Below the pieces are notes generated by a model that was not told where the DNA came from, did not search any database, and was given only the letters and a program-made list of their open reading frames with translations. This document shows, piece by piece, positions 1-64,000 of a stretch of 64,000 bases of DNA (its first letter is position 1; each line of letters starts with the position of its first letter). The stretch spans positions 128,001 through 192,000 of the forward strand of contig JAGSHN010000005.1 in assembly GCA_029855935.1 (NCBI GenBank). The letters run 5' to 3'. A program made the position numbers and the translations under genes. This DNA is from Candidatus Thorarchaeota archaeon. GTDB taxonomy: Archaea > Asgardarchaeota > Thorarchaeia > Thorarchaeales > Thorarchaeaceae.

Positions 1-771
1 ACCCATCAATGCAGGTTCTGCTGGAGAATTACGCCCTCTGACCTAGGTATAGAGTGGAACCAGTTGGAGGTTGGCCAGGAGGAAGTCATGGACCCCGAGG
101 AGCTTCTCGATGCCGTGCTGATGGCCAATGTTCGATCTCTGGGGGGATACAACCCCGAGGCCGGGGCGAGTGTACCTCAAGAGAAGTATGTTGAGGCAAG
201 GTCACCGAAACACGTAGCCATATCGCTGGCAGGTGAGCCGACACTCTACCCCAGACTGGGGGAGTTTATCGATGTCATTCACAGGCGAGGGATGACATCT
301 TTTCTTGTCACAAACGGAACGCGGCCAAGGGTCCTGCGGAGCCTAATCGAGCCAACGCAGCTCTACATCACATTGACAGCACCAGACGAGAAGACCTACA
401 GGCGAATATCAAGACCAATGATAAAGAATGGATGGGAGCAGTTGCAAGAGGCACAGGAACTGTTGCAGTCGATGTCGTGTAGGACCGCGAATCGACTGAC
501 GATGGTGTTTGGACACAATATGCATCACCTGAGAGGCTATGCCAAGCTCATTCTTGGTGGGTTGCCCGATTTCGTGGAGGTGAAAGGATACATGTTCCTA
601 GGAGCATCTAGAGCAAGACTGAAACACAGTAATATGCCATCACATAGAGAGATTCGTGCCTTCGCGGCCAAGCTTGCCGCATTGACGGGGTACTATGTAC
701 AAGATGAGCAGGTAGAGAGCAGAGTCGTTCTACTCTCCAAGAGTAGACGGCCACCAAGAATCAGGACGTGA
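1..771 (+). CDS. taw1: 4-demethylwyosine synthase TYW1/Taw1 (radical SAM), 5'-truncated by window edge
   Basis: Frame 1 from base 1 reads THQCRFCWR (end of CxxxCxxC); HVAISLAGEPTLYP, FLVTNGT and VEVKGYMFLGASR motifs. Confidence 0.9.
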   Translation, partial: THQCRFCWRITPSDLGIEWNQLEVGQEEVMDPEELLDAVLMANVRSLGGYNPEAGASVPQEKYVEARSPKHVAISLAGEPTLYPRLGEFIDVIHRRGMTSFLVTNGTRPRVLRSLIEPTQLYITLTAPDEKTYRRISRPMIKNGWEQLQEAQELLQSMSCRTANRLTMVFGHNMHHLRGYAKLILGGLPDFVEVKGYMFLGASRARLKHSNMPSHREIRAFAAKLAALTGYYVQDEQVESRVVLLSKSRRPPRIRT

Positions 772-779
772 CATGTGGG

Positions 780-1427
780 ATGGACAAATCGGAGCTCAGA
801 GCCACCTTGGAAACAATCCGGCGAGAGATAGAAACAGACGACAAGGTGAGGGAGAAGATTCTCCCCCTTGTCAGACAGGCAGTGCGCCTGAGTAGTGATG
901 CTGTCAAGGAAACACACAGGGGAAACTACGATGCGGCATGGGACCTCGTCCGTAAGGCGCAGCAGATTGTTAGTGATGCCGAAGAACAACTCGCAGAGAG
1001 TGCCTTTCTGCAGAGAAGCCGAATTGTGGATGTTGCATACCAAGAACTTGTTGAGGCGGCCAACATCTTGTCCATACTAAAGGACGGAAGATATACTCGG
1101 CCTGACGAACTGGGTGTGCCAAGTAGGCCCTACCTTACCGGGCTGGCTGATACTGTGGGCGAGCTGAGGAGAGCAGTTCTCGACTCAATCAGACGGGGCG
1201 AGCTCGATAGTGCAGAGAGGCTGCTGCAATACATGGAGGAGATACTCGACGAGTTGAACACGTTCGACTTTCCGAGCGCACTGGTGCCCGATCTGCGCAG
1301 GAAGTGCGATGTTGCACGGAGTCTCGTGGAGCGATCACGAGGCGAACTCACTCTTGCCCTGTATCAGGACCGTCTGATCAACGAACTCAGGTTGTTCGAG
1401 AAGAGGATAGAGGAGATGAAACAATGA
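780..1427 (+). CDS. Translin/C3PO-family protein
   Basis: DDKVREKI, AYQELVEA, YLTGLADTVGELRR and LRRKCDVAR match archaeal translin family. Confidence 0.8.
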   Translation: MDKSELRATLETIRREIETDDKVREKILPLVRQAVRLSSDAVKETHRGNYDAAWDLVRKAQQIVSDAEEQLAESAFLQRSRIVDVAYQELVEAANILSILKDGRYTRPDELGVPSRPYLTGLADTVGELRRAVLDSIRRGELDSAERLLQYMEEILDELNTFDFPSALVPDLRRKCDVARSLVERSRGELTLALYQDRLINELRLFEKRIEEMKQ

Positions 1428-2101
1428 CATCACCCGAGATGTGGTTCACCCTCTACGCAATAGCAGGGAAGGGTGCGGTTCACAGGCGTGTGACTATGAC
1501 AACCCGCGAGTTGGGAGCAATGCTCGGCGTCAGTCAGCAGACGGCATCAAGACGCCTTGCAGAGTGCGTACGTGCGGGACTAGTCTTGAAGAGCCACTCG
1601 GTCAATGGGACGATTTTGCAGCTCACCGAAGAGGGCATCAGAGAGCTTGAGCGGGTTCTACAGGGGCTGGAGGCGGTATTTGCACCTCCGAGGGACGAGA
1701 TAGTGATAGTGGGAAAGGTCACGGAGGGACTTGGCGAGGGAGCATACTATGTGGACATCTATGCGCAGAAGTTTCAGGAGGCACTCGGGTTTCGTCCTTT
1801 CCCTGGAACATTGAACGTCAGAGTGATTGATGAAGAGTCACGTCGAGCAGTGAACATGATGAAGAAGAGCCCACCCCTGATAGTTCCGGGTTTCGTCCAC
1901 GAGGGTCGTACCTTTGGTGACGTCATATGTTATCGAGTAAAGGTCGGTGAGGATATCAATGCAGCAATAGTGATTGCCCAACGGACCCATCATAGCTCAG
2001 ACATTCTAGAATTGGTCGCACCTGTCAATCTTAGAAGGAAACTCGGTCTTCGTAATGATGATACGATAACCCTGCGGGTGGTCCCCCTTCACAGAGCGTA
2101 G
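1424..2101 (+). CDS. ribK: HTH-fused CTP-dependent riboflavin kinase (RbkR/RibK)
   Basis: N-terminal HTH (LGVSQQTASRRL); GLGEGAYY, PFPGTLN, LELVAPVNLR; ATGA overlap with upstream stop. Confidence 0.9.
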   Translation: MTSPEMWFTLYAIAGKGAVHRRVTMTTRELGAMLGVSQQTASRRLAECVRAGLVLKSHSVNGTILQLTEEGIRELERVLQGLEAVFAPPRDEIVIVGKVTEGLGEGAYYVDIYAQKFQEALGFRPFPGTLNVRVIDEESRRAVNMMKKSPPLIVPGFVHEGRTFGDVICYRVKVGEDINAAIVIAQRTHHSSDILELVAPVNLRRKLGLRNDDTITLRVVPLHRA

Positions 2102-2775
2102 TGACCAAACTCTCCAGTCAGAGGAACAAATGCAACTCCACCCCATCTCTGCTTGCGTAGCGCCGAGTCAGACTTCTTCTCGACAATGAACAATTCCTGG
2201 TAGAATCCTCTCCAGCCAAGAGGAATCACCATAATACCCCCAGGCCTGAGCTGCTCGACTAGAGGCGGAGGAATGTCGGGAGCTGCTGCAGTGACCAGTA
2301 TCCTGTCAAAGGGAGCATACTCAGGAAGACCGCGGCCACCATCTCCCTCAATCAGCGTCACACGATCAGCATAACCAGCGCGTTCCAAGTTCTTTCGTGC
2401 GAACCCGACAAGAGAACTCACAATCTCGACCGTATAGACGTGACCAGGATTGTTAGATCCCTCGGGCGCTACGATCTCTGCACATAGCGCAGCATGATAT
2501 CCAGAACCGGCTCCTACCTCCAGGACCCGGTGCCCCTCTTGAAGGCGGAGAAGCTCGCACATGATCACGCACATATGCGGCGCAGATATTGTCTGCCCAC
2601 CAAGGATGGGAAGGGGAGTGTCGCGATACGCATCAGACCGCATCTGGGGGAGAACAAACTCCTCACGTGGAACTAGATTCAGGGCCCGCTCCACGGACTT
2701 GCTCTTCAGATAACCCATCCTCTTCAGGTTGGCTATGAGCTGCTCCTTGCTGCTCGATCTCCGAAAGCCGAACAT
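2089..2775 (-). CDS. pcm: Protein-L-isoaspartate O-methyltransferase
   Basis: VPREEF, GQTISAPHM, VLEVGAGSGY, APFDRILVTAAA, FVPL; start trimmed to MFGFRR. Confidence 0.93.
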   Translation of the reverse strand: MFGFRRSSSKEQLIANLKRMGYLKSKSVERALNLVPREEFVLPQMRSDAYRDTPLPILGGQTISAPHMCVIMCELLRLQEGHRVLEVGAGSGYHAALCAEIVAPEGSNNPGHVYTVEIVSSLVGFARKNLERAGYADRVTLIEGDGGRGLPEYAPFDRILVTAAAPDIPPPLVEQLRPGGIMVIPLGWRGFYQELFIVEKKSDSALRKQRWGGVAFVPLTGEFGHYAL

Positions 2776-2856
2776 CTGGCCCGCCTCTGATTGGCCGAAA
2801 CCACTGATGAACATGAGCCGACGCGTTGATAAAAGGCTTGAGTGGGATAGTGGGAT

Positions 2857-3285
2857 ATGAGGAGCATCCGGTTTAAGGCATTCGGCCACGAGAACATCAG
2901 AGCCACCCACAAAACGACCATAGAGATAACGAGGGAGGACCGTCTTACAACGAGAGGCGACTGTATCGTTGGTGTGAGGGCGACACTGGCCTTGGCCAGC
3001 CTCCCCTCTTGGGCCAAGGCTGCTGCAAGAAACCCATTGACTGAGATTGTCCTGAGATTGATTGTTGACGACTATGTACAGGAAGTGCGAGGTCATGGGA
3101 GTCCCGGGCTCACGTATGAGAGCGAAACATGCATGGTCGTACGACGCAGTAACTACACCTGCGGTAGAACCCTGATGGTTGGCGCTGACAAGGCCGCCCT
3201 CGACCTCGATAGGGAGTTCGTGAGAAGGCTCGTCCATCCAGAGGCCGTACTAGTATGCGAACTCCAGTACATCAGCCGATCATAA
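2857..3285 (+). CDS. DUF371-family protein
   Basis: GHENIRATHKTTIEIT, RGDCIVGV, ADKAALDL motifs. Confidence 0.85.
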   Translation: MRSIRFKAFGHENIRATHKTTIEITREDRLTTRGDCIVGVRATLALASLPSWAKAAARNPLTEIVLRLIVDDYVQEVRGHGSPGLTYESETCMVVRRSNYTCGRTLMVGADKAALDLDREFVRRLVHPEAVLVCELQYISRS

Positions 3286-4333
3286 TGTCGGCCACCATCT
3301 GGACCTCGTACGGGGCACTATCACGTACCCGCTGCACAGTACATATCTTGGCAACCTCGTAGCCCGCATTGTTGATTAGATGGAGGACCTTCTCGCGAAG
3401 TCTATTCTTGGCATCGGCACTTGGTACAAAATCATAGTAGTGAATTATGCCTCCCCCGCGCACTGCTAGGCAGACCTCGGCGATGAACTGGCTGGCACCG
3501 GAGGGGTGGTTCATTATGACGCGATCCACGTTGTGGTCGAAGTTCGCGGGGACATACTGATGGGCATCAGCAACAACAGGAATGACTGTACCTCGGAGCC
3601 TGTTCATCTCAAGACTCTCTCTGAGAAGCGCAATGGCATGCGGATTGATGTCTATTGCCGTGACGGTCGCCTGATGATTGCGGGCTATGTGGAGTGCGAA
3701 AGGACCAACGCCCGTGAACATGTCCAGTACGCTTTCGCCATCTTCAACTTGTGCGGCCACACGATGATGCTCCTCTAGTAGCCTAGGACTGAAATAGGCC
3801 ACAGCAAGATCGACCGCGATTCTACACCCATACTCAGTATGGACTGTCTTCGTCTTGCGTACTCCCGACAGTAGCTCATAGTCGCGGGTTCTAGTGATCC
3901 CAGAGATAGCACCGCGCTTACACAGAACGGTCGAGAAGTTGGGATGGAGAGAGTGAAAGGCCCGTCCAATCTCAAAGCGATATTCATACAGCTCTCGGGG
4001 AATCTCGAGAATTGCTATGTTTCCCACGGCATCATACGCGCGGGGGAGCAGGTGGAGGAGATGTCTAGGCAAGACCCCTGTAAGAGCCTCTTCAATTGTT
4101 GAGGGGCCTCTTCTCTTCACGGGAATCTCTCTACGGCCGTACTCCAAGAGAAGATTTCCCAGAGCTTGAGTCACCTCTTCGAGAGAGGCGTCTTGGTGGA
4201 GAGGCAGCAACAACGTGTCACTCTCGTGCAGAATTCGTCGCTTGGTGTCAAGGAGATGTTGCCGCTGAAGCAGTCGTTTGGCGAGTTCCCCATTCTTGAC
4301 AGCGACCCTTGCATAGGGAGTTTCGTCTGTCAT
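3272..4333 (-). CDS. trm5: tRNA (guanine-37-N1)-methyltransferase Trm5 family
   Basis: YDAVGNIAI, YFSPRL, DMFTGVGPF, DINP, RVIMNHP. Confidence 0.85.
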   Translation of the reverse strand: MTDETPYARVAVKNGELAKRLLQRQHLLDTKRRILHESDTLLLPLHQDASLEEVTQALGNLLLEYGRREIPVKRRGPSTIEEALTGVLPRHLLHLLPRAYDAVGNIAILEIPRELYEYRFEIGRAFHSLHPNFSTVLCKRGAISGITRTRDYELLSGVRKTKTVHTEYGCRIAVDLAVAYFSPRLLEEHHRVAAQVEDGESVLDMFTGVGPFALHIARNHQATVTAIDINPHAIALLRESLEMNRLRGTVIPVVADAHQYVPANFDHNVDRVIMNHPSGASQFIAEVCLAVRGGGIIHYYDFVPSADAKNRLREKVLHLINNAGYEVAKICTVQRVRDSAPYEVQMVADIMIG

Positions 4334-4426
4334 CACTACTGGAACTAGGGGACTGACCTAAGACCATTGTGATACGATCCTTGATCACGCAACAGGTAAG
4401 AGCACCCAGCCAAGAAACGAAGCAAA

Positions 4427-5485
4427 TCATAAGAAACGTATGTACTCTTGACCAGCGCCCTTCATCGTCCCGACCATCACCTGATATAGCGGCTCAGAGT
4501 CAGAACGTGGGACTTTGTCTACTCGTTGAAGCATGCCACAGACCTCGATTCTGTCCCCAGAGCGTAACAGACCGCGATATGCGCCCTCGTAAATCATCAG
4601 TCGGGTCACACGGAACGGGTGAATCAATTCTATCGGGTCTGAGATACCATAGAGAATCGACGGGAGAAAGATGCTGAACGTGTCATCGTGTATCGTCATC
4701 ACGGTCCGAATGGGCTGCGGGGACACGTTTCTGTACACCTCCGACCCGTGCAAAATCGGAGCCTCGTCAGGCATGAGAATTGGAGTGACACCGATGGAGA
4801 AGCCGTCGATACACAATGCTCTGCGACGCTCAAACAGGGTCTGAAGGTCACTCATAGTCAGATGGGTTGATCGCCCCAGCAGCCTCTGCTTTGATCTCAC
4901 CCACTCAGACTCTGGCCGTAGTTCGATGTAGGGCGCCTCTTCGGCCAATGTGTCATAGCCGTGCTCAAGGCGCCAACCGTTCTCCAAACCGTAGACATTC
5001 ATATTGACATCGGAGATTTCAGGGTCGTGAGCATTCCAGGCGACACTACCACCGACACCAATCCGTTCGAGCGGGATGTGTAGAACATCGTGTATGGCCT
5101 CAGCAAGACGCAGGGCTCGTTTCTCCAGAATGTCGGCGGGTCCATTCTTGACTATCGACTCCAGACGGCGATCGGGTAGAAAGTAGGAGGAGATGCTGGA
5201 CACGTGTATCTCGGGCAGTACTGTGCCAAAGTGCGAGTCGTAACGGAGAAAGTCCCTGGGGATTTGACTCTCCGCGGAGATCACAGACTCGACACCGCCC
5301 CAGAAGACCCGACGATATGTCTTGCCGGAGGACCTCCAGCGACCTCCCTCGTCGGGAACATACTTCAGGAACACCAGTACATGCTGCGGCGGTTGAATAT
5401 GACCAAGAACCGTATATACGCAGCCCTCACCATCTTGGACAATATCGCGGTCACGAAACCAGTTCAGTCTCTCCGTCAACACCAA
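4427..5485 (-). CDS. Predicted archaeal nucleotidyltransferase-domain protein (COG1665-like)
   Basis: FRDRD, GHIQPP, LKYVPD N-terminus; IGVGGS...SDVN pol-beta-like motif with second Asp replaced by Asn; C-terminal OB-like GDRIEVCG. Confidence 0.65.
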   Translation of the reverse strand: MVLTERLNWFRDRDIVQDGEGCVYTVLGHIQPPQHVLVFLKYVPDEGGRWRSSGKTYRRVFWGGVESVISAESQIPRDFLRYDSHFGTVLPEIHVSSISSYFLPDRRLESIVKNGPADILEKRALRLAEAIHDVLHIPLERIGVGGSVAWNAHDPEISDVNMNVYGLENGWRLEHGYDTLAEEAPYIELRPESEWVRSKQRLLGRSTHLTMSDLQTLFERRRALCIDGFSIGVTPILMPDEAPILHGSEVYRNVSPQPIRTVMTIHDDTFSIFLPSILYGISDPIELIHPFRVTRLMIYEGAYRGLLRSGDRIEVCGMLQRVDKVPRSDSEPLYQVMVGTMKGAGQEYIRFL

Positions 5486-5552
5486 TCACGCCAGTCTTGC
5501 CAGTGAGAAACGTAGATAGGGAACAGCCTCCTGCGTTCCAGTGTGTAAGCTG

Positions 5553-6761
5553 ATGAGAATTCTCCACTTATGTGATAGTATTAATCCAGCGGGTCTCGGA
5601 GGTTACGAGTCATATCTGCGAACACTCGCGAAACGATTGACACATCTAGGCCATGAAACAATGATTGTGACTCAGACGTCAGGCAGGAATCTACCTCGAA
5701 GAGAGGAACTGCCCACGCACACAATCATCAGACTGGATGGCAATCTACTGGAGGCAAGAAAGTGGGAGTTTCTGGAGTTGCCACCTGCAGAGAGAGAGGA
5801 GGTGGTAGATGACCTCTTTGCCAGCGACGACTTGGAGAGAAATGTGGACCTGCTTGTCACCGAGCTTGACAACGTACTCGAGGAAATTCAGCCGGATGTG
5901 ATACACGCTCACAGCACCTATGTCGTGTTCAATCGCGTACTTGAAACTATGAGGGAGCATTATCACATTCAGACGCCACTGGTATTGACAGTCCACGGGC
6001 TTCCCAAGCCGTTGATACTGCCTAGCGGTGAGAACACGACCGACTATGAGCAACTTGCAACGCACTGTCCCTTCGATGTGGTGTATGGAGTCAGTAAGCA
6101 TGTGACAGCCAGCCTCGAGAAACACCTCAGATCGGACATTCGGATTGAAGCAATGTATCTCGGCGTGGACGCGGAACTCTTCAGTCCTGGAGAAGACTAT
6201 GGCAGTCGGTGGGACTTGGTATTCGCGGGGCGAATCGAGAAGGTGAAGGGAGTCGATCTGTTCCCCGATATGCTCAGGCTCCTGAGCAAGAAGAACCCCA
6301 GGATGAGTATGGCAATCACAGGTGCGGGCAGCTATGAGGAACAACTGCGCGCCGACCTTGAGAGCACTGGCACAATCGACATGGTCACATTCCTTGGTGT
6401 CGTAGACTGGGATGATGTGCCCCGAGCAATCAACTCCTCTCAGGTGTTCCTGTATCCATCGAGGAGAGAGCCATTTGGGCTCGCAATTGTAGAAGCTATG
6501 GCCTGTGAGAGAGCCGTTGTCTCATCAGACATCTTTGGCCCCACAGAGATAATCACACCTAACAAGGATGGAATGCTGGTTCGCCCAGATGACCCAAGAG
6601 TTCTTGCCGAAACCGTGTGGTGGTTGATGACACACGAACGCAAGCGTAGGATGATTGGAGCAGCAGCACGCCAGACGGTCCTCCAGCGCTTCGATATAGA
6701 TAGACACGTCAGACTGCTCCTATGTAAGTATGAGAAGATGAGAGATGGGGTGGGCAAGTGA
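5553..6761 (+). CDS. Glycosyltransferase family 4 (GT-B)
   Basis: GGYE, PDVIHAH, FAGRIEKVKG, EPFGLAIVEAMAC. Confidence 0.9.
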   Translation: MRILHLCDSINPAGLGGYESYLRTLAKRLTHLGHETMIVTQTSGRNLPRREELPTHTIIRLDGNLLEARKWEFLELPPAEREEVVDDLFASDDLERNVDLLVTELDNVLEEIQPDVIHAHSTYVVFNRVLETMREHYHIQTPLVLTVHGLPKPLILPSGENTTDYEQLATHCPFDVVYGVSKHVTASLEKHLRSDIRIEAMYLGVDAELFSPGEDYGSRWDLVFAGRIEKVKGVDLFPDMLRLLSKKNPRMSMAITGAGSYEEQLRADLESTGTIDMVTFLGVVDWDDVPRAINSSQVFLYPSRREPFGLAIVEAMACERAVVSSDIFGPTEIITPNKDGMLVRPDDPRVLAETVWWLMTHERKRRMIGAAARQTVLQRFDIDRHVRLLLCKYEKMRDGVGK

Positions 6762-6807
6762 GGGGCGAGATCCCCTCACTCGCGGGGCTAGAGGTCTTGA
6801 TGTTGGC

Positions 6808-7458
6808 TTATATTCGCTTCTTGCAGAAGAACCAGTCAGCGCAGTCATATCCTTCTCTCAGCCGCTTCTCAGCCTCTTCCGCGGTCTGGGGAGGAGGAAC
6901 AATGACTTCATCGCCGGGCTGCCAGTTCGCAGGAGTCGCGACACCGTACTTGTCGGACACCTGGAATGCGTCTATGGCCCGGAGAATCTCCTGCATATTG
7001 CGACCATTGCTGAGGGGGTAGTAAATCAATGCCCTCAGCTTGAACTCAGGATCTATGAAGAAGACGGCACGCACAGCCGCTGTTGAGCTCTGGGCGGGAT
7101 GTATCATTCCGTACTTTCGGGCGACATTCATACTGAGGTCCTCGATTATGGGGAATGGGATGTCTTTGCCCAGCTTCTCGCGAATTGTGCGTGTCCAGGC
7201 GATATGGGAATAGATGCTGTCAATGCTGAGGCCAATGAGCTTCACATTTCGTTTTCGAAGCTCGTCATAGATATCAGCGAAAGCCATGAACTCTGTCGTG
7301 CAGACTGGTGTGAAGTCAGCAGGATGAGAGAAGAGTATGACCCAGCTGCCCTTCGCCCATTCTGAGAACTTGATTCGACCATGGGTTGTGTTCGCCTCGA
7401 AGTCAGGAACCTCTTCGCCTATCAGTAGCATTCTTCTTTCCGATTCTTGTGATTCCAT
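6808..7458 (-). CDS. Peroxiredoxin (Prx6/archaeal type)
   Basis: [30 protein letters not shown]-terminal DWFFC; GGTGAG SD upstream. Confidence 0.93.
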
Positions 7459-7469
7459 GAGTCTCACCT

Positions 7470-7590
7470 TGTAGGGAATATTGATTACAATTCCCTGGAT
7501 TAATTTAGAATCATTCGTATTTAAGGGTTATTATGTATAAAAACGCCATTAAAAGAAGAGTTTTATTGATTCGTGTGTCAGTCAATTGTG
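7470..7590. promoter_or_regulatory. AT-rich divergent promoter region between prx and fur, with candidate operators
   Basis: Sharp AT enrichment; imperfect inverted repeat 7473-7496; Fur/Per-box-like TTAGAATCATTCGTA at 7505-7519. Confidence 0.55.
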
Positions 7591-7593
7591 ACA

Positions 7594-8055
7594 ATGAGGC
7601 TCACGAGGAAAGAGATTGCAGAGATGATTAGAAGTAGAGGCTATCGAGCCACACCTCAGAGGGTGGCCATTTACGAGGCCGTGTGGAGAGCAGGCTCTCA
7701 CCCGACAGTGGCCGAGATCTACGAGTATGCCACGAAGAGCGATCCGTCGATAAGCCTCGCGACCGTATACAACACTCTGCATCTGCTTGAGGAGATAGGG
7801 CTCGTCCAAGAGCTGAGTGCAAGGGACGGGTCTGCTAGGTACGACCCCGACGTCCATTTCCATATCAACATAGTCTGTCGGTCGTGTGGAAAAGTCGTTG
7901 ACTACGAGTACAAACCACTCGACAAGCTTGCGAAGGACATACAGGAGGTAACTGGATTCGGAATCACCGTACCTGTGTTTGAGGTAAAGGGACTATGTAG
8001 TGACTGTAGAGCGGAAAATCAAGAGACGGCGATAGCCTCAGTCAGAGAGATGTAG
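7594..8055 (+). CDS. Fur/PerR-family transcriptional regulator
   Basis: TPQRVAI, HPTVAEIY, SLATVYNTL, HFHINIVCRSCGKVVD, CSDC. Confidence 0.9.
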   Translation: MRLTRKEIAEMIRSRGYRATPQRVAIYEAVWRAGSHPTVAEIYEYATKSDPSISLATVYNTLHLLEEIGLVQELSARDGSARYDPDVHFHINIVCRSCGKVVDYEYKPLDKLAKDIQEVTGFGITVPVFEVKGLCSDCRAENQETAIASVREM

Positions 8056-8294
8056 CTCCGTTGCACACTTGGACATCACCATTCTCTTCTCAATGTATGA
8101 CCAAAGATGGGAGCGATTGAAAGGAGGCAGACGTATCCGCAGTTCCCCACTCGAAGCTGCCCCCCAGTGGCAGTGACTAGATTGGGCGCATACAAATGCT
8201 ACAGCAGTCCAGGCTGTCGGAGGATATGAGAACACTCTCGAACGCAATGCACTTGCGTCAACTCGCGACTGGAGATCAACAAGAAGAGAGATAA

Positions 8295-8395
8295 TGGCGG
8301 GCCAGGAGGGATTCGAACCCTCGACCAACAGGTGACTCCACTCCCGTATCGGGAACTTAAGAGCCTGTCGCTATACCTGGCTTAGCCACTGGCCC
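8295..8395 (-). tRNA. tRNA-Lys(CTT) with 24-nt canonical 37/38 intron (8334-8357), CCA encoded
   Basis: Acceptor GGGCCAG/CTGGCCC; anticodon stem ACAGG/CCTGT with loop CT-CTT-A^A; GGTTCGAATCC T-arm; BHB geometry; TATAAA about 26 nt upstream. Confidence 0.93.
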
Positions 8396-8443
8396 CTGCA
8401 CTTGGATGGCGGTCGTTCAATTTATAGAGATTGCGGTGAGAAC

Positions 8444-9440
8444 GGCTCTGTGGAAAAAGTCGATGACGTAATACAAAGTGATGTGACCAGACTGACTGTA
8501 TCTCACAATCTATGTCCTACTACAGATCATACGGTACAGCCAAGTCTCGTCACACTCTATTCTTGCTTGAGGAACTTATCAAGCTTAGTGTTATGGTACC
8601 GACTCGAAGTTCCAACTTTGGCAGACCCCCAGACTCTCCACTCCCCGTCCTCTTTGTTCTTCTGGGTCTCAAGTTCGACTCAGGTCTCAGTTATCGGGAC
8701 TTTGTTGCTTGGCTCTCTCTCACCACTGCTCCTCCAACGACTTGGTCTTGAGCGTCCGCCCTCCTACTCACTTCTTCAGAAGACACTGAAGCGACTGGAC
8801 ACCCGCCTCCTCCACAGGATGTATCGGCTCCTCGCTCGGAGACACCCTCCGCCCAGAGACGTCGCAGTGGACTCCACAGGCTTCTCCCACTCCACCGGTG
8901 GGGAATGGATGGCCGTCCGGTTCAAAAAGACCCGCAGACGGCGATCTACGGCGCTTCACGCGATTGTGGACACCGACACCCTGATGATCCACGGGGCCAG
9001 GGTGAAGACGCGACCCGGCGGTGATGCAAGAGAGTTGATCCCACTCCTGAGGAGTGTACCTCATCAGCGTCTCGAGACCGTCTACGGGGACAAGGCCTAC
9101 ATCTCACGAGAGAACGTACAGGCCATCCATGATCTGGGGGCCTATCCGTGTATCGAACCGAGGAGGGGGATGAGAGCCAGGTCCATAGGATACCGTGGCT
9201 ACAGGGAGTTGATCAGCGAATATAGACGAGATCCCGAGGGCTGGAAGAAGAGACACGACTATGGGAGGCGAGGCCTGGTGGAGACCGTATTTGGGATGAT
9301 GAGGGTGAGATTCACCGGGGGCCTGAGTTCAAGAAGACAGAGAGAACAGCGAAGAGAGTTGTTGATCAGAGTGATTCTGCACAACATAGAACGCCTGAAC
9401 ATTCTGGAGTGTGCCGGGAGGTGACTTTTTCCACAGGGCC
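8444..9440 (+). mobile_element. IS5-family insertion sequence, IS903-group-like, 997 bp
   Basis: 18-bp TIRs GGCTCTGTGGAAAAAGTC (8444-8461) and GACTTTTTCCACAGGGCC (9423-9440), 17/18 match; 9-bp direct repeat GGTGAGAAC at 8435-8443 and 9441-9449. Confidence 0.92.
8512..9424 (+). pseudogene. IS5 DDE transposase split by a +1 frameshift in a CT repeat (about 8713-8721)
   Basis: N-terminal part in ORF 8512-8751; catalytic part (VAVDSTG, YGDKAY, YGRRGLVETVFGMMR) in the next frame. Confidence 0.8.
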
Positions 9441-9575
9441 GGTGAGAACTGTATCGTGGGAGCCTTGTGCACTGGTGGAACCTCTCGTTATTGTGTGCTG
9501 ATAGGACTGGGCATATGACGGAAGTCATATAACGGGGTTGCAATCATCGGCCGAATAGACGGTACGCGCAAGGGA

Positions 9576-10907
9576 GTGCCCAAAGTGACTGAGCACAAAG
9601 AATTGTATGACCGAGTATTTGGGCTCATTGAGAAACACGACCAATGGATGCACAACACAATCAATCTCATAGCATCGGAGAACGTTTCGTCGCCAGCGGT
9701 CAGGTCGGCCATTGTATGCGATTTTCGTGATAGATACGCAGAAGGATGGCCGGGCGAGAGAGTCTATGCGGGCTGCAGATACATTGACGAAGTGGAGCTC
9801 GTCTGCATAGACCTAGCGAAGAAGCTCTTCAGAGCCGAGTTCGCCGATGTTCGACCCGTGTCAGGAGTCGTGGCCAATCTGATGATGTACACGGCGTTCA
9901 TGGCGCCAGGCGACAGAATGATGGCATTGTCGATTGCACACGGGGGTCATATCTCCCACGCCAGGGGTAGTCTTGGTGGGACAGCAGGGGCAGTCCGTGG
10001 GCATAAGGTTCAGAACTGGGTGTTCGATGAAGCGGAATTCAACATCGATGTTGATGCCAGCATGAAGAAGATCAGGGGCCTCTTTCAGGATGGCAAGGAG
10101 GTCAAGTTTCTTCTCTTTGGCGGCAGTGTCTTCCTATTTCCGCACCCAGTCAAGGAGTTTCGTGATATAGCAGACGAGTACGGAATGCACATAGGATATG
10201 ACTCAGCTCATGTGTCGGGACTCATAGCAGGAGGAAAGTTCCAAGACCCCTTGAGAGAGGGCGCTGACGTTGTCACTGCATCGACACACAAGACCCTGCC
10301 CGGGCCGCAGCACGGAATTGTCCTCAGCAGGGAGGAATTCGCCGAGGCCATTAAGAGAGCAGCCTTCCCAGGGCTGATGAGCAATCATCATCTCCATAAC
10401 GTCGCAGGACTGGCCGTCGCACTCGCAGAGATGATGGAGTTCGGCAAGGACTACACTGCGCAGATATTGAAGAACGCTAGGGCTCTCGGTCAGGCACTGC
10501 ATGAGAGAGGTTGGAAGGTCGTAGCAGAGCACAAGGGATTCACGGAGTCCCATCAGATCCTAGTGGACATATCCGAGACACCGATGAAAGACGGGCGTAC
10601 GGTAGAGGAACAGCTCGAGCGCGCGAACATCGTCATCAACAGGAACCTATTGCCTTGGGATAAGAAGAGAGGACGAGACTACAAGAGACCAGGTGGAATC
10701 CGACTCGGGACAAGTGAGATGACGCGACTTGGAATGCGTAAGTCCGAGATGGAGGCGATTGCGGAGTTCATGACACGAGTCGTAATGCGTGGAGAGGATG
10801 TCACCAAGGTCGCAAAGGATGTTGCAGAGTTCCGGAAGGACTACCAGAGGGTGCACTACGCCTTTGATACAGAAACGCCCGCATATCAGCACCTGCGCTT
10901 CAAGTGA
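9576..10907 (+). CDS. glyA: Serine hydroxymethyltransferase
   Basis: INLIASEN, RYAEGWPGER, GGHISH, STHKTLPGPQ. Confidence 0.95.
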   Translation: MPKVTEHKELYDRVFGLIEKHDQWMHNTINLIASENVSSPAVRSAIVCDFRDRYAEGWPGERVYAGCRYIDEVELVCIDLAKKLFRAEFADVRPVSGVVANLMMYTAFMAPGDRMMALSIAHGGHISHARGSLGGTAGAVRGHKVQNWVFDEAEFNIDVDASMKKIRGLFQDGKEVKFLLFGGSVFLFPHPVKEFRDIADEYGMHIGYDSAHVSGLIAGGKFQDPLREGADVVTASTHKTLPGPQHGIVLSREEFAEAIKRAAFPGLMSNHHLHNVAGLAVALAEMMEFGKDYTAQILKNARALGQALHERGWKVVAEHKGFTESHQILVDISETPMKDGRTVEEQLERANIVINRNLLPWDKKRGRDYKRPGGIRLGTSEMTRLGMRKSEMEAIAEFMTRVVMRGEDVTKVAKDVAEFRKDYQRVHYAFDTETPAYQHLRFK

Positions 10908-10948
10908 TATCTCTGAGTCAGGACCGACCCCCAGAGAGAGGGATCCCT

Positions 10949-11245
10949 GTGGAAATTAGAGACGCCCAAGAGATGATGCGTAGAATATACTATGAGAGGG
11001 ACAGAGCACGTGGTATTGAACGCACCATGTTGAGGACGTTTCAGGAGCTCGGCGAGCTGAGCGACGCGATACTGAGAAAGTCGTCTCACGAGGAATTGGA
11101 GGCAGAGATGGCTGATGTCTTCGCGTGGCTCTGTTCCCTCGCAAATTTGATGGACATTGACCTAGGAGAAGTCCTCAGTCGGAAATATCCTAACTCGTGC
11201 TCTCGCTGTGGAAAATCACCCTGTGTCTGCAAGAACGAACCATAG
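10949..11245 (+). CDS. MazG-like nucleotide pyrophosphohydrolase
   Basis: QELGELSDA, EMADVFAWLCSLAN, C-terminal CSRC..PCVC. Confidence 0.85.
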   Translation: MEIRDAQEMMRRIYYERDRARGIERTMLRTFQELGELSDAILRKSSHEELEAEMADVFAWLCSLANLMDIDLGEVLSRKYPNSCSRCGKSPCVCKNEP

Positions 11246-11335
11246 TCCGGCGCCGATGCTATGACTGGATGATACATGCTTGGAAAGGGTTAAAAGTAGA
11301 GGGAGGAGAGAGCCGTAGGCACGGAGGCCAATCTG

Positions 11336-11518
11336 ATGCCGAAGAGCAGCAAGAAGAGAAAGCGGAAGAAGGGCGAGGGCCCCATGCCCTCAGGCGGGGC
11401 GGGTCTGATCCGATTCTTTGAGGACGAGACCCCAGGAATCAAGATTGGCCCGACGCTCGTGGTTGTGTTCGCCGCGATTCTCATTATCGCGACAGTACTT
11501 GGTCATCTGTCCCCCTAG
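11336..11518 (+). CDS. secG: Preprotein translocase subunit Sec61beta
   Basis: GAGLIRFFEDETPGIKIGP followed by one TM helix. Confidence 0.9.
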   Translation: MPKSSKKRKRKKGEGPMPSGGAGLIRFFEDETPGIKIGPTLVVVFAAILIIATVLGHLSP

Positions 11519-11593
11519 TCCAAGCGACCCACGCCCCAAGAATTATAAAGAATCCAGTGACGGACCATTCGCTCTTGATGTGGTGAAACGTCA

Positions 11594-11875
11594 ATGAAGA
11601 TGCGTGCTACAATTAACCGATACTGTCCCAGATGCAGGACATACACTGAACACGCCGTTTCGCTCTACAAAAAGGGGAAGGATAGATCGAGAGCACAGGG
11701 CGCCAGAAGGATGGCGCGTAAGACAAAGGGGTATGGCTCTTTTCCGAAGCCCATTCAGAAGAGGTTTGCCAAGACGACGAAAAAAGTCATGCTCAAGTAC
11801 AAGTGCAAAGAGTGCGGATATATTGTCCAGTCCAGGGGAATGAGACTGAAGAAGATAGAGATTCAGCGTACGTAG
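11594..11875 (+). CDS. rpl44e: 50S ribosomal protein L44e
   Basis: YCPRCRTYTEH, KGYG, AKTTKK, CKECG. Confidence 0.95.
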   Translation: MKMRATINRYCPRCRTYTEHAVSLYKKGKDRSRAQGARRMARKTKGYGSFPKPIQKRFAKTTKKVMLKYKCKECGYIVQSRGMRLKKIEIQRT

Positions 11876-12077
11876 CCCCTGCCGTCAACTCTGTGGAACT
11901 GGACCACAGGACATAGCGTAACGTGTCAGTCGCAGACTAAGGATTCTCGCTCGCTGATGTCGACTGGCTGCTGGTGATAGAGATACAGTTATAATGGCAC
12001 CCATTCGCACTGGGTGTAGACCTCCGGACGGGCCTCGTTCTACGTTGAGGCAATACACGAGTCAAGTGGTGATAGAG

Positions 12078-12278
12078 TTGACAAAGAAGGAGATAGTTGA
12101 GCAGCCGCGATCGCGGTTTCTACGAGTTCAATGTCTCGACTGCGAGAATGAGCAGATCATCTTCGACCATGCCACAACAGAGGTGAAATGCCTTAAGTGC
12201 GGGAAGGTGCTTGCCAAACCCGCGGGCGGTAAGGCCAAGCTTCAGCCCATAGCCAGAGAGATCGAAGTCCTTCCATAG
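12078..12278 (+). CDS. rps27e: 30S ribosomal protein S27e
   Basis: PRSRFLRVQCLDC, CLKCGKVLAKPAGGKA; TTG start after GGTGAT. Confidence 0.93.
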   Translation: MTKKEIVEQPRSRFLRVQCLDCENEQIIFDHATTEVKCLKCGKVLAKPAGGKAKLQPIAREIEVLP

Positions 12279-12314
12279 GAGAATGGGTACACTCCCGGCG
12301 GGAGGCGTCATACG

Positions 12315-13109
12315 ATGGTCCGAAAGCGAGCAGAATGGCCCCAACCAGATGAGTACGTAATCGCGATTGCTACAAAGGTAGCACCCTATGGTGCATATGT
12401 CGTATTGCCAGAGTACGGAAACAAAGAGGGGTTCATACATATATCAGAAGTCAGCAGCACGTGGGTACGAAATATTAGGAACCATATTCATGAGGGGTCG
12501 AGGGTCATCGTCAAAGTACTCCAAGTCGATCCGCAGAGAGGGCATATCGACTGCTCGCTTCGCAGGGTTTCGAACGAGGCCAAGAGAAAGAAGAACAGCG
12601 AATGGAAGAGGGCCCAGAAGGCAGAAAAGCTATTGGAGTTTATTGCCAAAGAAAACAACATGACCCTTGAGGAAGTGTATGAGAAGATTGGCTGGCCGCT
12701 TGAGGACTACTACGGGGAGATATACAAGGGCCTTGAACGAGCAGCTGACATCGGTATGGAGGCCCTCGAGGACATAGATGCGCCCAAGGAGCTCAAGGAG
12801 CAACTTGTGGCACTGGCGAAGGCAAGGATAGAGATACCATCTGTTGAGATAGACGGAGAGATGACCGTCTTCGTTCCGGGACCCAATGGGGTTGAGGTCA
12901 TAAGAGAAGCGCTGACAAGGGGCCTAGAGATTGGTAAGCAGTACCAAAAGACCGACGTGGAGATCTATACACTCGGTGCCCCCCGCTACAAGCTTCGGAT
13001 CACAAGCCCCGACTATAGAGAGGCCGAACAGGTGTTGTTCGAGATCATAGAGGCCGTGCAGAAGATTGTTGAGAGCAACGGTGGCACCTTTAAGTTTGCC
13101 CGAAAATAG
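12315..13109 (+). CDS. eif2a: Translation initiation factor 2 alpha subunit
   Basis: S1 domain EGFIHISEVSSTWVRNI; GAPRY; rpl44e-rps27e-eif2a-nop10 synteny. Confidence 0.95.
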   Translation: MVRKRAEWPQPDEYVIAIATKVAPYGAYVVLPEYGNKEGFIHISEVSSTWVRNIRNHIHEGSRVIVKVLQVDPQRGHIDCSLRRVSNEAKRKKNSEWKRAQKAEKLLEFIAKENNMTLEEVYEKIGWPLEDYYGEIYKGLERAADIGMEALEDIDAPKELKEQLVALAKARIEIPSVEIDGEMTVFVPGPNGVEVIREALTRGLEIGKQYQKTDVEIYTLGAPRYKLRITSPDYREAEQVLFEIIEAVQKIVESNGGTFKFARK

Positions 13110-13129
13110 AGCGCGAGGGGAGGGGGGCG

Positions 13130-13348
13130 TTGCCACTTCTTTTCAAGTGTGTGGAATGTGGGGAGTATACATTGGAGGAGCGGAGATGCCCCCGTTGCGG
13201 AGGGGCTGTGAGGAATCCCCACCCGGCCAAATATAGTCCACTCGACAAGTATGGGGCGTATAGACGAGCGGCCAAGAAACGGGCAAGAGCATCTGATGCG
13301 GTAGAGAATAGGCAGAGTAGCCTCAAAGGCCAGCGGCGTCCAATGTGA
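13130..13348 (+). CDS. nop10: H/ACA RNP protein Nop10
   Basis: CVECGEYTL, CPRCGG, HPAKYSPLDKYGAYRR. Confidence 0.92.
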   Translation: MPLLFKCVECGEYTLEERRCPRCGGAVRNPHPAKYSPLDKYGAYRRAAKKRARASDAVENRQSSLKGQRRPM

Positions 13349-13442
13349 TACCGTTGCAGTCGCATGGGGATCAGTCTTGATTCTCAGACCGATTCATCTA
13401 GAGGAGGGACTGAGAGGAAGTTGATCGGACTCAACATTCCTC

Positions 13443-16247
13443 TCAATGTAGTTCAACGGGGACCCAGAATGTAGACCAAGATGTCGCAAAGGTCGGGCTG
13501 CCAGTATTAACGTTGTTCCAGAACAACAGTCGAATCTGATAGTTCATGCCCACCTGCAATAGAAGGTCCTCAGCGTCGCCTGAGTCTAGAGGCAACAGGA
13601 ACTCCACTACGCCGTCGCTATAGGCGTATTCACTCGATGATGACCCAGTGGAGTCCAGCTGCCAGTCACCAACGTAGGACACATGGCCGTCATAGTAGTC
13701 ATGACCCTCATAGTTCACAATCCGGAGATCGGGTCGTTCGGTATTGTCCACCGGTGCCAGCTGTATTCCTAGGGAATCCTCCGTGGCGGAGAAGTCATCC
13801 ATTCGAATTCCGAAGTAGATGTGTGTCCCGTTAGACTGACAGTAGACTGTTGCACGGTAGTCACCACCGAACACAGTTTCATAGTGGGCGAAACTAGTTT
13901 CCGCGGTAGATAGCGACCCATCGAGCGACACGCCATCCAGTGGACCAATATTAGGTTTCCAGTCAGCTGCAGTCCTGTTCAACGACTGTTCAAGCATCGT
14001 GTAGTTGATCTCATAGATCTTCACCAGTCCGTACTCGGCACTGGTATACACGAGATTGAATGTATTGTACAGGGTGTCAGGGATATTGTTGACCCAACGC
14101 TTGTCACTGTCCTGCATATAGCCCCCAAGGTCGGCCCTCTTCCGAGCATCGGACAGCCCCATATCATTTGCCTCCTGCTCGCTATGGGGCTCGTTATAGA
14201 GCATCAGCTTGTAGAGAGTTGATGAGAAGAAGGCATCTTGGGTGTACTCCTTCTCCACAACGTCGGGTGTATCTGGGTTGTCACCAAGATAAGTGGCATC
14301 ATCAATCAGGCTGCTGCCGAATCGGTCCTCCGCGATTCGGACCATCCATGGCCACTTGCCGTCATCGCCGCCAAAGCCAGATATTCGATGACCCCAGTAT
14401 ACAAGAACGTGAGTTGCATTCCACATCTTGAATACGCGTAGCGACTCCGTCAGATTCAAGGCCATCAACGCATAGCCCATAAGAGCTATCTGCGTCCTAT
14501 TGTGAGTTGAGTTGTCGACTATTGTTCGCCCGCCACCAGCGCTATTAATCCAGTATCCATAGTCCCACCAGCTGGCAATCGTTGCTGTGGGCGGAAGAAC
14601 GTTCCTGATGAAGTTCATAGCGGTCTGCCAGTCAGTGTACTGTGCACCCTCGGCAATACTGCCAGATGCGAGCTCTGGACCACTGACCTGATTCACGGTA
14701 TAGCTGACACCACCAAAGACTGCCATAGATAGGACTAGAGCAACAAAACCATAGGCCATCAGCGTGTGCTCCGATGTCAGAGAAGTGCTGACTCGAAACC
14801 GTCTTCTCTCAAACACCGATTTCTCGGCAACTATCTTTGCATATGGCGACAGAGTCTGATGCACAGCCACAGCTGACAGGATGGCAACCCCTGGCGCGAG
14901 AATCAGAGCCAACCGGATCATGCTTCCCGCAAAGTACACCGACGTGAGGCCATATAGAAGGATGAGCCAGTCCTCATCGTGGCCTCGCTTGTAGAGGAAG
15001 TACATACCGAGCGGGAAGAAGAATATCAGCACCAGAAGCGTGTTGTAGAAGCTTGACCACGGGCTCGGGAGATGCTCTGCAACAGAGGCGAAGATCCGCT
15101 GGTCGAGCCTATAGAAGGGATTGATGACCGTCAGAAACTTGCCACCGATTCGGAGAACTGCGTTGGAATTGGCGGTTCTGATTGACAGGTCAGTTCCACT
15201 CCCGTATAAGAAGTAGGCACCGACGGCAATCAACGGCATGATGAGGCCTATTAGGAGCGGCTTCATGTGCGGAGAGAGTGCTGCAGCCGTAGAAACACGA
15301 TACCTCTCTATGCGTGTCCAGACCTCGTAGCTGGCAAGGAGCGCACCCACAGCAATCGGGGCCATATACGAGAGGGAGGTGATGTTCTCAAATCCGTTGC
15401 GAGGAACCAGTCCCCCGATGAATAGGCCCAATGATATCGTAATCATGTAGGAGGATAGAAGGCGCCGGCTGTACCGGCCTGCAACAAACATAAGGAATGC
15501 GTAGACAGCCAGAAGATCAACGAGGAAGTCAGCTGCGCCCCACGAGGCCATCAGATATCCGACCGATAGCCCCGCACCGACCGCAGAGGCAATCGAGTCG
15601 CGTTTGATGCTGCGAGTGAAGAAGAACAGACCGAGCACTATTGCGAAAACACCAATACACTCATTGTCAAAGAAGCCTTCCACAGTTCTCTGTAGGAAGG
15701 CGGGGAGATATCCCATGAACAGCGCAGTCAGAAGCCCTACGGTGTTGTTGTAGAGCTCGCGACCAAGAAAGAATGCAACAATTGTTGTCAGAGCACCCAT
15801 CAGAGCAGGCATGATCACAGAAACAAAGGTCACACTCACGTTGATTCCGAGAGCATGTGCTGCGAAGTAGAGGAAGGCGCTGGTGAATGGTACACCAACA
15901 TAGGTGGCCGTTGCAATGTCCCGGCCAAAGGGCATCCATGTCGTGTCATCGTACCAAGTGAAGAAGGCACCATATCCATGCTCTGAGATGTACTCAGTGA
16001 CCTTGAGTTGGAACCAAGGGTCGAACGCGCGGACTATTGGCTGCCTATCGACAAGAGGAAGAAGCCGAAGGGCGAGTGACACGAAGAAAATTATCGTCAA
16101 GGCAACAATGACCATCACGGATCCTCGTGAGATCTTTGCTTTCGGACGGTGAAATACCTGGCGGAGAAATCTGCCTGCAGACCTCTTGAGCTTCCTGAAT
16201 CGGGCCATAATGGGTGCGCTCTCCAATTCGTCTGGAATCATCGGCAT
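13443..16247 (-). CDS. aglB: Oligosaccharyltransferase AglB/STT3 with C-terminal extra domain
   Basis: FDPWF, GFFDNE, ASVAEH, SWWDYGY, DNST, DDGKWPWMVRI; many TM helices. Confidence 0.93.
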   Translation of the reverse strand: MPMIPDELESAPIMARFRKLKRSAGRFLRQVFHRPKAKISRGSVMVIVALTIIFFVSLALRLLPLVDRQPIVRAFDPWFQLKVTEYISEHGYGAFFTWYDDTTWMPFGRDIATATYVGVPFTSAFLYFAAHALGINVSVTFVSVIMPALMGALTTIVAFFLGRELYNNTVGLLTALFMGYLPAFLQRTVEGFFDNECIGVFAIVLGLFFFTRSIKRDSIASAVGAGLSVGYLMASWGAADFLVDLLAVYAFLMFVAGRYSRRLLSSYMITISLGLFIGGLVPRNGFENITSLSYMAPIAVGALLASYEVWTRIERYRVSTAAALSPHMKPLLIGLIMPLIAVGAYFLYGSGTDLSIRTANSNAVLRIGGKFLTVINPFYRLDQRIFASVAEHLPSPWSSFYNTLLVLIFFFPLGMYFLYKRGHDEDWLILLYGLTSVYFAGSMIRLALILAPGVAILSAVAVHQTLSPYAKIVAEKSVFERRRFRVSTSLTSEHTLMAYGFVALVLSMAVFGGVSYTVNQVSGPELASGSIAEGAQYTDWQTAMNFIRNVLPPTATIASWWDYGYWINSAGGGRTIVDNSTHNRTQIALMGYALMALNLTESLRVFKMWNATHVLVYWGHRISGFGGDDGKWPWMVRIAEDRFGSSLIDDATYLGDNPDTPDVVEKEYTQDAFFSSTLYKLMLYNEPHSEQEANDMGLSDARKRADLGGYMQDSDKRWVNNIPDTLYNTFNLVYTSAEYGLVKIYEINYTMLEQSLNRTAADWKPNIGPLDGVSLDGSLSTAETSFAHYETVFGGDYRATVYCQSNGTHIYFGIRMDDFSATEDSLGIQLAPVDNTERPDLRIVNYEGHDYYDGHVSYVGDWQLDSTGSSSSEYAYSDGVVEFLLPLDSGDAEDLLLQVGMNYQIRLLFWNNVNTGSPTFATSWSTFWVPVELH

Positions 16248-16552
16248 CAGACTGTGGATGTGCTAAAAAGGTTGCGTTTGGAGGGGCACTTGTACTAGGA
16301 CTGCAAACAGCTGTCATGTAGAACTTCGTCGTTTTTGGAAATCTCGCGAGTGAATCATAGAGGCTCAAGGCAGAAAAGGAGTGCTACGATTCAGGAAGAC
16401 AGGTGGCGAGCCAAGTCAGGGTGCAGATGACCGACGCCATTGGCACACGGTTGCCCACTGGATGGCTAATCAGTATCCAGCGATGTAGGAACACAGATAG
16501 AAGCGGTGAGAGAGGGAACAGGGTCGCCCCATCACGTGCCCCGGGGCGACTA

Positions 16553-16957
16553 CTATTCTTGCAGTTCCGCGATGTACTTGGAATACTCCTCACTGGTCAT
16601 CAGAGATTTGAGGTCCTCTTCTAACTTGGATGGACGAATCTTGAACATCCATCCTCGACCGTACGGGTCCTCATTCACAATCTCGGGAGCATCTTCAAGT
16701 TCGGTGTTGACCTCGATGATCTCACCGCTGACTGGACTGAAGATGTCGGATGAGGCCTTCATCGACTCGACGAGCCCGCATTCTTCCCCCGCATTGACGA
16801 CGGTCCCGACCTCACTTATCTCGACATAGGTGATCTCGTGAAGCGCGTGTTGGGCATGGTCGGTTATTCCAACAACGACCACTCCATCTTCAATTCGAGC
16901 CCATTCATGATCCTTCGAGTAGTAGAGCCCGTCAACGACCTTCTTTCCTTCGCTCAT
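16553..16957 (-). CDS. gcvH: Glycine cleavage system H protein
   Basis: YSKDHEW, GITDHAQ, VESMKASS (lipoyl Lys), VNEDPYGRGW. Confidence 0.95.
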   Translation of the reverse strand: MSEGKKVVDGLYYSKDHEWARIEDGVVVVGITDHAQHALHEITYVEISEVGTVVNAGEECGLVESMKASSDIFSPVSGEIIEVNTELEDAPEIVNEDPYGRGWMFKIRPSKLEEDLKSLMTSEEYSKYIAELQE

Positions 16958-17028
16958 CAGAGTGCACCTTCGCTCTTGGCTGACGCACAAGGGTGCTTAA
17001 ATGAGTTGCTGCAAAGCTAGCGGCCTAC

Positions 17029-18177
17029 CTACTGATTGCGCGCTTCACCATATCTCTGTGGGTCGTAGAATGGCCATTTGCGAGCCTCAGCACGTCTAAT
17101 TCTGCCCTTGATGTCAACCTCTATAGTATCACCCTCGTCGACCGAGCCGGGTGAAACATAGCCCATACCAATGCCCTTACCGAGGATGGGTGAGAGCCCG
17201 CCACTTGTGACAACTCCTATTTCATTGCCATCCGACAATAGTCGATACCCCTGTCGTGGAATACCACGGTCCACCATCACGAATCCTATTCTTGTCTTGC
17301 GAATCGCCCCCTCTTTCTTGTGTCTATATACAACGTCATAGCCAATATAGTGGGGCTCGACCTTCAGCTTAACTGCATAGGGGATCCGTGCCTCAATCGG
17401 CGATGTGTCCTCATCAAGCTCGTGACCGTACAGCACAAAACCAGCCTCGAGACGGGTCGAGTCGCGAGATCCAAGCCCACAGGGGCGCGCCCCAAGGTCT
17501 TCACCGGTTGAGAGTATTCTCTCCCAGAACTCTATTGCTTTCCTACGTCCCTCATCGTTGAAGGGAGTGTCAAGCAATAGAATCTCGCCACCAGCCTCAC
17601 CAGTGTACCCAGTTCGGCACAAGTAGCAATCTTGGCCAAACAATGTCATCCGACTACAGCTGAAACGTGGAAGAGAGCGAACATCGGTGTTTGCCATCCT
17701 TGAGAGAAGCTCAAGAGCGTTTGGACCTTGGACCGCAATCATGACAACCCTGCGCGACCAGTCCTCCAGATGGACATCGAACCCACTGGAATGCTCTTGG
17801 AGATGGCCCCAGATCTTGGAGGCATTCGATGCATTGGTGACCCAGATGAATTCGTGCTCGCCTACTCGATAGAGCATCAGGTCGTCTCGCACGCCGCCTC
17901 GCTCATTGAGACAGGTCGAGTAGTGTCCCATATTGATGCGCAACTTCCGGACGTTGTTTGTTGTCACGGTCTGCAGAAAGTCGACCGCATCGGGGCCAGA
18001 TATGGAGAAGCGTGCCATATGGGTGGTATCGAATATTCCGACCGCCTCTCGAACCGCCATATGCTCCTCGCGAATATCGCTAAACCGGACTGGCATCTCC
18101 CATCCTGCAAACTCTACGATGTCGCCATGCTTCACATGCCATTCGTATAGGTGAGTCCTCTTCAGACCTGTATTCAT
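17029..18177 (-). CDS. gcvT: Glycine cleavage system T protein
   Basis: FAGWEMP, FDTTHM, RTGYTGE, GLGSRDSTRLEAG. Confidence 0.95.
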   Translation of the reverse strand: MNTGLKRTHLYEWHVKHGDIVEFAGWEMPVRFSDIREEHMAVREAVGIFDTTHMARFSISGPDAVDFLQTVTTNNVRKLRINMGHYSTCLNERGGVRDDLMLYRVGEHEFIWVTNASNASKIWGHLQEHSSGFDVHLEDWSRRVVMIAVQGPNALELLSRMANTDVRSLPRFSCSRMTLFGQDCYLCRTGYTGEAGGEILLLDTPFNDEGRRKAIEFWERILSTGEDLGARPCGLGSRDSTRLEAGFVLYGHELDEDTSPIEARIPYAVKLKVEPHYIGYDVVYRHKKEGAIRKTRIGFVMVDRGIPRQGYRLLSDGNEIGVVTSGGLSPILGKGIGMGYVSPGSVDEGDTIEVDIKGRIRRAEARKWPFYDPQRYGEARNQ

Positions 18178-18253
18178 AGGGGCACCACTGTATGCTCGGC
18201 CGGCCATGCTAGGTTTTAATTTCTTCCATTCTTGCGAAACTTGGCGAGCGCAG

Positions 18254-19483
18254 ATGTTGTATCAACGACAGGTACGTGTGAGGGACACATATGTCGGGCG
18301 TGACGCGCCCACGCGTCTAATGGCCGTTGTGAATGTCTCTAGCGAGTCGTTCTTTGCAGGCTCGGTAGTGGCCCCCGAGAGCATCGACAAGAGAGTGAGG
18401 CTGTTAGAGAGGCAGGGAGCAGAGATCATAGACATAGGTGGGGCATCCAGCGCGCCCACAGAGATCTATGGTACTGAGCATATCTCCGTCGAGGAAGAAT
18501 TGAAACGGATACAGCGAGCAATGAGGGTTGCACGAGACGCAACCGACCTCCCCATCTCGATTGACACTAGCTCTGCAGATGTGGCAAGGTTGGCTCTGGA
18601 CCTCGGTGCGGATATGGTCAATGATATCACTGGCCTCAAGGGAGACCCACAGATGGCACCTCTTGTAGTGAGAGAGGACGTTCCGGTGGTGATAATGGCG
18701 AGCTGCAATGGGCCGTGCCAAGATGCAGAAACGACATGGATGGAAATGAAGAGGAGTCTTGAGCTGGCAGCACAGGCAGGAATTGATGATGACAAGATAG
18801 TCATTGACCCGGGCATAGGATTTGGGAGACCACCAGATGAGGACTTCCGGCTCATCAGGGAGTTGCCCATGTTTTGCACTCTCGGTCATCCGGTCCTAGT
18901 AGGAGTTTCTCGAAAGGCATTCATAGGAAGCCTTCTCAATCACCCGAACCCCGAGGACCGCCTCATAGGAAGTGTTGCCGTCACATCAGTCGCAGTCGCA
19001 AATGGCGCGGACATAATCAGGACGCATGATGTCGAGGAAACAAGGGAGGCAATACAGATAGGGCTGGCGCTTAGAAGACCTGAGATACGGAACGAGGAAA
19101 CCGTCCTCCTTGACAATGTGGAAGAGCCTCAGCTGATCTCTGTGCTCGAGAGGATTGGTGTTGATCCGGAGATTAGAGGAAGATTGACGAAAAAGAGTGT
19201 CATGCTGAATCTGTTGATTGGAAGTGTTGCCACACCTGCCGCGCTCGTGATAAAGCAGGAGATGCTGGCATTGGGCGGCGATGCCGCCTACCACAGAGAC
19301 GTTATTGACTGCAGGGTATCAGACACCACTCTCTTGATTGTGGGGACTCCATTGCAGTTGGAGAAACTAGGGAGGCGACTGCGAAAGATGAACTACTTCG
19401 GATTGCCGAGGATTGCTGAACAGATTCGATATATCTTGGAGAAGAGAGAGGAGAGGGCGGTGGTCCCGGTTGGACTGGGCTGA
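18254..19483 (+). CDS. folP: Dihydropteroate synthase with C-terminal accessory domain
   Basis: MAVVNVSSESF, IDIGGAS, SIDT, DPGIGFG, GVSRKAF, IIRTHDV. Confidence 0.9.
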   Translation: MLYQRQVRVRDTYVGRDAPTRLMAVVNVSSESFFAGSVVAPESIDKRVRLLERQGAEIIDIGGASSAPTEIYGTEHISVEEELKRIQRAMRVARDATDLPISIDTSSADVARLALDLGADMVNDITGLKGDPQMAPLVVREDVPVVIMASCNGPCQDAETTWMEMKRSLELAAQAGIDDDKIVIDPGIGFGRPPDEDFRLIRELPMFCTLGHPVLVGVSRKAFIGSLLNHPNPEDRLIGSVAVTSVAVANGADIIRTHDVEETREAIQIGLALRRPEIRNEETVLLDNVEEPQLISVLERIGVDPEIRGRLTKKSVMLNLLIGSVATPAALVIKQEMLALGGDAAYHRDVIDCRVSDTTLLIVGTPLQLEKLGRRLRKMNYFGLPRIAEQIRYILEKREERAVVPVGLG

Positions 19484-20204
19484 GTGGAAACCTCTGTATT
19501 TGCGGATAGTAGATATGCTTGGTCTCGATGTCGAAGCGGACAGGCGTGCCACTGCCATGTTGGATCGCCTGCTCGCTAGCCGTGACGTAGATGATCTCGT
19601 GCAGAAACTCAGACGGACAATATATGATACGGAGGTCATAGTGTGTGGAGCTGCCCCCTCACTTGACGCCCATCTCAGGATGATCAAGGAACAGCATTTC
19701 GCGGACGGGCGGGTGGTCATTGCAGCAGATGGGGCACTGGAGGCGCTGATAGGTGAGGAAGTCCATTGTGATATAGTCGTCACAGACCTTGATGGTGATC
19801 GGGGAGGGCTGATTCCCTCTACAAGACAGGGCACCCTTGCGGTAGTCCATGCACACGGAGACAACATCCCGCTCATACGAAGCGTTGTGCCGAGAGCATC
19901 TAATATCATTGGTAGTACCCAGGTTGAGCCGACTGAACATGTACATCTTTGGGGCGGTTTCACCGATGGGGACAGAGCATGCTATCTAGCGGCCCACTAC
20001 AGCCCACGCAAGATAATCCTAGCAGGCATGGACTTTGGGAGCATAGTTGGGAGATGGTCCAAGCCCGCGTGTGAGTCAGCGTCCCCAGCGAGCAGACAAA
20101 AGCGTCTCAAGATGTCGATTGGGAGGTGGCTTCTCTCTACGATAGAGAAACGGTTTCACGTCCCTCTGACGTATGTTGACAATGAAACTGTGTTTCAGCG
20201 CTGA
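19470..20204 (+). CDS. mptE: 6-hydroxymethyl-7,8-dihydropterin pyrophosphokinase MptE (DUF115)
   Basis: AADGA, VTDLDG, VHAHGDN, GGFTDGDRA, GMDFG; overlaps folP stop. Confidence 0.88.
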   Translation: MDWAEWKPLYLRIVDMLGLDVEADRRATAMLDRLLASRDVDDLVQKLRRTIYDTEVIVCGAAPSLDAHLRMIKEQHFADGRVVIAADGALEALIGEEVHCDIVVTDLDGDRGGLIPSTRQGTLAVVHAHGDNIPLIRSVVPRASNIIGSTQVEPTEHVHLWGGFTDGDRACYLAAHYSPRKIILAGMDFGSIVGRWSKPACESASPASRQKRLKMSIGRWLLSTIEKRFHVPLTYVDNETVFQR

Positions 20205-20620
20205 GGTGGCAACTTGAGGCCGAAGAGATACGTCATTATGAGGTACGCAGCACCAGCGAGGATAGCACCAAGTATTAGGAGACGAGTCGCGTAACCCGGC
20301 TGAAACACGTACTTCGAGGAGTAGTATATGAGGCCCAAGCCCAATGTCCCTATGAAAATAACCACCGACGCCACAAGGCCCTCCATTCCTAGCTGTACGT
20401 CAATTCCTCTCACAACAAGAATGGGCTCGCCATTGGGGCCACCAGCAATGGGCGGAGGAGTCTTCACCAGCGTGTAGATGTTTCCGCCGAGAACGAAGAG
20501 TATGGCAATGAACATGATTCCAAAGACCACTATGTCAGGAGGCCGTGTCGGCGTACTGAATCTCGGACGAGCTAGACGCATCCGAGGTCGAACTATGAAC
20601 TTGGGCCACCACATCTTCAC
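20195..20620 (-). CDS. OSTC/DC2-like (OST3/OST6 family) 3-TM membrane protein
   Basis: GGNIYTLVKTPP, QLGMEGLVAS and terminal KLP resemble human DC2 as recalled. Confidence 0.75.
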   Translation of the reverse strand: MKMWWPKFIVRPRMRLARPRFSTPTRPPDIVVFGIMFIAILFVLGGNIYTLVKTPPPIAGGPNGEPILVVRGIDVQLGMEGLVASVVIFIGTLGLGLIYYSSKYVFQPGYATRLLILGAILAGAAYLIMTYLFGLKLPPQR

Positions 20621-20801
20621 TTGGCAAACCTCAGGCTGCGAAATAGCGGTCGGCTTTTAAGAATATCGCGAGATGAGAAATCGCACTAGGGCAGGTCATG
20701 GCCAGATCACTCACCAGTGACACAATCACTTCGATAGTCCTTCAAGATACCTTCAACCACCACTCGCAACTATGGCCTCGTCATAACCAGGGGAGAGAAA
20801 G

Positions 20802-22928
20802 ATGGCGAAAGTCCTGATAATCTCAGAGAAGCCGGCTGCAGCCGAGAAAATAGCGTTGGCATTGGATGAGAAGCATGAACCAAAGGTCATCAAGGCCAGA
20901 GGAGCATCATACTATGAATGCGAGAGAAACAACGACACGCTCTTTGTTGTCTATGCACTTGGGCACCTGTACGAACTCAAGCAGACACAGAAGGGATGGA
21001 CGTATCCACGGTTCGAAACCAAATGGGTCCCAAAGTACGAGGTAGAAAAGAAGGCCACGAACGTCAAACCTGTCATCAGTCTCATCCGGAAACTGTCCAA
21101 GGAGTCTGATGCCTTTGTCGTTGCAACGGACTATGACATAGAGGGAAGTCTCATCGGATATCTCGCACTCAAGTACGCGTGCGGAGTCGACCTTCAGAGG
21201 GCAAGAAGAATGCGCTTCTCCACGCTCACCGTGGGAGAACTGGAGAGAGCCTATGTCAACGCTCTGCCCAGCCTAGACTTCCCGCTTGTACGTGCAGGCT
21301 GTCTGAGGCACAAGGTTGACTGGCTATACGGGATCAACCTAACTCGGGCACTGACACTATCAATCAAGAGAGCAGCAGGCTGGTTCAAGATTGTTTCGAC
21401 TGGGAGGGTGCAGGGCCCGACGCTGGCGCTTGTGGCTGAACGGGAGAAGCAGATCAATAGCTTTGTTCCCACCCCCTACTGGGTCATAGTCGGCAGAGTG
21501 AGAGTCAATGACAAGACCATCGACATAGATTATAGACGGCAGCGCATCCAGACGCGAATGGAGGCTCAATCTGTCGTCAATGCGCTTCAAGGCAAGCAAC
21601 TTACCGTGACGCAAGTAGAAAGCAAGAGAAGGAAGCTCGGCCCACCAGTACCGTTCAATCTCAGCGGACTCCAGAGCGAGGCATACAGGCACTTTGGCTT
21701 CAGGCCAAGTCGTACACTGGCGATAGCGCAGAAACTGTATCTTGATGCCCTCATCTCATATCCCCGGACATCGAGCCAGCAGATTCCCGACAGTATAGAT
21801 ACTCGCAGTATATTGCGGCAACTGGGTGAACAGAAGAAGTATGCAAGAATCGTCGAAGAAGTGCTGCAAAGCGGAAGGGAGAGGCCAGTACAAGGGAAGA
21901 AGACGGATCCTGCACATCCTGCCATCCATCCTACAGGCAATGCACCAACAAGGAAATTGACACCAAGCGAGAGGAAGCTGTACGATCTGGTCGTCCGCAG
22001 GTTCGTTGCACTGTTCGGGAAGGATGCCCTGAGGGAGAGCGTGAGGGTGACTCTGAAGCACGATGAGCACATCTTCTACATCAGGGGACGACGCATATTG
22101 GAGCGTGGCTGGATAGAATACTACGAACCATACGTTGAGATGGGCGAACGGGAGGTCCCGGCACTTGCAGAGGGCGATGTCTTGAAGATTGCGGAGGTAG
22201 TAGCCGAGGAGAAGACAACGACGCCCCCGCCGCGGTACAATCCTTCCAGTCTTTTGAAGGAACTTGAGAAGCAGGGCCTTGGTACGAAGGCCACGCGCGC
22301 CTCCATTGTCGACTCGCTAAAATCACGAGGCTACACTCTGAACGACAAGTTTGAGCTGTCGGCACTTGGCTACGCGGCATTTGAAACACTCGAACGTCAC
22401 GTTCCCGAGATCCTCTCGGCTGAGTTCACACGGAGGTTGGAGCGGCATATGGAGGAGGTACAACTGGGGAAACGCACAATGGAGGAGGTTCTCAATGAGG
22501 CGGAGGCGACCCTTGGAAGAATCCTCGAACAGTTCAAGGAGAGAGAGGAGGCCATAGGCGAAGAGCTGGTTGCGGGACTCAGAGGCTATTGGAGAGAGAG
22601 GGAGGAGATTGGGCTGTGTCCGAAATGTGGTGAAGGAACCTTGGTCATCATACGCTCCCCAAAGACCGGAAAACGGTTTATCGGATGCTCAAGATACAAA
22701 GAGGGTGGCTGTGATGCGACATTCCCGCTACCTCAGAAGGGGACCATCACCCCCTTGAAGAAGAAATGCGAATACTGTGGGTATCAGATGATTAGGATCT
22801 CGCGAGGAAAGAGGGGGTGGGAAACCTGCATCAATTGGGCCCAGTGTCCGGGACGCCAAGATCAGCTCAAGCGGCTGAGAGAGCGACAACGTCAGGAGGA
22901 AACAAAGGAGGGCGACAATAGTGAGTGA
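20802..22928 (+). CDS. topA: DNA topoisomerase I (type IA) with C-terminal Zn ribbons
   Basis: ISEKP, ATDYDIEG, STGRVQGP, ISYPRT, GLGTKATR. Confidence 0.95.
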   Translation: MAKVLIISEKPAAAEKIALALDEKHEPKVIKARGASYYECERNNDTLFVVYALGHLYELKQTQKGWTYPRFETKWVPKYEVEKKATNVKPVISLIRKLSKESDAFVVATDYDIEGSLIGYLALKYACGVDLQRARRMRFSTLTVGELERAYVNALPSLDFPLVRAGCLRHKVDWLYGINLTRALTLSIKRAAGWFKIVSTGRVQGPTLALVAEREKQINSFVPTPYWVIVGRVRVNDKTIDIDYRRQRIQTRMEAQSVVNALQGKQLTVTQVESKRRKLGPPVPFNLSGLQSEAYRHFGFRPSRTLAIAQKLYLDALISYPRTSSQQIPDSIDTRSILRQLGEQKKYARIVEEVLQSGRERPVQGKKTDPAHPAIHPTGNAPTRKLTPSERKLYDLVVRRFVALFGKDALRESVRVTLKHDEHIFYIRGRRILERGWIEYYEPYVEMGEREVPALAEGDVLKIAEVVAEEKTTTPPPRYNPSSLLKELEKQGLGTKATRASIVDSLKSRGYTLNDKFELSALGYAAFETLERHVPEILSAEFTRRLERHMEEVQLGKRTMEEVLNEAEATLGRILEQFKEREEAIGEELVAGLRGYWREREEIGLCPKCGEGTLVIIRSPKTGKRFIGCSRYKEGGCDATFPLPQKGTITPLKKKCEYCGYQMIRISRGKRGWETCINWAQCPGRQDQLKRLRERQRQEETKEGDNSE

Positions 22929-23151
22929 GTGTAGAATCTGTGGGAGGGAGCCGGTAGATGGCAGGTACTGTAGATATCATAGGGTCGCATTCGACAATCT
23001 AAGAGAGAAATATGCGGTGTGGAAAGAGGCGGCGGGTGTGTCGTGGGACGACTACCTAGAGCGATTGAGGCAGAACCCGGAAACGGGCCGATGGGTCTTA
23101 GAACTCATCGAGGATCTGATGACAGAAGATGATCCTTCAGTGACTGCATAA
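22921..23151 (+). CDS. Small hypothetical protein with CxxC..CxxH, coupled to topA
   Basis: 76-aa ORF overlapping topA stop, GGAGG upstream. Confidence 0.65.
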   Translation: MSECRICGREPVDGRYCRYHRVAFDNLREKYAVWKEAAGVSWDDYLERLRQNPETGRWVLELIEDLMTEDDPSVTA

Positions 23152-23461
23152 GACTTGGCAATATGTCCCGACCAAGTCGGTCAACCGACACGATGGCAAG
23201 ACATGGGCGGCCAGTCCATCGAGACACCTGTTCCGCTATCACTCGAACAATCATCTGTTCTGCGTCAACACCGAAAAGCGGTGTGGAGAGCGGGCCCTCC
23301 ATACCCGATGCTCCAGGAAATGCCAGTGCAATTGGGCCGATACGGAACCCCTCTGTGGAAGACAATAGCAGCACGATAGAGTCTGCGAGATGAAGCGCTC
23401 GCCCATATACCCTTCCAGCTTGCGTTTCAATCACAAAGTCAGACAGTTCGGTGGATGCCAT
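23105..23461 (-). CDS. Proteasome assembly chaperone 4 (PAC4/PSMG4)-like protein
   Basis: LADSIVLLL, IALAFP, PLSTPLFG, IAEQVSRWTGRPCL pattern matches PAC4 as recalled. Confidence 0.65.
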   Translation of the reverse strand: MASTELSDFVIETQAGRVYGRALHLADSIVLLLSSTEGFRIGPIALAFPGASGMEGPLSTPLFGVDAEQMIVRVIAEQVSRWTGRPCLAIVSVDRLGRDILPSLMQSLKDHLLSSDPR

Positions 23462-23567
23462 AGGTTCTATGACCTCATTCCCAATAGTCATGCGTCAATC
23501 TCGACGCCCTACCAACTGTGAGACAATAGCATTATCAAGATGTTGCATGCCTATCCACGAGAGCCGA

Positions 23568-25496
23568 ATGACAGAGAACTACTCGTACAGGGACTTCTTT
23601 CCATATTCGTCAGCCCGAGAGGGGCAGATAGAGATGATGGAAACCATAGAGGAGTGCGTACGGACGGCTCGTCACGTGTGTGCAGAGGCGCCCAATGGAT
23701 TCGGCAAGACCTGTGTGACCCTCGCGGGTGTGCTTCCGTGGGTCAAGGAGAACGAGGGGAAGGTGCTCTATTGCGCAAGAACTCACAAGCAGCTCGACCG
23801 AGTGATGGAGGAGCTCGCAGAGATAGCAACCAAGACCGGCGCGTCGGGGGTTTCTTTCAGAGGACGCCAACATATGTGCATCAACGACTTTGTCACAGAG
23901 AACGCGGGGACTGTGGCACCGCTCAGTGAGGTGTGCGGCCACCTGAAGGCTGAGAGAAGGTGTCCCTACTATGAAAATCTCAGGCCATATCGCGGGACTG
24001 GCGACTTGCTGGCCGACTTTGACAAATCGGTCCTGACAGCGACCGAGATAGTGCAGTTCGGTCGCGAGGAGGAACTTTGTCCCTACGAACTCGCAAAGCT
24101 CCTTGCCAAAGAGGTTGATGTCGTGGCCCTCTCCTATCTGTATGTCTTCGATCCACATATCCTAGAGCGTTTTGCTCCCGAGCTGGAGATTCCACTGTCC
24201 AAGGTGGTGCTCGTGGAAGATGAGGCACACAATGTCCCGCACACTGCTCTTGATTCGGCCAGTGATGCGCTCACGCTCCGAACCATCCGACAGGCAATCA
24301 ATGAGGGGGGCACTTACAATGACGATTCATCAAAGAGGTTCTGCCGTGGACTCGCGCGTGTCCTGCTCGATTTGTCATCTGACATGAGCGACAATTCCGA
24401 GATGGTCATTCAACCAGATGATGTGATGGGACGGGTCAAGAGAGAAGCTGACCTGAGAGACTTGACCGAAGTCCTTGTCCACATGGTGGAGCTTGGACTG
24501 AGCATAAAGAGAGGGCTTGTCCGAGTCGGCAAGTATCCTGTGTCAGCCATTCATAGAGTGGCGGAGTTCACGATACGGTTCAGGCAGGTATCCAGCCGTG
24601 AAGACTTTGCCTTTCTTGTATCGTCAAGTATCACCCCCCGTGGGTCAAAACGTGTAGCCCTCGAGATTGTGGCTCTGGACCCCACCTCGGTCACAGCGCC
24701 AATCGTGAGAAGAGTTCATTCTGTGGTCGCGGTATCAGGAACCATGTCGCCACTCTGGGCCTACGCGGAGATGATGGGTCTCAACGCTGATACTAGGACG
24801 TTTGCGGTGAGGAATCCCTTCTCGAGGACGAGCCGGATTGCCCTTGTTGTCGACGGCTTGGATACGTCCTATGCAGAGAGAACCCGAGCACTGTTTGAGA
24901 GGATGGTCAATCATTGTGTTGCAGTGGCGCACTCCACACCCGGAAACACAGGAATCTTCACTACAAGCTACAAGGTGCTCCGAGAGCTATTGGCAGCAGG
25001 CCTAGGTAAGCGGCTGAAGAAGAAACTGTATGTTGAGAAACAGGGTGCCAAGAATACAGAGAATGATCGGCTCGTGGAACAGTTCAGGGAGAGCAGTACA
25101 CAGGGAGGAGCTGTTCTGCTGGGGGTGCAGGGTGGACGTAACTCTGAGGGCGGCGATTTCCCGGGCGACACGATGAACAGTGTCGTTGTGGTTGGAGTGC
25201 CCTACGCGCGTCCGACACCAAGAATTGGGGCGCTGATAGAATACTATGATGCTCGTTTCAATGGTCGGGGCAGAGACTACGCATATGTTCTCCCAGCGAT
25301 GACAAGGGCGATCCAAGCAGCAGGACGACCAGTGAGGAGACTAGAAGATAGGGGTGCCATAGTATTTTTGGACCAGAGATTTGCAACACCGTACCTGCGT
25401 CGCTTCCTGCCAGCGTGGCTCTCGGAGGTCCTTGAGGTCGTCCCAGACGATCCGTCGACCGTTGCGGAGCGGGTTCATTCATTCTTTGCCGGATGA
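23568..25496 (+). CDS. xpd: XPD/Rad3-family Fe-S DNA helicase
   Basis: APNGFGKT, four Fe-S Cys ending in CPYE, DEAH, SGT, SEGGDF, QAAGRPVR. Confidence 0.9.
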   Translation: MTENYSYRDFFPYSSAREGQIEMMETIEECVRTARHVCAEAPNGFGKTCVTLAGVLPWVKENEGKVLYCARTHKQLDRVMEELAEIATKTGASGVSFRGRQHMCINDFVTENAGTVAPLSEVCGHLKAERRCPYYENLRPYRGTGDLLADFDKSVLTATEIVQFGREEELCPYELAKLLAKEVDVVALSYLYVFDPHILERFAPELEIPLSKVVLVEDEAHNVPHTALDSASDALTLRTIRQAINEGGTYNDDSSKRFCRGLARVLLDLSSDMSDNSEMVIQPDDVMGRVKREADLRDLTEVLVHMVELGLSIKRGLVRVGKYPVSAIHRVAEFTIRFRQVSSREDFAFLVSSSITPRGSKRVALEIVALDPTSVTAPIVRRVHSVVAVSGTMSPLWAYAEMMGLNADTRTFAVRNPFSRTSRIALVVDGLDTSYAERTRALFERMVNHCVAVAHSTPGNTGIFTTSYKVLRELLAAGLGKRLKKKLYVEKQGAKNTENDRLVEQFRESSTQGGAVLLGVQGGRNSEGGDFPGDTMNSVVVVGVPYARPTPRIGALIEYYDARFNGRGRDYAYVLPAMTRAIQAAGRPVRRLEDRGAIVFLDQRFATPYLRRFLPAWLSEVLEVVPDDPSTVAERVHSFFAG

Positions 25497-26246
25497 TCTC
25501 CCGCGCGTAAGTACGAGCAGAGACGTTTCACCAGCAATCACCCGTTTCGCATCACGTGGCGAGAGACCATTGGACCCCGTCAGTTTCGTGAAGAGCTTCT
25601 GGAGTAGCCGTACATATACATCTCGCTCCTCAAGAATCATGTCAGCATCTGTAACAGGAACTCCGCCACGCAGCGCGATTAGGCGGGCCGAGGAACAATC
25701 ATCAGCACCATTCACTGTGGTATTCCGCTCATCGGTCAGCTCGACTGGCGACTCGTTGTCTATCATCTTGAGACTACGGAGATACAGCGCCCCGAAGAGT
25801 CTGGAGCCATTACCCACGCGAATGACAATGCTACAGTATGGAAATCGCTTCCTGATGGCAGAAGTCCAGAGGGCGGTCTTCCTTGCGGCATCACCTGGCG
25901 ATAGAGCAAGTGAAGACAGGATGTGTGCACCATCAATCAGGAGAGCCAGGCCAAATCGCATACCGGGATCAATACCAATGGTTGCTGTGTTCGGCCGTTC
26001 GATTCCCCGTAAGAGGGTCAGAGCCGCAATCAATGCATCCTCGATACTGTCAGTTGACTCTATGCCGACCAGATGTGGAATCGTCCCCGAGGCGTCGTCT
26101 GTCAGTACAGACCGAGCGACCCCGCAGATGGGATCGTTTGGATTGCGGACAACAAAGTCCACTCTCAAGTCTTTGAGTCGTTGAATCACAAGAAAGCGTA
26201 GACGTGAGTCATTGATAGCGACAACTATGGTATCGTGCAGCCCCAT
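25479..26246 (-). CDS. Hypothetical protein with RNase H-like (YqgF/RuvC-like) motif
   Basis: IGIDPG, RVGNG, DERNTT; start uncertain. Confidence 0.6.
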   Translation of the reverse strand: MGLHDTIVVAINDSRLRFLVIQRLKDLRVDFVVRNPNDPICGVARSVLTDDASGTIPHLVGIESTDSIEDALIAALTLLRGIERPNTATIGIDPGMRFGLALLIDGAHILSSLALSPGDAARKTALWTSAIRKRFPYCSIVIRVGNGSRLFGALYLRSLKMIDNESPVELTDERNTTVNGADDCSSARLIALRGGVPVTDADMILEERDVYVRLLQKLFTKLTGSNGLSPRDAKRVIAGETSLLVLTRGRSSGKE

Positions 26247-26306
26247 ATTATCGACAGTCATGGAGCAGTTATCCTTATCACTTCTGCGCAATAGGGCAGA
26301 ATAGTG

Positions 26307-27014
26307 ATGACAGAGAGTAGTGTCCTCAGCTCGGGACTGGGCTGTATAGACAGACTTCTGGAGGGAGGTCTGAGGGGTGGACAACTGATTCATATCTATG
26401 GAGAGGCTGCATCTGGAAAGAGCACACTTGCCTATGTCTTCATCAGGGCCGCGTACAGGATGGGCGGTGCGTCTGTCTTGCTGAACTGTGAAACCAGTTC
26501 GCCCGTCGAGCGGCTGGAGCAGGTCCTTGAACGACGAATAAGAGATGTACAGGACCACTTGCGTATCTTTGTGCCAAAGACCTTCGAGGAGCAGGCGGAG
26601 CTCATAGATGATCTCGACCTTTATCTGCCGGAAAATACTATGCTAGTAGTTGTTGACACACTGACCCGGCTGTATAGGGCTAGCCTAGAGGACAAGGAGA
26701 GCAATTATCGGATTCACAGAGAGCTGAACAGACAGATGGGAATATTGAAGGGCATTGCGACACAGCGTGGCCTTCCCGTGTTGGTGCTCAATCAGGTCAG
26801 AGCAGCTCTCAATGGTGATGAGAGCCGATTCGAGCCTGTTGCAAAGAGCATAATGGCATATTGGGCCGATGTCGTCATTCGAATGGAAGTTGGGAACCTG
26901 CGAGGTGAGAGGATTGTGTCCCGTACGGACCGCAAAGGCAAGCGTTCCGTCTGCCGGTTGGTATTGACTCAAGACGGGCTCGTTACAGCAGGCTCATCAT
27001 ATGAGAAAGAGTGA
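26307..27014 (+). CDS. RadB-like RecA/Rad51 paralogue
   Basis: LDRLLEGG-like, GEAASGKS, VVVDT, LNQV; lacks RadA N-terminal domain. Confidence 0.8.
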   Translation: MTESSVLSSGLGCIDRLLEGGLRGGQLIHIYGEAASGKSTLAYVFIRAAYRMGGASVLLNCETSSPVERLEQVLERRIRDVQDHLRIFVPKTFEEQAELIDDLDLYLPENTMLVVVDTLTRLYRASLEDKESNYRIHRELNRQMGILKGIATQRGLPVLVLNQVRAALNGDESRFEPVAKSIMAYWADVVIRMEVGNLRGERIVSRTDRKGKRSVCRLVLTQDGLVTAGSSYEKE

Positions 27015-27048
27015 TATAACCAACAAAGAAGCACGACAAGAATGTCAG

Positions 27049-27609
27049 ATGTACGAAGAGATTGCCGTCGTCGAGATCGCATTGTGGTTGGGACTCCCAG
27101 CATGGATTGCCAATGCAGTTCCAGTAATCTTAGGGGGAGGACGACCAATCGATGGCGGACGTCGCTTTAGGGATGGACGAAGAATACTCGGTGATGGCAA
27201 GACCATCAGGGGATTCGTTTCTGGTGTCGTACTGGGAACTGCCACTGGCATTGTTCAGGGCATAGTAGCCCCTTGGATACCCGCGCTCTTGGATAGGTTT
27301 ATTGTGGTGACCAATGACATGATTGAGGTCATCTACATCAGGCCCGATACGGCATTCTTGCTGTCTTTTGGGGCCTTGGTCGGGGACCTAGTGGGCTCGT
27401 TCATCAAACGGCGTGTAGGGCTCAGAAGCGGTGGACCAGCGCCAGTATTGGATCAGCTCGGATTTATTGTCATGGCATTGATAATGGCGGCACCTGTAAT
27501 TCAGCCAGCGTATCAGTACGTGAGCGTGCTGGTTATTCTGACGCTCATTGTTCACTATCTTAGCAACGTGGGAGGATATCTGCTGGGCTACAAGAGGCAC
27601 CCCTGGTAG
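27049..27609 (+). CDS. carS: CDP-archaeol synthase
   Basis: PAWIANAVP, PIDGG, LGDGKTIRG, GDLVGSFIKRR, LDQL, KRHPW. Confidence 0.93.
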   Translation: MYEEIAVVEIALWLGLPAWIANAVPVILGGGRPIDGGRRFRDGRRILGDGKTIRGFVSGVVLGTATGIVQGIVAPWIPALLDRFIVVTNDMIEVIYIRPDTAFLLSFGALVGDLVGSFIKRRVGLRSGGPAPVLDQLGFIVMALIMAAPVIQPAYQYVSVLVILTLIVHYLSNVGGYLLGYKRHPW

Positions 27610-27812
27610 TTAGAGGGCGAAACGCCGTGGCAACAGAGTCGGATGCCGAGGATGTGCCACAGCACTGTTGCGCCTGATCCTATTGAGGGGACCCACATCA
27701 GTGTAAACGTTATATTAAAAAGTACGTACGCGGGGCTATCCTCAAGTGCTCGGAGAGGTGATTCTCCGCACGCACAGTACAACCAATTCTTGATACCGGA
27801 GTCGTTTGAACA

Positions 27813-28664
27813 ATGAAGGTAGCAGACTTTATGCAGACGGACGTCGTTCATGTGCATGTCCCCGGGACTCGAGAGGACGTTCTGCAGCTGATGGCCGAGA
27901 AGCAGATTAACGGTCTTCCTGTGGTCAAGAAGGGGACGAAGAAACTCGTCGGGATTATCACCAGAACTGACCTCTTGCGGAAGGCCGACGAAGATCAGCT
28001 TGCTATGTTGATGGTACGTGACCCGCTGACAGTGACCCCGAGAACGACACTGAAGAAGGCTGCAGAACTCATGCTAAAGAGAGGCTATCGACGACTGCCG
28101 GTAGTTGAGGGAGAAGAACTGGTCGGGCTCATTTCGATACCGGACATTCTTGGTGCAATACTGGAGAATAATGAGGTGGCGCAGAATACTCCAATCCGGG
28201 AATTTGTCCGTAGGAGTATACTCAGTGTGTGGGAGAAGACCCCATTGCCTCTCGCATACATGATAATGGACATGGCCGGTCAGAACGCTCTTGTTGTGTT
28301 GAATGATCAGGGAGGGGTGACAGGCCTCATCACAGTGAGCGACTTCATCCGTATGTCGGAGGAAACCGTCGAGAACAACGTTTCCGCCACTTTCAGCGGA
28401 ACTGAGAATACAGTCGAGTGGGGCTGGACATCCAAGGAGTTTCTCATAGTGACGAAGAAGCTGCTGAGGCTGCCAGACGTGCCAGTGGAGAAGATTGTCA
28501 CAAGGGACATAATCAGCGTCACGGAAGTGACGACTGTGGCTGAATGTATCCGGACAATGCGGAAGAATGATATAGATCAGGCCCCGGTATTGTCAGCCTC
28601 AGGCAATCTGATTGGGATGATTGAGGACCGTGACCTGCTCAGCTTCGCAATCGAACAGATTTAG
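27813..28664 (+). CDS. CBS-domain protein (four CBS repeats)
   Basis: Repeated LPVV/GII..D CBS motifs. Confidence 0.88.
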   Translation: MKVADFMQTDVVHVHVPGTREDVLQLMAEKQINGLPVVKKGTKKLVGIITRTDLLRKADEDQLAMLMVRDPLTVTPRTTLKKAAELMLKRGYRRLPVVEGEELVGLISIPDILGAILENNEVAQNTPIREFVRRSILSVWEKTPLPLAYMIMDMAGQNALVVLNDQGGVTGLITVSDFIRMSEETVENNVSATFSGTENTVEWGWTSKEFLIVTKKLLRLPDVPVEKIVTRDIISVTEVTTVAECIRTMRKNDIDQAPVLSASGNLIGMIEDRDLLSFAIEQI

Positions 28665-31600
28665 AAGAAGTCCGTCAGAGCCGTCTGTTTCGACACGAAG
28701 AGAGAGTCTAGGGAGGCCTCCATCAGACGTACGCGTTCGCGGAGGTAGTTGCTGAGGTCGTATTCGTCCAACATTCTCTTTGCAATGTCAAGATACTTGG
28801 ATATGTTGCGTTCGCGGACCGTAAGGGATAGGCTTGCTCCACAGACGCATTTTCCTGAGAGAGGAACTCTTCGGTAGACTCTGTGGCATCTCAGGCACTG
28901 TATCTTCTGAGTGGAGTAAGCACGGAGATTGCCTCGAATGTCGCGGATGAAGTGGTGGGAGAGAACGCGCTCGGCCACATCCCTTGCGTCCACCGCAGCA
29001 ATGAGCTTTGCAATCTTCAACTGGGCCTCGAGCTTCTCGGCCATAGTACCGAGAACCTTGTACCTCGTGGTTTCTGGACCGGAATTGATGTTCGAGGTGC
29101 CGTGTGTGAACGCGAAACCCTCATACTGCGCAGCAGTCCCAAGACGCCTAGCCAGTATGTCTACAAGACGTTCCACGTCCTTTGGGCTACCACCGCGTGC
29201 GGCCATGTCATAAAACTCGGCGGGATACCGACCGCACACCTCCATGTTGTGACTCTCGTCATCCACCTCCGCAGGATTCAATATCACAGAGAGAACGAGA
29301 GGCGCATCCATAAAACCTCCGCGTCCCGCAGGGAGAAAGTGCTTCGAGAAATTGAGGAGCGCATCGAGTACCAGAATTACCGCATCCTCGTCACCATCGC
29401 AGTTTCGACGCTTGGCCGCGTGCCAGTATGGATGCGCATAGCATACACTGGCACTGGTAAAGCCGATTACCCGCCCTATGATTCCAGCCGATGTATGTGG
29501 AGCAAGACCAATTACAAGATGCCCCACAACATCGTCGCGTTTCTTGAACTTGTAGTACCGTGACATATTGTAGATCTTCTCTAGACAGTCGTCGACAAAC
29601 TTGCCCACTCGTACAAGGTAATCTGCACAGTTCTCAGGAACAACAATGTCCTGCACTTTCAGTTCTAGAACTTGATCCTCCGATGTTAGTGGCATGCCTT
29701 GGTAGTCCGTATGATATCCGAGACCGCGCAAACGTTCAACGGATACACCAATCTCTCGTGGCGTAAAATGAGTGAGTGGAGCATCTGTCGCGTCAAAGCG
29801 CGCAGTACCGTCTCGGTAGGAGTAGACTCCGTGCTTCGCTCTCAGAATTCCCTTACCGATATACTCGGGAATCTTGAAACTGCTGGTCAGTCCAAGAACA
29901 CCACGAACACCATACGTCTGTGTTTCGCCAATCTCGGACTTGACACGTTCGAGTAGTTCTCGCATGTCTATACTGTACGTTCTGGTCGCCTTGACGAGGT
30001 TGACATCGTGACCCAATGGGCACATTCCGGTCTTCGGATCCACAGGGCGACCACAGTCCTCATACGAACAGTAACGTATGATGTCGGTATGCGAGCCACA
30101 CTCGGGACATCGCGACTCGAAGGTGTTGTGATGGCAGGTGGGACATAAGCGATTGACCATCTCAACAGTTATCCCACGTGAGGCAGTGTCCAAAGAGTGA
30201 CCGGATCCATCCTCAGTGAGTACAGCTGAGGAGGAGTTTACACTCATTCCCTCGGCCACACGCTCCAGAGAGCGCTCACTCCCCATCTCTCTGCCAACTG
30301 GAAAGAGTACTTGGACAGGGGGATGCATGCGACGTTCTTCGGCTTTCTCCGGACGACCCATACGGGCACCTATTGAAACACCAAGCTTGTCACGAAGTGG
30401 AACCTCGGACACAGAGTTTAGGAGAGCAACCGCAGAGTCGCCAGAAGGGGTCGCCTCCGGCGAGCCTAGCTGAGCAAGGATTGTCACGGGGCTGTCTGCA
30501 AGAGTCAGATGCGCATGTGTTGGGATGTGTGGAATGCCCGCACGTTCTAATAGGGACTTGAAGTACTGATCGGATGGGATGACAATATGCTTAGCATCCT
30601 TGACCTCTAGTATCTCCATATTGGATAGTATCCAGTTTCTCAGCTCCATGACCTCTTCAGCGGAGAGGGCTTGCCAGCGATAGAGGTAGGAGGGGTGTAG
30701 TGGCACTCCGAAGACCTTTGAGAGAGCAACGGCCTGCTCGGGGGTAGGAGTGTGCGATAGAGGCAACTTGATGAACTGATCAAGAAGTTGTGCGGTCACT
30801 CCACACTTCGTCAATCGTCCTGCCAGTTCACGCTCAGGAACCGAACTCACAGCCCTCTCAAGATCGTGTGACCACCACTCCTCACAATACCCAATGGGCA
30901 CTAGCGGATGATTGTTCTCTATGAACTCTCCAACCGCCACTAGAATGTCACCAAGATAGAGAATCTTGGCAACACGGTCACGCACCTCAAGTGCTCTCTT
31001 GACAGTGGATATCTGTTCGACACTGCCATCATCCAGTAGCACTATCGGCCCTTCAATGGAGTCCACGGGCGCAGCAATAGAGCCCTTGCCAGGGCGTTCA
31101 GTGCGAATGTGCGTTCCCGGCGCCAAGAACTCGTCAACAAGATACATCGTGGCGGGGTGGATTCCGACACCAGCGAGGCCAGTGTTTCTGGATCGGCCAT
31201 AGCGGAGCCTAAAACCCCCTGTGCGGGAGGGGTGCGAGAATACGGGTCGTCCACCTATGACATCCTCAAGATACTCGGTCTTGGGCGCAATTGCCTTAGC
31301 GATATCATCACCAGTCTCTGCCTGCTTTGCCTTTGATGTTTTCTTCACAAGGTCCTCAAGCCATTCCCAACCCGGAATGTTGATTCTGCTCACTATGCGG
31401 GCGAGCTTCGCAGCTCGGCCGACCACTCCATCATTCAGAACAAGGACCATCCCGCTCCGTACACGGTTGGTCTCTATCCGGGGCAGGTCGCGGGTCCCTG
31501 ATACCTCAAAATCCTCGGTCGGTTCGCCAGTGAGCATTATGGGAAGATGGGATGCAGCGTAGCGAATCAGCTCTGGTTGTACAGAGTATTGTAGATGGAC

Positions 31601-32197
31601 GGCACGTGCGTACAGCTCGACCTCCTCTAGGGCACGCTCGACCTCCTCGGGTGTCGACTTTAGCGCAGGGAGACCTAGAACCTGCCGGACGTAATCTGTG
31701 ACCAAAACAGTCATTGCGGCCTCGGTGCCACCTGCAGCGCGAATGGGACCTGCAAGATAGAGCGCTAGGTATCGCTCGTCACCGGACCCGCGGATGCGTA
31801 CCTTTGCTATGCCCTCAAGAGGGGCTGCTGTGATGCTCTCCGTCAGAATTGAGAGAGCGACACGGACAGCCTTGTCGGCGGCCTTCTCAGGATCGGCGAT
31901 ATCGCCCAGCGTCCCCTGCGCAATCTCCTTGGCAATCTGGAACGCCACCTCTTCACGTGACATCTTGCTCTGGAGCTCGCGAATACGTGCGGCAACACCT
32001 TGTGGCCCCTCCAGCGTTGCCTCTACACGGGCGGCCACATCGTGAGCATGCGGAATCTCCACGCGTCGTACAGGATCAACCCCCACAGCGCGTGCTCTCT
32101 CCGCAATGTGGTATATCCGCTGCACCTCCTCACTTAGCTTCTGAAAGTAGAGCGCATACGCTGGACTATGCTCCGGAAGAGTGTGTTCTACCGCCAT
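28661..32197 (-). CDS. polC: DNA polymerase D large subunit DP2
   Basis: GPIRAAGGT, GFRLRYGRSRNTG, HAAKRRNCDGDED, terminal PIP-like QTALTDFF. Confidence 0.96.
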   Translation of the reverse strand: MAVEHTLPEHSPAYALYFQKLSEEVQRIYHIAERARAVGVDPVRRVEIPHAHDVAARVEATLEGPQGVAARIRELQSKMSREEVAFQIAKEIAQGTLGDIADPEKAADKAVRVALSILTESITAAPLEGIAKVRIRGSGDERYLALYLAGPIRAAGGTEAAMTVLVTDYVRQVLGLPALKSTPEEVERALEEVELYARAVHLQYSVQPELIRYAASHLPIMLTGEPTEDFEVSGTRDLPRIETNRVRSGMVLVLNDGVVGRAAKLARIVSRINIPGWEWLEDLVKKTSKAKQAETGDDIAKAIAPKTEYLEDVIGGRPVFSHPSRTGGFRLRYGRSRNTGLAGVGIHPATMYLVDEFLAPGTHIRTERPGKGSIAAPVDSIEGPIVLLDDGSVEQISTVKRALEVRDRVAKILYLGDILVAVGEFIENNHPLVPIGYCEEWWSHDLERAVSSVPERELAGRLTKCGVTAQLLDQFIKLPLSHTPTPEQAVALSKVFGVPLHPSYLYRWQALSAEEVMELRNWILSNMEILEVKDAKHIVIPSDQYFKSLLERAGIPHIPTHAHLTLADSPVTILAQLGSPEATPSGDSAVALLNSVSEVPLRDKLGVSIGARMGRPEKAEERRMHPPVQVLFPVGREMGSERSLERVAEGMSVNSSSAVLTEDGSGHSLDTASRGITVEMVNRLCPTCHHNTFESRCPECGSHTDIIRYCSYEDCGRPVDPKTGMCPLGHDVNLVKATRTYSIDMRELLERVKSEIGETQTYGVRGVLGLTSSFKIPEYIGKGILRAKHGVYSYRDGTARFDATDAPLTHFTPREIGVSVERLRGLGYHTDYQGMPLTSEDQVLELKVQDIVVPENCADYLVRVGKFVDDCLEKIYNMSRYYKFKKRDDVVGHLVIGLAPHTSAGIIGRVIGFTSASVCYAHPYWHAAKRRNCDGDEDAVILVLDALLNFSKHFLPAGRGGFMDAPLVLSVILNPAEVDDESHNMEVCGRYPAEFYDMAARGGSPKDVERLVDILARRLGTAAQYEGFAFTHGTSNINSGPETTRYKVLGTMAEKLEAQLKIAKLIAAVDARDVAERVLSHHFIRDIRGNLRAYSTQKIQCLRCHRVYRRVPLSGKCVCGASLSLTVRERNISKYLDIAKRMLDEYDLSNYLRERVRLMEASLDSLFVSKQTALTDFF

Positions 32198-32415
32198 CTC
32201 CGTCCAATAGAAGATGCCTTTGCCCGCTTTTGAGTGTTGAGATACAAGGCGGCAGAAGAGAGTGCCTCAGCGACCTTCATGCGCATAGTCAATGGTCGCA
32301 TAATGCGTGAGGAAGATTGCGTCAGGCCAACATAGCTCTGAACCACCGAGCAGTGACACTTTAAGGGTCATTGTACAACAGAGAGGCAGAGTCGAATTGA
32401 GAGGATGAACTGTAG

Positions 32416-34179
32416 TTGCTCACGCTAGAGGAAACAATTCAATTGATTCTCAAGAACAGGACGGACTTGGATCGCAAGGCAGTCATGGAGATGATAGAAC
32501 AGAAGCGCCAACAGATGGGGCCCGAGTTAGTGAACGAGGAGTCTGCCGCAATGATTGTGGCGCGCGACTTGGGTATCGACCTCCACCAGATAACAGCGAG
32601 ACCGCGCATGAAGATTGAGGACATCACGGAGGGGAGCAGAAGTGTCACTCTTACTGCGAAGGTGGTTGGAGTGGACACCGTGAGGGAGTTCTCCAGGAGT
32701 GGAGGAGGGACTGGCAGGGTCGCAAGTATCACTGTGGCCGACGACACGGGAAGAATAAGGGTCGTTCTATGGGACGAAACGACAAGACTTGTTTCAGATG
32801 GCCTGGTGACCGTAGGATCGTGGGTCCAGATACGGAACGCCTATGTAAAACAGGGATTGAGGGGCGCACTTGAGCTGAACATCGGACGAATGGGAGGAAT
32901 AAGGGCTCTTGAGGATTACGAGATTGAGGAACTCGACATCGAAGTCGCCGATGCTGAAACCGTCAAGCTGGGAGAACTCAGGGAGAATATGTACGACGTC
33001 GTTGTGGTCTTCGCGGTTCAGAGAGTATTTGGGCTATCCACGTTCACTAGGAAGTCAGATGGCAGTGAGGGAAAGGTGCTCAGCCTGATTGGCGCGGATG
33101 AAACAGGATCCGCGCGCATAGTATTCTGGGACGATCAAGCGGAGCAGATGAGAGATGTCGAGGAGGGTGAGGTGATACGACTCTCGGGAGCATACACAAG
33201 AAAGGGCAGATACGGCGACATAGAGGTACATGCCGGAAGATCGTCGCGGATTGACAGAGGACTGGACCAGAAGATTGAGGCCGTTGAAACTCCATCCGCG
33301 AAGTTCCAAGAGATGGGGCTACAGCCAATCAAGAGCCTCTCCATTGAGATGAGGGACGTGGATATCGAGGGTAAAGTGCTCAAGATATTCCCCGCGACCA
33401 CCTTTCAGAGAGAAAATGGAGAGGGGCGGGTTCAAAATATTCTCGTCACAGATGGCACGGGCACTGTCAGAGTGACATTCTGGAATGACGATGTCGACAA
33501 AGTGAAAGACCTACATGAAGGCGACATCATAAGAATCAGACATGGCTATATCAAGGAGGGGTTCAGGGGAGGAGTGGACTTTCAGGTGGGTCGAAGAGCC
33601 GAGATTGAGATAAATCCAAGAGGGACTGGCCTTGAGAACCTGGATTTGAGTCAGGTCGATCTCGTTCCCACCACCTTGGGAAACCGAGTGCAGATCGCAA
33701 AGATTGACGAGAGCATGGAGGGTAAGAGTGTGGAGATAAGCGGCCTAATAATGACCGTTTCGCGGAGGAGCCCAATCTACGCAGCCTGTCCCAACTGTAA
33801 GAAGAAGGTTGAGGAGGATGCACAGGGATACACCTGTCCAGTCTGTGGCCCAGTTCCTCAGCCAGAGTACCGTATGCTGTACAAGGTGACAATAGACGAC
33901 GGGACCAGTTCAATTCCGGTGACGCTCTTCGGACAGACTGCCGAGGAGTTGTTGGGCATGACTGCAGCAGAGGCGCATGAACTCATCACGAGGAGTGGGA
34001 AGGAGAGCGAGCCATTCGACAGGAACTCCCATCGAATGCTTGGAGTGCGCGTAGCAGTCAGAGGTAGAGTGACAAGGTTTCGAGACTCGTTGGAGATCGC
34101 CGCCTCATCCCTAGCGTTTCCCGACATCATAAGAGAGATAGAGAGAGAACGAGAGAGGATTGGACAGCTCATGAGGTGA
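32416..34179 (+). CDS. rpa: Replication protein A large subunit (multiple OB folds plus Zn finger)
   Basis: Four DxTG/DGT-type OB repeats; YAACPNCKKKV..CPVCG. Confidence 0.88.
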   Translation: MLTLEETIQLILKNRTDLDRKAVMEMIEQKRQQMGPELVNEESAAMIVARDLGIDLHQITARPRMKIEDITEGSRSVTLTAKVVGVDTVREFSRSGGGTGRVASITVADDTGRIRVVLWDETTRLVSDGLVTVGSWVQIRNAYVKQGLRGALELNIGRMGGIRALEDYEIEELDIEVADAETVKLGELRENMYDVVVVFAVQRVFGLSTFTRKSDGSEGKVLSLIGADETGSARIVFWDDQAEQMRDVEEGEVIRLSGAYTRKGRYGDIEVHAGRSSRIDRGLDQKIEAVETPSAKFQEMGLQPIKSLSIEMRDVDIEGKVLKIFPATTFQRENGEGRVQNILVTDGTGTVRVTFWNDDVDKVKDLHEGDIIRIRHGYIKEGFRGGVDFQVGRRAEIEINPRGTGLENLDLSQVDLVPTTLGNRVQIAKIDESMEGKSVEISGLIMTVSRRSPIYAACPNCKKKVEEDAQGYTCPVCGPVPQPEYRMLYKVTIDDGTSSIPVTLFGQTAEELLGMTAAEAHELITRSGKESEPFDRNSHRMLGVRVAVRGRVTRFRDSLEIAASSLAFPDIIREIERERERIGQLMR

Positions 34180-34275
34180 CGGACTGGATTCTCCTGTCAG
34201 CCACGACGACCCCGAGCAGAGAACGACTGGTGATGGCGGGGACTACATAGTCGGAGTGTAAAGATATCTCTAGCA

Positions 34276-35523
34276 TCACCTACTGGCCTCGACTAGGGAC
34301 TGCAGACCCTCCAGAAAGACATCAACATCGTGCTGGTTATTATAGAGGTAGAAGCTCGCACGCGCCGTGCCTACAGTCGGAGGTATTCCTTCTTGATAGT
34401 GGAACGGGTGGGCACAATGAGCCCCCGACCTTACCATCACCGCAAACTCGTCATTGAGAAACGTTGCAACATCGTGGGCCGAGCCCACCGTGTCTACTCC
34501 GAATGTCACGAGACCAGTACGCACGTCGACATCGGTGGAACCTAGGATGTGCACGTGATCCATCTCCTTCATGCTCTTCAGTGCTCTCGCCAGCAGTCTT
34601 CGTTCGTGCCTCTCAATCTCATGCATCCCTATTGACAAGAGGTAGTCGGCAGCGGCACCAGCACCAATCGCACCCGCATAGTTCTGGAGACCCGCCTCAA
34701 ACTTCTCCGGAGGCGGGAGATACTCGGGGATTATCCGACCATTCTCATATCGGACGTCAGCCACTGTGTCGCCACCCGTGAGAAACATGTCCATTGACTT
34801 GAGATGCTCAATCTTCCCGTAGAGAAGGCCCATTCCACTCGGACCACACATCTTGTGAACAGACAGCGCTGAGAAGTCAACATCCAATGCCTGTACGTCC
34901 AATGGATGGTGTGGGGCATACTGAGCATCATCTGAAACAACAATGGCGCCTCGGTCGTGAGCTATCTCCACAATCTCGCGCAAAGGTGCCACAGTGCCTG
35001 TGACATTTGAGGAGTGGACGACGGAAACGATCTTAGTCTTACTGTCAATCGCCTCTTTCCAACGCTCTATGTCAAAGGTGCCATCACTACGAGCGGGGAC
35101 TATCTCAATCCCGAGGCCATCTCGCCGTGCTCGTTCTACGAAGGGTAAGGAACCACTGTGATGCTCCAAGGAAGTTGTCACAATCTTTGACCCCTGGGGC
35201 AGGGGGAATGAGCGAGCCACTATGTTGAGGGCTTCAGTGGCATTGCGAGTCCAGATACATTCATCCTCGCGTGTGGCATTGATGAAAGAGGCCATCTTCC
35301 TTCGGGCCTCCGCATAGGCGGCGGAAACCTCTTTCCCCAATGTATGGATACTGCGTCCTCCGCAAGCGGGAAACCTCAGATAGTATTCGTTCATCGCATC
35401 TATGACCTGCTGTGGCTTGAGGGACATGCAGGCGCTATCCAAGTACACGATTGGCCTGCCGTTGATCTTGCGTTTCAACGCAGGAAAATCGTCGCGTATC
35501 TGATTCCAATCGACCATGGTCAC
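34276..35523 (-). CDS. sufS: Cysteine desulfurase (SufS-like class V PLP enzyme)
   Basis: YLDSAC, EHHS, SVHKMCGPSG, RSGAHCA, RASFYLYN. Confidence 0.88.
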   Translation of the reverse strand: MTMVDWNQIRDDFPALKRKINGRPIVYLDSACMSLKPQQVIDAMNEYYLRFPACGGRSIHTLGKEVSAAYAEARRKMASFINATREDECIWTRNATEALNIVARSFPLPQGSKIVTTSLEHHSGSLPFVERARRDGLGIEIVPARSDGTFDIERWKEAIDSKTKIVSVVHSSNVTGTVAPLREIVEIAHDRGAIVVSDDAQYAPHHPLDVQALDVDFSALSVHKMCGPSGMGLLYGKIEHLKSMDMFLTGGDTVADVRYENGRIIPEYLPPPEKFEAGLQNYAGAIGAGAAADYLLSIGMHEIERHERRLLARALKSMKEMDHVHILGSTDVDVRTGLVTFGVDTVGSAHDVATFLNDEFAVMVRSGAHCAHPFHYQEGIPPTVGTARASFYLYNNQHDVDVFLEGLQSLVEASR

Positions 35524-35754
35524 TTACCTCACTATCGACCAGCGGTAGCCACCCTTGCCGAACCGCTTCGTTATCAGACCAAGTGATACCAGTTCATTTG
35601 CCGCTGCAACAAAGGCGTCACCACCAGCACAGTCCGTACAGACCTCTGCAAATTCGGGACGCCGTGCCATCTCGAGAATCTCCGAGGTGGTGAGCGAACC
35701 GGCAGTTTCGAGAATCTTGAGTACACACTGGGCATTCCTAGACAGGTCGGACAT
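35524..35754 (-). CDS. Small winged-helix-like protein with CxxC, abutting sufS
   Basis: 76 aa; helix-helix-CTDC-helix plus LVSLGLI and beta-wing; stop directly precedes sufS start. Confidence 0.6.
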   Translation of the reverse strand: MSDLSRNAQCVLKILETAGSLTTSEILEMARRPEFAEVCTDCAGGDAFVAAANELVSLGLITKRFGKGGYRWSIVR

Positions 35755-35919
35755 CTTGGAATGCCACGGGCCAAACAACAATATGAAGACTTCTGTCGAG
35801 CCAATGTCGATAGGCATTCTCGTTACCGAACAAAATCCTTAAATGAATGCCAGAGTGCGCAATAATGCTCCTTCTTGCAGGGCCCTCTGAACTTGTGGAA
35901 AATAGATAAGGTGAAGGAA

Positions 35920-36174
35920 TTGGGAAGACGACGACGACAAAAGGTCATTAGACGACCTCAGAAGAAGATCCCAGATGTGTATCCGTGCCCAGAGTGTGGT
36001 AACACAGCAATCAAGATTGAGCTGTACAAGGATAACAAGGTGGCACTCGTCAAGTGTGGCTCCTGTGGACTTGAAACGCTGATTGACGAGGTGACCCCTC
36101 TGACTGAAGCAGTCGATGTGTATGGAACATTCATCGACAGGTACTATGAGGAGAGGCGACTCACGACCACATAG
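35920..36174 (+). CDS. elf1: Transcription elongation factor Elf1
   Basis: GRRRR, CPECG, CGSCG, EAVDVYGTFID; TTG start. Confidence 0.9.
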   Translation: MGRRRRQKVIRRPQKKIPDVYPCPECGNTAIKIELYKDNKVALVKCGSCGLETLIDEVTPLTEAVDVYGTFIDRYYEERRLTTT

Positions 36175-36256
36175 GCACAGGGCGCACAGATAGAGTAGCC
36201 CAACGAAGTTAGCAACCGTTATAAGAGGACAGCAATCTCGCAGGAAACGATCTCCA

Positions 36257-36373
36257 ATGCAGGCTGAAGTCACAACACAAATCTTGAGCATTATTCTGAC
36301 GGCTCTAGGTATCATTGCCCTGCTACTGATTCTAGGATACTCCATCTACGGCGAGGAGGAGGCACAGGAGTAA
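36257..36373 (+). CDS. 38-aa single-TM microprotein, OST4-like (not in ORF track)
   Basis: MQAEVTTQILSIILTALGIIALLLILGYSIYGEEEAQE; TTATAA at 36219-36224. Confidence 0.6.
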   Translation: MQAEVTTQILSIILTALGIIALLLILGYSIYGEEEAQE

Positions 36374-36406
36374 TACAAGAGAAGAGTAGGTGGGGGCTCG
36401 CCATCC

Positions 36407-36652
36407 TTGTGGTCGGAGATCGCAAGTGTGGTCAATAGATCATTCGAGCAGGCGGCCGCGCATCTGGCGAACTTGGGACCAGTGAGAAACATTATCGATG
36501 ACCTACTCAAAGAGAGTCGGTCCATAGAGGGGTTTCTCGCTCGGCTGGAGGAATACGAGCGCACAGGCCAGGATGTAACAATCAGAACAGACATCCGCAT
36601 CCTCATCAATGAGATAAGACACATAATGGCGCAGCGGAAGGCAACAAGATGA
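36407..36652 (+). CDS. Hypothetical helical protein coupled to lhr
   Basis: 81-aa ORF with ATGA overlap into lhr. Confidence 0.6.
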   Translation: MWSEIASVVNRSFEQAAAHLANLGPVRNIIDDLLKESRSIEGFLARLEEYERTGQDVTIRTDIRILINEIRHIMAQRKATR

Positions 36653-39498
36653 CCTCGGCGTTTGGCCGCTTGAGTAGCGAGATTGTCGAGTACATATCGA
36701 GTGAGGGGATTAGTGAGCCGACGCCAATCCAAGAAACCGCAATTCCGCAGATTCTTGACTCAGACGACTGTTTCCTGCTCTCGGCACCTACTGGAACTGG
36801 AAAGACCGAGGCCGCGCTACTGCCTCTGCTTCACAAGCTATCCGCGAGGATAGAGAAGGACGGAGGCATCTTTGGAATAGCGATACTCTACATAACACCG
36901 CTCAAGGCCCTGAATAGAGATGTGTTCAAGAGAGTAAGGGGGCTCTGCGAACATCTAGGGGTCGGAATAGATGTCAGGCATGGAGACACGACCGCCTATG
37001 CCAGAAGAAAGCAAGCACTCTATCCTCCCAACCTGATGGTCACAACCCCCGAAACCCTTCAGGCAATCCTCCCGGGAAAACGAATGCGCTTTAATCTGCG
37101 CAGTGTCACGGCGGTTGTAGTAGATGAGGTTCATGAGATTGCAGGGAGCAAGAGAGGGGTCCAGCTTGCTGTCGCACTGGAACGACTTGAGCATCTAGTA
37201 GGGCGGCCAGTGCAGCGGGTCGGACTCTCGGCGACTGTTGGAAATACGCGAGAGGTCGCCAGACTCGTGGGAGGTGTAGGAAGACCAGTCAAGATGCTCT
37301 GGGCGGGATATGCCACCAGAGATCTGTCAATGAGAGTAGAGATGCCAGTTCCGACCGACAAACATCATCTGCTCGCCAAGCGATTGGCCTACCCTGCACA
37401 CCCCATATCACGTCTCGATAGAATCAGGGAGCTAGTGGAGGGACACGAGAGCACGATAGTATTTGCGAATACACGGTCACTGGCCGAAACTATGGGGGCG
37501 AAACTAAGGCTTCTGGCGCCCTCACTGGAGTTCGAGGTCCATCATGGATCGCTCTCTAAGGATGCACGCCTTGCGGCAGAACACCGTCTAAGAGAGGGAG
37601 AGATAAGAGCGATTATTGCCACATCAAGCCTGGAACTGGGTATAGACATCGGCCAGGTCGATCTTGTGATTCAATATGGCAGCCCCCGAAACACATCTAG
37701 GGCGGTTCAGCGGGTTGGAAGGGCAGGTCATAGAGTTGGAGGTAAGTCAGAGGGGGTGATCATTGCCACAGTCAACCTAGATGATGTCACGGAGTCGGGG
37801 GTGATACTCCGAAGAGCACGGGCGAACAGAATCGAGAGAACGCACGTGTTACGCAGGGCATGGGACGTATTGGCACACCAGGTGGCAGGCATTGTTCTAG
37901 AGCATAGAGCTATAGATGTCAGAACGATACTTCAGATTGTCAGAAAGGCGAGCCCCTTCAGAAACGTTTCAATGGCCGAACTGAATAGAATCATCGATTT
38001 CCTAGCCAAGCGAGGTATGCTGCGTCGAAACGAGTATGAGGTCAAGATGGGACCGCGCACCCGAGCGTACTACTATGAGGGGCTGAGCACAATTCCTGAT
38101 GTCCAGCAAGTTATGGTTGTCGACAGCATCACACGATCCAGCATCGGAGTGCTGGACGAAGAATATGTGCGCGAGTATATTGACACAGGGTCGACTTTCG
38201 TGATACGTGGACGCCCGTATGTTGTTGTTTCAGTCGACGACGAAGAGGTACTGTGTCAACCAATCGTTGGGACTGACCCCACCGCACCGCGTTGGATTGG
38301 TGAGATGATACCTGTTCCATTCGAGGTCGCATGTGAGGTTGCGGACCTGTGGAATAAGGCTGCAGAGAGGAACGAGAGAGAAGTTCGCAGAGACATCAAG
38401 AAGAGATACTGCCTAGAGGATGCTGCGGTGGGCTTTCTTCTGAGGGAGAGTAGGAGGGCCAGAGAGGAGCTGGGATGCCTGCCCTCAAAACGCAGGATTG
38501 TGATAGAACAGTTTCCGAGTGGTACTGTGATCCACGCCCCCCTTGGAACTCAAGGTAATGAAACTCTCGGGCTGATCGTGGCGGCAGTCCTTACAACGCG
38601 GATTGGCTCTGAGATTTTGGTCGAACACGACCCCTACAGAATCCTCCTCGTATCGAGGGGCACCGTCGATGCGCAGGCCGTCAAGAGTATTCTTCGCACC
38701 TATGATCGAGAACAAATCAATGTGGTTCTTCGACTGGCACTCAAGAACACACAGACCTTTGCATCAAGATTCGTACAAGTGGCCCGGAGAATGGGGATAG
38801 TCAAGAGAAACGCAAGGCTGCGTGACATTCCGGTAGGGAGGCTGATCGAGAGCTACGTGGACAGTCCTGTGTTCGAGGAGGCTATGGAGGAAGTGTTGTC
38901 CGAAAAGATGGACCCTATGCTGATTGGAAACGTGATCGACCGTGTCCGAGAGGGTACTGTTGAGATTACTACGGTCAGAACCGAGAAACCCTCAACTCTG
39001 GCAAGGCTGATAGTCGAGCACAAGACTCGATTCGAAATGATCACAGAGGTCACTGGCGAAGAGGATGTCCTGCGCCTCCTTGAGGAGCGACTGCTATCAA
39101 GACGGATGAGATTGGTGTGTATGAGGGGGGACTGGGAGAGCATAAGAACGGTGTCCACCTTGGACGACACCGTCAGATGTACGAGATGTGGGTCGACACT
39201 CGTTGCGGTGACCAACACCACAGACAAGGACTTGAAACAGCTGATTGCACGAGTGCAGAGGGGAGAGAGTCTCACTAGAAACGAGAGGAGAAGATACGAA
39301 CGGGCCGCACTGTCATCTAGCTTGGTGGCAACATACGGCAAGGTTGCGGTAATGGTATTGGCTGGACGCGGAATAGGACCAGAAACAGCATCAAGGATTC
39401 TCAGGCCGGGAAATGTAGAGCACCGATTGACTCTTTTGAGGGCGGTGGCAAGAGCAGAGAGAGACTATGCACGAACCCATCAGTACTGGGCCAGATGA
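36649..39498 (+). CDS. lhr: Lhr-family SF2 helicase
   Basis: APTGTGKT, YITPLKALN, DEVH, SAT, HHGSLS, SLELGID, QRVGRAGH; C-terminal Zn finger. Confidence 0.92.
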   Translation: MTSAFGRLSSEIVEYISSEGISEPTPIQETAIPQILDSDDCFLLSAPTGTGKTEAALLPLLHKLSARIEKDGGIFGIAILYITPLKALNRDVFKRVRGLCEHLGVGIDVRHGDTTAYARRKQALYPPNLMVTTPETLQAILPGKRMRFNLRSVTAVVVDEVHEIAGSKRGVQLAVALERLEHLVGRPVQRVGLSATVGNTREVARLVGGVGRPVKMLWAGYATRDLSMRVEMPVPTDKHHLLAKRLAYPAHPISRLDRIRELVEGHESTIVFANTRSLAETMGAKLRLLAPSLEFEVHHGSLSKDARLAAEHRLREGEIRAIIATSSLELGIDIGQVDLVIQYGSPRNTSRAVQRVGRAGHRVGGKSEGVIIATVNLDDVTESGVILRRARANRIERTHVLRRAWDVLAHQVAGIVLEHRAIDVRTILQIVRKASPFRNVSMAELNRIIDFLAKRGMLRRNEYEVKMGPRTRAYYYEGLSTIPDVQQVMVVDSITRSSIGVLDEEYVREYIDTGSTFVIRGRPYVVVSVDDEEVLCQPIVGTDPTAPRWIGEMIPVPFEVACEVADLWNKAAERNEREVRRDIKKRYCLEDAAVGFLLRESRRAREELGCLPSKRRIVIEQFPSGTVIHAPLGTQGNETLGLIVAAVLTTRIGSEILVEHDPYRILLVSRGTVDAQAVKSILRTYDREQINVVLRLALKNTQTFASRFVQVARRMGIVKRNARLRDIPVGRLIESYVDSPVFEEAMEEVLSEKMDPMLIGNVIDRVREGTVEITTVRTEKPSTLARLIVEHKTRFEMITEVTGEEDVLRLLEERLLSRRMRLVCMRGDWESIRTVSTLDDTVRCTRCGSTLVAVTNTTDKDLKQLIARVQRGESLTRNERRRYERAALSSSLVATYGKVAVMVLAGRGIGPETASRILRPGNVEHRLTLLRAVARAERDYARTHQYWAR

Positions 39499-40114
39499 CA
39501 CGCGAGAACTAGTCGTCTTCGTAGGAAGAAGTAATGTCGGGAAGAGCAGTATCATCAGAGCCCTCACGGGGAAGCGGGTCCGTGTCGGAAAGCATCCCGG
39601 CAGCACTCGCAAGTTCCTAGCTCTCGATATGGGGCCAGTCATCTTCATAGACATGCCCGGATTTGGGTATATGGCCAAGCAGAGCAGGACCAAGATTGAG
39701 GAAACTAAGACAGCCATAGTCAGGTCTCTTGAGAAGCTTCAGGAGAGAATCGTATTGGGAGTTCTCATACTGGATGTTTCCCTATTCAGAGAAATAGTAG
39801 AGAGATGGGAGCGGCGTGGAGAGATTCCAATAGATGTGGAGTTCTATGCGTTCCTCCACGAGGTGGCAAGACAGGTCATAGTTGTGGCCAACAAGATCGA
39901 TAAGGTGCGTAGACGCGATAGAGGGGACGTATTGAGTTACGTCGCTCAGCGTCTGACCGAGGCGATGCCAACAAAACAACTCAATCTTGTCGTGACATCT
40001 GCGTCTAAGAAACACGGCATCTCAGAGCTGAGAGAGGCCATAGAGGCATGTCTTGATAGCGAGGGTGTTGGCATCCCGCGCTGGCCAGGGATTGAAGTTG
40101 ATCAGAGCGACTAG
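39467..40114 (+). CDS. engB: GTP-binding protein EngB/YsxC
   Basis: GRSNVGKSS, DMPGFG, NKID. Confidence 0.9.
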   Translation: MHEPISTGPDDTRELVVFVGRSNVGKSSIIRALTGKRVRVGKHPGSTRKFLALDMGPVIFIDMPGFGYMAKQSRTKIEETKTAIVRSLEKLQERIVLGVLILDVSLFREIVERWERRGEIPIDVEFYAFLHEVARQVIVVANKIDKVRRRDRGDVLSYVAQRLTEAMPTKQLNLVVTSASKKHGISELREAIEACLDSEGVGIPRWPGIEVDQSD

Positions 40115-41214
40115 CGTCGTTTCCTCACAGAATAGTATATGACTCCGAGCATAAGAACGACCGACGATACTGTGAGCATAGGAGTGATCGCAGTCGGCGA
40201 TTCGATGTGCTGCTCTGAGAGCCAGTTGAGGATGTTCATGAATAGGCGTGCATTGTCAGCAGTGTAGAACCACTTCATCTCCGAACGGGCGTCGGACTCT
40301 GGAAGGTCAAGTGGTCGACCGGTGAACATTATGGTAGACCCCGATATGACAATACGACTACGACCATACTCGAATGCGGCAAGCCAAGGCGGGAAAGTAC
40401 CGTTGATTGCCGAGTACGAATAGGGGCGCTCCTCAAACTCGGCCAGACTCATATTCGGAAACGAGATGTTAGCAAAAGAATACGGGCCCTTCCTGTACTG
40501 AGCAAAAGATGTGTCATAACCACGTGCAATCGCGCAGGAAACGTCAATGGGCTTGAGCGTAGCGGTCATCACGACCAGCTCATTGATGTCATTGAATATT
40601 GGATGAGAGGTGTTCCAAGTGGTACTGTCCAACCGAATGACCTGAGGGCGCGTTTCATTGAGCGCATGCTCATAATCGAACATAGAGTCAGACCAGTATC
40701 TATCCTCCGTGGCATTGATGCTGAACCGCACACCAGACATGTTGAGAGCATCGAGAAGCCTGTTGACCGCGATATTGTCTCCTAGGTCCTGAAACGGCTG
40801 TTCAGACCAGTATGTCGAGTTCTGATCGATTGCTGGATCTCCCATAATGAGCATGTCGCTCCCATTTTTGAGAAAGTCTGAGATGGCTCTAATCTCGGAG
40901 GGCTCGAATTCGCCGCTTCGGTCAGGATCCGCGATTATCAGAAGGTCGACATCGTTGAGGAGCGACTCATTGAGTGGGGAACCCTCGTGCACCTTGACGA
41001 GGTATCGCGTGGAGGCGTTCACCATATCGAGCATCAGCTTCAGACCGTTCTCTTCGTCGTCGGGAGCAAACTGTTGGAGATGGCTCGCGTCGTACAGGAC
41101 CACAATCGGATCCAACGTGGATTGGGCCCGAACGCCTAACGGGATGGACGACGCCATTGTCAGGGCAATAATGGCAATGGCAAGGAACTTTGACGATCTA
41201 CTGAGCCTCGACAT
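40111..41214 (-). CDS. Secreted, C-terminally anchored GIFT-domain (GldG/IFT52/WBP1-like) protein
   Basis: Signal peptide; VLYDASH, DLLIIADP, RIVISGS..MF, DNARLFMNILNWL; TM plus RKRR tail; many NxS/T sequons. Confidence 0.65.
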   Translation of the reverse strand: MSRLSRSSKFLAIAIIALTMASSIPLGVRAQSTLDPIVVLYDASHLQQFAPDDEENGLKLMLDMVNASTRYLVKVHEGSPLNESLLNDVDLLIIADPDRSGEFEPSEIRAISDFLKNGSDMLIMGDPAIDQNSTYWSEQPFQDLGDNIAVNRLLDALNMSGVRFSINATEDRYWSDSMFDYEHALNETRPQVIRLDSTTWNTSHPIFNDINELVVMTATLKPIDVSCAIARGYDTSFAQYRKGPYSFANISFPNMSLAEFEERPYSYSAINGTFPPWLAAFEYGRSRIVISGSTIMFTGRPLDLPESDARSEMKWFYTADNARLFMNILNWLSEQHIESPTAITPMLTVSSVVLMLGVIYYSVRKRR

Positions 41215-41367
41215 CTTGGGGTTTCCGACCTTCCTGCTCAGACTGCGACCACCAATCTGGCTTCGGTTTTAAAGATATTCCTCGGATTTTGGGATGAAAT
41301 GAACTCAACGAGAGGCAGCCTCTAGTGAGGCCGGACAGCAGGAGGGCCACTGGGGGCTGACAGAGGC

Positions 41368-41754
41368 CTAGTCTGTGCGTCGCCATCGTGCGAGGAACTC
41401 TTTCCGTTCGGAATCGTGTACGTGGACACGTGTAAAACGACCGAGAATCTGAGCAATCTCCTGTGCTAGGAGATGATAACAGAAGTCTAAACGATGAGAC
41501 AGTACTACGTCTTGGTAGAAACTTCGGCAGCTGCAATAGACGTTGGGTATCACCAGGTATTCTCGTTTGGCCCCGAGCACTATCCACCTGCTTGTTCCAC
41601 TCGGTCTGAAAATGTAGTGCTGTACTCTATCCTCTTCCACTGCTCGAGCCGCACGAATGAATCTATTGCCATATTGATTGGTGAGAACTTCCACTGTCCT
41701 ATTGTTAATACCGTTTGACCTGATCAGTTCAATCTCAGACTCGCTAAGGACCAT
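41368..41754 (-). CDS. SWIM zinc-finger protein, SWS1/ZSWIM7-like
   Basis: YCSCRSF...CYHLLA SWIM motif with SG.. and VLG upstream blocks. Confidence 0.78.
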   Translation of the reverse strand: MVLSESEIELIRSNGINNRTVEVLTNQYGNRFIRAARAVEEDRVQHYIFRPSGTSRWIVLGAKREYLVIPNVYCSCRSFYQDVVLSHRLDFCYHLLAQEIAQILGRFTRVHVHDSERKEFLARWRRTD

Positions 41755-41816
41755 CCTTGGTCAATAGGTCATTACAGCAGCGGTTAAAACATTGTGCCCT
41801 CTCAGATGACGGTGAA

Positions 41817-42647
41817 ATGGAGATCATTCTTGAGAGACGTGGAATGATTCTATCGTCCGGTGACCGATCGTCACTTCTTGTCGCAGACCTACACCTGGGA
41901 CTCCACAGAGAACTTGAAACTAGGACTGGTGCTGTCTTCGACTCAGAGCAGGAGGCCATCACACACGATATTGAGAAACTCATCAGGCGATACAGAGTGG
42001 ATAATCTGTGGATTGTAGGCGATCTGAAACACTCCATTGGAGTTGACACGGGATACAACTGGAGCGAGATTCCCAAGTTCCTAGACAGACTCAGTAGCAG
42101 GGTGAACGTCACGATACTTCCAGGCAACCACGATGGCGAGATTCGCGCACTAGTTCCAAGGAGAGTTGTAATAGGCGACGCTAGGGGGTGTACGGTCTGG
42201 CGCGGGGAACTGGTAATAGCCGCCGTTCATGGTCATGCTTGGCCCTCACCAGAGGTGCTGAGCGCAGATGTCATTGTGATGGGACATAATCATCCAGCCA
42301 TTCGTATCATCCATGAAGTTCCCCTCGGCAGTGGCGGACGAGTTAGAAGGAGAGGAATGCCAGTTCCTGTCTTTCTGAAGATGCCATTGAGCAGGCAATG
42401 CGTCGCAAGGCACGCGAGGATGAACTCAAGAACCGAGAGACGCGGAGAGGCAGTATTGTTCGTCATGCCAAGTTTCAATCCGCTCGCAGCAGGTGTAAAC
42501 ATAGGCAGAGCGGATGCGAAACTACGCGGACCTATGATAGAGAGCGGATGTGCTGACAAGTCCCAAGCGGACGTATACAGCGAGAACGGAGTATTCCTGG
42601 GAGATCTGGCGAGTCTATCAGAGAGAACTAACGAAAGCATTAAATGA
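41817..42647 (+). CDS. Calcineurin-like metallophosphoesterase (COG1407-like)
   Basis: ADLHLG, GDLKH, PGNHD, HGH, GHNHP, MPSFN. Confidence 0.88.
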   Translation: MEIILERRGMILSSGDRSSLLVADLHLGLHRELETRTGAVFDSEQEAITHDIEKLIRRYRVDNLWIVGDLKHSIGVDTGYNWSEIPKFLDRLSSRVNVTILPGNHDGEIRALVPRRVVIGDARGCTVWRGELVIAAVHGHAWPSPEVLSADVIVMGHNHPAIRIIHEVPLGSGGRVRRRGMPVPVFLKMPLSRQCVARHARMNSRTERRGEAVLFVMPSFNPLAAGVNIGRADAKLRGPMIESGCADKSQADVYSENGVFLGDLASLSERTNESIK

Positions 42648-42672
42648 CTCCAGAGGCGGAATTGAGATTGAT

Positions 42673-42749
42673 GGGTCGGTGGTCTAGCTTGGTATGATTC
42701 TTGGTTCGGGACCAAGAGGTCGCGAGTTCAAATCTCGTCCGGCCCACCA
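42673..42749 (+). tRNA. tRNA-Pro(CGG), no intron, CCA encoded
   Basis: GGGTCGG/CCGGCCC acceptor; CTTGG-TTCGGGA-CCAAG anticodon arm; GAGTTCAAATCTC T-arm. Confidence 0.95.
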
Positions 42750-42818
42750 CCGACCCACCGTCTTCTGCTAGAGCATAGCTCGGAAACATTGACACTGTCT
42801 TCGGGGGGGAATTACACA

Positions 42819-43295
42819 TCACTGTTGTGCCGATTTGATTGCGTGGAGAAGAACGGACGCCGTTGCGGCCGGACCAATATCGATCTGGGAGTCAATGCTT
42901 ACACACTCGCCAAGGTCCATCTCTCGCCTTGAGAATGAACTGGTACTGCCGGACAGGGTTATCATAACACGCTCACCGTTTGTTACCTGCCGCGACAAAT
43001 CGTGCAGATTCACACGATTCTTCGTCAACATTGGGGAAACCAGCATCAGAGGACGCGCTACGCCCAACAGTTCGATGGCATCTGACAAGTCTGGCAAGAC
43101 GATGAATCTACCGTTCATCTTCAGAGCAAGTTTGTTCGCATCTGGAACACCGCTCTGGGCAGCAGCACCCTCCGGTTTCGATACTATGAATGTTGGAAAA
43201 CCCATCCCGTACACAACTTGGGCAGTGTCTACGACTTTGCTGACGGAGTGGACATTGTGGAGTACGACGAATACGTTATCAAACTTATGAAACAT
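42819..43295 (-). CDS. DUF2122/COG4080 SPOUT-like protein
   Basis: VLHNVHS, GAAAQSGVP, PDLSDAIELL, FSRREMDLG, IGP. Confidence 0.7.
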   Translation of the reverse strand: MFHKFDNVFVVLHNVHSVSKVVDTAQVVYGMGFPTFIVSKPEGAAAQSGVPDANKLALKMNGRFIVLPDLSDAIELLGVARPLMLVSPMLTKNRVNLHDLSRQVTNGERVMITLSGSTSSFSRREMDLGECVSIDSQIDIGPAATASVLLHAIKSAQQ

Positions 43296-44247
43296 GAACC
43301 TGAACCTCCTGTGCAATCAGATGGGAGATCAGAGGTGGAACACTCTCTCCAACTTGATTGTATTGGCTTTCAATCGGGCCTACAAACTGGTAGTCATCAG
43401 GATAACTCATCAGTCTTGCGTGTTCTCTCACAGTGAGTAATCGGTGCTCATATGGATGTATGTATCGTGAGAGACCGTTGACAGATGTTGCGACTTGATT
43501 TGGATGAAGACGTACCCAGTTGGGGATGGTCCGTCCACGAGATCGAAAGTACCGAATTCCTTGACCCCAACGAGTCTTACGTACGAGCTTCTCTCGCGAC
43601 GGGGGCAGCAGGCGCAGCTGATGATTCGGAACATCGTTCGCTTGAGGTGAGAACAGAGCATCAAGACCTAATGGTGGTAAGTCGCCGATGGCCTCCTCAA
43701 CAACTGGGGCACGACGACGAGGCAGATGCAGTCGAATGTTGCTGATGAATAGCCTCAGCCTGCGAGACGGGTTCCCGTGCTCTTCAGCCCGGATCAGATT
43801 GAAGTTGACGTTGCTGATACCAGCCCGCTCCATCTCCTCCAGCACTATGTCTCGGCCACCTGCACGAAGCAGAGCTGCTACGTTCTCGATAACATAGACC
43901 TGTGGCTCTAGGTCGCCGATGAGCCGAATCGCATCGAGGAGTAGTCGCGCTGTCCCCTCGCCATAGACCCGCTCGATTGCAGGGCGCTCACTAGTCGGGT
44001 TGGCCAAACTGAACTCCTCACATGGGGGAGAGGCGATGACTATATCCGGTCGACCTCCAAGGAACCGTTCAATAGTCAGGGAGTGAAGGGCGCGGATATC
44101 GTGTAGCAGCACCGTTGCCTGCGGATTATTCAACTGGTAGGTTGCAAGAGCGAACGAATCCACATCTATTGCAAGATGATGCGTTGCAAGATGGGCGAAT
44201 CCCTGTGAGAAGCCTCCAGCGCCGCAGAAGAGGTCAACAATCTTCAT
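43285..44247 (-). CDS. C5 cytosine methyltransferase (orphan)
   Basis: DLFCGAGG, SPPCEEFS, ENV, RLRLF, LTVREHARLMSYP, QVGESVPP. Confidence 0.9.
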   Translation of the reverse strand: MKIVDLFCGAGGFSQGFAHLATHHLAIDVDSFALATYQLNNPQATVLLHDIRALHSLTIERFLGGRPDIVIASPPCEEFSLANPTSERPAIERVYGEGTARLLLDAIRLIGDLEPQVYVIENVAALLRAGGRDIVLEEMERAGISNVNFNLIRAEEHGNPSRRLRLFISNIRLHLPRRRAPVVEEAIGDLPPLGLDALFSPQANDVPNHQLRLLPPSREKLVRKTRWGQGIRYFRSRGRTIPNWVRLHPNQVATSVNGLSRYIHPYEHRLLTVREHARLMSYPDDYQFVGPIESQYNQVGESVPPLISHLIAQEVQVHVS

Positions 44248-44401
44248 GCTCGTCACCGGGTCGGAACCAGGCAATAGAAACCTATCGGTTGATGATTAAC
44301 CAAGAAGAGTTCAAACAGGTGTGCTAGGCAGCTGTCGACGGAAGAGTTCAAATGGAACGATGAACAACAGACCGCTCACACCGCAACAAGAGAGTGAGAG
44401 A

Positions 44402-45343
44402 ATGGGCACCGGAACAGGAAAGGGCAAGACCATTCTGTTTGGTGAGCACTTTGTCGTATACGGATATCCAGCACTAGCTGCAGGAATTGCAGCTGAAACT
44501 GTTGCTGTTGTGACGAGAAAGGAAGAGCCCGGCTGGACGCTTGACGATCAGAGACCCGAGATGCCGGGCTACAAGAAGGAGAAAGCCGAAGAGCAGCGCA
44601 TCTCGATAGAAAACGTCCTGCGATTCTGTGGAATTGATGTGTCAAAACAGGGCATTCACATAGAGTTTGGTGGTAATCTCGTTTGTGCCTCAGGAATAGG
44701 TGCGAGTGCGGCAAGCTGCGTTGCACTTGCACGTGCACTGAATGACGAGTTTGGACTGGGCTTCGACGACGAGAAGATAAATGAGGCTGCATACGAGGGG
44801 GAGAAAGGCTATCATGGGACCCCCTCGGGGATAGACAATACCGCATCGACATTTGGCGGACTTGTGTGGTATGTGCGGAATTTGGAGGGCGGACCACCAA
44901 CCTTTGAGAGAATCAAACTATCAAGGGGAGTAGACCTCGTCATTGCGGCAACGGGACTGACTGCTAGTACGAGGGAAGTGGTGGGTGATGTTAGAAGGAA
45001 GAAGGAGAGTAACCCTGAATGGTTCAAGGAGATAGTGACGGAGTATGATGGACTCGTCAGATCGGCTAGGGAGGCCCTCATCGCCCTCGACCTCAAGAAG
45101 GTGGGAGAACTGATGAACAGAAACCACGAACTGCTACAGGAACTGACAGTTTCCTGCGAGGAGCTAGACAATCTTGTGGGCATAGCACGAGAGAACGGTG
45201 CTCTGGGGGCAAAGCTTACGGGAACGGGACGAGGGGGGAATATGATAGCGCTGGCAGAAAGCCCACAGGCGGCACAAGACATCGGGGAGGCCTTGAAAAG
45301 GGGAGGTGCTGCTGCTGTGTGGATAACATCGTTTGGACTATGA
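44402..45343 (+). CDS. mvk: Mevalonate kinase
   Basis: KTILFGEHFVVYG, SGIGASAA, HGTPSGIDN, AKLTGTGRGG. Confidence 0.92.
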   Translation: MGTGTGKGKTILFGEHFVVYGYPALAAGIAAETVAVVTRKEEPGWTLDDQRPEMPGYKKEKAEEQRISIENVLRFCGIDVSKQGIHIEFGGNLVCASGIGASAASCVALARALNDEFGLGFDDEKINEAAYEGEKGYHGTPSGIDNTASTFGGLVWYVRNLEGGPPTFERIKLSRGVDLVIAATGLTASTREVVGDVRRKKESNPEWFKEIVTEYDGLVRSAREALIALDLKKVGELMNRNHELLQELTVSCEELDNLVGIARENGALGAKLTGTGRGGNMIALAESPQAAQDIGEALKRGGAAAVWITSFGL

Positions 45344-45370
45344 GAACTAATCAAGAGGAGGTAGAGAACG

Positions 45371-46678
45371 GTGATTCTGGAGGAATACGTCAACACCCAA
45401 CGAAATGATGGCAGACTCAGAGTGGTAAGAAAAGAGGTTTCCAAGAACTTGGAGGCCGCGGGAGTTCTAAGTGCAATGGAGCCTACTCCAATTCTCTTCG
45501 AAAACATAGCGGAGTCCGAATTCAGGGTTGTGGGAAACCTCTTCTGCACGAAGATGCAGATAGCAGACTACTTCGGCATCTCGGTTCAGGACATCATCCC
45601 CATCCTCACCGCAGCGATTGAGAAGAGAAGCCCACCAGAGGTCACGGACAATGCACCATGTCAAGAGGTTGTGAGAGAGCACGTCGACCTGAATGAGCTG
45701 CCGATACTCGTGCACAATGAGGTTGATGGTGGGCCGTACATCTCGTCGGGCGTGATGGTGGCATCCGACCCGGAGTATGGTCAGAACCTGGACTTCCACA
45801 GAGCCATGCAATTTGACAAAGACAAGATGGTGATTCGTGTTGTCCGTGGGCGCGACTTTCACAAGTTCCTACAGAAGAATGGAGAACTTGATGTGGCACT
45901 TTGTGTTGGAAACACTCCAGAGGTTCTCATCGCGGCCGCAACGTCGGTAGAAACTGGCATCAACGAGCTTGAGATTGCGAATGCGCTTCGGCCAATTCAG
46001 GTCACAAAGGCCAAGCTCTCAGACCTGTTGATTCCTGCCGACTGTGAGTTCGTTCTCGAGGGGCGGGTCTTTCTTGAGGAGCTTCACGACGAAGGACCAT
46101 TCATTGACCTCACAGAAACTGTCGATGTAGTCCGACAGGAACCGGTCTTTGAAGTCAGGAAGATAACTCATAGGAAGACGGCCATCTGGCAGGCTCTGCT
46201 CCCAGGTAAGCTGGAGCACAAGATCCTGATGGGAATGCCACGTGAGCCCACAATATTCAGAAAGGTCAGGGAGAGAAACGTGGAGGTTCTCGACGTGTAC
46301 ATCACACCGGGAGGCGCGAGCTGGCTCCATGTCGCTGTCAAAATAAGAAAGCACAATGAGGATGACGGGCTGAGAGCCGTCCAGGCTGCATTTGAGGGCC
46401 ATAAGAGCGCAAAGCATGTCTGGGTGTACGACGATGATATAGACATCTATGATGAGCGTGAGCGTGAGTGGGCCATGGCAACTAGGTTTCAGGCCGATGA
46501 GGACCTTCTGATCAAAGACAGGGAGCCCGGTAGCTCTCTCGACCCCAGCGCCGAGCCGGGCACCAAGATGACGACCAAGGTGGGATTTGACTGTACAAAG
46601 CCCCTTGTCACAAAGGGCAAGAGCTTTGACAAGGCGAAATTCCCTGTCGTTGATGTTGATAAGTATCTGGGTGAGTGA
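45371..46678 (+). CDS. UbiD-family decarboxylase, probable anhydromevalonate phosphate decarboxylase
   Basis: DGGPYI, EFVLEG, EGPFID, DDDIDI, SSLDPS; between mvk and acnX genes. Confidence 0.85.
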   Translation: MILEEYVNTQRNDGRLRVVRKEVSKNLEAAGVLSAMEPTPILFENIAESEFRVVGNLFCTKMQIADYFGISVQDIIPILTAAIEKRSPPEVTDNAPCQEVVREHVDLNELPILVHNEVDGGPYISSGVMVASDPEYGQNLDFHRAMQFDKDKMVIRVVRGRDFHKFLQKNGELDVALCVGNTPEVLIAAATSVETGINELEIANALRPIQVTKAKLSDLLIPADCEFVLEGRVFLEELHDEGPFIDLTETVDVVRQEPVFEVRKITHRKTAIWQALLPGKLEHKILMGMPREPTIFRKVRERNVEVLDVYITPGGASWLHVAVKIRKHNEDDGLRAVQAAFEGHKSAKHVWVYDDDIDIYDEREREWAMATRFQADEDLLIKDREPGSSLDPSAEPGTKMTTKVGFDCTKPLVTKGKSFDKAKFPVVDVDKYLGE

Positions 46679-46679
46679 A

Positions 46680-47867
46680 ATGGGACTCGAACTGACGAGA
46701 GAAGAACAAGAGATGCTGGACGGGAAACACGGCAAGGCAACCCAGAAAGCAATGGAGATTATCACAACACTGGGAGAAATATATGGTGCAGAGAAACTGA
46801 TTCCGGTTTCAAGCGTGCAGATTGCGGGTGTCTCATATCACAACCTCGGAGAGGCTGGGCTTGAGTATCTCGCGGAGATGGCGGAGGACGGAAGGGTGCG
46901 CGTTCTGACCACTCTCAATCCAGCAGGTATGGACCTGACCGAGTGGAAAAAACATGGAATTCCCGAGGACTTTGCCAAGAATCAGCAACGAGTGGTCGAA
47001 GCATTTGCAAGGATGGGGGTCATAACTACCTGCACCTGCACCCCCTATCTGATTGGCAACCTTCCGCACTACGGTGAACACATAGCTTGGGCCGAGTCCT
47101 CTGCGGTCTGCTTTGCTAACTCGATTATCGGAGCACGAACGAATCGCGAGGGCGGTCCCAGCGCTCTCGCCGCGGCACTCACTGGACGGACAGCGGAATA
47201 CGGACTTCATCTCGATGAAAACAGGAATGCACAAGTGAGATACATTGTGGAGGCCGACCTTGAAAACACGGACGACTTTGGTCTGCTGGGAAAGGTGATA
47301 GGTGACCGTACCAAGAAGAGGGTGCCATATATAGTCGGCATAGAGAGTGCGACCACTGAGGAATTGAAGTCTCTCTGTGCATCCATTGCGACATACGGCG
47401 GTCTGGGCATATTTCACATCGAGGGCATAACGCCCAACCGAACACCAATCCCTGAAGAAACAGAAACGGTCACTCAAGAAGATCTGGAGCAGGCGAGGGA
47501 CGAACTCGACGACCGGGACGCGGAAATAGACTTCATCAGCATTGGATGCCCTCACGCCAGCATAAAGGAGATAGTGAGGGTTGCTGAACTCCTGAAGGGG
47601 AAAAAGATTGCTGAGGGGAAGACTGTCTGGATAACCACTGCAAGGCCAACAAAGGATCTTGCCATCAAGATGGGATACTATGACATCATAGAACAGGCAG
47701 GAGCATTCCTTGTCAGCGATGCTTGCTGTGCAGTGGCCCCGCTCAAGGGCAGGTTCAAGGGCCTGATGACGGACTCCGCCAAGGCTTGCTTCTATGCCAG
47801 AGGCAAGAACAAGTTCAGGACCGAGATTCGGACTGTGGAGGAATGCATCAGGGAGGCGACATCATGA
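46680..47867 (+). CDS. Aconitase X large subunit, probable phosphomevalonate dehydratase
   Basis: TTLNP, TCTCTPY, WAESSA, GARTNRE, IGCPH, TDSAKAC. Confidence 0.88.
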   Translation: MGLELTREEQEMLDGKHGKATQKAMEIITTLGEIYGAEKLIPVSSVQIAGVSYHNLGEAGLEYLAEMAEDGRVRVLTTLNPAGMDLTEWKKHGIPEDFAKNQQRVVEAFARMGVITTCTCTPYLIGNLPHYGEHIAWAESSAVCFANSIIGARTNREGGPSALAAALTGRTAEYGLHLDENRNAQVRYIVEADLENTDDFGLLGKVIGDRTKKRVPYIVGIESATTEELKSLCASIATYGGLGIFHIEGITPNRTPIPEETETVTQEDLEQARDELDDRDAEIDFISIGCPHASIKEIVRVAELLKGKKIAEGKTVWITTARPTKDLAIKMGYYDIIEQAGAFLVSDACCAVAPLKGRFKGLMTDSAKACFYARGKNKFRTEIRTVEECIREATS

Positions 47868-48256
47868 AACTCCAGGGAAGGCGCATATTCAAGGGAAAAG
47901 CAACGGGAGAGGTCCTCGCCACCTCCGAGGACATCTCGTTCTACGGAGGCTGCGATCCGGAAACAGGGGAGATTGTCGAGAAGAACCACCCTCTTGAGGG
48001 GCAGTCCGTTGCGGGGAAAGTTCTGGTATTTCCAACGGGAAAGGGCAGCACAGTCGGATCATACGTTCTGTACGCCCTGAAGAAAGCAGGTAAGGCCCCT
48101 CTTGCAATTATCAATAGGGCGACGGACCCCGTCATTGCCGTCGGATGTATAATAAGTGAGATTCCCGCAGTGGATCAGATAGACATAGACCATCTCAGGA
48201 CGGGACAGAGAGTGGAAGTGGATGCAGACAACGGCACCGTCACAATCTTGGACTAG
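47864..48256 (+). CDS. Aconitase X small (swivel, DUF126) subunit
   Basis: ISFYGGCDPETG, GKGSTVGS; ATGA overlap. Confidence 0.88.
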   Translation: MKLQGRRIFKGKATGEVLATSEDISFYGGCDPETGEIVEKNHPLEGQSVAGKVLVFPTGKGSTVGSYVLYALKKAGKAPLAIINRATDPVIAVGCIISEIPAVDQIDIDHLRTGQRVEVDADNGTVTILD

Positions 48257-48873
48257 AGCCGCTGAATCTGCGGCTCAAAGTCCTCCACCGTGAACGCCGG
48301 CTCTGCATCTTCAGGAATATCCCCGCGTTCGATTAGTACCTGCTTCGTGAGGAGATAGTAGATCAACGCCAGTGCCTTGCGTCCGCGGTTGTTCGTCGGG
48401 ATGACTAAATCGACGTTGGTCACCACGTTGTCGGTGTCGCACAGTGCCACAACGGGAACACCGATTTTCGATGCCTCTGTCAGGGCCTGCTGATCGGTAC
48501 GCGGGTCTGTCAGTATGACCAGCTCCGGCTCCACGTATACACGAGGACCAGCAATGCTCGGGTTTGTTAGCGTTCCTGGAATGAACCTTGTTGTGAACGC
48601 ATTTGCACCCGTGTAGTGCGCGAAGGTTTCCACAGGACGCTTACCATATGCGCGACCCGATACCACCGCGATCTTTGATGGTTCAAACCTTGCAATGAAC
48701 TTGGCAGCAACACGTAGACGCTCATCGGTCTTGCGGACATCCAGAACATAGACGCCCGTTGGTCGCTGACGATAGACGAACTGATCCATATCCTCTGTCT
48801 TCATTGTCGTGCCTATGTGACATCCAGCAGCGAGATAGTTGTCCAGTGATGTCAGCAGGTCAATCTCAGCCAT
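48253..48873 (-). CDS. rps2: 30S ribosomal protein S2
   Basis: YLAAGCHIGT, RFIPGTLTNP, DLVIPTNNRG. Confidence 0.95.
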   Translation of the reverse strand: MAEIDLLTSLDNYLAAGCHIGTTMKTEDMDQFVYRQRPTGVYVLDVRKTDERLRVAAKFIARFEPSKIAVVSGRAYGKRPVETFAHYTGANAFTTRFIPGTLTNPSIAGPRVYVEPELVILTDPRTDQQALTEASKIGVPVVALCDTDNVVTNVDLVIPTNNRGRKALALIYYLLTKQVLIERGDIPEDAEPAFTVEDFEPQIQRL

Positions 48874-48880
48874 CTCAGTA

Positions 48881-49105
48881 TCACTCACTCTGCTTAGCCT
48901 CCTCTGCGCCAATTGTCGCAAACGCCATGAAGCTGTCGATGATGTCAATATGGGCGAGCAACATCCGACGACAGCAGTACCGATGAAGCCCCAGATTGTC
49001 TAGAACCTCAGCGGGATCAGCTCCCTGTCGGACCTGACGCCGAAACTCTTCATACTTGTCTGCAACAACTTTTCCGCACGTGAAACATCGCACTGGGATT
49101 ATCAA
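48881..49105 (-). CDS. rpoN: RNA polymerase subunit Rpo10 (N)
   Basis: [18 protein letters not shown]. Confidence 0.95.
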
Positions 49106-49123
49106 TCGTTCACACCTCATCAT

Positions 49124-49528
49124 CTACCTGTATGACTTCTGATATCGTGCTCTTGCAGACGGGCCTCCGAACTTCTTGGGCTCGGTTCGACGCGCGTCAC
49201 CCACAAGCATCGTACGATCATGCTCGAGCATTCGGGAGCGGGCCTCGTAGTCCTGACTCATCTTGATCAGGCCAGTCGCAATTGCCATTCTCACTGCATC
49301 AGCCTGACTCATAAAACCGCCACCGCGTACCCTGACACGGATGTCGTATTTCTTCCATCCGTCACCAAACAGAAGCAGTGGTTCCATAATCCTCAGCCTT
49401 GCCACCTCGGGCTCAAGTATCTCAAGGGGCTTGCCGTTGATACGGATACGTCCCTTCCCCTCCCGGATTGTGGCCTTAGCCAAGGATGTCTTTCTCTTTC
49501 CTGTAGACACTACGACCCGCACTTTCAC
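49124..49528 (-). CDS. rps9: 30S ribosomal protein S9
   Basis: GKRKT, GGG, EPKKFGGPSARARYQKSYR. Confidence 0.95.
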   Translation of the reverse strand: MKVRVVVSTGKRKTSLAKATIREGKGRIRINGKPLEILEPEVARLRIMEPLLLFGDGWKKYDIRVRVRGGGFMSQADAVRMAIATGLIKMSQDYEARSRMLEHDRTMLVGDARRTEPKKFGGPSARARYQKSYR

Positions 49529-49986
49529 GCCTCCTCCATGGGATTCCTCCAGCCAAGCTCGTGACATAGCTCGCCGACCGTTATGTATTTCCTAGTCAGA
49601 CTGGTGTACCGGGCCCCCTCCAGCACGATGGGGTCTATGTCAGCATATTCCTCCGGAACCCCTATGTAGACACGAATCCGCTTGTAAGCAGCCTTGCCTC
49701 TGGGCTTGGGCCAAGGCAACATTCCACGGATGATTCTACGCACCAAAGTATCAGGCCTCTTGGGATGAAAAGGCCCTTTGCGAGGATTGTATGACGTACG
49801 AATCCGACGCTTGGACTTGTATGCCTTGATCACTGTATACCGGTCGCCCGTTATGATTGCTTTCTCAGCGTTGACGATGACCACAATCTCGCCCAAGAGC
49901 GCAGCCTTTGCCGCCTTGGCCGCAAGGCGCCCTACGACCAGATTCGATGCATCGTACACTTTGACTCGCTGTTCGTTCATCATCAT
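49525..49986 (-). CDS. rpl13: 50S ribosomal protein L13
   Basis: VGRLA, NAEKAIITG, RGMLP. Confidence 0.95.
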   Translation of the reverse strand: MMMNEQRVKVYDASNLVVGRLAAKAAKAALLGEIVVIVNAEKAIITGDRYTVIKAYKSKRRIRTSYNPRKGPFHPKRPDTLVRRIIRGMLPWPKPRGKAAYKRIRVYIGVPEEYADIDPIVLEGARYTSLTRKYITVGELCHELGWRNPMEEA

Positions 49987-49991
49987 CCACC

Positions 49992-50354
49992 TCAAATAAT
50001 GATTGTCACCCCTCGCCCAGTTGGCCGCTGGGCCAGTAGTTCGTCAATCGAAATCAGTGATCCACCAGCACCTACAATCATAGACCGCGCAGATGCTGAT
50101 GCGTTCAAGGCGGCAACTGTGACCTTGTGCGCAATGGTCCCGGCTCCAAGTACTTTGCCAGGGACCACAACTATGTCCCCGTCATCTGTATAGCGTGCAA
50201 TCTTGCCGATGTTGACCACCACTCTCTTGCGTGCAGGCCGAGCGATGAGCTCAGCGACACGCTTCCATATGTTCACACCGTGCCTGTTCGCAGTTCTGCG
50301 AAGGGCCTTGATTAGAGCACGGGTGTTGGGGTCTGTTGCTCCGGATTTCACCAT
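49992..50354 (-). CDS. rpl18e: 50S ribosomal protein L18e
   Basis: VNIGKI, VVPGKVLG. Confidence 0.93.
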   Translation of the reverse strand: MVKSGATDPNTRALIKALRRTANRHGVNIWKRVAELIARPARKRVVVNIGKIARYTDDGDIVVVPGKVLGAGTIAHKVTVAALNASASARSMIVGAGGSLISIDELLAQRPTGRGVTIII

Positions 50355-50369
50355 TTGTTGTCTCCGCTC

Positions 50370-51170
50370 CTATAACAAGTTCGCAAAGTCCAAGGCGATA
50401 CGTATCCGCTCCTTCAGGATGTCAAGAGCCTTCTCTATAATTACGGTCGGTTCTAACGCACCGGTCGACTCAACCTTGAACAAGAAGCTATCAGGTTTTG
50501 AGTCGATTGTTATTGCATTCGGCTCACATTCTTTCACGCAGAGCTCACACAGGCTGCATTCGAGTGTGTTCTGCGTCGATAAGACATCCCCCTCAAGACG
50601 GAATATCTTCTTCGGGCATATCTCGACGCAGACACCGCACCTGTCGCAGGCCTTGGTGTCTATGCTCACTACAGGAACATACTTGTATGCAACCGTGGAC
50701 ACCGGCTGGAACTTCGCATTCTCCCGACCAGTTCCCAGACGGGCATAGGCCTCGATGATGATTCTCTGTCCAGGAGCGAGTTTGACGAGCGGGATCTTGT
50801 CTGAGGCGGGCACAACCTTTGGGTCCTGAGACATTAGGTCGCCAGAGTAGACGAGCTTCTCCTCGCCCTCAGCCTCAACCTCAAGAGTGAGTGTACACTG
50901 GCAGAGGCTACAGCCCTTCCCCTCGCAATCGCACTCGTCGGGATGATTGTAGTCTTCCAGTGGTGTCACCAAGGGTATGAGGCCAAGGCGGTGCGCCAGC
51001 ATCTCATCGTACATTACACTCGTGTTCTCCAGAATGAGAACTTCATCTATGGCCATTGATGGCACCCGCGTCAACATAGTACGCCGGAGAGCATTTGCAA
51101 AGGCCACGTCTACTCCTTCGATGAGGAAGTGGCACACGTCATCTTTCATATATATGATTGTGACTTCCAC
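50370..51170 (-). CDS. rpoD: RNA polymerase subunit Rpo3 (D) with ferredoxin-like insert
   Basis: ANALRR, NTSVMYDEMLAHRLGLIP, CDRCGVCVEICP. Confidence 0.95.
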   Translation of the reverse strand: MEVTIIYMKDDVCHFLIEGVDVAFANALRRTMLTRVPSMAIDEVLILENTSVMYDEMLAHRLGLIPLVTPLEDYNHPDECDCEGKGCSLCQCTLTLEVEAEGEEKLVYSGDLMSQDPKVVPASDKIPLVKLAPGQRIIIEAYARLGTGRENAKFQPVSTVAYKYVPVVSIDTKACDRCGVCVEICPKKIFRLEGDVLSTQNTLECSLCELCVKECEPNAITIDSKPDSFLFKVESTGALEPTVIIEKALDILKERIRIALDFANLL

Positions 51171-51431
51171 CTAATCACCTGACCTCAGAGGCTGTGTGTG
51201 TCCACCCAAAAGACACTGTTCCCGGACGGACTCGCTATCGACCGGTGTGTCGTCTAGCTCACTCGCCCGTGTCCTGGGCAGGTCTGCGACCTGCGCACGA
51301 CAATAAAAGGATTACCGTAGAGCCGTGTGATTTTGTCCAGTAGCGCAGATCGAATTGGGCAAGCAGGAGTACGCGATGCAGGGTGGGCGAACGTCCGTCC
51401 CCACAAATCAAGTGCCTAATGACCAAGGTGC

Positions 51432-51929
51432 CTAGGCAGCCAGTTGGACCATGTCCCTCAGACCCTCCACTATCAGTCGATATCCACGTAGGCGCTGTTT
51501 CGGATCAATTGCTATCATCCCGTAGGTCGGAATTCCTAGGAGGTCCTGAACAGACTCCGGGCGCATTGAACCAGGCAGGTCTTGTTTGTTAGCGATGGCG
51601 ATTACCTGTTTCCCAGCCAAGAGAGCTTCGTATTTCTTCAGCAGCTGGCGGGTCTTGAGAACTGCCTTGGGAGTACTCTCTGTGACCACGACAATCATCT
51701 CGCTGCCCTTCATAAAATCGGGCCACATAAACTCAAAATGAGCTTGACCACCCATCTCAACAAGTGTGATCTTCGTCCGATCATCGAGGGTGATTGTCCC
51801 GCAGTCCATTCCTGCGGTCGGCTGGTACTTGCTTTGAAGCTTGGTGACATCATCCGTCAACAGACGAATCAGAGTAGATTTGCCAGCGTACCCCGCGCCC
51901 ATCAGGGCAACCTTGACGTATCGAGTCAT
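51432..51929 (-). CDS. Small Ras/Arf-like GTPase
   Basis: GAGYAGKS, PT, EMGGQ, NKQD; about 165 aa stand-alone. Confidence 0.85.
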   Translation of the reverse strand: MTRYVKVALMGAGYAGKSTLIRLLTDDVTKLQSKYQPTAGMDCGTITLDDRTKITLVEMGGQAHFEFMWPDFMKGSEMIVVVTESTPKAVLKTRQLLKKYEALLAGKQVIAIANKQDLPGSMRPESVQDLLGIPTYGMIAIDPKQRLRGYRLIVEGLRDMVQLAA

Positions 51930-52111
51930 TTCATACGGCTCCAGTCGAGTTCTCGACGGGGATAAGGGATACAATACATATCAGCCATCGTGTTACGATT
52001 GTAACACAGGCTGCTCCAGAGATAGGTACATATTGCCCCCTTTAAACTGCCACACGGTCTAACAGAAGCTCTTAACAAGCGGCTTACAGCTGTGACTGTT
52101 GGTCGGGTAAC

Positions 52112-53095
52112 ATGGACAATGTTCGTCCCGAAATAGTGTTCATCCAAAACGATGCAATAGAGAGGCTTCCGGAGATTGTTTCAAGGTACGGAAAAGGACT
52201 CGTAGTTACAGACAGTATCATCTTCAAGCGATACGGGGAGAGGCTTGCCAAGACTTGTGATAGTGACCCAACGTGGGTGCTGGTGGACAAGGGAATTCCC
52301 AATGACCTGCAGGTAGAGGGAATCGATGTCATTGTGGGGTTTGGAGGAGGACGAAGCATTGATGCAGCTAAGCTCATAGCCGCGCAGACCAAGTTGGATT
52401 GGATTTCCGTTCCGACTGCAGCATCGCACGATGGTATTGCTAGTGAGGCAGCCTCTGTCGCCCACAATGGTTATCGATACTCGAAGCGTTGTAAGCTACC
52501 CGTTGCTGTAGTGGCAGACCTGTCGATAATCTCAGATGCGCCAGTGGAGCTGAAGCAGGCTGGAACGGGGGACATACTGTGCAAGGCATCCAGCCTTAGT
52601 GAGTGGAAGTTCGCACACGAGAGGTATGAGGAACCGTTTGTCCAAGAGGCATACAACCTGGTCAGGCGCGCACTAGACCAAGTAATTCGGGACGACCGCC
52701 TTGAAACCCTAGTGCGTGCGGAGATTGATGCGGGACGGGCCATGTACTTGGCACAGAGCTCTAGACCCTGTTCGGGGACCGAACACGCAATATCACATGC
52801 GATGGAGCGTCGGAACCATGCGCTTCACGGTCTACAGGTCATCTTTGCCACACCTTTGTGCCTGCACTACCTAGAGGCGAGAGGCCAAGCGCTCTATTCA
52901 AGGGACTTTATGACTGAGGTGATCAGTGAAAGAGGACTGCCACGTATGCTTGAAGACCTAGACCTCACTCTAGAGATGTTCGTCGACGATATTCATCATG
53001 CACTCAAGATAATGCAGCGGAGGAACAGACACTCGATACTCGCGGACGTTGAGGACGAGGAACTCAGACGAGTGATATTGGATCTGTACACATAG
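52112..53095 (+). CDS. egsA: sn-glycerol-1-phosphate dehydrogenase
   Basis: GGGRSID, PTAASHDGIAS, SRPCSGTEHAISH, HGLQV. Confidence 0.85.
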   Translation: MDNVRPEIVFIQNDAIERLPEIVSRYGKGLVVTDSIIFKRYGERLAKTCDSDPTWVLVDKGIPNDLQVEGIDVIVGFGGGRSIDAAKLIAAQTKLDWISVPTAASHDGIASEAASVAHNGYRYSKRCKLPVAVVADLSIISDAPVELKQAGTGDILCKASSLSEWKFAHERYEEPFVQEAYNLVRRALDQVIRDDRLETLVRAEIDAGRAMYLAQSSRPCSGTEHAISHAMERRNHALHGLQVIFATPLCLHYLEARGQALYSRDFMTEVISERGLPRMLEDLDLTLEMFVDDIHHALKIMQRRNRHSILADVEDEELRRVILDLYT

Positions 53096-53170
53096 ATGCG
53101 CTGACACTTCGACAGTTTTAAAAGAACCAGCCATGACGACGACCAGAGCGCCGATAAGAGAGCGTTCTCA

Positions 53171-53198
53171 TTACCAATGAAGTATTAGACAGAGGTAG
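53171..53198 (+). promoter_or_regulatory. K-turn in rpl7ae 5' UTR overlapping the SD
   Basis: TTACC-AAT-GA-AGT-loop-AC-A-GA-GGTAG: C-stem, 3-nt bulge, tandem G.A pairs. Confidence 0.7.
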
Positions 53199-53205
53199 TT
53201 GAAAC

Positions 53206-53577
53206 ATGCCGAAACCGAGTTTTGTTGACTGGGAACCCACAGAGGACCTCCAGAAGAAGGCTTTGCAGGCACTGGAGATGGCAAGGGATACGGGTCGTAT
53301 CAAGAAGGGAATAAACGAAACGACCAAATCCATCGAGAGAGGCATTGCAAAACTGGTCCTTATTGCCGAGGATGTGGAACCTCAGGAGGTCATTATGTAC
53401 CTGCCTGGGCTGTGCGACGACAAGAACGTGCCCTATATCTTCGTAAAGAGCAAAAAGGATCTCGGTGCGGCTGCGGGAATTCAGCGACCCACAGCTGCTG
53501 CCTCGATTCTTGTTGAGGGTAAAGGAAAAGACCTTGTTGCCGATGTTGTAGACAAGATTGCTGCACTACGTAAGTGA
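53206..53577 (+). CDS. rpl7ae: 50S ribosomal protein L7Ae
   Basis: KKGINETTKSIERG, IAEDVEP, LGAAAG. Confidence 0.95.
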   Translation: MPKPSFVDWEPTEDLQKKALQALEMARDTGRIKKGINETTKSIERGIAKLVLIAEDVEPQEVIMYLPGLCDDKNVPYIFVKSKKDLGAAAGIQRPTAAASILVEGKGKDLVADVVDKIAALRK

Positions 53578-53602
53578 AGATTGAAGTAGGTGATGGTTTT
53601 CA

Positions 53603-53827
53603 ATGAGTAAGGAAGCAGAGAAGGAGCCAGCCATCCCTGCCGAGGTCCTCGAACTGCTCGGTAGAACTGGCGTGACCGGGGAGATTACTCAGGTCAGGGT
53701 CAGGATACTTGAGGGCAGAGACGAGGGGCGTGTTCTCACACGCAACGTGAAGGGCCCCGTGCGTGTCGGGGACATTCTCATTCTACGGGAAACCGAGCGT
53801 GAGGCCCGCAAGATGAGGAGGCGCTAG
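53603..53827 (+). CDS. rps28e: 30S ribosomal protein S28e
   Basis: [28 protein letters not shown]. Confidence 0.95.
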
Positions 53828-53829
53828 TC

Positions 53830-54027
53830 GTGGTTGGTACTCAGAAATGCGTCTTTTGCGGTCGAGACATCGAGCCGGGGACGGGCATTGCTTTTGTTAG
53901 AACAAAGGATGGGGCGGTGCTCTGGTTCTGTTCCAATAAATGCAAGGTTGCCAGTCTGAAGCGGGGGATGAAGCCCCGGGACACGAAGTGGACTGCAGAA
54001 TACAAGAAAGGTGCAAGGGGCAAATAG
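53830..54027 (+). CDS. rpl24e: 50S ribosomal protein L24e
   Basis: CVFCGRDIEPGTG, FCSNKC, KWT. Confidence 0.95.
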   Translation: MVGTQKCVFCGRDIEPGTGIAFVRTKDGAVLWFCSNKCKVASLKRGMKPRDTKWTAEYKKGARGK

Positions 54028-54077
54028 AGAGCGGAAGCAGAGTGACCCTTTGTCGCCATTTGGGCGTCGCTGACGAA

Positions 54078-54115
54078 GGAGCAAGGGCCCGTTGGGCCCC
54101 GTTGGGCCCCGCTCC
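54078..54115. repeat. GC-rich hairpin with a tandem 10-bp repeat between convergent rpl24e and ndk
   Basis: GGAGC..GCTCC outer arms; GTTGGGCCCC twice (54091-54110); three GGGCCC palindromes. Confidence 0.55.
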
Positions 54116-54142
54116 ATCACAAGTATAGCGATGAGATGCCGT

Positions 54143-54841
54143 TCATCCGCTCTTCGAAACCTCTTCCTTTACCAACGCGAAGATTGCCTCAGCTAGTTTC
54201 TCGACCTCATCGTCCTCCACATCGCGCGCGTCCTTGGCGATGAGGACCTCTAGCGACTCCAGAACCGAGGAACTAACATCATCACTATCTATTGCGTGCA
54301 CAACAACCTCACGAATCTCGGATGTGTGATCAGAAGCCTCAGCTGTGTATCGTTCAATGTAGGTCAGCATCTCTTTTTCAGCTCCATCTGACTCCCGAAC
54401 ATTGCCCTCTCTGCTCCAGAGGTCAATCTCGGTGGCAGCCGTTTCTGGACTATCGGACGCATGGGCTATGTTGATGCCCCCCCAGATGCCATACCTACCA
54501 CGCAGGGTGTCAGGTGGGGCCTTCTGCACGAATGTGGGCCCAAGTGCATCACGTATCCTCTGAATCGCATTCTCTCCCTCAAACACCAGCACAAGAACGC
54601 GTCCAGATGTGATGAACTGGACAAGCCAAGGAAAGAACGGCTTTCCTTTATGAACTGCATAATGCTTCTCGGCAAGCTCTTGAGAAACTCGCATCTCTCG
54701 AAAGGCACGGACCCTGAGGCCGAGTCCGTGAAGTGCTTCAATGACACGGGCTCCGACTGTCCTGCGTACTGCGCCATCAGGCTTGATTATGACAAGAGAA
54801 CGTTCCATTCGATTCACCAACTTGATTCGTGCTTGCACCAA
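54143..54841 (-). CDS. ndk: Nucleoside diphosphate kinase with C-terminal extension
   Basis: IIKPDG, HYAVHKGKPFF, TLRG, NIAHASDS; start may be 54808. Confidence 0.9.
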   Translation of the reverse strand: MVQARIKLVNRMERSLVIIKPDGAVRRTVGARVIEALHGLGLRVRAFREMRVSQELAEKHYAVHKGKPFFPWLVQFITSGRVLVLVFEGENAIQRIRDALGPTFVQKAPPDTLRGRYGIWGGINIAHASDSPETAATEIDLWSREGNVRESDGAEKEMLTYIERYTAEASDHTSEIREVVVHAIDSDDVSSSVLESLEVLIAKDARDVEDDEVEKLAEAIFALVKEEVSKSG

Positions 54842-54948
54842 GGCAAAACGTGGCTTATTTTAGCATTGTGACGTCGCCAGTCTCTAAGGCAAGTTTCATA
54901 TGCTCGCAGTAGTTGCCCGCTCATAGTTTAGTCAGCGAGGGCCTGCCA

Positions 54949-56745
54949 ATGAAGCCGTCAGAGAGAAACACGAGGGAACGACTTCGCTCGCCAATTGTCA
55001 CCGTCCTTGGTCACATAGACCACGGAAAGACTTCGCTCCTTGACAAGATGCGCGGAACAGCTGTGCAGCACAGGGAAGCGGCAGGAATAACCCAGCACAT
55101 TGGCGCATCGTTTTTCCCCACTGAAACGATAATGTCCATATGTGGCAACCTCCTCAAGGCCATAAAGACCGAACTCAGGATAGATGGGTTGCTGTTCATA
55201 GATACCCCAGGACATGAAGCGTACCTGAACCTCCGCCGACGAGGCGGAGCCATAGCTGACATAGCAATATTGGTTATCGACATAAACGAGGGGCCCCTCA
55301 CACAGACCTACGAGTCCCTGAAGATTCTGCGAGCTGGGAGGACGCCATTCCTAATTGCAGCGAACAAACTCGACAAGGTCCCCGGTTGGCAGCCAAAGCC
55401 TGAGCTTCCGCTGGTACAGGCAATTAAAGCACAGAGTAGGACCACCCAAGCAGAGATTGATCGGAGGCTCTATGAGATAGTTGGAGCGCTATCAGCAAAT
55501 GGGATTCAGTCGGAGCGATTCGACAGGGTGAGGGACTTCACAAGGACTGTTGCCATTGTCCCCACAAGCGCGAAGACTGGTGAGGGAATTCCTGAGCTTC
55601 TCATGGTCTTGGCGGGACTGACGCAGCAATATATGAAGGAACGGCTCCGAGTGTCGACAGGTCCGGCAAAGGGTGTAGTTCTAGAAGTGAGGGAGGAAAC
55701 TGGGTTGGGGGTCACACTAGACACAATTATCTATGACGGAGTGTTGCGAAAGACTGACACAATTGTCGTCGGGGGTCTTGAGGATGCCATTGTGGCGAAG
55801 ATAAGGGCGCTCCTTCTACCAAAGCCACTCGATGAGATTCGTGATCCAAGGGAGAGGTTCACACAGGTCGATGAGATACACGCTGCAGCAGGAGTTAAGA
55901 TAGTTTCGCCAGACATTCAGGGAGCAGTGGCGGGAGCACCCATTTATGGGGTCGGCGAAACAGATGATATCGAGGAGATTAAGCAGAAAGTCCGCGATGA
56001 GGTGGGCGCTGTCAGAATCCATCGCGACTCATCGGGTATCGTTGTCAAGGCTGACACCCTGGGGTCGCTAGAGGCTGTGACACAGTTCCTTCAAGAGAGA
56101 AAGATACCCGTGCGAGTCGCGGATGTGGGGCCAATTGTGAAACGTGACATAATCGAGGCAAGTGCGGCAGGGGAAACTGACCCACTTAATGCTGTTGTCC
56201 TAGGATTCAATGTCAAGGTAGCTCCCGGTATTGAGGACCTTGCCGCAGAATACGGAGTAGAGATATTCGTCAGTGATGTCATATATCGCCTCTATGACGA
56301 GTATTACGCTTGGCTTATTGTCAAGAGGGAACAAGCCAAGGCTAAAACTCTGGGCCACATGATACGGCCAGGAAAGATAGAGATTCTCCCAGACTACGTA
56401 TTTCGAAACAAGGATCCAGCAATCGTAGGAGTCCGGGTTCACGGCATAATCCGTCCCAAGACTGCACTGATAAATGCTGAGGGGCGCCGTATTGGTACAA
56501 TCCTCCAGATTCAAGACAGAGGTGTGGCGATAGAGGAGGCTACTGACGGAATGGAGGTGGCAGTATCCATTAGGGGGCCAACCATTGGGAGACAGGTGAA
56601 GCCTAGTGAAACCCTGTATGTTGATGTGCCTGACAAGCACATTCAGGCACTCCGCAAGAAGTTCAGGGAGGAGCTGAGTCAATCCGAGCTAGAGATTCTA
56701 GAAGAGATTATCCGCATTAAGAGAGCGGCAGGGGCGTTGATATAG
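54949..56745 (+). CDS. infB: Translation initiation factor aIF5B (IF-2)
   Basis: LRSPIVTVLGHIDHGKT, GITQHIGA, DTPGHEA, NKLD. Confidence 0.95.
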   Translation: MKPSERNTRERLRSPIVTVLGHIDHGKTSLLDKMRGTAVQHREAAGITQHIGASFFPTETIMSICGNLLKAIKTELRIDGLLFIDTPGHEAYLNLRRRGGAIADIAILVIDINEGPLTQTYESLKILRAGRTPFLIAANKLDKVPGWQPKPELPLVQAIKAQSRTTQAEIDRRLYEIVGALSANGIQSERFDRVRDFTRTVAIVPTSAKTGEGIPELLMVLAGLTQQYMKERLRVSTGPAKGVVLEVREETGLGVTLDTIIYDGVLRKTDTIVVGGLEDAIVAKIRALLLPKPLDEIRDPRERFTQVDEIHAAAGVKIVSPDIQGAVAGAPIYGVGETDDIEEIKQKVRDEVGAVRIHRDSSGIVVKADTLGSLEAVTQFLQERKIPVRVADVGPIVKRDIIEASAAGETDPLNAVVLGFNVKVAPGIEDLAAEYGVEIFVSDVIYRLYDEYYAWLIVKREQAKAKTLGHMIRPGKIEILPDYVFRNKDPAIVGVRVHGIIRPKTALINAEGRRIGTILQIQDRGVAIEEATDGMEVAVSIRGPTIGRQVKPSETLYVDVPDKHIQALRKKFREELSQSELEILEEIIRIKRAAGALI

Positions 56746-56796
56746 CGCGCGAATCAGGCACCCACTCGGTTTCACCACTGTGGGGAGAAACAATAC

Positions 56797-56833
56797 GAAA
56801 AAGAATCGAACACGGGCCACTAGGGCCCGGTTC
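56797..56833 (-). terminator. Probable terminator of tuf (hairpin plus T-tract)
   Basis: GAAC-A-CGGGCC-loop-GGCCCG-GTTC (56808-56833) followed on the minus strand by TTCTTTTT. Confidence 0.5.
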
Positions 56834-56863
56834 ACGTGTACACGTGTTTGTTCTACGATGGAG

Positions 56864-58171
56864 CTACTTGCCACGCGGTGTGATGTCAAGTACCACACCG
56901 ACAGCGACCGTCATGCCCATATCTCGAACAGCGAATCGACCAAGTTGAGGAATCTCCTTGTACTTCTCAATGACCATAGGCTTGAGGGGTACAAGCTTTG
57001 CAATCATCGACTCGCCTCTCTTGACGAAGTCAGGGTTCTCCTGAATCACCTGACCTGTGCGCTGGTCGATCTTCTTCAGTAGCTCCTCAAATCGGCACGC
57101 CACCTGAGCCGTGTGAGCATGGACGACTGGCGTATACCCCTTCGTGATTGCCGTCGGATGCTGGATGACCATAATCTGCCCGGTGAAGTCGGCAGCGACC
57201 GTGGGCGGAGTATCAGCATGACCTGCAACATCACCGCGTCCGAGGTCCTTTCGCTCAATGCCACGAACGTTGAATCCTATGTTGTCACCGGGGACAGCCT
57301 GATCCAGCTGCTCATGATGCATCTCAATAGACTTGACCTCGCCAGTCTTGTTCGGCGGCATGAATGTAACCTTGTCGCCAGGCCTGAGAATGCCCGTTTC
57401 AACACGACCGACAGGTACGGTGCCGACACCCTTGATCGAGTACACGTCGTTGATTGGGATTCGCAAGGGCTTATCGACGGGCTTCGGCGGAGGCTCGACC
57501 AAGTCAAGCGCCTCCAGCAGACAAGGCCCATCGTACCAGGGGGTCAGATCGGGTGTTCGTTCCTTCAAGTTGGCCGCGTCGAGAGCCGAGGTTGGAATGA
57601 AGGGAATCTTATCGGTCTTGTAGCCGATACTCTTAAGGAATGATTCAACCTCTTCCTTGACCTCTTTGTAGCGCTCCTCGCTGTACTTGACGCTCTCGTC
57701 ATCCATCTTGTTGATACAGACAATCATACTGGGAACGCCGAGCGTCATCGCGAGATACGCATGCTCCTTTGTCTGACCACCAGGACCAATTCCGGCCTCA
57801 AACTCGCCCTTCTTGGCAGACACGACCAGCAGGGCCACATCAGCCTGCGATGCGCCAGTGATCATGTTCTTGATGAAGTCCTTGTGACCGGGCGCATCGA
57901 TGATGGTGTAGTAGTACCTTTTCGTCATGAACTTGAAGAAGGCGATGTCAATCGTGAGGCCACGCTCCCGTTCCTCCTTGAGACGGTCCAGCGCAAAAGC
58001 CCATGCCCAGCTGGGCCGCCCAAGTTTCTCAGCTTCGGCCTTATACTGCTGGAACGTACGTTCGTCAACAGCGCCTGTTTCGTATAGGAGCCTGCCAGTC
58101 ATCGTGCTCTTGCCGTGGTCAACATGACCGATGACGACGAGATTCAGGTGCTCCTTCTCTTTCTTGGACAA
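56864..58171 (-). CDS. tuf: Elongation factor 1-alpha
   Basis: GHVDHGKST, ERERGLTID, DAPGH, NKMD, GRFAVRDM; TTG start inferred. Confidence 0.96.
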   Translation of the reverse strand: MSKKEKEHLNLVVIGHVDHGKSTMTGRLLYETGAVDERTFQQYKAEAEKLGRPSWAWAFALDRLKEERERGLTIDIAFFKFMTKRYYYTIIDAPGHKDFIKNMITGASQADVALLVVSAKKGEFEAGIGPGGQTKEHAYLAMTLGVPSMIVCINKMDDESVKYSEERYKEVKEEVESFLKSIGYKTDKIPFIPTSALDAANLKERTPDLTPWYDGPCLLEALDLVEPPPKPVDKPLRIPINDVYSIKGVGTVPVGRVETGILRPGDKVTFMPPNKTGEVKSIEMHHEQLDQAVPGDNIGFNVRGIERKDLGRGDVAGHADTPPTVAADFTGQIMVIQHPTAITKGYTPVVHAHTAQVACRFEELLKKIDQRTGQVIQENPDFVKRGESMIAKLVPLKPMVIEKYKEIPQLGRFAVRDMGMTVAVGVVLDITPRGK

Positions 58172-58380
58172 GGCATTAGTCTCCTTTCTCTTTTTTAGTC
58201 GGTTCACTGAACCGGGACTCTGGTCAACCCTTCGTGAGATGCTTTTAACGCTTTCGACAATACACATTGACCAAGTCGCGGAACTGGCGACCTGACCAAG
58301 AGAATGACTCTAGGACAAAGGAGAACTGGATGAATTGAGAAACAAGAGAACAGGGAATGCTACAAGGGTGGCATTGAGAG

Positions 58381-58496
58381 TGGCGCCGGGGGAGGGATTT
58401 GTCCCAAGTTGGCCACAGTCCAACTCGTTTGAACCCTCGCGTGCGGAGCACACCAACTTAGCAGGCTGGCTCCTTACCAGGCTAGGAAACCCCGGC
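58381..58496 (-). tRNA. tRNA-Ser(GCT) with a 30-nt non-canonical T-loop intron (58399-58428)
   Basis: GCCGGGG/CCCCGGC acceptor; CCAGC-CTGCTAA-GTTGG; long variable arm; T-arm interrupted; CCA encoded. Confidence 0.88.
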
Positions 58497-58569
58497 AGCG
58501 TGACAAAGGCCCTTGAATCCTCTCTTAAACATTGCCGTAGTATCGCGGGTCAAAACTAGGTCTATGAGG

Positions 58570-58884
58570 TGCAGCGGCCCCTTGGCCTCGAGCGTCCCTC
58601 GCCTTGGCGCGATCTCGCACCTTTCTCGGAGCGGCTACCTCCGAGGCTCCACCACTCCTCCTTAGGGCTGTTCCCGCCAGGGCCTGACCCGGTTCGGAGG
58701 TCTAAGCCAATCCCAGCAGTCCTACAACCGCCGTTATGGCCGTGGCAGACTTCGGAGACCGCCCGTCATGGTCTAGTGCGAGGGCGCACAAGGCTTGGGT
58801 TTCGCCCTCAGCCTCGGTTACTGGTCCCGGCTATTGCCATACCGGTCACAGGTCGCGGCAAACGACCCGACCCTACCCGCTGCA
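58570..58884 (-). ncRNA. ffs: SRP (7S) RNA
   Basis: Terminal helix TGCAGCGG/CCGCTGCA; Alu TGTGA with complementary TTGCC/GGCAA loops; helix 6 GTAG loop; helix 8 GAACCGGGTCAGGCCC..GGGAACAGCCC; about 315 nt. Confidence 0.9.
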
Positions 58885-58977
58885 ATAGGAGGTTCGTGGA
58901 CTTGTGCCTAAAAACGTTGTCAAACAGTAGGATTCTTACTCTATGAATCGTACCCGCAACGAGAGCCCAGATAGGAA

Positions 58978-59172
58978 GTGATTCTGACGGAACAGGGAGA
59001 TGGGTCTCTGAGGCGACTAGTACTGCTGATATTGTTGATTCTGCTGCTGACATCTCCAGGAACGCTCTTGGTCTTTCTCTCGCTGGGACCGATGGACCCA
59101 TTGCCCCTATTGATTATGTGGCCAGTCGGCATTGCGTTCGTTGCATGGTGGATACGAAAGACACGGAGGTAG
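58978..59172 (+). CDS. Possible small two-TM membrane protein
   Basis: Two hydrophobic stretches and a basic tail; fills the gap between SRP RNA and rps7. Confidence 0.4.
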   Translation: MILTEQGDGSLRRLVLLILLILLLTSPGTLLVFLSLGPMDPLPLLIMWPVGIAFVAWWIRKTRR

Positions 59173-59199
59173 TATGAGCGAAGAGGGCAATCCTCTACT

Positions 59200-59862
59200 C
59201 TACCGTGCCGACCGCGCGACACGCTCACGCTCATCTTTCCTGGCAATTGCAAAACTCGCGGAATCGCCCTTGTAAGCCAAGAGCAACTCGTCCACGATGC
59301 ACTCCTCATACGACTTGGCACTGTTATGGGCATTGCGGGTCGCTCCAACAGCAAGATACCGTAATGCGAGATCAATTCTTCGCTGAGGGGCAACATCTAC
59401 CGAGCGGGGATAGGCCATTCCACCATAGGATATTCGTGTTGTTTCTTCTGCGGGGGCGGCATTCTCCACAGCTGTGACTAGCACCTGAATGGGGTTGAGG
59501 CCCGTTCGGTGATCAATCATCTCGAAGACACGTCGTAGGATACCTATCGCACGGGCCTTCTTGCCAGAACCGCGACCAGTGCGCGTCTTCTTCTCTTTCC
59601 GCGAACCGGCATTCATTAGCTTGTTGACGAATCGTTCAACAATTGGTACTTTCGACTTGTGGAAACGGTGGTTGGCATGCCGACCAGCTGTGTGTGGTAT
59701 CAGTACGGGTTTGAGAGATATGTATCGCTGGAGGCCGATATCGCGCACTTGAACCTCAGAGGGGTTCCACTTGCCGAATAGCAGGAGATGAGGTGTTTCA
59801 TGTTTTGCATCGTCAGTCGTTTCAGATGACGCAGCAGGAGTCGTATGTTCTTTGTCGGACAT
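59200..59862 (-). CDS. rps7: 30S ribosomal protein S7
   Basis: LFGKW, PIVERFVNKLM, NPIQVL, VDVAPQRR, ERVARSAR. Confidence 0.95.
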   Translation of the reverse strand: MSDKEHTTPAASSETTDDAKHETPHLLLFGKWNPSEVQVRDIGLQRYISLKPVLIPHTAGRHANHRFHKSKVPIVERFVNKLMNAGSRKEKKTRTGRGSGKKARAIGILRRVFEMIDHRTGLNPIQVLVTAVENAAPAEETTRISYGGMAYPRSVDVAPQRRIDLALRYLAVGATRNAHNSAKSYEECIVDELLLAYKGDSASFAIARKDERERVARSAR

Positions 59863-59876
59863 GACGTGCATCACCC

Positions 59877-60320
59877 TTATCTAATCGGTTTCTCGGCCTT
59901 GCCATAGATCAGCGACTCTAGACTGACACCATTGACCTTGAAGACGCGCCATCGAACACCAGGCAGATCACCGATAGCACCACCCATAGCGCCACCAATC
60001 CCCTCGACTAACACGGTGTCATGCTCGTCGATGAACTTCAGGCCCCCATCACCGGGTACAAACGCCGTAATCTGCTTGCCGTTTTTTGAGAGCTGAACAC
60101 GGACGCACTTGCGGATTGCAGAGTTGGGCTGTTTGCTCTCGACGCCCACTTTCTCCAGCACAATTCCCCTCGCCTGAGGAGCGCCCTCTAGTGGATCGGT
60201 CTTCCGCTTCAGCTTGAGCATTCGTCTCTTGTAGCTCGACTTCTTCCAGCGAAACCTCTTTCGCTTGACTCGGAGGGGTCGCGCTGCAAACTCTCCTAGC
60301 GGACTCTTGGACCTGGTCAC
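59877..60320 (-). CDS. rps12: 30S ribosomal protein S12
   Basis: [22 protein letters not shown]. Confidence 0.96.
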
Positions 60321-60434
60321 ATAATCTACCTCTGTCGAGATTTGTGGCTTAACGTATGGATGGTTCAGTGCTTCGCCCTGTCATAGACTTAAAAGGATTA
60401 TGAACATGACCCATCCTTGATGATAGAGGAGGGC

Positions 60435-60869
60435 TCACACTATTACCACATTGTCGAGGCCGAAATGGCGTTTGGCAAGTATTCGGGCCCGCGCTACGTT
60501 CCGCCCATCACGGCCGATGGCTATTCCACGATCCTCTTCTTTGACCGTGACTTGGGCAATACGGGCTCCATTCCGACCACGGACTATCTTGACCTCTTCC
60601 ACACGAGCAGGCGAGAGGGCACCCTTGACGAACTCCTCGGGCGTGTCGGCCATTTCCACAACATCAATGACCCTTCCGAAGGCCTCTGATGCATTTCGGA
60701 CATTCGCACCACCACGACCTATTGCACGACCAAGCTGTTTCGGACGAACAACGAAAATCAGGCGGTTGGCCTCGTCGTCCCTGACAACATCCACCGCAGA
60801 GGCGCCAGTAATACGCTCAAATGTTGCTATGAGGGCCATGTCCTCCATAGAGAGTCGCACCCGAGGCAT
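60435..60869 (-). CDS. nusA: Archaeal NusA
   Basis: Two KH motifs AIGRGG and AIGRDG; synteny. Confidence 0.92.
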   Translation of the reverse strand: MPRVRLSMEDMALIATFERITGASAVDVVRDDEANRLIFVVRPKQLGRAIGRGGANVRNASEAFGRVIDVVEMADTPEEFVKGALSPARVEEVKIVRGRNGARIAQVTVKEEDRGIAIGRDGRNVARARILAKRHFGLDNVVIV

Positions 60870-60878
60870 ATGACCGCC

Positions 60879-61172
60879 TCACACCATCTCTAGAATCTTA
60901 GAGTCACCAGGATCGATTATTGCAATGGCTGACACCATAAAGGGTTTCCCGATGACTTCGCCAAGATCCCAAGAGGTGCCATTGAATTTGTAGACCCGGG
61001 TGTTGGTCATCTGTGCATACCGTTCGATGTCCTCGTAGTGCTCTCGGGGGCAATTAGAGGCGACAACTATTAGCTTGGCCGCTCCCTTTCTCAACGCATC
61101 AATTGATGACCTTGCGCCAATTCGGCACTGGCCCGTACTTACTGCACTTGCAATCGGCTGATTCATGCTCAA
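60879..61172 (-). CDS. rpl30e: 50S ribosomal protein L30e
   Basis: AKLIVVASNCP, LGEVIGKPF, IIDPGDS. Confidence 0.93.
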   Translation of the reverse strand: MSMNQPIASAVSTGQCRIGARSSIDALRKGAAKLIVVASNCPREHYEDIERYAQMTNTRVYKFNGTSWDLGEVIGKPFMVSAIAIIDPGDSKILEMV

Positions 61173-61298
61173 TTCTGATGACCTCACATCATAATTATCA
61201 TTCATTCCACTGGATGGCCAACCCGACCAAACCAGTTATGGTTTTAATGCTTGCGCCGCGACACATCTTGGGGAAACTGTTATCTATGAGTGTCATCA

Positions 61299-62498
<1,200 letters not shown>

Positions 62499-62504
62499 TC
62501 ACTC

Positions 62505-64000
62505 CTACTCAATCCTGCTCTTACCAAGAACTTTCTCGATGGCGATATCAATGTTGACGGCACGCCCGTGGTCAGATTTGCTCGGATCGACACCGTCATC
62601 CCCAAACTTGAACTGAACTATACGGCCGCTTGCAGTGCGAACCGTCTGATCCGTTTCCACCTTGAGGTCCTGAAGGGCCGTCATCAGTCGACGTTGCATG
62701 TAACCCGATGTGGATGTTCTCACAGCCGTGTCCACAAGACCCTCTCGCCCTCCAGCAGCGTGGAACCAGTACTCAATGGGATCGAGACCCCTCTTGTAGC
62801 TCGATGTGACGAATCCCCTAGCCCGGGCCCCCAGATCGCCCTTCTCAAAGTGGGGCAGGGTCCGGCCTTTGTAGCCGCGTTTGATTCTCTCTCCACGAAC
62901 AGCCTGCTGGCCAACGACTGCGGCCATCTGGGAGAGGTTGAGGCGTGAGCCTCGCGCACCAGTCTGGGCCATTATCACAGCAGAGTTCTCCAAGCCAAGA
63001 TGCTCGCCAGCAATCTCGCCTGCCGAGTCACGGGCCTCTGCAAGTGTGGCCATAATCCGCTGTTCCAGAGTTTCAAGCAGAGTCTGGCCAGGGTTGGCAT
63101 CGAGCTCACCACGCTTGTAAATCTCAATGAGCTGATTCACCTTCTCCTCGGCCTGCTCCAAGATGACCTTGATACGCTCTTCGGCCTCCCGTGGCAACGT
63201 GACATCATCGAGACCCATTGAAAAGCCGCGATCGGTGATTAGGCGGACGAGGAGTCGACCCACAGAGTCCATGAACTTCCGCGCGGCCGTTGGACCCTTC
63301 TCCTTGATGATTCGGTGGAACAGAGAGTCGGGTTCACCTGCACCGAATGCCTTCTCGTCAACAACGCCGAACTCCAAGTTGCCGTCGCGGACCACAACAT
63401 AGGCATCGTATTCACAGTCCTCCCGCTTGCAGACCGCGCACTTGCGACATATGTTGGCCTTGAATGAGATGTTGATTCCCTCAGGTACAAACATGCTAAA
63501 GATCTGCTTGCCGGTCCACAAGCGCACCGGGGCCTTGATTGCAGGCTCCGGCAACTTTCCCTCGAACCCTGTGACGGCCATGAGCTGGTTCACGCGGTCT
63601 AGAGTGAACAGGCTCGATTTTCGGGTCAATAGAAAAGCGGCAGAGATATAGTCCTGAAGAGCGCCGATGATTGGTCCGCCGTACCTCGGGGACAGTATCT
63701 GCTCCTGAACACGCATCAGCACACGGGCCTCGGCACGAGCCTCTTCAGATTGAGGGACATGGAGGTTCATCTCATCGCCATCGAAGTCTGCGTTATATGG
63801 TGGACAGACGTATAGGGATAATCTAAAGGTGCGGTATGGCATTACCCGGACCTCGTGCGCCATTATCGACATGCGGTGCAACGACGGCTGTCTGTTGAAG
63901 AGAACTATATCGCCATCTGCAAGGTGCCGCTCGACTATGAACCCTGGCTCGATGGTATTGGCGATGATTGTCCGGTCCTTGACAAAGCGCAGGTCGACTC
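62505..64000 (-). CDS. rpoA1: RNA polymerase subunit Rpo1N (A'), 5' part outside window
   Basis: LFNRQPSLH, YNADFDGDEMN, GREGLVDTAV. Confidence 0.96.
   Translation of the reverse strand, partial: VDLRFVKDRTIIANTIEPGFIVERHLADGDIVLFNRQPSLHRMSIMAHEVRVMPYRTFRLSLYVCPPYNADFDGDEMNLHVPQSEEARAEARVLMRVQEQILSPRYGGPIIGALQDYISAAFLLTRKSSLFTLDRVNQLMAVTGFEGKLPEPAIKAPVRLWTGKQIFSMFVPEGINISFKANICRKCAVCKREDCEYDAYVVVRDGNLEFGVVDEKAFGAGEPDSLFHRIIKEKGPTAARKFMDSVGRLLVRLITDRGFSMGLDDVTLPREAEERIKVILEQAEEKVNQLIEIYKRGELDANPGQTLLETLEQRIMATLAEARDSAGEIAGEHLGLENSAVIMAQTGARGSRLNLSQMAAVVGQQAVRGERIKRGYKGRTLPHFEKGDLGARARGFVTSSYKRGLDPIEYWFHAAGGREGLVDTAVRTSTSGYMQRRLMTALQDLKVETDQTVRTASGRIVQFKFGDDGVDPSKSDHGRAVNIDIAIEKVLGKSRIE

Follow-up and report, generated by a model that had tools for sequence, protein, structure and literature searches.

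The stretch of 64,000 nucleotides analysed here (the window) holds, between the genes for the transcription elongation factor Elf1 and for an Lhr-type helicase, an open reading frame (ORF) of 38 codons that runs from an ATG at 36257 to a TAA at 36371–36373 (Table 1). The encoded microprotein has a short acidic N-terminal tail, a helix of about 20 residues with Gly18 and an invariant Tyr28, and an acidic C-terminal tail, GEEEAQE; it contains no Lys or Arg in its entire sequence. The ORF and a single transmembrane (TM) helix had both been proposed in an original prediction, and both hold: there is one hydrophobic stretch (19-residue Kyte-Doolittle maximum of 2.89), and the AlphaFold2 (AF2) model is a single continuous helix covering residues 2–37 (pLDDT 88.7).

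Table 1. Genes and signals of the window discussed in the text
Feature	Position	Strand	Basis
AglB/STT3 catalytic oligosaccharyltransferase, 934 aa	13443–16247	-	Pfam STT3, E 3e-50; 20 kb from microprotein gene
Ost3/Ost6-family membrane protein, 141 aa, TM part only (DC2/OSTC-like)	20195–20620	-	Pfam OST3_OST6; 16 kb from microprotein gene
Elf1 zinc-ribbon transcription elongation factor, upstream neighbour	35875–36174	+	Pfam Zn_ribbon_Elf1, E 2e-17
Archaeal promoter, BRE-like AGCAACCG then TTATAAG	36211–36225	+	Sequence and conservation in 50 loci
38-aa single-pass membrane microprotein gene	36257–36373	+	ORF, conservation, dN/dS, AF2, alignment A5
81-aa four-helix-bundle protein (PF2048.1-like), next cistron	36407–36652	+	AF2, PDB match, synteny
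Lhr-type helicase, 949 aa	36649–39498	+	Pfam DEAD, Helicase_C, WH_Lhr, DEAD_assoc

The microprotein gene has its own conserved BRE/TATA promoter. The TTATAA box occupies 36219–36224, with 32 nt between it and the ATG (the original prediction gave about 33), and it is kept in all 50 distinct Thorarchaeota loci, at −36 in 48 of them, at −37 in one, and at −38 in the window. The upstream consensus of the Thorarchaeota loci is TCAG.AA...TTATAAG.

The order elf1, microprotein gene, 81-aa gene, lhr is kept throughout the Thorarchaeota family, and the 81-aa gene and lhr overlap, stop with start. To our knowledge, the arrangement of such a microprotein gene with the 81-aa gene and/or lhr has not been described before. 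The spacer between the microprotein gene and the 81-aa gene measures 20–35 nt and contains a T5 run in only 1/50 loci and a TATA-like box in none of the 50; the 81-aa gene is probably co-transcribed with the microprotein gene. A GGGA(N4-6)TCCC hairpin, with a few compensatory changes, ends 1–2 nt before the start of the 81-aa gene in most Thorarchaeota loci (alignment A6; e.g., L007:1612-1659), and suggests translational coupling between the two genes; the fold of the window's own spacer is no better than those of shuffled sequences (z 0.61). The 81-aa protein is modelled as a confident four-helix bundle (pLDDT 93.4), whose best match in the PDB is 6E4J, the uncharacterised protein PF2048.1 of P. 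furiosus (TM 0.79/0.88, rmsd 1.0). The motif T-[LF]-[RKQ]-T-D-[IL]-R-I-L is nearly invariant in this protein.

Conservation and selection in Thorarchaeota

The ORF is present in 75 of the 76 genomes sampled from the Thorarchaeota family (23/24 in an earlier, smaller sample), and the copy of the window matches the family profile with E 1.4e-18. All copies begin with Met-Gln and have 33–40 residues, and in every one the C-terminal part reads Y-x-[VI]-[YW]-G and then continues with a series of Glu/Asp residues. Pairwise dN/dS, calculated for 50 distinct sequences, has a median of 0.23 and is below 1 in all 329 usable pairs, and the entropy at codon positions 1, 2, and 3 is 0.91, 0.54, and 1.60 bits, hence highest at the third position. 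Conservation in relatives and dN/dS were checks that the original prediction had itself put forward, and both speak for a real gene. The microprotein ORF is a genuine protein-coding gene under purifying selection. That it is a chance ORF of the elf1–lhr spacer and no gene could be suspected from its shortness, under the usual ORF cut-offs, and from the absence of its exact sequence from the protein collection, but the conservation (start and stop kept in these 75 genomes, the promoter kept as well, and orthologues called in public assemblies), the dN/dS values, and the codon-position pattern refute this reading and leave it next to no probability.

Orthologues of the microprotein do occur in public protein collections and assemblies, so gene callers sometimes call the gene, and the expectation that standard gene calling would miss it was too strong. 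A search for homologous proteins using the microprotein extended by four upstream in-frame codons gave no candidate. The only sequencing runs found to contain the stretch come from a hydrothermal vent metagenome, its probable source, with no RNA run listed.

The family in other Asgard archaea

Short ORFs of the same build are present in at least 12 Asgard families besides Thorarchaeota. In our numbering of Asgard families, where f1 is the Thorarchaeota family of the window, ORFs with a LILAY-type helix end and an acidic tail are found in f2, f3, f6, f8, f9, f12, f13, f15, f16, f19, f21, f22, and f27. The initial matches to other Asgard families were weak profile matches, and these resolved as short ORFs of the common build: an acidic N-tail free of Lys and Arg, one helix whose last residues are [LI][LIV][LA]-Y, and a C-tail that is again acidic. 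With a broadened profile the family was found in 75/76 genomes of f1, 19/21 of f22, 5/6 of f19, 4/5 of f16, 3/4 of f15, 3/3 of f13, and 2/3 of f21, and more weakly in f9 (23/68), while the orthologues of f27 (8/11) and f12 were reached by synteny. Where the family profile matched within large ORFs, it had picked up TM segments of multi-pass proteins and no fusion. When 1.84 billion representative proteins were searched exhaustively with the profile, only 23 came back, all of the same build.

Across Asgard families the orthologues have 31–47 aa (alignment A5), and in this pan-Asgard alignment only Met1 and the Tyr at the helix end (Y28) are invariant. The microprotein of the window, which is the first row of alignments A1, A2, A3, and A5, agrees with this pan-Asgard pattern in length, tails, helix, Tyr, and synteny. 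The window ORF thus belongs to a family of single-pass microproteins spread over many Asgard lineages. The f27 orthologue has 34 aa, starts with MID, carries Y25-H26-x-V28, and lies upstream of lhr (f27 and f12 loci L246–L256).

The gene order extends beyond Thorarchaeota. The microprotein gene is found upstream of lhr in f1, f8, f15, f16, and f27, and upstream of an 81-aa-type gene in f2, f13, and f19, with no lhr within the DNA stretches examined; in f1 and f15 the 81-aa gene precedes lhr. Because these ORFs of other families stand directly upstream of lhr or of a homologue of the 81-aa gene, they are positional orthologues. In f12, f21, f22, and part of f13 the microprotein gene is found in contexts lacking both the 81-aa gene and lhr. 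One of these is the order NurA, HerA, microprotein, ribosomal protein S3Ae of f22 (locus L150:349-3994).

Positively charged residues are unevenly distributed around the helix: over 36 diverse members, Lys and Arg number 1 in the N-flanks versus 18 in the C-flanks. The orthologues of f9 (L133–L137) are longer, about 50 aa, and have an extra N-terminal hydrophobic segment (a signal peptide or a first TM helix). This segment follows Met-Lys, which would place the conserved helix N-out/C-in. From these sequence features we infer a topology with the N-tail outside and the acidic C-tail in the cytoplasm, which would be the orientation of eukaryotic OST4.

Comparison with OST4

The original prediction likened the microprotein to OST4, a subunit of the eukaryotic oligosaccharyltransferase. 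The two are alike in build. Eukaryotic OST4 (PF10215; PDB 1RKL, 2LAT, 6EZN, 6C26, 6S7O) has 34–38 aa, about 36, and one TM helix, and the window protein has 38 aa and one helix. As in OST4, the N-tail of the microprotein is short, acidic, and free of Lys and Arg, the putative orientation is N-out/C-in, and a Gly stands ten positions before the invariant Tyr at what would be the cytoplasmic end of the helix, with His as the next residue in two Asgard families. There are also differences. Unlike OST4, the microprotein stays below the Pfam threshold and lacks the D4/Q6 motif, it has in the window a Ser and not a His after the Tyr, and its C-tail is strongly acidic, whereas the tails of OST4 are basic or polar. 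Its gene lies in an lhr operon, and an association with STT3 is putative here.

The human OST4 sequence given in the original prediction is identical to PDB 2LAT, and the ungapped alignment of the two cores that it proposed does give 7/19 identities. This count is not beyond chance, as 84 of 934 ordinary TM windows drawn from the same genome reach at least 7/19, a share of 9%; the prediction itself carried the caveat that short hydrophobic peptides match by chance.

Comparison of profiles gives somewhat more. The eukaryotic OST4 alignment and HMM comprise 44 sequences from metagenome contigs plus the PDB-verified human and yeast proteins. Aligned by hhalign with these 44 sequences, the pan-Asgard alignment A5 reaches a Prob of 60%, with microprotein residues 10–34 on OST4 residues 7–31, and a score of 21.5 versus 13.4 ± 3.0 for column permutations (p 0.023); the narrower alignment A3 reaches 42% (column-permutation p 0.033). 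Both runs fall in the register of the original prediction. With the OST4 HMM, the test against column-permuted A3 gives p 0.052 for the mean and p 0.017 for the maximum. Pfam Ost4 is the top match of two divergent members, one of f16 (E 0.0073) and P0023 (E 0.012), and in both the Gly falls on G15 and the Tyr on Y25, in the same register again (G15 ... Y25-H26 is the numbering of human and yeast OST4). The Gly ten residues before the Tyr is found in f1, f15, f16, and f19 and is absent in f22, f21, and f27. Tyr-His, the most conserved motif of OST4, occurs at the helix end in f12 and f27, the only families with His in this place, and the Y25-H26-x-V28 of f27 stands at the exact OST4 positions.

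Other tests remained at or near background level. Pfam Ost4 has zero match to the microprotein of the window, and the best family members score 15.9–16.6 bits against it, under its gathering score of 25 bits. A six-frame scan with the same model found nothing above the cut-off in any of 301 Asgard genomes, the top matches being read-through ends of large ORFs or AT-rich random frames. Searches of Pfam, NCBIfam, and PDB, whether started from the single protein or from three family alignments, yielded only TM matches at noise level; none of the OST4 chains in the PDB was recovered by the family profiles at E ≤ 10, and OST4 was not among the matches of the family profile in the 1.84 billion proteins. 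With the family HMM, human OST4 obtains 3.5 bits, the 87th percentile of the 934 ordinary TM windows (block-shuffle p 0.29), and yeast Ost4 6.3 bits, the 97th percentile (block-shuffle p 0.07). Conversely, with the eukaryotic OST4 HMM the microprotein ORF ranks 97th among the 63,281 small ORFs of its own genome, and a second, unrelated conserved Thorarchaeota microprotein scores 9.1 bits versus 4.2 for the ORF under study. Other TM-only Pfam families match family members equally well. The second microprotein (L257:1567-1668) is encoded on the contig of the window, about 24 kb upstream of where the window begins, and occurs in 7/18 sampled family genomes; it has 33 aa, a basic N-terminus, a helix end ...LYG-[IV]-S, and a tail ending in ALG-[SG].

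To put these values in scale, human and yeast OST4 match each other only at E 0.067. The OST4 signal would fit a true but very remote relationship, and also chance combined with post-hoc choice, and we regard it as borderline. Common descent of the microprotein and OST4 is plausible, the sequence evidence for it being borderline. Of the original reading, the unannotated microprotein gene is real, whereas the homology with OST4 is plausible, no sequence test for it reaching a conventional threshold.

Partners and possible function

Like the hosts of OST4, the genome of the window encodes STT3 and an Ost3/6-type subunit, the candidate partners of the microprotein. The 141-aa protein scores 34.9 bits with Pfam OST3_OST6 (cut-off 27), over model positions 183–288. 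Ost3/6 is found in 281 of the 301 sampled Asgard genomes, some of them from families in which no microprotein turned up. Because it is nearly universal, its co-occurrence with the microprotein is uninformative, and the presence of STT3 and Ost3/6 in the host is weak evidence. Neither gene is co-transcribed with the microprotein gene, whose neighbours are the 81-aa gene and lhr, or NurA-HerA in f22, and never OST genes. The STT3 and Ost3/6 genes are 4 kb apart, with glycine-cleavage and folate genes between them, and in many Thorarchaeota genomes the Ost3/6 gene is on the same contig as the microprotein gene, about 16 kb away. A 367-aa protein encoded at 40111–41214 (-) matches Pfam ABC_transp_aux (PF09822, 46 bits; GldG-type domain); the OST48 family is absent among its matches at E ≤ 0.01.

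Yeast Ost4 sits between TMH1 and TMH13 of Stt3, and the incorporation of Ost3/6 depends on it (PMC7226087). An OST4-like action is tentatively our best single mechanistic guess for the microprotein, one drawn from likeness in sequence and build. As in OST4, its helix would lie packed on the AglB/STT3 membrane domain, with the invariant Tyr at the cytoplasmic boundary of the membrane, and the microprotein would stabilise STT3 and help to hold the Ost3/6-type (DC2-like) subunit.

Almost as probable as an OST4-like action is that the microprotein serves another membrane protein, such as a transporter, an ATPase, or a part of the translocon, as a small subunit with an accessory or regulatory role, and is unrelated to OST4; its likeness to OST4 would then be the generic look of single-pass proteins of 35–40 aa. 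All tests for OST4 being at or near noise speaks for such a partner. So do the language-model neighbours of the microprotein, among which there are only clusters without a name and families of small bacterial proteins (YldA, MgtS-like), with scores ≤ 0.85, and its weak matches to Na+/H+ antiporter subunit C, SecF, and sarcolamban-type helices; a look-alike search of the ESM Atlas gave nothing at ≥ 0.9. In size, single helix, and weak Pfam and atlas matches the microprotein resembles regulatory single-pass microproteins of bacteria and eukaryotes (sarcolipin/sarcolamban, MgtS, YldA, and AcrZ-type), and by analogy with them it may be expected to act by packing of its helix with a larger membrane protein. 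There is no significant similarity to any of these families, which are not found in Asgards, and none of them has the Y-x-x-[YW]-G pattern with a poly-Glu tail. Against a partner unrelated to OST4 stand the profile-profile similarity to OST4, which in a consistent register beats 97–98% of the column permutations, the Tyr-His variants at OST4 positions, and a gene context that suggests no alternative partner.

The gene context bears on an unlikely third explanation, in which the microprotein is a membrane anchor whose acidic cytoplasmic tail binds the 81-aa protein and, through it, Lhr, and would so hold a DNA-repair helicase module at the membrane. Even deeply diverged Asgard families retain the microprotein gene ahead of the 81-aa gene, lhr, or both; the short spacer has neither a terminator-like T run nor a promoter, the hairpin seen before the 81-aa start in most family genomes fits translational coupling, and in f22 a further repair helicase module, NurA-HerA, precedes the gene. 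Yet the contexts of f12, f21, f22, and part of f13 include neither the 81-aa gene nor lhr, and, conversely, orthologous lhr genes without an upstream TM ORF are found in f7, f26, and f12. In genome G032 of f9, a family that has the microprotein, no lhr orthologue was found with the query used, and the spacer hairpin is not significant in the window. We know of no membrane role for Lhr, which we count against this explanation. Its most explicit form is rather improbable: a module of three genes (the microprotein anchor, the PF2048.1-like protein, and Lhr), the first two coupled in translation, that would keep a DNA/RNA helicase at the membrane of Asgard cells, the microprotein not being an OST subunit.

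Finally, the ORF might be a translated leader, its translation or membrane insertion controlling the 81-aa gene and lhr in the manner of MifM and similar regulatory peptides that insert into the membrane. It is the first cistron and ends very close to the next start, the hairpin covers the next ribosome-binding region in most family genomes, and the acidic C-terminal run comes directly before the stop, all of which could fit such a control. Purifying selection acts, however, on the whole peptide, helix included, and the peptide is kept in lineages without these downstream genes, which makes a leader very improbable.

The original prediction knew of no described archaeal OST4. Such a claim had already been made: Eme et al. 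(2023, Nature 618:992; PMC10307638) state that homologues of Ost4 and Ost5 are present in most Asgard classes, and the supplementary discussion of the same paper names only OST5 and WBP1 as new. The microprotein family resembles the Asgard Ost4 of these authors in being widespread in Asgards, a comparison by description only, as the text available carries no sequences or accessions.

The microprotein gene is conserved in many Asgard lineages and is often missed by annotation. Should the family prove to be the archaeal OST4, subcomplex II of the eukaryotic oligosaccharyltransferase (STT3-OST4-OST3) would in its entirety predate eukaryotes. This would support the published, and in the text of that paper barely documented, claim of Eme et al. 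(PMC10307638), and the Asgard counterpart of OST4 would become a defined gene family open to testing.
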